From an uncultured Clostridia bacterium (GTDB lineage Bacteria; Bacillota; Clostridia; TANB77; CAG-508): DNA of 64,000 nt. The first letter of the stretch is position 1, and each line of letters opens with the position of its first letter. Made by a program: the position numbers and the translations under genes. The notes below the pieces were generated by a model, which searched no databases, was not told the origin of the DNA, and worked only from the letters and a program-made list of their open reading frames with translations. Location of the stretch: positions 18,450 to 82,449 of the forward strand of contig CALXQV010000017.1 of the NCBI GenBank assembly GCA_944390535.1, written 5' to 3'. Shown one piece after another: positions 1-64,000 of the stretch.

Positions 1-534
1 GTATTTCGTTTACATGTCATTGCTAATAGCGATTCTGATGTTGATCAAAATTTAAAATATACGGTAAGAGATCATTTATTAGAATATATGAATACACTAT
101 GTGTCGATTGCACTTCTAAAGAAGAAGCCATTGCACTTGCCAGTGAACATATTGAAGATTTTAAAAAAATTGCACTAGACACAATCAAAAAAGAAGGATT
201 TGATTATATGGTAAATATTCGTATTGGAAATTTTCAATTTCCTACCAAACACTACGGAGATATATCTTTTCCAGCAGGATATTATGATGCTTTAAAAGTA
301 GAAATTGGTGAAGCCAAAGGGCAAAATTGGTGGTGTGTCATGTTTCCTCCTTTATGCTTTGTAGATGCCTCTTCTGGTATTGTTCCTGAGGAATCCAAAG
401 AAGATTTAGAAAATTCGTTGACTGATGAGGAATTTTCTATTGTGTCTGACAATAATCAAGACTTTACGTTTACATTAAAATTTAAAATATTGGAAATTTT
501 GAACAATACGGGGTTAATTACTGCTAAAAAATAG
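1..534 (+). CDS. spoIIR: Stage II sporulation protein R (SpoIIR), 5' end outside the window
   Basis: Frame 1 is open from base 1 (VFRLHVIANSDSDVDQNLKYTVRD...) and runs into the listed ORF 88..534. The RLHVIANSDS and WWCVMFPPLCF motifs are typical of SpoIIR. Confidence 0.8.
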   Translation, partial: VFRLHVIANSDSDVDQNLKYTVRDHLLEYMNTLCVDCTSKEEAIALASEHIEDFKKIALDTIKKEGFDYMVNIRIGNFQFPTKHYGDISFPAGYYDALKVEIGEAKGQNWWCVMFPPLCFVDASSGIVPEESKEDLENSLTDEEFSIVSDNNQDFTFTLKFKILEILNNTGLITAKK

Positions 535-645
535 TTGCAATCTAAAATGGTTTATGATATATTTTATGGTGAGAGTAGAGTGTAAAATAATATACACTCT
601 ATTTTGTTTTAAATTGATAAACTATAATTATTGGGGGTATATACA

Positions 646-1905
646 TTGGAAAAATTAGTTGTAAAAGGACCTACACCATTAAAAGGAGAAGTGACAATTA
701 GTGGTGCTAAAAATGCTGCTGTTGCTATTTTACCAGCCACGCTTTTAATAGATGGTGTTTGTACAATAGAAAACTTACCAAATATTAGTGATATAAAAAT
801 ATCTTGTACCATATTAGAAAAATTAGGTGCAAAAATTACATGGAATGATGAACATAGTATTACAATTGATACATCAAATATCACAACAACAAAAGCACCT
901 TTAGATTTAACAAGTAAATTTAGAGCTTCTTACTATATGATTGGTGCTATGCTTAGTAGAAAAGGTGAAATTGAAGTTGGTATGCCTGGTGGTTGTAAAT
1001 TGGGTGCACGACCAATTGATCAACATATCAAAGGATTTGAATTATTAGGGGCAAATGTTACTGTGGAGAAAGGTAAAATTTATGCCAAAGCAAAAAAATT
1101 AAAAGGCTGTCCTATCTATATGGATATTGTATCTGTTGGTGCTACCATTAATGTTATGCTATCTGCTGTATTGGCCAAAGGCACAACGATTATTGATAAC
1201 GCCGCAAAAGAACCACATATCGTAGATGTTGCAAACTTTTTAAACACCATGGGAGCTGATATTAGAGGTGCTGGTACAGATGTTATTAAAATTAATGGTG
1301 TTGAAAGATTAAAAGGAAATGCAACCTATTCTGTTGTTCCCGACCAAATTGAAGCAGGTACCTTTATGCTTGCCGCCGTTGCAACAAAAGGAGATTTATT
1401 AATCAAAAATTGTATTACAAAACACTTAGAATCTATTACAGCTAAAATTTTAGAAATTGGTGGTAATGTAGAAGATAATGGAGATAGCATCCGTGTTTGG
1501 TGTAATAAAAGACCAAATAAAGCAACGATAAAAACTTTACCATATCCTGGATTTCCTACGGATTTACAGCCACAAATGGGTGTTGTTTTGTCTCTTGCAA
1601 ATGGGACAAGTACAATTAATGAAAGTATTTGGGATTCTAGATTCCAATATACAGAAGAATTAAATAAAATGGGTGCAAAAATTACTGCACAAGGAAAAAC
1701 TGCCTTTTTTGAAGGTGTCAAAAAATTGTCTGGAGCACCTGTATACTCTTCAGACTTAAGAGCTGGTGCTGCTTTAGTTATTGCTGGTACTGCTGCTGAA
1801 GGCGAAACAGAAATCTATAATTTAGAACATATTGATAGAGGATATGAAAATATAGAAGAAAAATTTAGAAGTATTGGTGCCAATATTCAAAGAATAACAG
1901 AATAG
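646..1905 (+). CDS. murA: UDP-N-acetylglucosamine 1-carboxyvinyltransferase
   Basis: Carries MurA hallmarks (ISGAKNAA, GGCKLGARPIDQHI, PGFPTDLQ, DRGYE). I prefer the TTG at 646 (MEKLVVKG), which follows a GGGGG Shine-Dalgarno, over the track start at 631. Confidence 0.9.
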   Translation: MEKLVVKGPTPLKGEVTISGAKNAAVAILPATLLIDGVCTIENLPNISDIKISCTILEKLGAKITWNDEHSITIDTSNITTTKAPLDLTSKFRASYYMIGAMLSRKGEIEVGMPGGCKLGARPIDQHIKGFELLGANVTVEKGKIYAKAKKLKGCPIYMDIVSVGATINVMLSAVLAKGTTIIDNAAKEPHIVDVANFLNTMGADIRGAGTDVIKINGVERLKGNATYSVVPDQIEAGTFMLAAVATKGDLLIKNCITKHLESITAKILEIGGNVEDNGDSIRVWCNKRPNKATIKTLPYPGFPTDLQPQMGVVLSLANGTSTINESIWDSRFQYTEELNKMGAKITAQGKTAFFEGVKKLSGAPVYSSDLRAGAALVIAGTAAEGETEIYNLEHIDRGYENIEEKFRSIGANIQRITE

Positions 1906-1987
1906 AAAACAACCAATAGAAAACAACCAAATGAAAAAAACAACAAAACAAAAAATAGAAATAAACAAAGGAAAGAGATTGAAAAAA

Positions 1988-2776
1988 ATGCTGAATTTTT
2001 GTAGTTTATATAGTGGAAGTAGTGGAAATAGTCTATTTGTTGAAACCAACAACACAAAATTGCTAATTGATGCAGGTGTTAGTAGTAAAAAAATAGAAAA
2101 AGCCTTAACAGACTTATCTATTGACCCTTGTACCTTAGATGGTATTTTAGTCACACATGAACATTCTGACCACGTACAAGGATTAGGTACTTTTTCTAAA
2201 AAGTTTGATTTACCTGTATTTGTTAATCAAGAAACACTAGATGCTATGCCAAAACAAAGAGATAAAATTGCTGATAAAAATATAAAAAAATTTAAAGTTG
2301 CAGAAAAATTTTCCATAGGTGATCTGGATATTAATCCATTCTCTATACCACATGATGCAGCAAATCCTTGTGGATTCACAATTTTAAACGAAAACAAAAA
2401 AATAAGTATTGCAACAGATATCGGACATATGACAAATGATATTTTAAAAAACTTAGAAGAAAGCTTATTTGTGATGCTAGAATCTAACTATGACCCAGAA
2501 GTTTTAAAATGTTCATCATATCCATTTTCATTAAAATCTAGAATTGCTGGTCCATCAGGGCATTTATCAAACCAAATTGCTGGAAAAACAATATCTTTTT
2601 TATTAAAATCTGGCTTAAAAAATGCCATGCTAGGTCACTTAAGCAAAGAAAGTAATTTCCCAGAGCTTGCTTACAAAACAGTTATCGAAGAATTAATCGC
2701 TAATAATTATAATGAAAATTCTTTAGCATTATCTGTCGCAGGTAGAGATACGCATAGTAAATTAGTAACTATTTAG
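1988..2776 (+). CDS. MBL-fold metallo-hydrolase (YycJ/WalJ-like)
   Basis: HEHSDH motif and an N-terminus MLNFCSLYSGSSGNS typical of the family. The ATG at 1988 follows GGAAAGAG. The track ORF starts at 1931 with a Lys-rich extension. Confidence 0.75.
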   Translation: MLNFCSLYSGSSGNSLFVETNNTKLLIDAGVSSKKIEKALTDLSIDPCTLDGILVTHEHSDHVQGLGTFSKKFDLPVFVNQETLDAMPKQRDKIADKNIKKFKVAEKFSIGDLDINPFSIPHDAANPCGFTILNENKKISIATDIGHMTNDILKNLEESLFVMLESNYDPEVLKCSSYPFSLKSRIAGPSGHLSNQIAGKTISFLLKSGLKNAMLGHLSKESNFPELAYKTVIEELIANNYNENSLALSVAGRDTHSKLVTI

Positions 2777-2806
2777 AACTTTAGGGACAGTCCTTAAAGT
2801 TCTTTC
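2776..2806 (+). terminator. Intrinsic terminator after the MBL hydrolase gene
   Basis: A 12-bp stem gaactttaggga/tccttaaagttc with a 3-nt loop, followed by ttt. Confidence 0.6.
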
Positions 2807-2940
2807 CACTTCTTTGAGAACATAAATATATAGTTTAATTGGTGAAATAAACAAAGGATAGATTTCATGAAGTGAGCTTTGCCCACATCATATATATTTC
2901 GTATATTAGAAAATTATTTTTAATTTGAAAGGAGTATTGT

Positions 2941-3420
2941 ATGCTAACAATAAATATTATATGTATTGGAAAAATAAAAGAAACCTATTTAAAAGATGCC
3001 ATAAACGAATATTCTAAAAGGCTAAGTAAATATTGTAAATTATCTATTGTAGAATTGCCAGATGAAAAAATACCAGACAAATTGAATGAAAGTCTTTCTA
3101 ATGAAATAAAAAATAAAGAATCTAATGCTATTTTAAGCCACATAAAAAAAGACTCCTATATCATTTGTTTAGATTTAACAGGCACCGAACTTTCTTCTGA
3201 AGAGTTTTCTAAAACCATAGAAAATTTGTCTTTACAAACAAGTCAAATTACTTTTGTGATTGGTGGTTCTTTAGGTCTTTCTTCTGATATATTAAAAAAA
3301 TCCCACCAAAAGATATGTTTTTCAAAAATGACATTTCCTCATCAGTTGATTCGTGTTTTTTTATTAGAGCAGTTATTTAGAGGATTTAAAATATCGAATG
3401 GTGAAACTTATCATAGATAA
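2941..3420 (+). CDS. rlmH: 23S rRNA (pseudouridine1915-N3)-methyltransferase RlmH
   Basis: 159 aa with SPOUT-type RlmH signatures (INIICIGKIKE, VIGGSLG, SKMTFPHQL). An AGGAG Shine-Dalgarno lies upstream. Confidence 0.9.
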   Translation: MLTINIICIGKIKETYLKDAINEYSKRLSKYCKLSIVELPDEKIPDKLNESLSNEIKNKESNAILSHIKKDSYIICLDLTGTELSSEEFSKTIENLSLQTSQITFVIGGSLGLSSDILKKSHQKICFSKMTFPHQLIRVFLLEQLFRGFKISNGETYHR

Positions 3421-3724
3421 ATATATATTATATTGTAGAGAAAATAACATAGAAAAAAAATATTTAAAATATTATAGGGGCAAAAAATTTTAAAATACTA
3501 ATTATGGGGGATTTGTTATTTCCTCTACAAAATTAAAAACATAGTTATTTTGAATTTTTTTCTGATTTTAAAATTCTATAAAATAATATTTTCACAATCA
3601 TTATTCTTATTATAAAAAAAATTGAAATAAATAATACCATTTTAAATAACATTTGATTTGAATATCCTTATTGATTTAATTTCCATAATTATACAATATA
3701 TGTAAAATATTGTCAAGAAAAACT

Positions 3725-4255
3725 TTACGACAAAAAACGACATACAACAATACTTGTAATAATACCAACAATATCTGCCGTTAGTGCTGCTATTAACACA
3801 AACCTTGTTTTTTTTATCTTTATACTTGAAGAATATATCGCTATGGTATATAACGTTGTTTCTGTTGCCCCCATAATAACAGCTGCCATTATCCCTATTT
3901 GACTATCGACTCCAAAATTTTTCATGATATCTGTTGCAACTGCTATGGAACTACTTCCTGATATTGGTCTTAAGAGTGCTAAAGGCATAATTTCTGTTGG
4001 AAAATTTACTATATTTAATAATGGTTCTACTAATTTAATCGCTATATCTATCACGCCTGAACTTCTTAAAGCCCCCACTGCCAAAAATAATCCTATCAGT
4101 GTAGGAAAAATATTAATAACAATTTTTATACCATCTTTTGCTCCTTCAATAAATTTATCAAAAACTTCCTTTTTTTCTATAACACCATATATGACAACTA
4201 ATAATATTATTAATGGCATTGCCAAACTAGATAAATAATTCATTATCTCAATCAT
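3725..4255 (-). CDS. spmB: Spore maturation protein B (nucleoside-recognition domain membrane protein)
   Basis: 176-aa polytopic membrane protein whose start overlaps the spmA stop (ATGA). It has the family motif LLRPISGSSSIAV. Confidence 0.8.
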   Translation of the reverse strand: MIEIMNYLSSLAMPLIILLVVIYGVIEKKEVFDKFIEGAKDGIKIVINIFPTLIGLFLAVGALRSSGVIDIAIKLVEPLLNIVNFPTEIMPLALLRPISGSSSIAVATDIMKNFGVDSQIGIMAAVIMGATETTLYTIAIYSSSIKIKKTRFVLIAALTADIVGIITSIVVCRFLS

Positions 4256-4857
4256 ATTTTCTCCCTTTTATTAGAATAATAAATAAGTAATTTTGTTACA
4301 GTTATTCCTGCAATTGCTGCACAAACGGTTGCAATCCATACTGGAACAATAATAGCAGTTGGATTTTCTGCTCCTAATGAACTCCTTATTGCAATAATTG
4401 TCGTTGGAACTAATTGGATGGATGCTGTATTTAATACAATTAGCATAATCATAGAATTACTTAATTCTTTCTTATTTTTATTTTCCTTTTGTAAAGTGTC
4501 CATTGCTTTTAATCCTAATGGTGTGGCTGCATTTCCCAATCCTAAAATATTTGCTATCATATTCATTGAAATTTCATTTTGTGCTTTTGGATTTTCTTTT
4601 ATTTCTGGAAAAAGCATTTTTATTACTGGTTTAAGTAATTTATTCATTATTTTCATGATGCTAGTGTTTGCCGCAACATTAATAATTCCACTCCATAGGC
4701 ACATTGTGCCTAACATGGTTATACTTAAACTTACTGCACTTTCTACACTATCAAATATACTAGTATTTAAATTTTGTAAATTGCCTGAAAAAATTGCGTA
4801 TGAAAATGATATTATTATGAAAATTGGCCAAACTAAATTTAACATATTTACCACCAA
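4252..4857 (-). CDS. spmA: Spore maturation protein A
   Basis: Contains the LFPEI...NILGLGNAATPLGLKAM motif typical of SpmA. It ends with a TGA that overlaps the spmB ATG. Confidence 0.8.
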   Translation of the reverse strand: MVVNMLNLVWPIFIIISFSYAIFSGNLQNLNTSIFDSVESAVSLSITMLGTMCLWSGIINVAANTSIMKIMNKLLKPVIKMLFPEIKENPKAQNEISMNMIANILGLGNAATPLGLKAMDTLQKENKNKKELSNSMIMLIVLNTASIQLVPTTIIAIRSSLGAENPTAIIVPVWIATVCAAIAGITVTKLLIYYSNKREKI

Positions 4858-4897
4858 AATAATTTTATTCTATTATCAATTTTTTATTACTTTTTAA

Positions 4898-4926
4898 TTG
4901 ACCTAGGTTTCTATTTGTGATATAGT
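4898..4926 (+). promoter_or_regulatory. Sigma-A type promoter upstream of abrB
   Basis: TTGACC, a 17-nt spacer, then TATAGT, about 50 nt upstream of the GGGGGG Shine-Dalgarno and the ATG at 4976. Confidence 0.5.
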
Positions 4927-4975
4927 AACAATGTATATAGGGTTGTAAATTAACTTTTTAAGGGGGGATAAACTT

Positions 4976-5230
4976 ATGAAATCAACAGGGATTATTCGAA
5001 AAGTAGATGAACTAGGAAGAGTAGTTATTCCTATCGAAATCAGAAATCAATTTAATATTGCTGAAAAAGATCCTATTGAAATATATGTTGATGGTTCATT
5101 AATTGTATTAAAAAAATATGAACCAAATTGTATTTTTTGTGGAAATACTGAAAATTTAATGAGTTATAATGATAAATTAATTTGTAAAGACTGTTCAAAG
5201 AAAATAAGCGAATTAAAACCAAATACGTAA
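4976..5230 (+). CDS. abrB: AbrB/SpoVT-family transition-state regulator
   Basis: The N-terminus MKSTGIIRKVDELGRVVIPIEIR is the canonical AbrB swapped-hairpin domain. Confidence 0.85.
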   Translation: MKSTGIIRKVDELGRVVIPIEIRNQFNIAEKDPIEIYVDGSLIVLKKYEPNCIFCGNTENLMSYNDKLICKDCSKKISELKPNT

Positions 5231-5239
5231 ATATAAAAA

Positions 5240-5287
5240 TGAACCCAAATTATTAGACAAACGTTTAATAACACGGGTTCACTTTTT
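5240..5287. terminator. Bidirectional hairpin between the convergent abrB and rsmI genes
   Basis: Outer stem tgaaccc...gggttca with an inner ttatta/taataa pairing, followed by ctttttatttt. Confidence 0.45.
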
Positions 5288-5315
5288 ATTTTGCTCATAC
5301 TAAAAAATCCATATT

Positions 5316-6161
5316 TTAATCTTTATGTATAAATTTTTGATATATTTCATTTTTATTAACATTTCTGTCTTTTGCTATTTGTTTAATAATATCTTTTTTG
5401 TTCCATCCTTTTTCTTTATAATATCTATAATGTTCTTCTAAAGATAATGCTAATAACGTATTATCTTCTTGTTTCTTACTACCTTCTATAATAAGAACAA
5501 TTTCTCCTTTCAATCCTTTAGCCTTTTCAATTAATGTGTCTATATCTTCTCTTATATATTCCTCATGTATTTTTGTCAATTCTCTTGCTAATACAATTTT
5601 TCTATTCTCAATGATTTCTTTTAAATCGTTTAATGTTGCTTCTAGTTTATGTGGTGCTTCATATAAAATTGTTGTCTTTGTGGCAGTTTTAATTTCGTTT
5701 AATTTTTCTTTTCTATTTTTCTTATTTAATGGTAGAAATCCCATAAATATAAACTCTTTTGTATCTAGCCCTGAACAGATTAATGCATTAATCATTGCAC
5801 AAGCTCCTGGAATAGATATAACCTGTATCCCCTCTTCTATGCATTTTTTGATAACTTCTTCTCCTGGATCACAAATTCCTGGAGTTCCTGCATCAGAAAC
5901 AAGTGCTATCTGTTTTCCCTGCTTTAATTCTTTTATTAATATTTCTGTTTTCACTTCTTCATTATGTCTATGATAACTCATTAATGGTTTTGATATTTCT
6001 AAATGATTTAACAATTTCAAAGTATGTCTAGTATCTTCTGCTGCTATGAAATCTACTTCTTTTAATATGTTTATTGCTCTTAATGTCATATCTTCTAAAT
6101 TTCCTATTGGTGTTGCAACTATATATAAGGTTCCTATCTCTTTTTGATTAACTTCTTTCAT
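5316..6161 (-). CDS. rsmI: 16S rRNA (cytidine1402-2'-O)-methyltransferase RsmI
   Basis: GTLYIVATPIGNLEDMTLRA and AAEDTRHT motifs. Confidence 0.9.
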   Translation of the reverse strand: MKEVNQKEIGTLYIVATPIGNLEDMTLRAINILKEVDFIAAEDTRHTLKLLNHLEISKPLMSYHRHNEEVKTEILIKELKQGKQIALVSDAGTPGICDPGEEVIKKCIEEGIQVISIPGACAMINALICSGLDTKEFIFMGFLPLNKKNRKEKLNEIKTATKTTILYEAPHKLEATLNDLKEIIENRKIVLARELTKIHEEYIREDIDTLIEKAKGLKGEIVLIIEGSKKQEDNTLLALSLEEHYRYYKEKGWNKKDIIKQIAKDRNVNKNEIYQKFIHKD

Positions 6162-6203
6162 TCTTTATTCCCTTCTTTATTCCCTTCTTTTTAATTTATT
6201 GTA

Positions 6204-6965
6204 TTATTTTTTATTGCTTTCCTTATGATAAATTTTTAAAATCTCCTCTGTATAATTTCCGTTTTCATCATAAATATATAAATTTTTCTCCAATTTCAAA
6301 AATGGTTTTGCATTTTTTATTCCTTGTATTAAAACCAGTTTTGATACTGCATGGATATTAGAATAAACAAATCGTATTCTTTTTGGTTCTATTTTATATT
6401 TTCTCATCATAGACATTAAATCAACTAATCTTTCTGGTCTATAAACAATATACAATTCTCCTTTATCTTTTAACATATCTTTCGAAACCCTGATAAAATC
6501 TTCTAAATTTGCTTCAATTTCATGTCTAGAAATTAACTTTCTTGTATCTTCATTTTGTATTCCTGTTTCTTTCTTTTTATATGGCGGATTTGTTACAATA
6601 GCGTCAAATGTATTTTTTTCAAAATGTTGATGTAAGTTTGTTATATTATCTCTTATTATTTTGAATTTATCTTCTAGATGATTTAATTGTATACTTCTCT
6701 TCGCCATTTCATATACTTCTTCTTGAACTTCTATTCCTATCATTTCTGATAATTCTGTTTTTGCACATAATAAAGTGGCAATAATACCTGTACCAGTTCC
6801 TAAATCTAATACTCTGGCACCTTTTTTTATTTGTTTTGCAAAATCAGAAAGCAATATACTGTCTATTCCAAAACAAAATCCTTCTTTATTTTGAATGATT
6901 TTTAAATCTTTATATTCTAAGTCATCGATTCTTTCATTTTCTTTTAATTCTATATTCTCTTCCAT
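6204..6965 (-). CDS. SAM-dependent methyltransferase, tRNA (adenine-N6)-methyltransferase (TrmN6/YfiC)-like
   Basis: VLDLGTGTGII SAM-binding motif plus an NPPY catalytic motif. This gene is a usual neighbour of rsmI in Firmicutes. Confidence 0.7.
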   Translation of the reverse strand: MEENIELKENERIDDLEYKDLKIIQNKEGFCFGIDSILLSDFAKQIKKGARVLDLGTGTGIIATLLCAKTELSEMIGIEVQEEVYEMAKRSIQLNHLEDKFKIIRDNITNLHQHFEKNTFDAIVTNPPYKKKETGIQNEDTRKLISRHEIEANLEDFIRVSKDMLKDKGELYIVYRPERLVDLMSMMRKYKIEPKRIRFVYSNIHAVSKLVLIQGIKNAKPFLKLEKNLYIYDENGNYTEEILKIYHKESNKK

Positions 6966-7094
6966 CTTTATTCCTTTTTATTTATTTTTGTCATATTGTA
7001 TCACATTAACATAATGTTTGTAAATATTTCTTTTCATAACATCTTTTTTTGATATTTCATATACTATATATATAGAAGTTTTTGGGGTGATTTC

Positions 7095-7277
7095 ATGGAT
7101 AAAAAAATAATTAAAAATATAGAAAATAGAGGCGGAAAATGTCCACCTCCTAAAAAGAAATTTAATTTTAAGTGTTGCAAAGATAATACGCTTAAATCTT
7201 TACATGAAGTCGAATATTTTTTAAATCATTTTAATCGATTTATCAAGTATATTAAATTATATAAAATATTACGATAA
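7095..7277 (+). CDS. Hypothetical small basic protein
   Basis: 60-aa ORF preceded by a GGGGTG Shine-Dalgarno. No family recognised. Confidence 0.3.
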   Translation: MDKKIIKNIENRGGKCPPPKKKFNFKCCKDNTLKSLHEVEYFLNHFNRFIKYIKLYKILR

Positions 7278-7285
7278 TTACTATG

Positions 7286-7438
7286 CAAAGTTAGACTCAT
7301 TATATCGTATTTTGAAACACTGCATAAGTAACCAAACGAACGAATGTAAGTGCGATTGGAGCAACCTACGCTTATATTTTAATTTGTGGATTGCGACACA
7401 CAAAGTGTAAAAAATACGATATAATGAGTCTAACTTTG
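7286..7438. repeat. 153-nt element closed by a perfect 28-bp inverted repeat (candidate structured RNA)
   Basis: The arm caaagttagactcattatatcgtatttt (7286-7313) is the exact reverse complement of 7411-7438. Pairing extends through acac/gtgt, and the interior is comparatively GC-rich. Confidence 0.6.
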
Positions 7439-7464
7439 AATGGTAACAAATCATTTATTAATTT

Positions 7465-8001
7465 TTATTTTAAAGTATATATTTCACTAAATTCTTCATT
7501 CTCTTCTCCATCGATTAAGATTTTAATAGAATTTACTTCTGTTAATTGTGTCAAAGTTTTTACTAAACTATCTATCATATTTTGTTTTACTGTTGAATCT
7601 TCTTTATCATAATTTAAAAGCTCACTTGAAAAATCCAAATATACCATATCTTTTTCTTTATATGTTTGATTTAATTTGGTGTTTTCTGGAATTAATTTTG
7701 TGTATTTTTCGTTTTTCGGACCTTCTATTAGCATATTGACTAATTTATCATAAGGCGTATTCATGATTTCTTTAATATCTACCAATCTTGCTTCAGGTGC
7801 TAATTCTTTTGTTTCTTTTTCTAAGAAATATAAACTGACGATCGTTTGTCTATTTTGTTCTTCTGTGATTTCTTCCTCTGGTGTATACTCTTCTATTGTT
7901 GTTTCCTCTTCTTGTCCTTTAAAGTACTGGATAATGAAATATCCTCCTACTAAAATAACTATTAATAAAACTGTAAAAATAATCACTATTTTTTTATTCA
8001 T
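7465..8001 (-). CDS. GerM-domain sporulation/germination protein, membrane anchored
   Basis: An N-terminal TM helix followed by a GerMN-like domain (LYFLEK...EGP...IPENTKL...VYLDFS...SLVKTLTQL...V.ILIDGE). Confidence 0.65.
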   Translation of the reverse strand: MNKKIVIIFTVLLIVILVGGYFIIQYFKGQEEETTIEEYTPEEEITEEQNRQTIVSLYFLEKETKELAPEARLVDIKEIMNTPYDKLVNMLIEGPKNEKYTKLIPENTKLNQTYKEKDMVYLDFSSELLNYDKEDSTVKQNMIDSLVKTLTQLTEVNSIKILIDGEENEEFSEIYTLK

Positions 8002-8157
8002 ATTGCTTTCTTCCTTTCATTTTTTATTCGTTTTATTTATTACCTATTGTATTATTTGTTTGTCCTTTTTAGAACATTTTAATTTATTTTTAAATGCATT
8101 TCCTACCTCACACAAAAAGACAATTAGAAATCTTTTGTCTCTAATTGTCTTTATAAA

Positions 8158-8832
8158 TTACATTCTACATATTTTTAAAACTAAACACCGCAAATCTTCT
8201 AACTCTTTTTCAAATTCAGACTGTATTTTTAAAAAAAATTCTTTTATTTTGTTCCAGTCATATTCCACATAAGTCTTTGGTAATATTTCTTCTTCAGCAT
8301 CTTCAAAATAAGTCAATCCCATAACTATATTTACATAATTTATATGATTTCCACATTTTTTTATTAACCCTTCTGCTAATTGAGATATAGAAATATGACA
8401 TTTTTGAATAATATGATATAAATCAAAAAAATCCTTTTTTGAACCTCTTCCTCCAATTGCAATTATTTTCATAATTGCTATATCTAAAATACTTGCCATT
8501 TTCAATTTTGGCATCTCTTCTACTTTTATCATATCATCTACTAAAAGATTTGGGTAATAAAAAAAGCTAACTTGAACACCATCTAATATTAAATCACATG
8601 TTCCTTTTTGATTTTGTTGTATTTCAATTTTTCCTATTTTTTCTAACTCTTCGATAATGACCTCATTATTAAATGGTTCAGATACGCAAAAATCAAAATC
8701 AAAAGATTCTCTTAATTCTAACTGTAATGATAAAGCAGTTCCTCCTACCATATAATAGTTTTGTAAGCTAATGGTATCTGTTATCTTTTTTAACAATGCA
8801 TATCTATTTTTATCTAATATATTCCAATACAT
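8158..8832 (-). CDS. Nucleotidyltransferase AbiEii/AbiGii toxin-family protein
   Basis: The motif MVGGTALSLQLELRESFDFDF matches the AbiEii nucleotidyltransferase core. The start overlaps the stop of the upstream small ORF. An in-frame CGG lies 9 codons before the stop (8188-8190). Confidence 0.65.
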   Translation of the reverse strand: MYWNILDKNRYALLKKITDTISLQNYYMVGGTALSLQLELRESFDFDFCVSEPFNNEVIIEELEKIGKIEIQQNQKGTCDLILDGVQVSFFYYPNLLVDDMIKVEEMPKLKMASILDIAIMKIIAIGGRGSKKDFFDLYHIIQKCHISISQLAEGLIKKCGNHINYVNIVMGLTYFEDAEEEILPKTYVEYDWNKIKEFFLKIQSEFEKELEDLRCLVLKICRM

Positions 8833-9128
8833 TAATAATTCTCCCTTCCAAATTCATAATTTAATGCTTTACTTGTTTTATAATACATCATTTGTTCTTT
8901 TTTTAGATGAAATTGTTGTCTTAAATAATTCGCAACCAAAGGATTTAAATTTCTACTTTTTTTTGCTACTTCTTCAATATCTGTCTTATTATATGTTTGT
9001 TTTATCCATTTTATTGTTTTTAAATTGCCATAGCAATACAGTCTAGATATAATATATCTTTTATTTTTTTCTAAATCTAATTTTTCAAATTCTACATCCC
9101 AAAAATACTTTTTAAATTCTGTTGGCAT
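8832..9128 (-). CDS. Small partner ORF of the AbiEii-like gene (putative antitoxin or regulator)
   Basis: 98 aa, translationally coupled to the downstream gene through a TAATG overlap. Family not confidently recognised. Confidence 0.4.
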   Translation of the reverse strand: MPTEFKKYFWDVEFEKLDLEKNKRYIISRLYCYGNLKTIKWIKQTYNKTDIEEVAKKSRNLNPLVANYLRQQFHLKKEQMMYYKTSKALNYEFGRENY

Positions 9129-9449
9129 TTATAACACCTCACTAAAATTGATATATTAATATTATAACAAATAATCATTTGGAATACAATTATTTGAAAA
9201 ATTTAATTAGGGTAAAATAATCCTCTGATAATATTTGGAAATATGATAATTTTAATACATTTTTTACTAAAAATTTTATTAAAATTCATATAAATAAGAA
9301 AATTTTTGTGTCTAATTTTTTATAAAAATACTTAATTGGTAAAAAATGTAAGAAAATTATTTTACCCTAAAATTTAATTGCAATTTATTTAATCGATTTT
9401 GTTGCCGAAATGGCACAGTTCCTTTGGCAACTTTTACAGCTTTTTCCAT

Positions 9450-9478
9450 TTGACAAAAGTGGCTTTTCCGTATACAAT
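9450..9478 (+). promoter_or_regulatory. Sigma-A type promoter of the 1453-aa gene
   Basis: TTGACA, a 17-nt spacer, then TACAAT. The -10 overlaps one copy of the repeated motif AATTAGGGTAAA. Confidence 0.55.
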
Positions 9479-9527
9479 TAGGGTAAATTAGGATGTAAAT
9501 TTTATATACAAAAAAGGAGTTTTTGTC

Positions 9528-12500
9528 ATGAATAATAAAATGAATGAAATTTTACATGTTGGACTTGATGTTGGATCTACAACAGTCAAAATAATCGTAA
9601 TGGATTCTAATAAACATACTATATATTCAGATTATCGTAGACATTTTTCAGATGCCAAAAAAACCGTTTGTGAAGTTTTAGAAGAATTGTTAGTGAAATA
9701 CCCTTCTGCTTCTTTCACAATTGCTTTAACTGGCTCTGGAGCAATGTCTGCTGCTAAATTTTTGGGAGTCGATTTTATTCAGGAAGTGGTTTCTTGTAAA
9801 AGAGTGATTGAGAAATATTTTCCAAAAACAGATGTTGTTATCGAATTAGGCGGAGAAGATGCCAAAATTATTTATTTTGATAATTCTATCGAACAAAGAA
9901 TGAATGGTACATGTGCTGGTGGTACTGGCGCCTTTTTAGACCAAATGGCTTCTTTATTACATACAGATACTGCAGGATTAAATGAACTAGCTAAAGGATA
10001 TCAAACCATTTATCCTATTGCTTCTCGTTGTGGTGTTTTTGCAAAAACAGATATTCAACCTTTAATTAATGAAGGTGCTGCAAAAGAAGATATTGCTGCT
10101 TCTATTTTCCAAGCAGTTGTTAACCAAACGATTAGTGGACTGGCTTGCGGTAGACCAATTAGAGGAAATGTTGCCTTTTTAGGTGGTCCTTTAAGTTATC
10201 TTCCAGAATTGAGAAAACGTTTTATAGAAACATTACATCTAACAGATGATGAAATCATTATACCAGATGAAGCACATCTATTAGTTGCCAAAGGTGCTGC
10301 TTTAGATTCTTTTAACACAGAAGTCATTACACCTAATGAATTAGAGAAAAAAATAGAGAATTTTAAAAACTCTCATGATACAACAACTGAACCTCTTGAC
10401 CCATTATTTAAGGATGATGCAGAATATGAAGCATTTAAAGAAAGACACAACAAAGCAACTGTTCCATCAAAGTCATTAGAAAACTATGAAGGAGATTGTT
10501 TCTTAGGAATTGATGCAGGTTCTACAACTACAAAACTTGTATTAATTGATAAAGATGGGAACTTATTATATTCCCTATATGGTAGCAATGAAGGAAATCC
10601 ATTACAAAGTGTTATGGATATGTTAAGAAAATTATATACCGTATTACCTAAAAAAGCAGTTCTAAGATATAGTGGTGTTACAGGTTATGGAGAGAAATTA
10701 ATCCAAACAGCTTTAAATGTCGATTTAAATGAAATTGAAACCATTGCCCATTATACAGCTGCTAAAACATTTGAGCCAGATGTTACCAGTATTGTCGATA
10801 TCGGCGGGCAAGACATGAAATATATTCGTATTAAAGATGGTTCTATTGATAATATCATGTTAAATGAGGCTTGTTCTTCTGGTTGTGGTTCTTTTATAGA
10901 AACTTTTGCAAAAAGTTTAAATTTAGAAATCTCTGAATTTGTAGAAGAAGCTATCAAGTCAAGAAGACCTGTTGATTTAGGTTCAAGATGTACTGTATTT
11001 ATGAATTCAAAAATTAAACAAGCACAAAAAGAAGGCTATTCTGTTGGAGATATTTCTAGTGGATTATCTTATTCTGTTATCAAAAATGCGATTCAAAAAG
11101 TTATGAAAGTTCGAGATGTTGAAACTTTAGGAAAACACATTGTTGTTCAAGGTGGTACTTTCTATAATGATGCTGTTCTTAGAGCTTTTGAACTAATTGT
11201 TGGTAAACATGTGGTAAGACCAAATATCTCTGGATTGATGGGCGCTTACGGAATGGCTTTACTTTCAAAAGAACAATATGAAGCCAATTTAGATATGGAA
11301 TATACTTCTACAATTCTAAAAACAGGTGAATTAGATAATTTAAAAATAAAAATTACCCACACCCATTGTAATAACTGTGAAAATCATTGTAAATTAACGA
11401 TTAATAAATTTAGCAATGGACAAATTCATGTGACTGGTAATCGTTGTGAAAAAGGTGCAGGTATTGTTACAAAATCTAAAAATCTACCAAATTTAGTACA
11501 ATACAAATATGAAAGACTTTTTGACTATACCCCATTAGAAGAACAATATGCAACTAGAGGAACCATTGGAATCCCTAGAGTTTTAAACATGTATGAGGAT
11601 TATCCTTTCTGGTTTACCTTCCTTACGAGTTTAGGATTTAGGGTCATTATCTCTGAAAAAAGCACAAGAAAAACTTACGAAAAAGGTATGGAATCTATGC
11701 CTTCAGAATCTGTTTGTTATCCAGCTAAACTTTCACATGGACATATTGAAAGTCTATTAGAACAAGGCATTAAAACCATTTTTTATCCTTGTATGCCATA
11801 TTCTAGAAAAGAATATGAAAAAGCGGATAACCATTATAATTGTCCGATTGTTATTTCTTATTCTGAAGTGTTAAAAAATAATGTAGAAGGATTAAAAGAT
11901 CCTACTGTAAAATTCTTAAATCCATTTTTACCTTTTGATAAGAAAAACTTAGTAAAGAAACTATTAGAATTAGATGAATTTAAACAATATAACTTTACAA
12001 AAGAAGAATTAAATGAGGCTGCTGAAAAAGCAGAACAAGAATATCAAAAATGTAAAGAAGACATCCGTAGAAAAGGTGCTGAAACCGTAAAATACATAGA
12101 AGAAAATCATTTAAAAGGTATTGTTTTAGCAGGTCGTCCATATCATGTTGACCCAGAAATTAATCATGGTATTGATACCTTAATTACTTCATTAGGTTTA
12201 TGTGTTTTAACAGAGGATAGTATTTCTAATCAAACAGAAGTAAAAAGACCAATCCGTGTTGTTGACCAATGGGTATACCATGCTAGACTTTATGCGGCTG
12301 CTGATTTTGTAGGAAAACATGATTGTTTAGAATTAGTACAATTAAACTCTTTTGGATGTGGTGTAGATGCTGTTACAACAGACCAAGTAGAAGAAATTTT
12401 ATCTAGCTACGATAAAATGTACACGCTAATTAAAATAGATGAAGTCAATAACTTAGGTGCTGTTAGGATTCGTATCCGTTCATTACTGGCTAGTATGAAT

Positions 12501-13889
12501 AAGCGTGATAAAGAAAAAAGGGAAAATCGTTCTACTGGTGATTATGAACAACATAAAAAGATATTTACAAAAGACATGAAAAAAGATTATACCATTTTAA
12601 TTCCACAAATGGCACCAATTCATTTTGAATTATTAGAAGCTGCTGTGCAATCTAGTGGATATAAAGTAGAATTATTAAAAGAATGTACGCAAAAGACAGT
12701 TGAAACAGGATTAAAGTATGTAAATAATGATGCTTGTTATCCATCTATCTTAGTTACAGGTCAAATGATTGAGGCACTTCAATCAGGTAAATATGATTTA
12801 AATAAAACGGCTTTAATTATGTCTCAAACTGGTGGAGGATGTAGAGCAACAAATTATATAGGTTTTATTAGAAAAGCTCTAAAAGATGCAGGCTTTGAAA
12901 ATATTCCTGTTATTTCATTTAATATTGTCGGTATGGAAAAAATGCCTGGATTTAAGATAACTGTACCATTAATTGAACGTTTGCTAAAAACTGTTTTGTA
13001 TGGTGACTTATTACAAAAAATGTTAACAAAAAATAGAGCTTACGAGAAACATAAAGGGGAAACACAAAAATTATTTGATGAATGGATGGAAAAATGTAAA
13101 AAGTTACTTCAAAAATCTTCAAATAAAGAATTCAAACAAAGCATTTATGATATTGTAAATGATTTTGAAAAAATAGAGTTAGATACCACTATCGAAAAGC
13201 CTAGGGTTGGTATTGTTGGAGAAGTTCTTATTAAATATCATCCATTTGGAAATAATCATGTTGCTGATTTATTAGAAAAAGAAGGTGCAGAAGTTATTTT
13301 GCCTGATTTTATGGGATTTGCTAAGTTTATGGCTACACATAAGATTACTTTTAACAATTTATTAAATACAAATAAAACTTCTTCAAAAATCATGAAAGCT
13401 GCTATTAAATTAATCGATATCTTAGAAAAAGATATGAAAATTGCCTTAGCAAATTCTAAAAAAAGCTATTTACCACCTTGTGATATTTGGCATTTGGAAA
13501 GTAAAGTAAAAGATGTCTTATCAATAGGAAATCAAACTGGTGAAGGTTGGTTCTTAACAGCTGAAATGATTGAATACATTGAACATGATATTCCAAATAT
13601 TATTTGTGTACAACCATTTGCTTGTTTGCCAAATCACGTTGTTGGTAAAGGTGTTATTAAAACCATCCGAGAAAAATATCCTGATGCAAACATTTCCCCA
13701 GTGGATTATGACCCTGGTGCTAGTGAAACCAACCAAGCAAATAGGATTAAATTATTAATGACTGTTGCAAAGGATAATTTAAAAACAAAACAAGCTAGAA
13801 AAGAAGCAATTGAAAAAGAAAATATACCTGAAGCAGTACCACATACAGATTCAATTCAGAAAGAAAAAGAAGAAACTTCAAAAAATTAA
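9528..13889 (+). CDS. Fused 2-hydroxyacyl-CoA dehydratase activase-like protein (two BcrAD/BadFG ATPase modules plus a dehydratase-related C-terminal region)
   Basis: Two repeats of the acetate/sugar-kinase-type ATPase motif (GLDVGSTTVK and GIDAGSTTTK), a Cys-rich linker (CNNCENHC...GNRCEKG) and a long C-terminal region. This is the typical ~1400-aa clostridial architecture. Confidence 0.75.
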   Translation: MNNKMNEILHVGLDVGSTTVKIIVMDSNKHTIYSDYRRHFSDAKKTVCEVLEELLVKYPSASFTIALTGSGAMSAAKFLGVDFIQEVVSCKRVIEKYFPKTDVVIELGGEDAKIIYFDNSIEQRMNGTCAGGTGAFLDQMASLLHTDTAGLNELAKGYQTIYPIASRCGVFAKTDIQPLINEGAAKEDIAASIFQAVVNQTISGLACGRPIRGNVAFLGGPLSYLPELRKRFIETLHLTDDEIIIPDEAHLLVAKGAALDSFNTEVITPNELEKKIENFKNSHDTTTEPLDPLFKDDAEYEAFKERHNKATVPSKSLENYEGDCFLGIDAGSTTTKLVLIDKDGNLLYSLYGSNEGNPLQSVMDMLRKLYTVLPKKAVLRYSGVTGYGEKLIQTALNVDLNEIETIAHYTAAKTFEPDVTSIVDIGGQDMKYIRIKDGSIDNIMLNEACSSGCGSFIETFAKSLNLEISEFVEEAIKSRRPVDLGSRCTVFMNSKIKQAQKEGYSVGDISSGLSYSVIKNAIQKVMKVRDVETLGKHIVVQGGTFYNDAVLRAFELIVGKHVVRPNISGLMGAYGMALLSKEQYEANLDMEYTSTILKTGELDNLKIKITHTHCNNCENHCKLTINKFSNGQIHVTGNRCEKGAGIVTKSKNLPNLVQYKYERLFDYTPLEEQYATRGTIGIPRVLNMYEDYPFWFTFLTSLGFRVIISEKSTRKTYEKGMESMPSESVCYPAKLSHGHIESLLEQGIKTIFYPCMPYSRKEYEKADNHYNCPIVISYSEVLKNNVEGLKDPTVKFLNPFLPFDKKNLVKKLLELDEFKQYNFTKEELNEAAEKAEQEYQKCKEDIRRKGAETVKYIEENHLKGIVLAGRPYHVDPEINHGIDTLITSLGLCVLTEDSISNQTEVKRPIRVVDQWVYHARLYAAADFVGKHDCLELVQLNSFGCGVDAVTTDQVEEILSSYDKMYTLIKIDEVNNLGAVRIRIRSLLASMNKRDKEKRENRSTGDYEQHKKIFTKDMKKDYTILIPQMAPIHFELLEAAVQSSGYKVELLKECTQKTVETGLKYVNNDACYPSILVTGQMIEALQSGKYDLNKTALIMSQTGGGCRATNYIGFIRKALKDAGFENIPVISFNIVGMEKMPGFKITVPLIERLLKTVLYGDLLQKMLTKNRAYEKHKGETQKLFDEWMEKCKKLLQKSSNKEFKQSIYDIVNDFEKIELDTTIEKPRVGIVGEVLIKYHPFGNNHVADLLEKEGAEVILPDFMGFAKFMATHKITFNNLLNTNKTSSKIMKAAIKLIDILEKDMKIALANSKKSYLPPCDIWHLESKVKDVLSIGNQTGEGWFLTAEMIEYIEHDIPNIICVQPFACLPNHVVGKGVIKTIREKYPDANISPVDYDPGASETNQANRIKLLMTVAKDNLKTKQARKEAIEKENIPEAVPHTDSIQKEKEETSKN

Positions 13890-13934
13890 TCAGTTAAATT
13901 TGACATATTTTCTAAATTGTTGTATACTATGTAT

Positions 13935-14009
13935 AGGAAAAAATTGATAAAGTCCTTCATTGAAACTGAATAATAAAAATAGAGGAAGTTGCAGCTTCCT
14001 CTATTTTTT
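13935..14009 (+). ncRNA. Candidate antisense small RNA (putative type I antitoxin)
   Basis: A near-consensus promoter: TTGACA (13900-13905), 17 nt, TATACT (13923-13928). About 75 nt downstream is the hairpin 13979-14004 plus a T-run. Positions 13944-13960 are complementary (16 Watson-Crick pairs plus one G-U) to the start-codon region of the opposite small ORF. Confidence 0.3.
13974..14009. terminator. Bidirectional intrinsic terminator
   Basis: A 10-bp stem atagaggaag/cttcctctat flanked by an A-run and a T-run. It lies downstream of the 1453-aa gene and of the convergent small ORF. Confidence 0.7.
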
Positions 14010-14078
14010 CTCCTTATTTATGTATTGTAAAATTTCTAAAAGTATTAGGATTTTTAATATTTTGATAAAATCCTTCAT
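14001..14078 (-). CDS. Candidate 25-aa hydrophobic peptide (putative type I toxin)
   Basis: Strong Shine-Dalgarno AAAGGAGGTGA, 7 nt, then ATG. Encodes MKDFIKILKILILLEILQYINKEKK. The stop lies inside the bidirectional terminator. It is below the ORF-track size cutoff. Confidence 0.3.
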   Translation of the reverse strand: MKDFIKILKILILLEILQYINKEKK

Positions 14079-14196
14079 CAAAAACTCACCTCCTTTATGA
14101 AGGTGAATTGATTTTATAATAAATATTTACTCTATGCAATATGTTTATATATATTTACACATAAAATTTATCTTCTTTTCATTATATTACTTTGTT

Positions 14197-15054
14197 TTAT
14201 GTAATTTCTTTCATGTTATTTATTTGTTTCTTAGCAATCTCATATCCAATCTCATATAACTCTTCTATCTTATCCATATCTAATAATCCTATTTTTTCTG
14301 TGGGTATTTCTAATAAATAATCTGTTCCTTCCCATTCATAATTTGCCAATTCATTAGATAGTAAACCAATAGACCTCGATGCCACATCAATAATATTCAT
14401 GCAACACGCTTTATCAAATTTTTCTTTAAATACAACACTAATGACTTTATCTGTGCCAATTTCTTTTAATTCTTTCCATGGTGTATTTTCTCGAATTCCT
14501 CCATCTATTAAACTTGTATGATTAAATTCACAAGGTGAAAATACCACTGGATAGCTACAACTTGCCCTTACTGCCTTTCCTATATTTATATGGTTTATAA
14601 AAATTGTATTAGATAAGTATCTCTTATCATTTTGATAGGAAGTAAAGCAAGTAACTTTTCCATTATATAGATTAACTGATGGAATCACTAAAGGAAAACG
14701 AATTTCTGAAATATCTGTTATATGTTTCTCCTTGGCAATATCATTAATTAATTTTTCAATCTCTTTTCCAGAATTTAATCCATCTATCATAATTTTTTGT
14801 TTAAAAACTAATCCATACATTAATTTAATAATATTCCAAAAATCAATGTATTTTATTTTCTTACAATATTTTTTAAATATTGTATAAATTTCATCAGAAC
14901 GAAAACCCATAGCATACAAACTTGCTACAATGCTCCCTGAAGATGTCCCTGCTATACTATCTATCTTTATCTTTTCCTCTTCTAATGCTTTCAATACTCC
15001 TATATGTGCTGCTCCTTTTACGCCTCCTCCAGATAAACTTAATCCTAAATTCAT
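14197..15054 (-). CDS. Patatin-like phospholipase
   Basis: [16 protein letters not shown] oxyanion motif and a GTSSGS nucleophile elbow. I prefer the ATG at 15054 ([11 protein letters not shown]), preceded by AGGTGA. The track ORF extends to 15081. Confidence 0.85.
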
Positions 15055-15203
15055 ACAATCACCTAATATTACTATATGCACTCTCTTCTGAAAACGATAT
15101 TTATTTTTTAATATCCTATTCTTTCATAATTTTAATTTTGAAGTCTCTTATTATTGCTTACTTCTTTTTTTTATGGTATCATTTACAAGAAAGGATTATT
15201 ACT

Positions 15204-15884
15204 ATGGATAAAAATTATTATGAAATATTAGAAGTTGATAAAAATGCGTCACCTGAAATTATAGAAAAAGCCTATAAAACTTTAGCTAAAAAATATCATC
15301 CTGATTTACACGATGCTACTCATAAAAAAGAAGCGGAAGAAACATTTAAAATAATTAATGAAGCTTATGAAACTTTGTCAAATCCTGATCAAAGGTCTTT
15401 ATATGATCAAAAATTAGAAGATACAGTTATATCTCAAGATAAATATGATGAAATGTATGAACAAAATCAAGTTTTGAAAAATAAGTTAAATGATTTACAA
15501 CAACATATGTATAATGAACATAGCTCTTACAAAGAGGGAAAACAATTTGAAAAAGCTCATCAAAATAGTGCACCTAATTTTAATCAATTTTCTCAGGATG
15601 AACAATACCAAAAGAACTTAGAATATGAGCAACAAATGAACCAAGCAAAAAATCAAGCTTATTACGATGCTTATATACAAGATTTAAAGAATAGAGGCTA
15701 TAAAATACGATATAAAAAATCTTTCTCAGACTATGTGAAATCACTTATTGCTCTTATAATTGTCATTTTTATTTTATTTATTGTATTTCAGCTTCCTTTT
15801 GTAAAAAATTATTTTATTGAATTATACCATACAAATTCTGTTTTTAGAGTTATTGGAAATATTTTTATAAATCTATTTCATTAA
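15204..15884 (+). CDS. J-domain (DnaJ-like) protein with a C-terminal TM anchor
   Basis: [34 protein letters not shown] is a canonical J-domain with HPD. The 94-codon upstream extension in the track overlaps the patatin gene and looks non-coding. Confidence 0.75.
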
Positions 15885-15923
15885 AAAAGAAATATCAAGG
15901 TAATCTTATGATATTTCTTTTTT
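15885..15923. terminator. Bidirectional terminator between the J-domain gene and the ABC permease gene
   Basis: A 10-bp stem agaaatatca/tgatatttct followed by ttttt. Confidence 0.65.
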
Positions 15924-15938
15924 ATTATATTATTTTTA

Positions 15939-17594
15939 TTAAATTATATTTTTAAATAATTTATTTTTCTTAATTTGTCTTTTTACATAGATATTAACAA
16001 TTAGTAATAAAACTGTAAAAATAATTAATGTGATAAATATTCCCATGTATAAATTTACATTCTCAAAAATATTATATATATACATTAAAAGCAATACAAC
16101 AATAATTGTCCACACATATTGAAATATTTTATTTCCATTTTGTTTTATTACTTCCATCTCTGAATTCCAATTTAAAATTGGTCGTTTTACATCAACTATC
16201 AGCATAATACAACTATTTAAAATTCCTAAAACAATACATATTGGCAACATAATAATGATATCTATCCATGTAATAGAAACGAAAATAATTTTAATTGCTG
16301 TTAATAAAACAATAGAAAGTACACTATTTACAACATACTGTGGTATATTTTTTAATATAAATTGTTTGTACATATCAACAGGTATATATTTCATAAAAGT
16401 TGCATTTTTACCTTGCCTTGAAATAGCAGTAATAGAAATATTGCTAAACGAAAATAAGATTTGTGCAATTCCTGCGGTTAATCCTACTCCCTCTAAAGTT
16501 AATTGTAAGTCTGCTATTAAATTATATAATTCTTGATTGCTTGTCATTGCATTAATTCTAAAGGATATTGCAAATGTAATTAAAGTGATTATTGTTATAC
16601 ATATAGGGTAAATCATTTGCATAAAAAATGTTGTGTTACCAAATAAATTTTTAAATTCATTTTTCATATATGCCTTTGATATTTTCTGTGATTTACATGT
16701 TTTATATAAATTTACCTTTGTTTTTATTTTTTTCTTATAATATTCCATTGCTTTTAATATATTTTTTATGTAGACTTTATTCCCTATAAATAGTAATATT
16801 GCATACATAATTGCATAAATCCCTACTATTTTCAACATATTTACCAATACATATTTTTGCTCTAATATGTTTATTAATGGATTTATAACAATCATACTAT
16901 TATTAATATTTTTAAATATGTTGACAAGACTTAGTCCTACTTGTTCATAATTCATATTATTAGATAAAAGACCTTTTATAAAAACTATTTCAAATACAAC
17001 AATTATTCCAATAAAAAATATCGTACTGATTAATTGAAGTCTATTTTTATTTTTTATTTTTTTTATAAAATTCATAATAATTAAAAACACGATACTAATT
17101 AATAGTACTGGTAAAATAGGTAATAATAATATTATTGGTATAATGAAAAGGTAATATGCATAATTGGCCATTGTAGAAATTCCATACAATATTAATGGTA
17201 TTAATAAAAATATGGCTTCTGTTAAATATAATATGTTTGTCATTGTTTGAACTCTTGATAACAATAATTCTTTTGTTTTTATAGGGAAAATCAAAAAATA
17301 TTCTAAATCTTTAGAAAAATACAAAATATTCATACAAGCAATAATTGTTTGCATAAACATAATCATCATAACTATTGCAAATATTACATCTAGAAATATA
17401 TGCATCTGTCCATAATCATCTAAAAAATTTAATACTTCATTACTTAAGTATGTAATTGCTATAATAACAACTAGAAATAACCATACATATATGGATTTCT
17501 TATTAATCCTTTTTTTCTTTTTATCTACTATTTTAAATGTTTCTAAAAAATTTCTAGTAGATATTTTTGTTAGTAACATTATATTTTTAATCAT
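15939..17594 (-). CDS. ABC exporter permease, large polytopic membrane protein
   Basis: 551 aa, highly hydrophobic with many TM segments. Its start overlaps the stop region of the upstream ABC ATPase gene. Confidence 0.55.
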   Translation of the reverse strand: MIKNIMLLTKISTRNFLETFKIVDKKKKRINKKSIYVWLFLVVIIAITYLSNEVLNFLDDYGQMHIFLDVIFAIVMMIMFMQTIIACMNILYFSKDLEYFLIFPIKTKELLLSRVQTMTNILYLTEAIFLLIPLILYGISTMANYAYYLFIIPIILLLPILPVLLISIVFLIIMNFIKKIKNKNRLQLISTIFFIGIIVVFEIVFIKGLLSNNMNYEQVGLSLVNIFKNINNSMIVINPLINILEQKYVLVNMLKIVGIYAIMYAILLFIGNKVYIKNILKAMEYYKKKIKTKVNLYKTCKSQKISKAYMKNEFKNLFGNTTFFMQMIYPICITIITLITFAISFRINAMTSNQELYNLIADLQLTLEGVGLTAGIAQILFSFSNISITAISRQGKNATFMKYIPVDMYKQFILKNIPQYVVNSVLSIVLLTAIKIIFVSITWIDIIIMLPICIVLGILNSCIMLIVDVKRPILNWNSEMEVIKQNGNKIFQYVWTIIVVLLLMYIYNIFENVNLYMGIFITLIIFTVLLLIVNIYVKRQIKKNKLFKNII

Positions 17595-18315
17595 TTTCTA
17601 TTATCTCCATAAACAATTCTTCTAAAGAATTATTTTCTTCTTTCATTTTATTTTTTAATTCACTAACTCTTCCTAGAAATAAAATTTTTCCCTTATTGAT
17701 AATGGCTACTCTATCACATAAATTTTCTGCTACTTCTAATATATGTGTAGAGAAAAATACAACATTTCCTTGTTTTGCATGTTCTTTCATCATAATTTTC
17801 AAGTCATAAATTGCTTTTGGATCTAACCCTGTAATAGGCTCATCTAATATCCAATTTTTAGGGTTATGCAATAATACTCCAATAATTACAATTTTTTGCC
17901 TCATTCCATGGGAATAACTTTCTATTTTTTCATTTAATGCATCTTCTATTTCAAATTTTTTAGCTAGCTCTTTAATTTTTTGTATCCTATCATTTTCGCT
18001 AACTTGATAAATGTCTGCTATAAAGTTCAAGTATTCAATTCCTTTCAAATTTAAGAACATATCTGGATTGTCTGGTGTAAGTCCTATATTTTTTTTAGCT
18101 TCATATGGTTCACTTTTTATACTTTTTCCATCTATTAAAATATCTCCTTGATCAATTTCTAAAATACCTGTCATCATTTTTATAACAGTTGTCTTTCCTG
18201 CACCATTTGGTCCTATAAATCCTAATATTTCTCCATCCTTTATTTCAAGATTTAAATTATCTATTATTTTTGCTCCTTTAATATAGGATTTTGATATGCT
18301 TTTTATTTCTATCAT
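17587..18315 (-). CDS. ABC transporter ATP-binding protein
   Basis: Walker A GPNGAGKTT, signature SHGMRQK and Walker B ILDEP. I prefer the ATG at 18315 (MIEIKSISK), preceded by GAAGGTGA. The track start is 18354. Confidence 0.85.
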   Translation of the reverse strand: MIEIKSISKSYIKGAKIIDNLNLEIKDGEILGFIGPNGAGKTTVIKMMTGILEIDQGDILIDGKSIKSEPYEAKKNIGLTPDNPDMFLNLKGIEYLNFIADIYQVSENDRIQKIKELAKKFEIEDALNEKIESYSHGMRQKIVIIGVLLHNPKNWILDEPITGLDPKAIYDLKIMMKEHAKQGNVVFFSTHILEVAENLCDRVAIINKGKILFLGRVSELKNKMKEENNSLEELFMEIIEND

Positions 18316-18398
18316 ACAATTCACCTTCTTATATTTATAAGGAGAGAATATCATATTCTCTCCTTTTTATCAATATATATTAAATTTTTATTTTAAAG

Positions 18399-19346
18399 TT
18401 ATAATTCTATTCTAAATGAATCGATATTTGGTTTTATATTTTCTTGATAATTTAAATTCATTCTTGCAAAGCCAAGATTTGTAACATGCTTTTCAGAACT
18501 ATATCTGCTATAATACTTAATTTGAATTTGTTTTGTTTCTCTTGGACTTACGATTAAATCTACATCTGTTAATTCATGCGTATATGCACCATATTGATTT
18601 CCATTATCATCTTCTATATACATTCCTTTTATATTTTGTCCATCATCTAATTTTACAGTACTATTGGAATTATTTTGTACTTTTATTGTATAAATTTCAT
18701 AATCCATGTATGTGTCCTTTTCTAATACTTCCATATAAATTTCATTTTTCTCATGTGATTTATTTAATTCTTTTCTTCCAATATAATTATTAATATTTAA
18801 TTTATATGTATCATCTTCTTGCTGTTCAATTGTTATATAATCTTGTTTTGTATTCTCCGTCGAATATTTTCCACTTGACAAGAAATCTTCATTATAATTT
18901 ACTTTATATATATTACTTATCCAGTTTTCAACAACAACATTTCTTTGAGTATTTAAAAATATCTCATTATAGTATGTTTCTTCAAAAATTCTTTGTTCTC
19001 TATAAATTTCATCTTTACACTCATCAGTTAGCATATGGTATGCTTCTTCAACTTTCCCATTATTACAATATTCTACAAACATGTCAATCACTTCTATTTG
19101 TGATAATTGGTTATTTGAAAGCGATTCTCCTGTAAGTGTTGAATATTCTTCTCCTACTGAAACTGTATTATATTCTTTCAAATTATTTGTGACTTGAATT
19201 TGATTGGCTGCCTCTAATTCTTTTTCATTGTTCCTTTTGACCCAATAATTTAATAATTGTATAATTAGAATGATTAATGCAACAATTCCAATTCCTTTCC
19301 ATATAGTTTTTCTATTTTGATTATACCATCTAACAAATTTGTTCAT
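18399..19346 (-). CDS. Membrane-anchored hypothetical protein (possible T4SS accessory or VirB8-like role, unproven)
   Basis: 315 aa with one N-terminal TM helix and a beta-rich C-terminal domain. It is the last gene downstream of the hydrolase in the same orientation. Confidence 0.45.
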   Translation of the reverse strand: MNKFVRWYNQNRKTIWKGIGIVALIILIIQLLNYWVKRNNEKELEAANQIQVTNNLKEYNTVSVGEEYSTLTGESLSNNQLSQIEVIDMFVEYCNNGKVEEAYHMLTDECKDEIYREQRIFEETYYNEIFLNTQRNVVVENWISNIYKVNYNEDFLSSGKYSTENTKQDYITIEQQEDDTYKLNINNYIGRKELNKSHEKNEIYMEVLEKDTYMDYEIYTIKVQNNSNSTVKLDDGQNIKGMYIEDDNGNQYGAYTHELTDVDLIVSPRETKQIQIKYYSRYSSEKHVTNLGFARMNLNYQENIKPNIDSFRIEL

Positions 19347-19358
19347 AAATTCCTCCTA

Positions 19359-20672
19359 TTATTCCATGCTAAATGACATTCTAAAATCTGTTCCTTCTTG
19401 TAATTGCATAATAATTGTTAATTTTTTACTTTCCTCTGTTTCGTTTTCTTTATTTTTCATCTCAATTTCATATATGCATAAGCCTCCACTTTCTGTATAT
19501 TTTTTATATTCCAATTCATTGTAATTAAAAAATAGATTTTCTATAGATTTTTGAAATTCATCTAAACTTCCATAATTATTACTCTTAAAAGTATTATCTA
19601 ATTTATTATACACATATCGATAGTCCTTATCATTTATTGCATTAATTACCTTTTCTATGTTCATTCCCGTTTTTTCCTGTTTATCTGCTTTATTATATTT
19701 ATTCATAAACTCATCTAAATCCATTGTATATGTATCTAATATAATTTTAAAATTCATAATTCCATCTTCTTTAAAGACATAATATTTTCCCTTTGTATCA
19801 AGAACAACATATTGTACATAATTATCGAGATTTGTTATCTGATATTTATCAAGCGTTAGTGTTTCTAATTCTTCCATATGTGTATTTATGTATCCATAAA
19901 ATTCTTCTTTATTATTAAATTTTGCATTTCGATAATTTGTTTCAATCAACTCATATGCTATTTCAGGATAATAAATTGCCATGTTTTTATAGTACATCAT
20001 GTAATTTTTCAACAAAATGCTGTAATTCATTGTTGTAATTACAAATTCATTATCTTCATTTCTATTAATTCTACTCAAATTATCAAGAGATAAATCTATT
20101 TGTTCTATTTCAAAATCTTCTTCTTCAATTGGTATAATAGCATATGTATTATTTGTATTATAGACAATAATATTAAAATATTGTTTCCCTATATATTCTT
20201 TCGTATCTGGTTTTGTTAATATTCCTTCAACAGCATAGTTGGAGAATTGTTCTCCAACTATGCTGTTCATTTTAACAGCTGTAAATTGAACTTGTTCCTC
20301 AAGTATATCTATCTTGTCTAATATATTCTGTTCTGTTATTCCCTTTCTTTCTTTATATTTTTCATCTAAAGTGTGAAACAAATTACTTTTTATATCATTT
20401 ATCATTTCTTCATCGTATGTTTCATGGTTTATATATAAATTATTATAATATTTTTCTATACAAAACGAAACCGAATAAAAAATATTTGCATCTGTTACTT
20501 TCTGTGACTGATACACATAAGAGTCTCCTTCAAAACTGCTTGTATCTACTTTAGAAATATTGTTTTCTTCATCTTTGCTATTATTTATTCTCAATAAAAT
20601 TAATGATATAATCGCTATTAATATAAATACTGTACAAATACTTAATATAATAATCATTTTTTTAGACTTCAT
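19359..20672 (-). CDS. Membrane-anchored hypothetical protein in the T4SS cluster
   Basis: 437 aa with an N-terminal TM helix, lying 19 nt downstream of the hydrolase stop codon. No family recognised. Confidence 0.45.
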   Translation of the reverse strand: MKSKKMIIILSICTVFILIAIISLILLRINNSKDEENNISKVDTSSFEGDSYVYQSQKVTDANIFYSVSFCIEKYYNNLYINHETYDEEMINDIKSNLFHTLDEKYKERKGITEQNILDKIDILEEQVQFTAVKMNSIVGEQFSNYAVEGILTKPDTKEYIGKQYFNIIVYNTNNTYAIIPIEEEDFEIEQIDLSLDNLSRINRNEDNEFVITTMNYSILLKNYMMYYKNMAIYYPEIAYELIETNYRNAKFNNKEEFYGYINTHMEELETLTLDKYQITNLDNYVQYVVLDTKGKYYVFKEDGIMNFKIILDTYTMDLDEFMNKYNKADKQEKTGMNIEKVINAINDKDYRYVYNKLDNTFKSNNYGSLDEFQKSIENLFFNYNELEYKKYTESGGLCIYEIEMKNKENETEESKKLTIIMQLQEGTDFRMSFSME

Positions 20673-20690
20673 TAATTTTTTAACCCCTCT

Positions 20691-43531: not shown

Positions 43532-43666
43532 TTAAGCACTTAATTTTTTTCTACCTTTTGCTCTTCTTGCTTTTAATATATTTTGTCCAGCTCTTGTTTT
43601 CATTCTTTTCATAAATCCATGTTCTTTCTTTTCTTGTCTATTTTTTGGTTGATATGTTCTTTTCAT
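43532..43666 (-). CDS. rpmH: 50S ribosomal protein L34
   Basis: Not in the ORF track because it is only 44 aa. The reverse complement encodes [44 protein letters not shown] and is preceded by GGAGGTG. Confidence 0.95.
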
Positions 43667-43860
43667 CTATTTGCACCTCCTATTGTTTTTATATATATAC
43701 ATTCCAAAAATGGAAAATATTTGCTAAAATTTTAAATAAGCATATCGATTATACCTTAAAACTAATACTATTGTCAAGACTATTTCCATTTTTTTGTGAT
43801 TTTAAAAAATTATATAAAAATATTATGTTTTTTTGTAATATTTTTGTAAATAAGCTTTAT

Positions 43861-44071
43861 TTTTCCACAGTTTTTCTATTTGTTTTCCACAATTTAATTT
43901 TTTTTTTTATATTTGTATTGATTTATTTTATATAATTTTGTTTTGATATTAAAAGTATATATAATATTTATTTTTTATTGAAAATACTTTAATTTTTGTT
44001 CGATAAAAAAATGAACTTTATTACAAGTTTATTACAATATTATCAACATTTGTGGATAACTTTGTGGATAA
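43861..44071. promoter_or_regulatory. DnaA-box cluster upstream of dnaA (oriC left part and dnaA promoter region)
   Basis: TTTTCCACA at 43861-43869 and 43883-43891. TGTGGATAA at 44051-44059 and 44063-44071. Confidence 0.7.
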
Positions 44072-44094
44072 CTTTTTAAAGAAAGGATGAGGAA

Positions 44095-45447
44095 ATGGAT
44101 ATTGATAAAGAAGAATTAGTTGCAAAAATAAAAGAACTACTAAAACCAGAAGTAACAAAAATCTCTTATGATACTTGGATTTTACCCTTAGACATAAGAA
44201 GCATCGATGGTGATAATATTGTTTTTACAACAATTTCTGAATTCCAAAAAGATTTCATAGAAAATAAATATAGAAGCTTAATCTTTAATACTTTACGCTA
44301 TATAACAAATAAAGATTGGACATTTTCTGTTGTTGATTTATCAAAAGAAGAACCAAATGATGGAGTTGTTATAAAAGATAATTCCAAAAATACTTCTTCT
44401 GAAGAAGTAGAAATGAACAAATCAACTTTAAATCCAAAATATACTTTCGAAACTTTCGTAGTAGGAAATAGTAACCGTTTTGCACATGCTGCTGCGTTAG
44501 CCGTAGGAAATGAACCTGGAAAAGCCTATAATCCACTTTTTCTATATGGTGGTGTTGGTTTAGGAAAAACGCACTTAATGCACGCTATTGGAAATCGTAT
44601 TTTACAAAACAATAATCAAACTAACGTATTATACGTTACTTCCGAAAAATTTACCAATCAATTAATTAATGCCATAAAAGATAATAAAAATGAAGTTTTT
44701 CGTAATAAATATAGAAGTATCGATGTCCTTTTAATAGATGATATTCAATTTATTGCAGGAAAAGAAAGAGTTCAAGAGGAATTTTTCCATACATTCAATT
44801 CTTTATATGAAGATGGAAAACAAATTATTATTTCAAGTGATAAACCACCAAGAGATATACAATTTTTAGAAGATAGATTAAAATCTAGATTTGAATGGTG
44901 ATTACTTGCAGATATTTCTTGTCCAGATTATGAAACACGTTTAGCAATTTTAAGAAAAAAAGCTCAAGATGAAAATATTTTAATTGATGATTTTATATTA
45001 TCTGATATTGCCAATAAAATTGATTCTAATATTCGAGAATTAGAAGGTGTGTTCAATAAAATTGTTGCAAGAGCTTCTTTGATACATAGCCCTATCACCA
45101 TTGAACTTGCAGAAAATATCATTAATGAATTCAAATATGAAAATGAAAAAGTCATTTCTTGTGATTTTATCAAAGAAACGGTTGCAAAATATTTTAGCAT
45201 TAATAAAGATGATTTATCAGGAAATAAGCGTTCTAATGATATTGCTTTTCCTAGACAAATTGCTATGTATCTTTGTAGAGAAATTGCTAATATGTCATTT
45301 CCTCAAATAGGAATTGATTTTGGGGGAAGAGATCACTCAACAGTTATGCATGCTTGTAAAAAAATTGAAAAAGAAGTAAAAGAAAAAAATAATACAAAGT
45401 TAATTGTGGATAGTGTGAAAAACATTATCATAAATGGAAAACAATAG
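44095..45447 (+). CDS. dnaA: Chromosomal replication initiator DnaA, single reading frame interrupted by an in-frame TGA at 44899-44901
   Basis: ORFs 44095..44901 and 45049..45447 are in the same frame. Homology continues straight through the stop: SRFEW-TGA-LLADISCPDYETRLAILRKKA, compared with the B. subtilis [27 protein letters not shown]. Walker A GGVGLGKTH and the C-terminal DNA-binding domain (FPRQIAMYL, GGRDHSTV) are present. Confidence 0.9.
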
Positions 45448-45547
45448 TAACAATGTACATTGACAAGAACTTTTTAAAATTTGTGTTTGAGGAAAAATTT
45501 GTTCTAAAAAAGATATTCTTTCTCTTCTTACGGAATAGCGAAAAAGA

Positions 45548-45713
45548 ATATCCACAGCTTCCTGTTAATAAGCTGTTAAAAATTTGTTTATAACTCACTT
45601 TTACACAATTGTAACAAAAAGATGTGGATTATTTTTTAAGTTTTCCACTGAATTATAAACAGTAATTTTACTAGGGATTGTAGATATCAACATAGTTTTC
45701 CACAGTTTCCACA
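45548..45713. promoter_or_regulatory. oriC DnaA-box cluster in the dnaA-dnaN intergenic region
   Basis: ATATCCACA 45548-45556, TGTGGATTA 45623-45631, TTTTCCACT 45641-45649, TTTTCCACA 45696-45704 and GTTTCCACA 45705-45713, followed by AT-rich DNA before dnaN. Confidence 0.7.
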
Positions 45714-45769
45714 ATACCTAATACTATTACTACTAAAAATATTATATATATTTATAAGGAGGAATCGCC

Positions 45770-46888
45770 ATGAAGATTGTTTGTTATAAAGACAAACTAA
45801 TTAAAGCTTTGAATTCCGTAGTAAAAGGTGTTGCTTCTAAAACAACAATGCCTATACTAGAAGGAATTCTCATACAAACAAATGATAATGAAATAAAATT
45901 AACAACCTATGATTTAGAAATAGGTATAGAATACATAATGGAATGTGATGTAGAAGAACAAGGAAGTACAGTCGTTAATGCAATTATGTTTAGTGAAATT
46001 ATTAGGAAATTACCAGATACAGAAATAAAAATCTCATTAAATGCCAATAATTTATTGGAAATAGAATGTGAAGGATCTTTATATAAATTAGCTACTATGA
46101 ATCCTGAAGAATTTCCAGAATTACCAAAGATAGAAATTGAAAATTCTATTGAAATTGATCAAAATGTATTAAAAAATATGATTAGAAGAACTATATTTGC
46201 AGCTAGTACAGAGGAAAGTAGACCAATTTTTACAGGTTGTCTATTTGAAATTGAAAATAATAAATTAAGTTTAGTGGCAGTAGATGGATTTAGATTAGCA
46301 TTAAGGAAAGTCTTTTTGACAAAACAAAGTAATGATTTTAGTGCAGTTATTCCAGGAAAAACATTAATAGAATTAAATAAAATTATTACAGATTCTTTTG
46401 AACCAATAAAAATAGGGGTTTCGAAAAATCAAGCATTATTTGAAATGGATAATTGCAAAATTGTCACAAGAGTCTTAGATGGAGAGTTTTTAAATTATAA
46501 AAATGTTATTCCAAATACTTGGGAAACAAGAATTAAAGTAAATAAAAATAATATACAAGATAGTTTTGAAAGGATTAATTTAATTTCTTTATCTTCAGTG
46601 GAAAAAGAAAAAAAATATCCTGTAAAAGTACAAGTAGATATAGGAAAAGTAACAATTTTATGTACAAATCAAACAGGAGATGCAAAAGAAGAATTATATG
46701 TTTCAACAGAAGGAAAGAACTTAGAAGTAGGATTTAATCCAAAATATTTTCTAGATAGTTTAAAAGCAATTGATGATGAAGAAGTTTATATAGAATTTGG
46801 AAGCAGTATATCTCCATGTTTAGTGAAATCAGTAGAAAATAATGATTATGTATATATGATTTTACCAATTAGATTAAAAGAAGATTAA
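45770..46888 (+). CDS. dnaN: DNA polymerase III beta sliding clamp
   Basis: 372 aa in a conserved position, preceded by an AAGGAGG Shine-Dalgarno. Typical clamp motifs (PILEGILI, VDGFRLA). Confidence 0.95.
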   Translation: MKIVCYKDKLIKALNSVVKGVASKTTMPILEGILIQTNDNEIKLTTYDLEIGIEYIMECDVEEQGSTVVNAIMFSEIIRKLPDTEIKISLNANNLLEIECEGSLYKLATMNPEEFPELPKIEIENSIEIDQNVLKNMIRRTIFAASTEESRPIFTGCLFEIENNKLSLVAVDGFRLALRKVFLTKQSNDFSAVIPGKTLIELNKIITDSFEPIKIGVSKNQALFEMDNCKIVTRVLDGEFLNYKNVIPNTWETRIKVNKNNIQDSFERINLISLSSVEKEKKYPVKVQVDIGKVTILCTNQTGDAKEELYVSTEGKNLEVGFNPKYFLDSLKAIDDEEVYIEFGSSISPCLVKSVENNDYVYMILPIRLKED

Positions 46889-46924
46889 AGGTGGAAGTAT
46901 TTCTGCCTTTAATATTTTTGGTAA

Positions 46925-46956
46925 TTATCCACTTTTTATGAAGAAATTGTGGATAA
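46925..46956. promoter_or_regulatory. Pair of DnaA boxes downstream of dnaN
   Basis: TTATCCACT at 46925-46933 and TGTGGATAA at 46948-46956, in convergent orientation. Confidence 0.5.
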
Positions 46957-46959
46957 AAA

Positions 46960-47640
46960 AGAAATAGAAAACACATAAACTTTAAATATATTAAAAGAAA
47001 AAATAGAAATCAAATTTAAATAAAATCGAAAAAAATAGAAAAATAAAGAAAAAAAAAGGAAAAAAAATATAATAAAGAAATAAAAATAAAATTTAAAAAA
47101 TGAATTTTCAATAAAAAGAAAAAAATAGAATAAATTAGAAAAAAATAGATAAAAAAAGAATTAGGAAGAAAAAAGAAATTTTAAAATATATTAATATAAA
47201 AATAAAAATCATAAAAAAGAAAATAAATAAAAAATATTAATAAAAAACATTAATAAAAAACATTAATAAATAAATTAAATAAAATAAAATTTTATTATCT
47301 GAAAAACTAATAAATAATAAAAATAAAAAAATATATAAAAAATAATTATTTTTAATAAATCATAAAAAAATAGCAAAAAAACAAAACACGAAAATCAAAA
47401 ATAAGCCAATTTAATTTTTTATTAATATAATTTTATATCTAAAAAATAAAGAAAAAAGAAAATAAAATAGCAAAAATAAAAAAATAATGAAAAAAATAAA
47501 GCGTGAAAATAAAAAATAAGCCGATTTTATTTTTTAGCAATATAATTTTATAGTAAAAAATAAAAAGAAAATTAAAAAAAAATAGTAAAAAAAAGAAAAA
47601 AATAGAAATAAAAAGCAAATAAAAAAGAATAAAGTTATAC
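46960..47640 (+). repeat. About 680 nt of A-rich low-complexity non-coding filler with internal repeats between dnaN and recF
   Basis: Almost pure A/T with A far exceeding T on the plus strand. A 13-nt unit attaataaaaaac occurs about 3 times at 47235-47275. Two ~115-bp tandem units are at about 47383-47498 and 47499-47615 (..gaaaat.aaaaataagcc.att..attttt.a..aatataattttata..). Confidence 0.7.
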
Positions 47641-47656
47641 ACAAATGGAGAAGAAT

Positions 47657-48739
47657 ATGTGGATAAATAAAATAGAATTAAACAATTTTAGAAATTATGA
47701 AAAAGAAAGTATTGAATTAAATAAAAATTTAAATATATTTTATGGTGAAAATGCACAAGGAAAAACCAATATAATAGAAAGTATTTTTTTTAGTAGTATG
47801 GGAAAATCTTTTCGAGCCAAAAAAGATACAGAGGTAATTCAATTAGGAAAGAATAAAGCAGATATAGAAATATTTTTTGAAAAAATAGATCGATGTGGAA
47901 AAATAAAAATAGAGATAGGTAATAGAAAAAATATTTATTTAAATGGAATTAAATTAAAAAAATTAAGTGAATTATTAGGAAATATAAATGTAGTTATTTT
48001 TACAAAAGATGATATTCATATATTAAAAGGTGGGCCACAAAATAGAAGAAGATTTTTAGATATTATGATTAGTCAATTAAAACCGAATTATATGTATAAT
48101 TTAAATTTGTATTTAAAAACAATTGAGCAAAGAAATAATTATTTAAGACAAATTAGAGAAGAAAATAAAAATGAAGAATTATTAGATATTTGGGATGAGA
48201 AATTAATAGAATATGCTGACAAAATATATGAATATAGAAAATTATTTATGAAAAAAATACAAGAAAAAATAAAAAAAATTCACAAAGACATTACTGATAA
48301 TAAAGAAGAACTTTTCATTGAATATCATTCAGATTGCAAAAGTAAAGAAGAATATAGAAAACTTTTAAAAGAAAGAAGAAAATTGGATATTATTAAAGGA
48401 TATACAACAAAAGGAGTACACAGAGATGATTTTACCATATCCATCAATGATAAAGATTTAGGGACTTTTGGATCTCAAGGCCAGCATAGAACAGCTATTT
48501 TATCTTTAAGAATGGCAGAGTTAGATATCATATATGATGAAATTGGAGAATATCCCATCTTATTATTAGATGATTTTATGTCAGAGTTAGACGAAAAAAG
48601 AAGGAAACATTTATTAGAAAAAATTGAAAATATACAAGTAATTATTACTTGTACAGATAAAATAAAGCTTGAAAATAAAAATGTTTTAATATATAATGTA
48701 AAAGACGGAAAAGTAAGAAAAGAAAATCAAGATTTTTAG
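47657..48739 (+). CDS. recF: DNA replication and repair protein RecF
   Basis: MWINKIELNNFRNYE start, Walker A GENAQGKTN and LLLDDFMSELD. I prefer the ATG at 47657, preceded by GGAG, over 47645. Confidence 0.9.
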   Translation: MWINKIELNNFRNYEKESIELNKNLNIFYGENAQGKTNIIESIFFSSMGKSFRAKKDTEVIQLGKNKADIEIFFEKIDRCGKIKIEIGNRKNIYLNGIKLKKLSELLGNINVVIFTKDDIHILKGGPQNRRRFLDIMISQLKPNYMYNLNLYLKTIEQRNNYLRQIREENKNEELLDIWDEKLIEYADKIYEYRKLFMKKIQEKIKKIHKDITDNKEELFIEYHSDCKSKEEYRKLLKERRKLDIIKGYTTKGVHRDDFTISINDKDLGTFGSQGQHRTAILSLRMAELDIIYDEIGEYPILLLDDFMSELDEKRRKHLLEKIENIQVIITCTDKIKLENKNVLIYNVKDGKVRKENQDF

Positions 48740-48751
48740 GAGGAGACACAA

Positions 48752-50680
48752 ATGGAAAAATATGATCACAAGTATGGGGCAGAACAAATACAAGTATTGG
48801 AAGGGCTTGAAGCCGTAAGAAAAAGACCAGGAATGTATATAGGAAGCACATCTACAAGAGGATTACATCATTTAGTATATGAAATTGTTGATAATGGTGT
48901 AGATGAAGCTTTAGCAGGATATTGTACAGAAATTAATGTCATTATAGAAGAAGGAAATATCATATGTGTAACAGATAATGGTAGAGGAATACCAGTAGAA
49001 ATACATCCAAAAACACATATATCAACAGCAGAAACAGTATATACAGTTTTACATGCTGGAGGAAAATTTGGTGGAGATAGTGGGTATAAAGTATCTGGAG
49101 GACTACATGGTGTAGGTGCTTCAGTTGTAAATGCGTTATCTACATGGGCTGAAGTAACGATAAAAAGAGACGGCGGATTATATCAAATGTCTTTTGAGAA
49201 GGGAAAAACTGTTAAAAAATTAGAAAGAATAGGAGATGCTGAAGGAACAGGAACAAAAGTTAGATTTTTAGCAGACGATACTATTTTTGATAGTTTAGAA
49301 TATGATTATGAAGTATTGGAAAAAAGATTTAGAGAAATTGCATTTTTAACAAAAGGTTTAAAAATTACAATTGAAGATCAAAGAGAAGAAACACCTAAAA
49401 AAGCAGAGTTTTGTTATGAAGGTGGCTTAATATCTTTTGTTGAATTTTTAAATAAGAATAAAGAAAAATTACATAAAAATCCAATTTATATAGAAAAAGA
49501 TGGAGAAGTTCCAGTAGAAATTTCTATACAATATACATCAAGTTATTCAGAAAATATTTATACTTTTACAAATAATATTAATACAATTGAAGGTGGAACA
49601 CATTTAGAAGGTTTTAAAAGAGCATTAACAAAAGTTATGAATGATTATGCAAGAAGTCATAATATATTAAAGGAAAAAGATAATAATTTACAAGGGGAAG
49701 ATATTAGAGAGGGAATAACAGCCGTTGTTTCTGTAAAAGTAAAAGAACCTCAATTTGAAGGACAAACCAAGACAAAATTAGGAAATAGTGAAGTAACAGG
49801 GGTTGTCCAAAGTATGGTAAATGAAGCGTTATCTACATTTTTAGAAGAAAATCCATCTGTTGCAAAAGCTATTTTAGATAAATGTATTAGTGCATCAAGA
49901 GCAAGAGAAGCTGCAAGAAAAGCAAGAGAGTTAGTAAGAAAGAAAAGTAGTTTGGAAACATCTACATTGCCAGGAAAGCTTGCGGATTGTAGTAGTAAAA
50001 ATGCAGATGAATGTGAGGTATATATTGTTGAGGGAGATTCAGCAGGTGGTAGTGCAAAACAAGGAAGAGATAGAAAATTTCAAGCAATTTTACCTTTATG
50101 GGGAAAAATGTTAAATGTTGAAAAAGCTAGAGCAGATAAAATATATGGAAATGATAAATTAAATCCAGTCATTGTTGCAATTGGAGCAGGTATTGGTGCA
50201 GATTTTGATATAACAAAAATTAGATATGGAAAAGTAATTATTATGGCTGATGCTGACGTAGATGGTGCACATATTAGAACATTATTATTAACATTCTTCT
50301 TTAGATATATGAGACCTTTGATAGAAAATGGAAATGTATATTTGGCACAACCACCATTATATAAATTATCTAAAAAAGGAATGGAAGATAAATATTGCTA
50401 TACAGATGATGATTTAGAAAAAGCATACAAAGAATTAGAAGAAAAAGGAATCACTAGGGAATCATTATCACTTCAAAGATATAAAGGTCTAGGAGAAATG
50501 AATCCAGAACAATTGTGGGATACAACAATGAATCCAGAAACTAGAATTCTTGTTAAAGTCACTATGGATGATGCTATAAAAGCAGATGAAATCTTTACTT
50601 TATTAATGGGAGATGAAGTAGAGCCAAGGAGAGACTTTATTCAACAAAATGCAAAATATGTAAGGAACTTAGATATATAA
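48752..50680 (+). CDS. gyrB: DNA gyrase subunit B
   Basis: Full-length GyrB of 642 aa, with [31 protein letters not shown] and PLWGK motifs. Confidence 0.97.
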
Positions 50681-50688
50681 TATAATTT

Positions 50689-50719
50689 AAAGGCAGATAA
50701 TATAATATTATCTGCCTTT
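50689..50719 (+). terminator. Hairpin terminator after gyrB
   Basis: A perfect 14-bp stem aaaggcagataata/tattatctgccttt with a 3-nt loop. Confidence 0.55.
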
Positions 50720-51510
50720 AATCAATAAAGCTAATAATAATCGTAGTTAAAACAAAAATACATAATTTTCAAATCTAACATATATTACTATATGAATAAA
50801 CTTTAAACCACATATTTTTATCAGTCACTCGATAATTAATACACTATCAACAACTAATTTCATCCTGTATAGGACTAGCGTTAATCATTAAATAATATAA
50901 GAATTATCTTAACTAAAATATATTACATATTATTTTGCTAAATCCACATAATCATATAAAAATAATAAAATAAAAAGATAGCATACAAACAAGTAATATA
51001 CTCACATCGCCAACATAGTATAATATAATAAAACACCATACTACATTTTTGTCCGAATTGTAATAAGCGATAAACACCTATTAAAATTCTTCGTTTAACT
51101 ATTATTAACCTTACATTTATAGTATAAACAAAAAAATAAAAAATATTCTAAAAAAATAATAAAAATAAAAATTAAAAAAGTAAAAAATATTTATATGATA
51201 AATAAAAAAATAAAATATATAAAAATAAATAAAATCAGATTTTTGAAAAATAAAAACATATAAATTAAATAAATAATAATGTTAATTAAATATAAAAAAT
51301 TATATAAATTAAAAATTAAATTAATTAAAAAAATTTTTTTTACAACGCTTTATTAATATAAAATTAAATTTAATTAAAAATAAATAATAAAAAATTATAA
51401 AAAAATAAATAATAATAATTTCAAAATAAAAGTCGAATTTTGTCAATGTATTTTTCTTGACAAAGTTTGTAAAATAATGTAAAATACGCAAAAAAGGAGA
51501 GTGATAAAAT

Positions 51511-52080
51511 ATTAAGAATAAAACTATACAAGAGTGGATACCAATAAAGCAAATTTATAATGGAGGTATTATAGAATTAGAAGATAATAGTTACATAAAA
51601 ATATTAGAGATTATTCCTATAAACTATAATTTAAAATCAGATCTAGAAAAAGAAGCAATTTTAAATTCATATAAAATTTTTTTAAAAACTTGCAATTTTA
51701 ATTTACAAATTTTAATTCAAAGTAACAAAGAAGATTTAAGTCATCATATTTCAAAAATAAGAAAAAATATTAATAAAAAAGAAAATAAATATTTAAAAAT
51801 ATTAACTGAAAATTATATTCAATATATTTCAAAATTAAATATTAGTAAAAAATCATCTTTAAAAAAGTTTTTTATCATTATTAAAAATAATCCCATAAAT
51901 AAAAAAGAAAAAAATATAGAAATAATAAAACAAGAATTAAATGAAAAATATTTAAAAATAAAAGAATGTTTATCTAGATGTGGAAACAAGGTATTTGTTG
52001 TAGATACAAAACAAGAAATTTTAAAAATATTTTTTTCATTTTTAAATACAAAAAAATATTCAAATAAAAATTATACTTAA
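51511..52080 (+). CDS. Homolog of the VirB4 N-terminal-like domain protein (paralog of 28871..30031), lacking a canonical start codon
   Basis: The frame is open from 51508 to the TAA at 52078 and is absent from the ORF track. It encodes ..KNKTIQEWIPIKQIYNGGIIELEDNSYIKILEIIPINYNLKSDLEKEAILNSYKIFLKTCNFNLQILIQS.., which aligns to the 386-aa T4SS protein. The only start candidate after the AAGGAGAG Shine-Dalgarno is ATT at 51511. Confidence 0.45.
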   Translation: MKNKTIQEWIPIKQIYNGGIIELEDNSYIKILEIIPINYNLKSDLEKEAILNSYKIFLKTCNFNLQILIQSNKEDLSHHISKIRKNINKKENKYLKILTENYIQYISKLNISKKSSLKKFFIIIKNNPINKKEKNIEIIKQELNEKYLKIKECLSRCGNKVFVVDTKQEILKIFFSFLNTKKYSNKNYT

Positions 52081-52093
52081 AGGAGGAGTTTAT

Positions 52094-53909
52094 ATAGAAT
52101 TAAAAAAATTATTTAATAAAAAAACAAAAAAAGAAAGATTAAAAATATTAGAGGGAAGTATATTTGAAAAAGATAAAATATCTGCAACATATATAAATTT
52201 TCAAAATCCCAATTATATAGAAATGGATTCTATGTATTATTCAGGAATAATCATAGTAGATTATTATAGAGAACAGACAGATATTATATTAAAAAGTATT
52301 ATTGAGAGTAATATAAATATCAATATATCTATATTTTATGAAAAACAAGATACATATAGAGTAATAAAAGAATTAACCTATCATATAGGAAATGTAGGAT
52401 TAGAGGCCAAAAGTGCTCATGAAAATAGACAAGATATAGATATTGTCACATCAACTTATGGGGATGCAAAATATATAAGAAGAGAAATGCAAGTAAATAA
52501 TGAAGAGATGTATTATTTATATACATATTTAATAGTATATGCAGAAAATAAAAATGAATTAGAATATCTTATTAATAAAGTAGAAGGTATTGCTCAAAGT
52601 AAAGGATTACAAACAAGAAGAGCAAATTTTAGGCAAGAAGAAATCTATAAAAGCTGTCTGCCTATCATGGAAAATGATAAATTAATAAAAAACATGGCGA
52701 AAAGAAATATATTAACCAGCAGTTTAATATCTACATATCCTTTTATTTCTTCAACGATTTTTGATGAAGAAGGTATTTTTATAGGAACAAATATATATAA
52801 TCAATCTCTAGTATTTATTGACAGGTATAATACAGAAAAATATAAAAATGCAAATATATGTATATTTGGGACAAGTGGAGCAGGAAAATCTTTTTATACC
52901 AAGTTATTAATATTAAGATATAGACTAATGGGGATCAAACAATATATTATTGATCCAGAAAGAGAATATGTAAGTTTAAGTAAAAAACTAATGGGAACTA
53001 GAGTAATTATCGGACCAAATTCTAATACCTATATTAATATATTAGATATAAGAAAAGAAAGTATAGAAGATGGAGAAAATGGATATCTAGCAACTAAAAT
53101 AGGAAAATTAATAGGATTTTTTGACTTGATTTTTGGAGAATTAAATGAAGAAGAAAAAGCTTTAATAGAAGAAAAATTGATTGAGACATATAAAGAAAAA
53201 AATATTAATTTTGATGATACATCCTTATATAAAAAAGAAAACAAAAAAAATATTTTTAAAAATCAAAAAGATATGCCAATTTTAGAAGATTTATATAATA
53301 TATTAAAAAAAGATAAAAAAACGGAAAAATTTGCGATAAAGTTAATTCCTTTTGTAAAAGGATCTATGAAGTTTTTTAACCATCAGTCCAATATAGAGTT
53401 AAAGAATGAATTAATCATTGCAGATATATATGAATTAGGAGAAGAAAATTTAAAATATGGTATGTATTTATTTACAGATATTTTCTGGGATAAGATTAAA
53501 GAAAATAGAAAAGAAAAAAAAGCAATTTATTTAGATGAAATATGGAGATTAATAGGAGTAACATCTAATAAAAATGTAGCAAGTTTTATATATAAGATAT
53601 TTAAAACAATTCGAAAATATGGAGGAAGTAGTGTAGCAATTACACAAGATATATCAGATTTATTCAGCTTAGAAGATGGAATTTATGGAAAAAGTATTCT
53701 AAATAATTCTAATATTAAAACGTTTTTCGCTTTAGAAGAAGAGAATATAAAAGTGTTATCAGAATATGCCAATTTATCTGAAAAAGAAAAAATAGAAATA
53801 AAATCTTTAAAAAGAGGAGAATGTTTAATGTTTGTAGGAGAAGACCATATATTAACTAAGATTGAATGTTCAGAAGAAGAATATGAAATTATAAAAGGAG
53901 AAAAAAAGC

Positions 53910-53917
<8 letters not shown>
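52094..53917 (+). CDS. VirB4-family ATPase, diverged paralog of 26915..28858, with a probable ATA start
   Basis: Walker A FGTSGAGKS, Walker B IYLDEIW and ITQDISDL. Homology to the other VirB4 extends upstream of the first ATG (52223). ATA at 52094 lies 7 nt after AGGAGGAG, and there is no ATG, GTG or TTG in frame between them. Confidence 0.65.
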
Positions 53918-54289
<372 letters not shown>

Positions 54290-54357
54290 TAAATAAAAAA
54301 ATATATAAATCAATTTATGTAATAAAAAAATGGATCCAATTAAGAAAAAATAATTAT

Positions 54358-54945
54358 ATGGAAAATAAAAATAATGTTATATTTCTTTTTGGAGAAAATA
54401 AAATAGATAAAAATATAGTAAGATTGTTAATTATAAAGAAATTAATAATAAAAAATAAAAAAATAATATTATTAAATTTAAAAAATTATAATATAAAAGA
54501 AAAAAATAAAAATAATAAAATAGAAAAATTAAATAAAATTAAAAATAAATATTATTTAAAAATAGATTATCATTTAAAAGAAAAAATAATAAATAAAAAT
54601 ATGAAGCAAATTATTAATATTAATAACATATTAAAAAATAAAAATAAATTTGTTAAAATAAAAATATTAAAAGAAATCATACGAAAATATAGTAAAAAGA
54701 ATTATTATATTATATTTTACATAGATGATAAAATAAAATATATAGAAAATAACTTAATTAATAAACAAAATAAATATTTAGCATTATTAGTATTAGAAAA
54801 TAATAAAAAAAATTTATTAAAATTAAATAAAAATTATAATAAAAAAATAAATTTAATAATTATAAATAACAAAAAAAATAATTTATCAAAATATTTTTAT
54901 CAAAATATTTTAAGAAATAAATTTAATAAAATCATATTTATATAA
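54358..54945 (+). CDS. Hypothetical Lys/Asn/Ile-rich protein
   Basis: 195-aa ORF of very low complexity. Coding status is uncertain. Confidence 0.25.
   Translation: MENKNNVIFLFGENKIDKNIVRLLIIKKLIIKNKKIILLNLKNYNIKEKNKNNKIEKLNKIKNKYYLKIDYHLKEKIINKNMKQIININNILKNKNKFVKIKILKEIIRKYSKKNYYIIFYIDDKIKYIENNLINKQNKYLALLVLENNKKNLLKLNKNYNKKINLIIINNKKNNLSKYFYQNILRNKFNKIIFI

Positions 54946-64000: not shown

Follow-up and report, generated by a model that had tools for sequence, protein, structure and literature searches.

An isolated in-frame TGA in dnaA of an uncultured gut Clostridia bacterium, probably a sequence error, and a candidate +1 frameshift site in the dnaA genes of its relatives

Introduction

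Stop codons within the gene of the replication initiator DnaA are known from Escherichia coli, where conditional-lethal nonsense alleles of dnaA are kept by suppressor tRNAs and where defects of dnaA can be relieved by integrative suppression. A second setting is that of draft and metagenome-assembled genomes, in which sporadic nonsense or consensus errors appear as single-base changes that are private to one assembly and interrupt an otherwise canonical essential gene with no accompanying recoding signal.

Departures from the ordinary reading of a gene constitute another group of described systems. The programmed +1 frameshift site of the bacterial gene prfB is CUU-UGA-C. In the Ty1 site of yeast, CUU_AGG_C, a slippery Leu codon is followed by an Arg codon that is slow to decode, while the +1 sites of glass-sponge mitochondria consist of rare CGG_(A) codons, with a C inserted 5' of GGA (PMC5009743). 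UGA itself is read as Gly in genetic code 25 of the Absconditabacteria (SR1) and Gracilibacteria, in which it frequently serves as a sense codon and never ends a gene; these are the only bacteria known to have reassigned UGA to Gly, and the reassignment is accompanied by a tRNA-Gly(UCA) and the loss of RF2 (PMC8629427). In general, UGA reassignments arise where the GC content is low and UGA is rare (PMC8629427).

Herein, a stretch of 64 kb from the assembly of an uncultured Clostridia bacterium, termed the window, is described, in which dnaA is interrupted by one in-frame TGA. The window shares with the code 25 organisms a UGA at a conserved Gly position, a very AT-rich genome and a seldom used UGA codon; unlike them, it contains a single in-frame UGA among more than 15,000 codons and ends other genes with this codon, and its host is a relative of spore-forming Clostridia. 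As in the E. coli alleles, the stop lies in an essential initiator and would need a suppressor or an alternative replicon to be tolerated, but those alleles are laboratory constructs with a known suppressor, whereas neither a suppressor nor an alternative initiator was found in the window. With the sporadic errors of draft genomes the lesion has in common that one base is changed, in one assembly alone, within a canonical essential gene devoid of a recoding signal; it differs in being a substitution within an otherwise clean assembly. The programmed +1 sites of prfB, Ty1 and the sponges bear on the relatives only, many of which contain in dnaA a site of the same form as those of Ty1 and the glass sponges (PMC5009743). 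The TGA of the window is a substitution that leaves the frame unchanged, so that frameshifting cannot rescue it.

Host and relatives

The genomes closest to the window, one of them named Candidatus Scatovivens, are metagenome-assembled genomes of uncultured gut Clostridia whose hosts include rabbit and human, with GC contents of 22-26%. The window itself is very AT-rich (26.3% GC) and harbors sporulation genes (SpoIIR, Germane), which agree with a position among the Clostridia. The DnaA of the window shares 96-97% identity with its nearest counterparts, and the nearest dnaA DNA is only 89% identical, which indicates that the window represents a species separate from the relatives retrieved; the best GTDB match to its DnaA reaches only 90% amino-acid identity. 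Full-length DnaA homologues of 449-450 amino acids align with it from end to end at 93-97% identity. The protein collection searched held no exact match to the 268-amino-acid product, to the 132-amino-acid ORF downstream or to DnaN.

The origin region, which is organized as rnpA-rpmH / dnaA-dnaN-recF-gyrB, is syntenic with that of annotated relatives, and the syntenic genes neighboring dnaA have the same lengths as their counterparts there. Elsewhere in the 64 kb, neither frameshifts nor other visibly broken genes were observed.

The interrupted dnaA gene

The dnaA gene runs in a single frame from an ATG at 44095 to a TAG at 45445-45447 of the plus strand and thus comprises 450 sense-codon positions with one internal stop. 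In this frame, positions 44893-44904 read GAA TGG TGA TTA, and the TGA, codon 269, takes the place of the invariant Gly of box VII, which aligns with Gly289 of E. coli DnaA. An earlier sequence-only reading of this DNA had reported the TGA at this EWG site and homology that continues across it, and both observations hold: the two parts are DnaA in the same frame, and homologues align with them from end to end. A frameshift or a ribosome hop over the TGA was rejected, because the homology on both sides lies in one frame.

The product up to the stop would comprise 268 amino acids, and 181 codons follow it. Residues 1-268 match the Pfam profiles DnaA_N and Bac_DnaA, the latter at profile positions 1-157 of 162 (E = 8e-74), while residues 270-450 match Bac_DnaA_C (E = 1e-31) and also contain the AAA+ lid. 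For the mapping of individual residues, the DnaA of the window was aligned to that of E. coli K-12, in which the roles of box VII, the arginine finger, AID-2 and sensor 2 have been described (PMC5742627). The catalytic residues are conserved. Arg281 of box VII and Arg285, the arginine finger, correspond to R261 and R265 upstream of the TGA, whereas Leu290 of AID-2 and Arg334 of sensor 2 correspond to L270 and R314 downstream of it, together with domain IV. The sequence-only reading had assigned both the arginine-finger/sensor region and the DNA-binding domain to the part beyond the stop, which is correct for sensor 2 and domain IV and has to be amended for the arginine finger, which precedes it.

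The identity of the gene as the dnaA orthologue is given by its three domains (DnaA_N, Bac_DnaA and Bac_DnaA_C), by the rpmH-dnaA-dnaN synteny, by a switch of GC skew and by DnaA boxes. The sign of the skew reverses at about 44-46 kb, and the four perfect DnaA boxes (TTATCCACA) of the window all fall within 44051-47666, in agreement with the intact oriC that the sequence-only reading had described. Boxes with one mismatch accompany the pair upstream of dnaA at 43861, 43883 and 44040, and genes for DnaD/DnaB-like and DnaI-like helicase loaders are present in the window. The spacer between dnaN and recF possibly belongs to a multipartite oriC or serves as the region where it unwinds; a comparable gap of 775-830 nt is found in the sister species L081 and L084. 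An ORF at 61567-62598 was considered as a second dnaA and rejected, as its match to Bac_DnaA is weak, an IstB/DnaI-type loader fits it better, and it adjoins a DnaB_2 (DnaD/DnaB-like) gene. The search of the 64 kb revealed neither a further dnaA nor another initiator.

Table 1. Coordinates of dnaA, its surroundings and genes ending in TGA within the window
Feature	Position	Strand	Remarks
Gate-domain (spmA-like) gene	4252..4857	-	ends with TGA in an ATGA overlap with a spmB-like gene
DUF4446 gene	34225..34746	-	ends with TGA in an ATGA overlap with the next start codon
Two perfect DnaA boxes (TTATCCACA)	44051..44071	-	just upstream of dnaA
dnaA codons 1-268	44095..44898	+	domain I/II and most of the AAA+ core; Pfam DnaA_N, Bac_DnaA 112-268
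dnaA 5' part, key residues	44095..44898	+	Walker A K158, Walker B D215/D216, box VII R261, arginine finger R265
In-frame TGA, codon 269	44899..44901	+	T at 44899 is G in all relatives
dnaA codons 270-450 and TAG	44902..45447	+	AID-2 L270, AAA+ lid with sensor 2 R314, domain IV helix-turn-helix
dnaA-dnaN intergenic region	45448..45769	.	one-mismatch DnaA boxes at 45548, 45623 and 45696
dnaN (beta clamp)	45770..46888	+	intact, 372 aa, length as in sister species
dnaN-recF spacer	46889 to about 47644-47666	.	gene-free, about 756 nt, A-rich; perfect DnaA boxes near its ends, at 46948 and 47658
TraG/VirB4-like ATPase gene	52223..53917	+	ends with TGA in an 8-nt overlap (ATGCGTGA) with the next ORF

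Other features of the window

Between gyrB and gyrA, about 8 kb (50700-58700) are inserted, with a GC content of 14-24% and a low-complexity, A-rich plus strand that includes a run of about 69 A at 54233-54301. This insert carries the TraG/VirB4-like ATPase gene (Table 1), small ORFs that belong to no family and a regulator of the HTH_3 type (57681-58016); in the sister species L081, TraC-like and TraG-P-loop genes likewise directly follow gyrB. A second type IV secretion/conjugation-like cluster occupies 21193-32614 of the minus strand, with a GC content of about 0.32 compared with 0.26 overall. It encodes two proteins of about 870 amino acids that match no family above the Pfam cut-off, a TraG-P-loop ATPase (26918-28858) and three tandem paralogues of the TrbC/VirB2 pilin (31044-32168), and its end is adjoined by a tRNA-Ser(GCT)/tRNA-Ser(TGA) pair at 32374-32614.

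In addition, a gene for an AbiEii-family nucleotidyltransferase toxin and a DUF6922 gene, which overlap by one base at 8161-9128, likely form a toxin-antitoxin pair of type IV. A long plus-strand ORF (14922-15881) overlaps in its 5' region with a minus-strand gene for a patatin-like phospholipase (14200-15123); the real start of the ORF is probably well downstream of its first start codon, since its sole domain, DnaJ, covers residues 98-162.

Conservation of codon 269 and selection on the downstream part

The presence of the same TGA in relatives would, according to the sequence-only reading, argue for programmed readthrough rather than a lesion; no relative has it. Codon 269 is GGA or GGG in ten GTDB species representatives and in seven contigs of the nearest sister species, so the single G-to-T change proposed in that reading, at 44899, suffices to account for the stop. 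Eleven metagenome contigs retrieved with a 26-nt pattern that left the critical base as N, all of them from other species, have G at this base. At the protein level, the position is Gly in 124 of 124 aligned homologues, and among the 328 columns that are invariant in them the window deviates at column 269 only. Because full-length forms would out-score truncated ones, the search was repeated with the 268-amino-acid product alone; no truncated DnaA of 268 amino acids occurred among its best 120 matches from 5.8 billion proteins, all of which were 390-461 amino acids long. The lesion is unique, isolated and unconserved, and the rest of dnaA is canonical.

Comparison with three relatives (dS 0.77-1.1) gave dN/dS values of 0.005, 0.009 and 0.023 downstream of the TGA, and higher values, 0.024-0.060, upstream of it. 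These ratios indicate that the third of dnaA after the TGA is under very strong purifying selection. A decaying pseudogene was rejected on account of the low values past the stop and of the lack of any further deviation at the 328 invariant columns.

No hairpin was predicted 3' of the UGA: the 70 nt that begin with it fold at a minimum free energy of -5 kcal/mol versus -8.9 ± 2.5 kcal/mol for shuffled sequences (z = +1.57), which is worse than 195 of 200 shuffles, and nothing relevant was matched by Rfam between 43.4 and 47.7 kb. Programmed readthrough is not supported, as the stop is unconserved, lacks a 3' stimulatory structure and has no counterpart in 268-amino-acid forms. A literature search for nonsense or readthrough in dnaA returned only unrelated work on eukaryotic readthrough.

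Lesions of other kinds were encountered in individual DnaA sequences of the clade. The top-scoring match, the NCBI protein P0001 (517 amino acids), contains an exact internal tandem duplication of 67 amino acids (FHTFNSLYEDGKQ...RKKAQDESII repeated), which is probably an assembly artefact; its interpretation as an alternative-code translation was rejected, since it is merely a relative with this duplication. Two forms known from single contigs, P0168 and P0196, go out of frame at the GGAAAAAC A-run. All three one-off lesions look like artefacts.

Usage of TGA and the genetic code

The other ORFs of at least 150 amino acids in the window contain no in-frame TGA in 15,485 codons, and the 845 Gly codons of the window ORFs of this size are all GGN (GGA 506, GGT 227, GGG 76 and GGC 36). 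Among ORFs of at least 100 amino acids, free-standing genes end in TAA (35) or TAG (9), and TGA is rare, accounting for 3 of 47 genuine gene ends once dnaA's own TGA is set aside. Four other ORFs of the window terminate at TGA, always within an ATGA or ATGNNTGA overlap with the start of the next gene and closely behind a Shine-Dalgarno-like sequence; the TGA-containing overlaps of the credible genes are located at 4252-4255, 30024-30031, 34225-34228 and 53910-53917. As a stop, TGA seems to persist only where gene overlap constrains the choice. In the sister species L084, yidD ends in GAT CCA TTA AAG TGA, while the same DPLK* end is closed by TAA in the window and in L081. The four ORF ends and the yidD of the sister species corroborate the earlier statement that TGA functions as a genuine stop in other parts of the window. 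The code is the standard one, and TGA is a stop in the genome and in the clade.

The only tRNAs encoded in the 64 kb are tRNA-Ser GCT and tRNA-Ser TGA, and no tRNA with a UCA anticodon occurs within this stretch. Among the ORFs of at least 90 amino acids in the 64 kb that were scanned with Pfam or annotated by synteny, prfB was not found. Genetic code 25 is not supported, because in-frame TGA does not recur at Gly positions and TGA is used as a terminator.

A candidate +1 frameshift site in the dnaA of relatives

In two relatives from different studies, L010 and L044, dnaA loses its frame at one shared alignment column, where, within the Walker A motif (GGVGL|GKT), a single extra C separates the Leu codon from the Gly codon that follows. 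The site reads GGC CTT C GGA AAA ACG in L010 (L010:496-506) and GGT TTA C GGT AAA ACT, that is UUA-C-GGU, in L044 (L044:3463-3470). The Walker A of the window (44554-44568) is without the extra base and reads GGT GTT GGT TTA GGA AAA ACG.

When the 160-amino-acid N-terminal product of L010 was used as a query, 33 protein clusters from about 129 contigs were obtained, with N-terminal identities from 100% down to 42%; the match list apparently holds proteins of up to about 1.75 times the query length and gives no ratio of shifted to intact forms. All shifted forms end in ...GGVGL-RKN(S/T)(F/L)NA(C/S)YW or similar, which is the out-of-frame reading of GKTHLMHAIGN. In three further lineages (L100-L104, L105-L108 and L109-L112), the extra C lies about 440-450 nt into dnaA, the site is CTT-C-GGR-AAA-AC in every case, and the only dnaA at rpmH-dnaA-dnaN is split into overlapping ORFs of 163-169 and 275-290 amino acids, the latter nearly all of 288-290. 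The DNA of these three lineages comes from independent ENA, NCBI and Logan samples, and the approximately 129 contigs derive from independent samples and assemblers.

The 0 frame codes up to the Leu, and immediately after the C the invariant GKTHLM is encoded in the +1 frame with synonymous variation (GGA/GGG/GGT, ACG/ACT, CAT/CAC and TTG/TTA), which implies that the coding constraint switches frame exactly at the extra C. The 0-frame codon at the shift site is always CGG, the rarest Arg codon of the clade, which accounts for 4 of the 552 Arg codons in the window and for none in the loci of most relatives; in L010 and L044, the CGG of the shift site is the sole one in long ORFs. In a neighbor-joining tree, shifted lineages are interspersed with intact ones, and L109 together with L010 forms the sister of the group that includes the window. 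A shift inside the A-run past the extra C was rejected, as L044 has a 0-frame TAA directly after the CGG and L105 possesses only four A's there. By these sequence comparisons, CUU-C-GGR in the Walker A of dnaA is a candidate for a programmed +1 ribosomal frameshift; dnaA is mentioned neither in a review of frameshifting (PMC5009743) nor in the GeneTack survey, which covers conserved frame transitions in prokaryotes.

Explanations of the internal TGA

The TGA is probably a one-off G-to-T change in a GGA codon that is private to this assembly and arose as an error of the deposited sequence. Such an error could stem from base calling or consensus building, from a damaged-base artefact, or from a stray variant that the assembler fixed at thin coverage, and the living organism would almost certainly possess an intact dnaA of 450 codons, with Gly269 and ordinary decoding, beside an intact oriC. 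We infer the absence of the T from the cells from the essentiality of DnaA and from priors; the data are fitted equally by a sequence error and by a mutation too recent to have left any other trace. An error is favored over a real mutation, because a lethal allele cannot, as a rule, become the consensus of a population and because a miscall or damaged base in a read is far commoner than a new mutation. GGA is the commonest Gly codon of the window, so that many targets exist for a random G-to-T change to TGA. Against an error speaks that the rest of the window bears no signs of poor assembly, which would make a substitution error here a rare event. Oxidative damage is a recognized source of G-to-T artefacts, while the best-known Illumina motif bias after GG, by which T is miscalled as G, acts in the opposite direction and does not favor this error.

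The alternative that survives best, although we regard it as rather unlikely, is a genuine and very recent nonsense mutation, which would leave a 268-amino-acid fragment devoid of the AAA+ lid, sensor 2 and the DNA-binding domain. A lineage of this kind would be a dead end or a minority variant, or it would be briefly sustained by a second initiator, for example that of an integrated conjugative element, or by trace near-cognate readthrough. The stop is, after all, contained in the sequence as given, the window otherwise looks well assembled, the intact downstream sequence fits a change too young for decay, and the two type IV secretion/conjugation-like clusters near oriC, at 21-32 kb and 52-54 kb, are what integrative suppression would presuppose, but no replication initiator was recognized among their genes. 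Several points oppose such a mutation: DnaA is essential, and the origin, the DnaA boxes and the helicase-loader genes have all been kept; a lethal allele cannot be the majority in the population behind an assembled consensus; the TGA is found in no other assembly of the clade; and neither a second dnaA nor another initiator was found in the 64 kb.

It is considerably less probable that the UGA is decoded and full-length DnaA produced, be it by a strain-specific suppressor tRNA (UCA; Gly or Trp), by an incipient reassignment or by efficient natural readthrough. In E. coli, a U after UGA, as found here, makes a comparatively efficient termination context, which counts against decoding. The GC content of 26% and the rarity of TGA as a stop are the setting in which reassignments arise (PMC8629427), the stop occupies a Gly position as would befit its meaning in code 25, and sister lineages appear to tolerate another recoding event in dnaA, the conserved +1 site. 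These points are outweighed by the solitary in-frame TGA in more than 15,000 codons, by the use of TGA to terminate genes of the window and the clade, by its absence from every relative, by the lack of a UCA tRNA in the window and of structure downstream, and by the confinement of the known UGA-to-Gly reassignments to the Absconditabacteria and Gracilibacteria (PMC8629427). The narrower proposition of a genuine UGA that this single lineage translates as Gly or Trp, through incipient stop-codon capture or a strain-specific suppressor, is held to be very improbable.

A functional two-piece DnaA, composed of the 268-amino-acid N-terminal product and a separately initiated C-terminal product, is more improbable still: each half keeps its domains intact, but the first in-frame start past the stop is a GTG at 45049, 50 codons downstream, from which the product would be without L270 (AID-2) and R314 (sensor 2), and no relative is so organized at this position. 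Selenocysteine insertion is scarcely credible, as it has nothing in its favor except that UGA is the Sec codon, and it is opposed by the lack of a SECIS-like hairpin in the 70 nt, by the lack of an Rfam match and by the homologous residue, which is Gly in all 124 relatives and neither Cys nor Sec in any.

The sequence-only reading had left three options, namely readthrough or suppression, a split or inactive DnaA, and a base-call error. With relatives free of the TGA, no stimulatory structure and no sign of an altered code, an error or a very recent lesion is favored.

Implications

Since it is probably an error in the sequence, and otherwise no more than a transient lesion, the TGA of dnaA is of little consequence by itself. 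For annotation, the gene is a dnaA with a suspect base at 44899, and there is no evidence of recoding or of DnaA-independent replication. Were the UGA indeed translated, a UGA reassignment would have been observed at its very beginning in a Firmicute, in an essential gene, and in an AT-rich clade whose sister lineages would already depend on a non-standard decoding of dnaA.

Far more interesting is the +1 site of the relatives, which, unlike the TGA, is conserved over deep divergence, reproduced, defined by a precise motif and marked by a change of the constrained frame at the site itself, and which thus illustrates the features that recoding of dnaA in this clade can be expected to display. 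If confirmed, it would constitute a programmed +1 frameshift inside the Walker A of a bacterial replication initiator, and it would tie the synthesis of DnaA to the supply of a rare tRNA-Arg.
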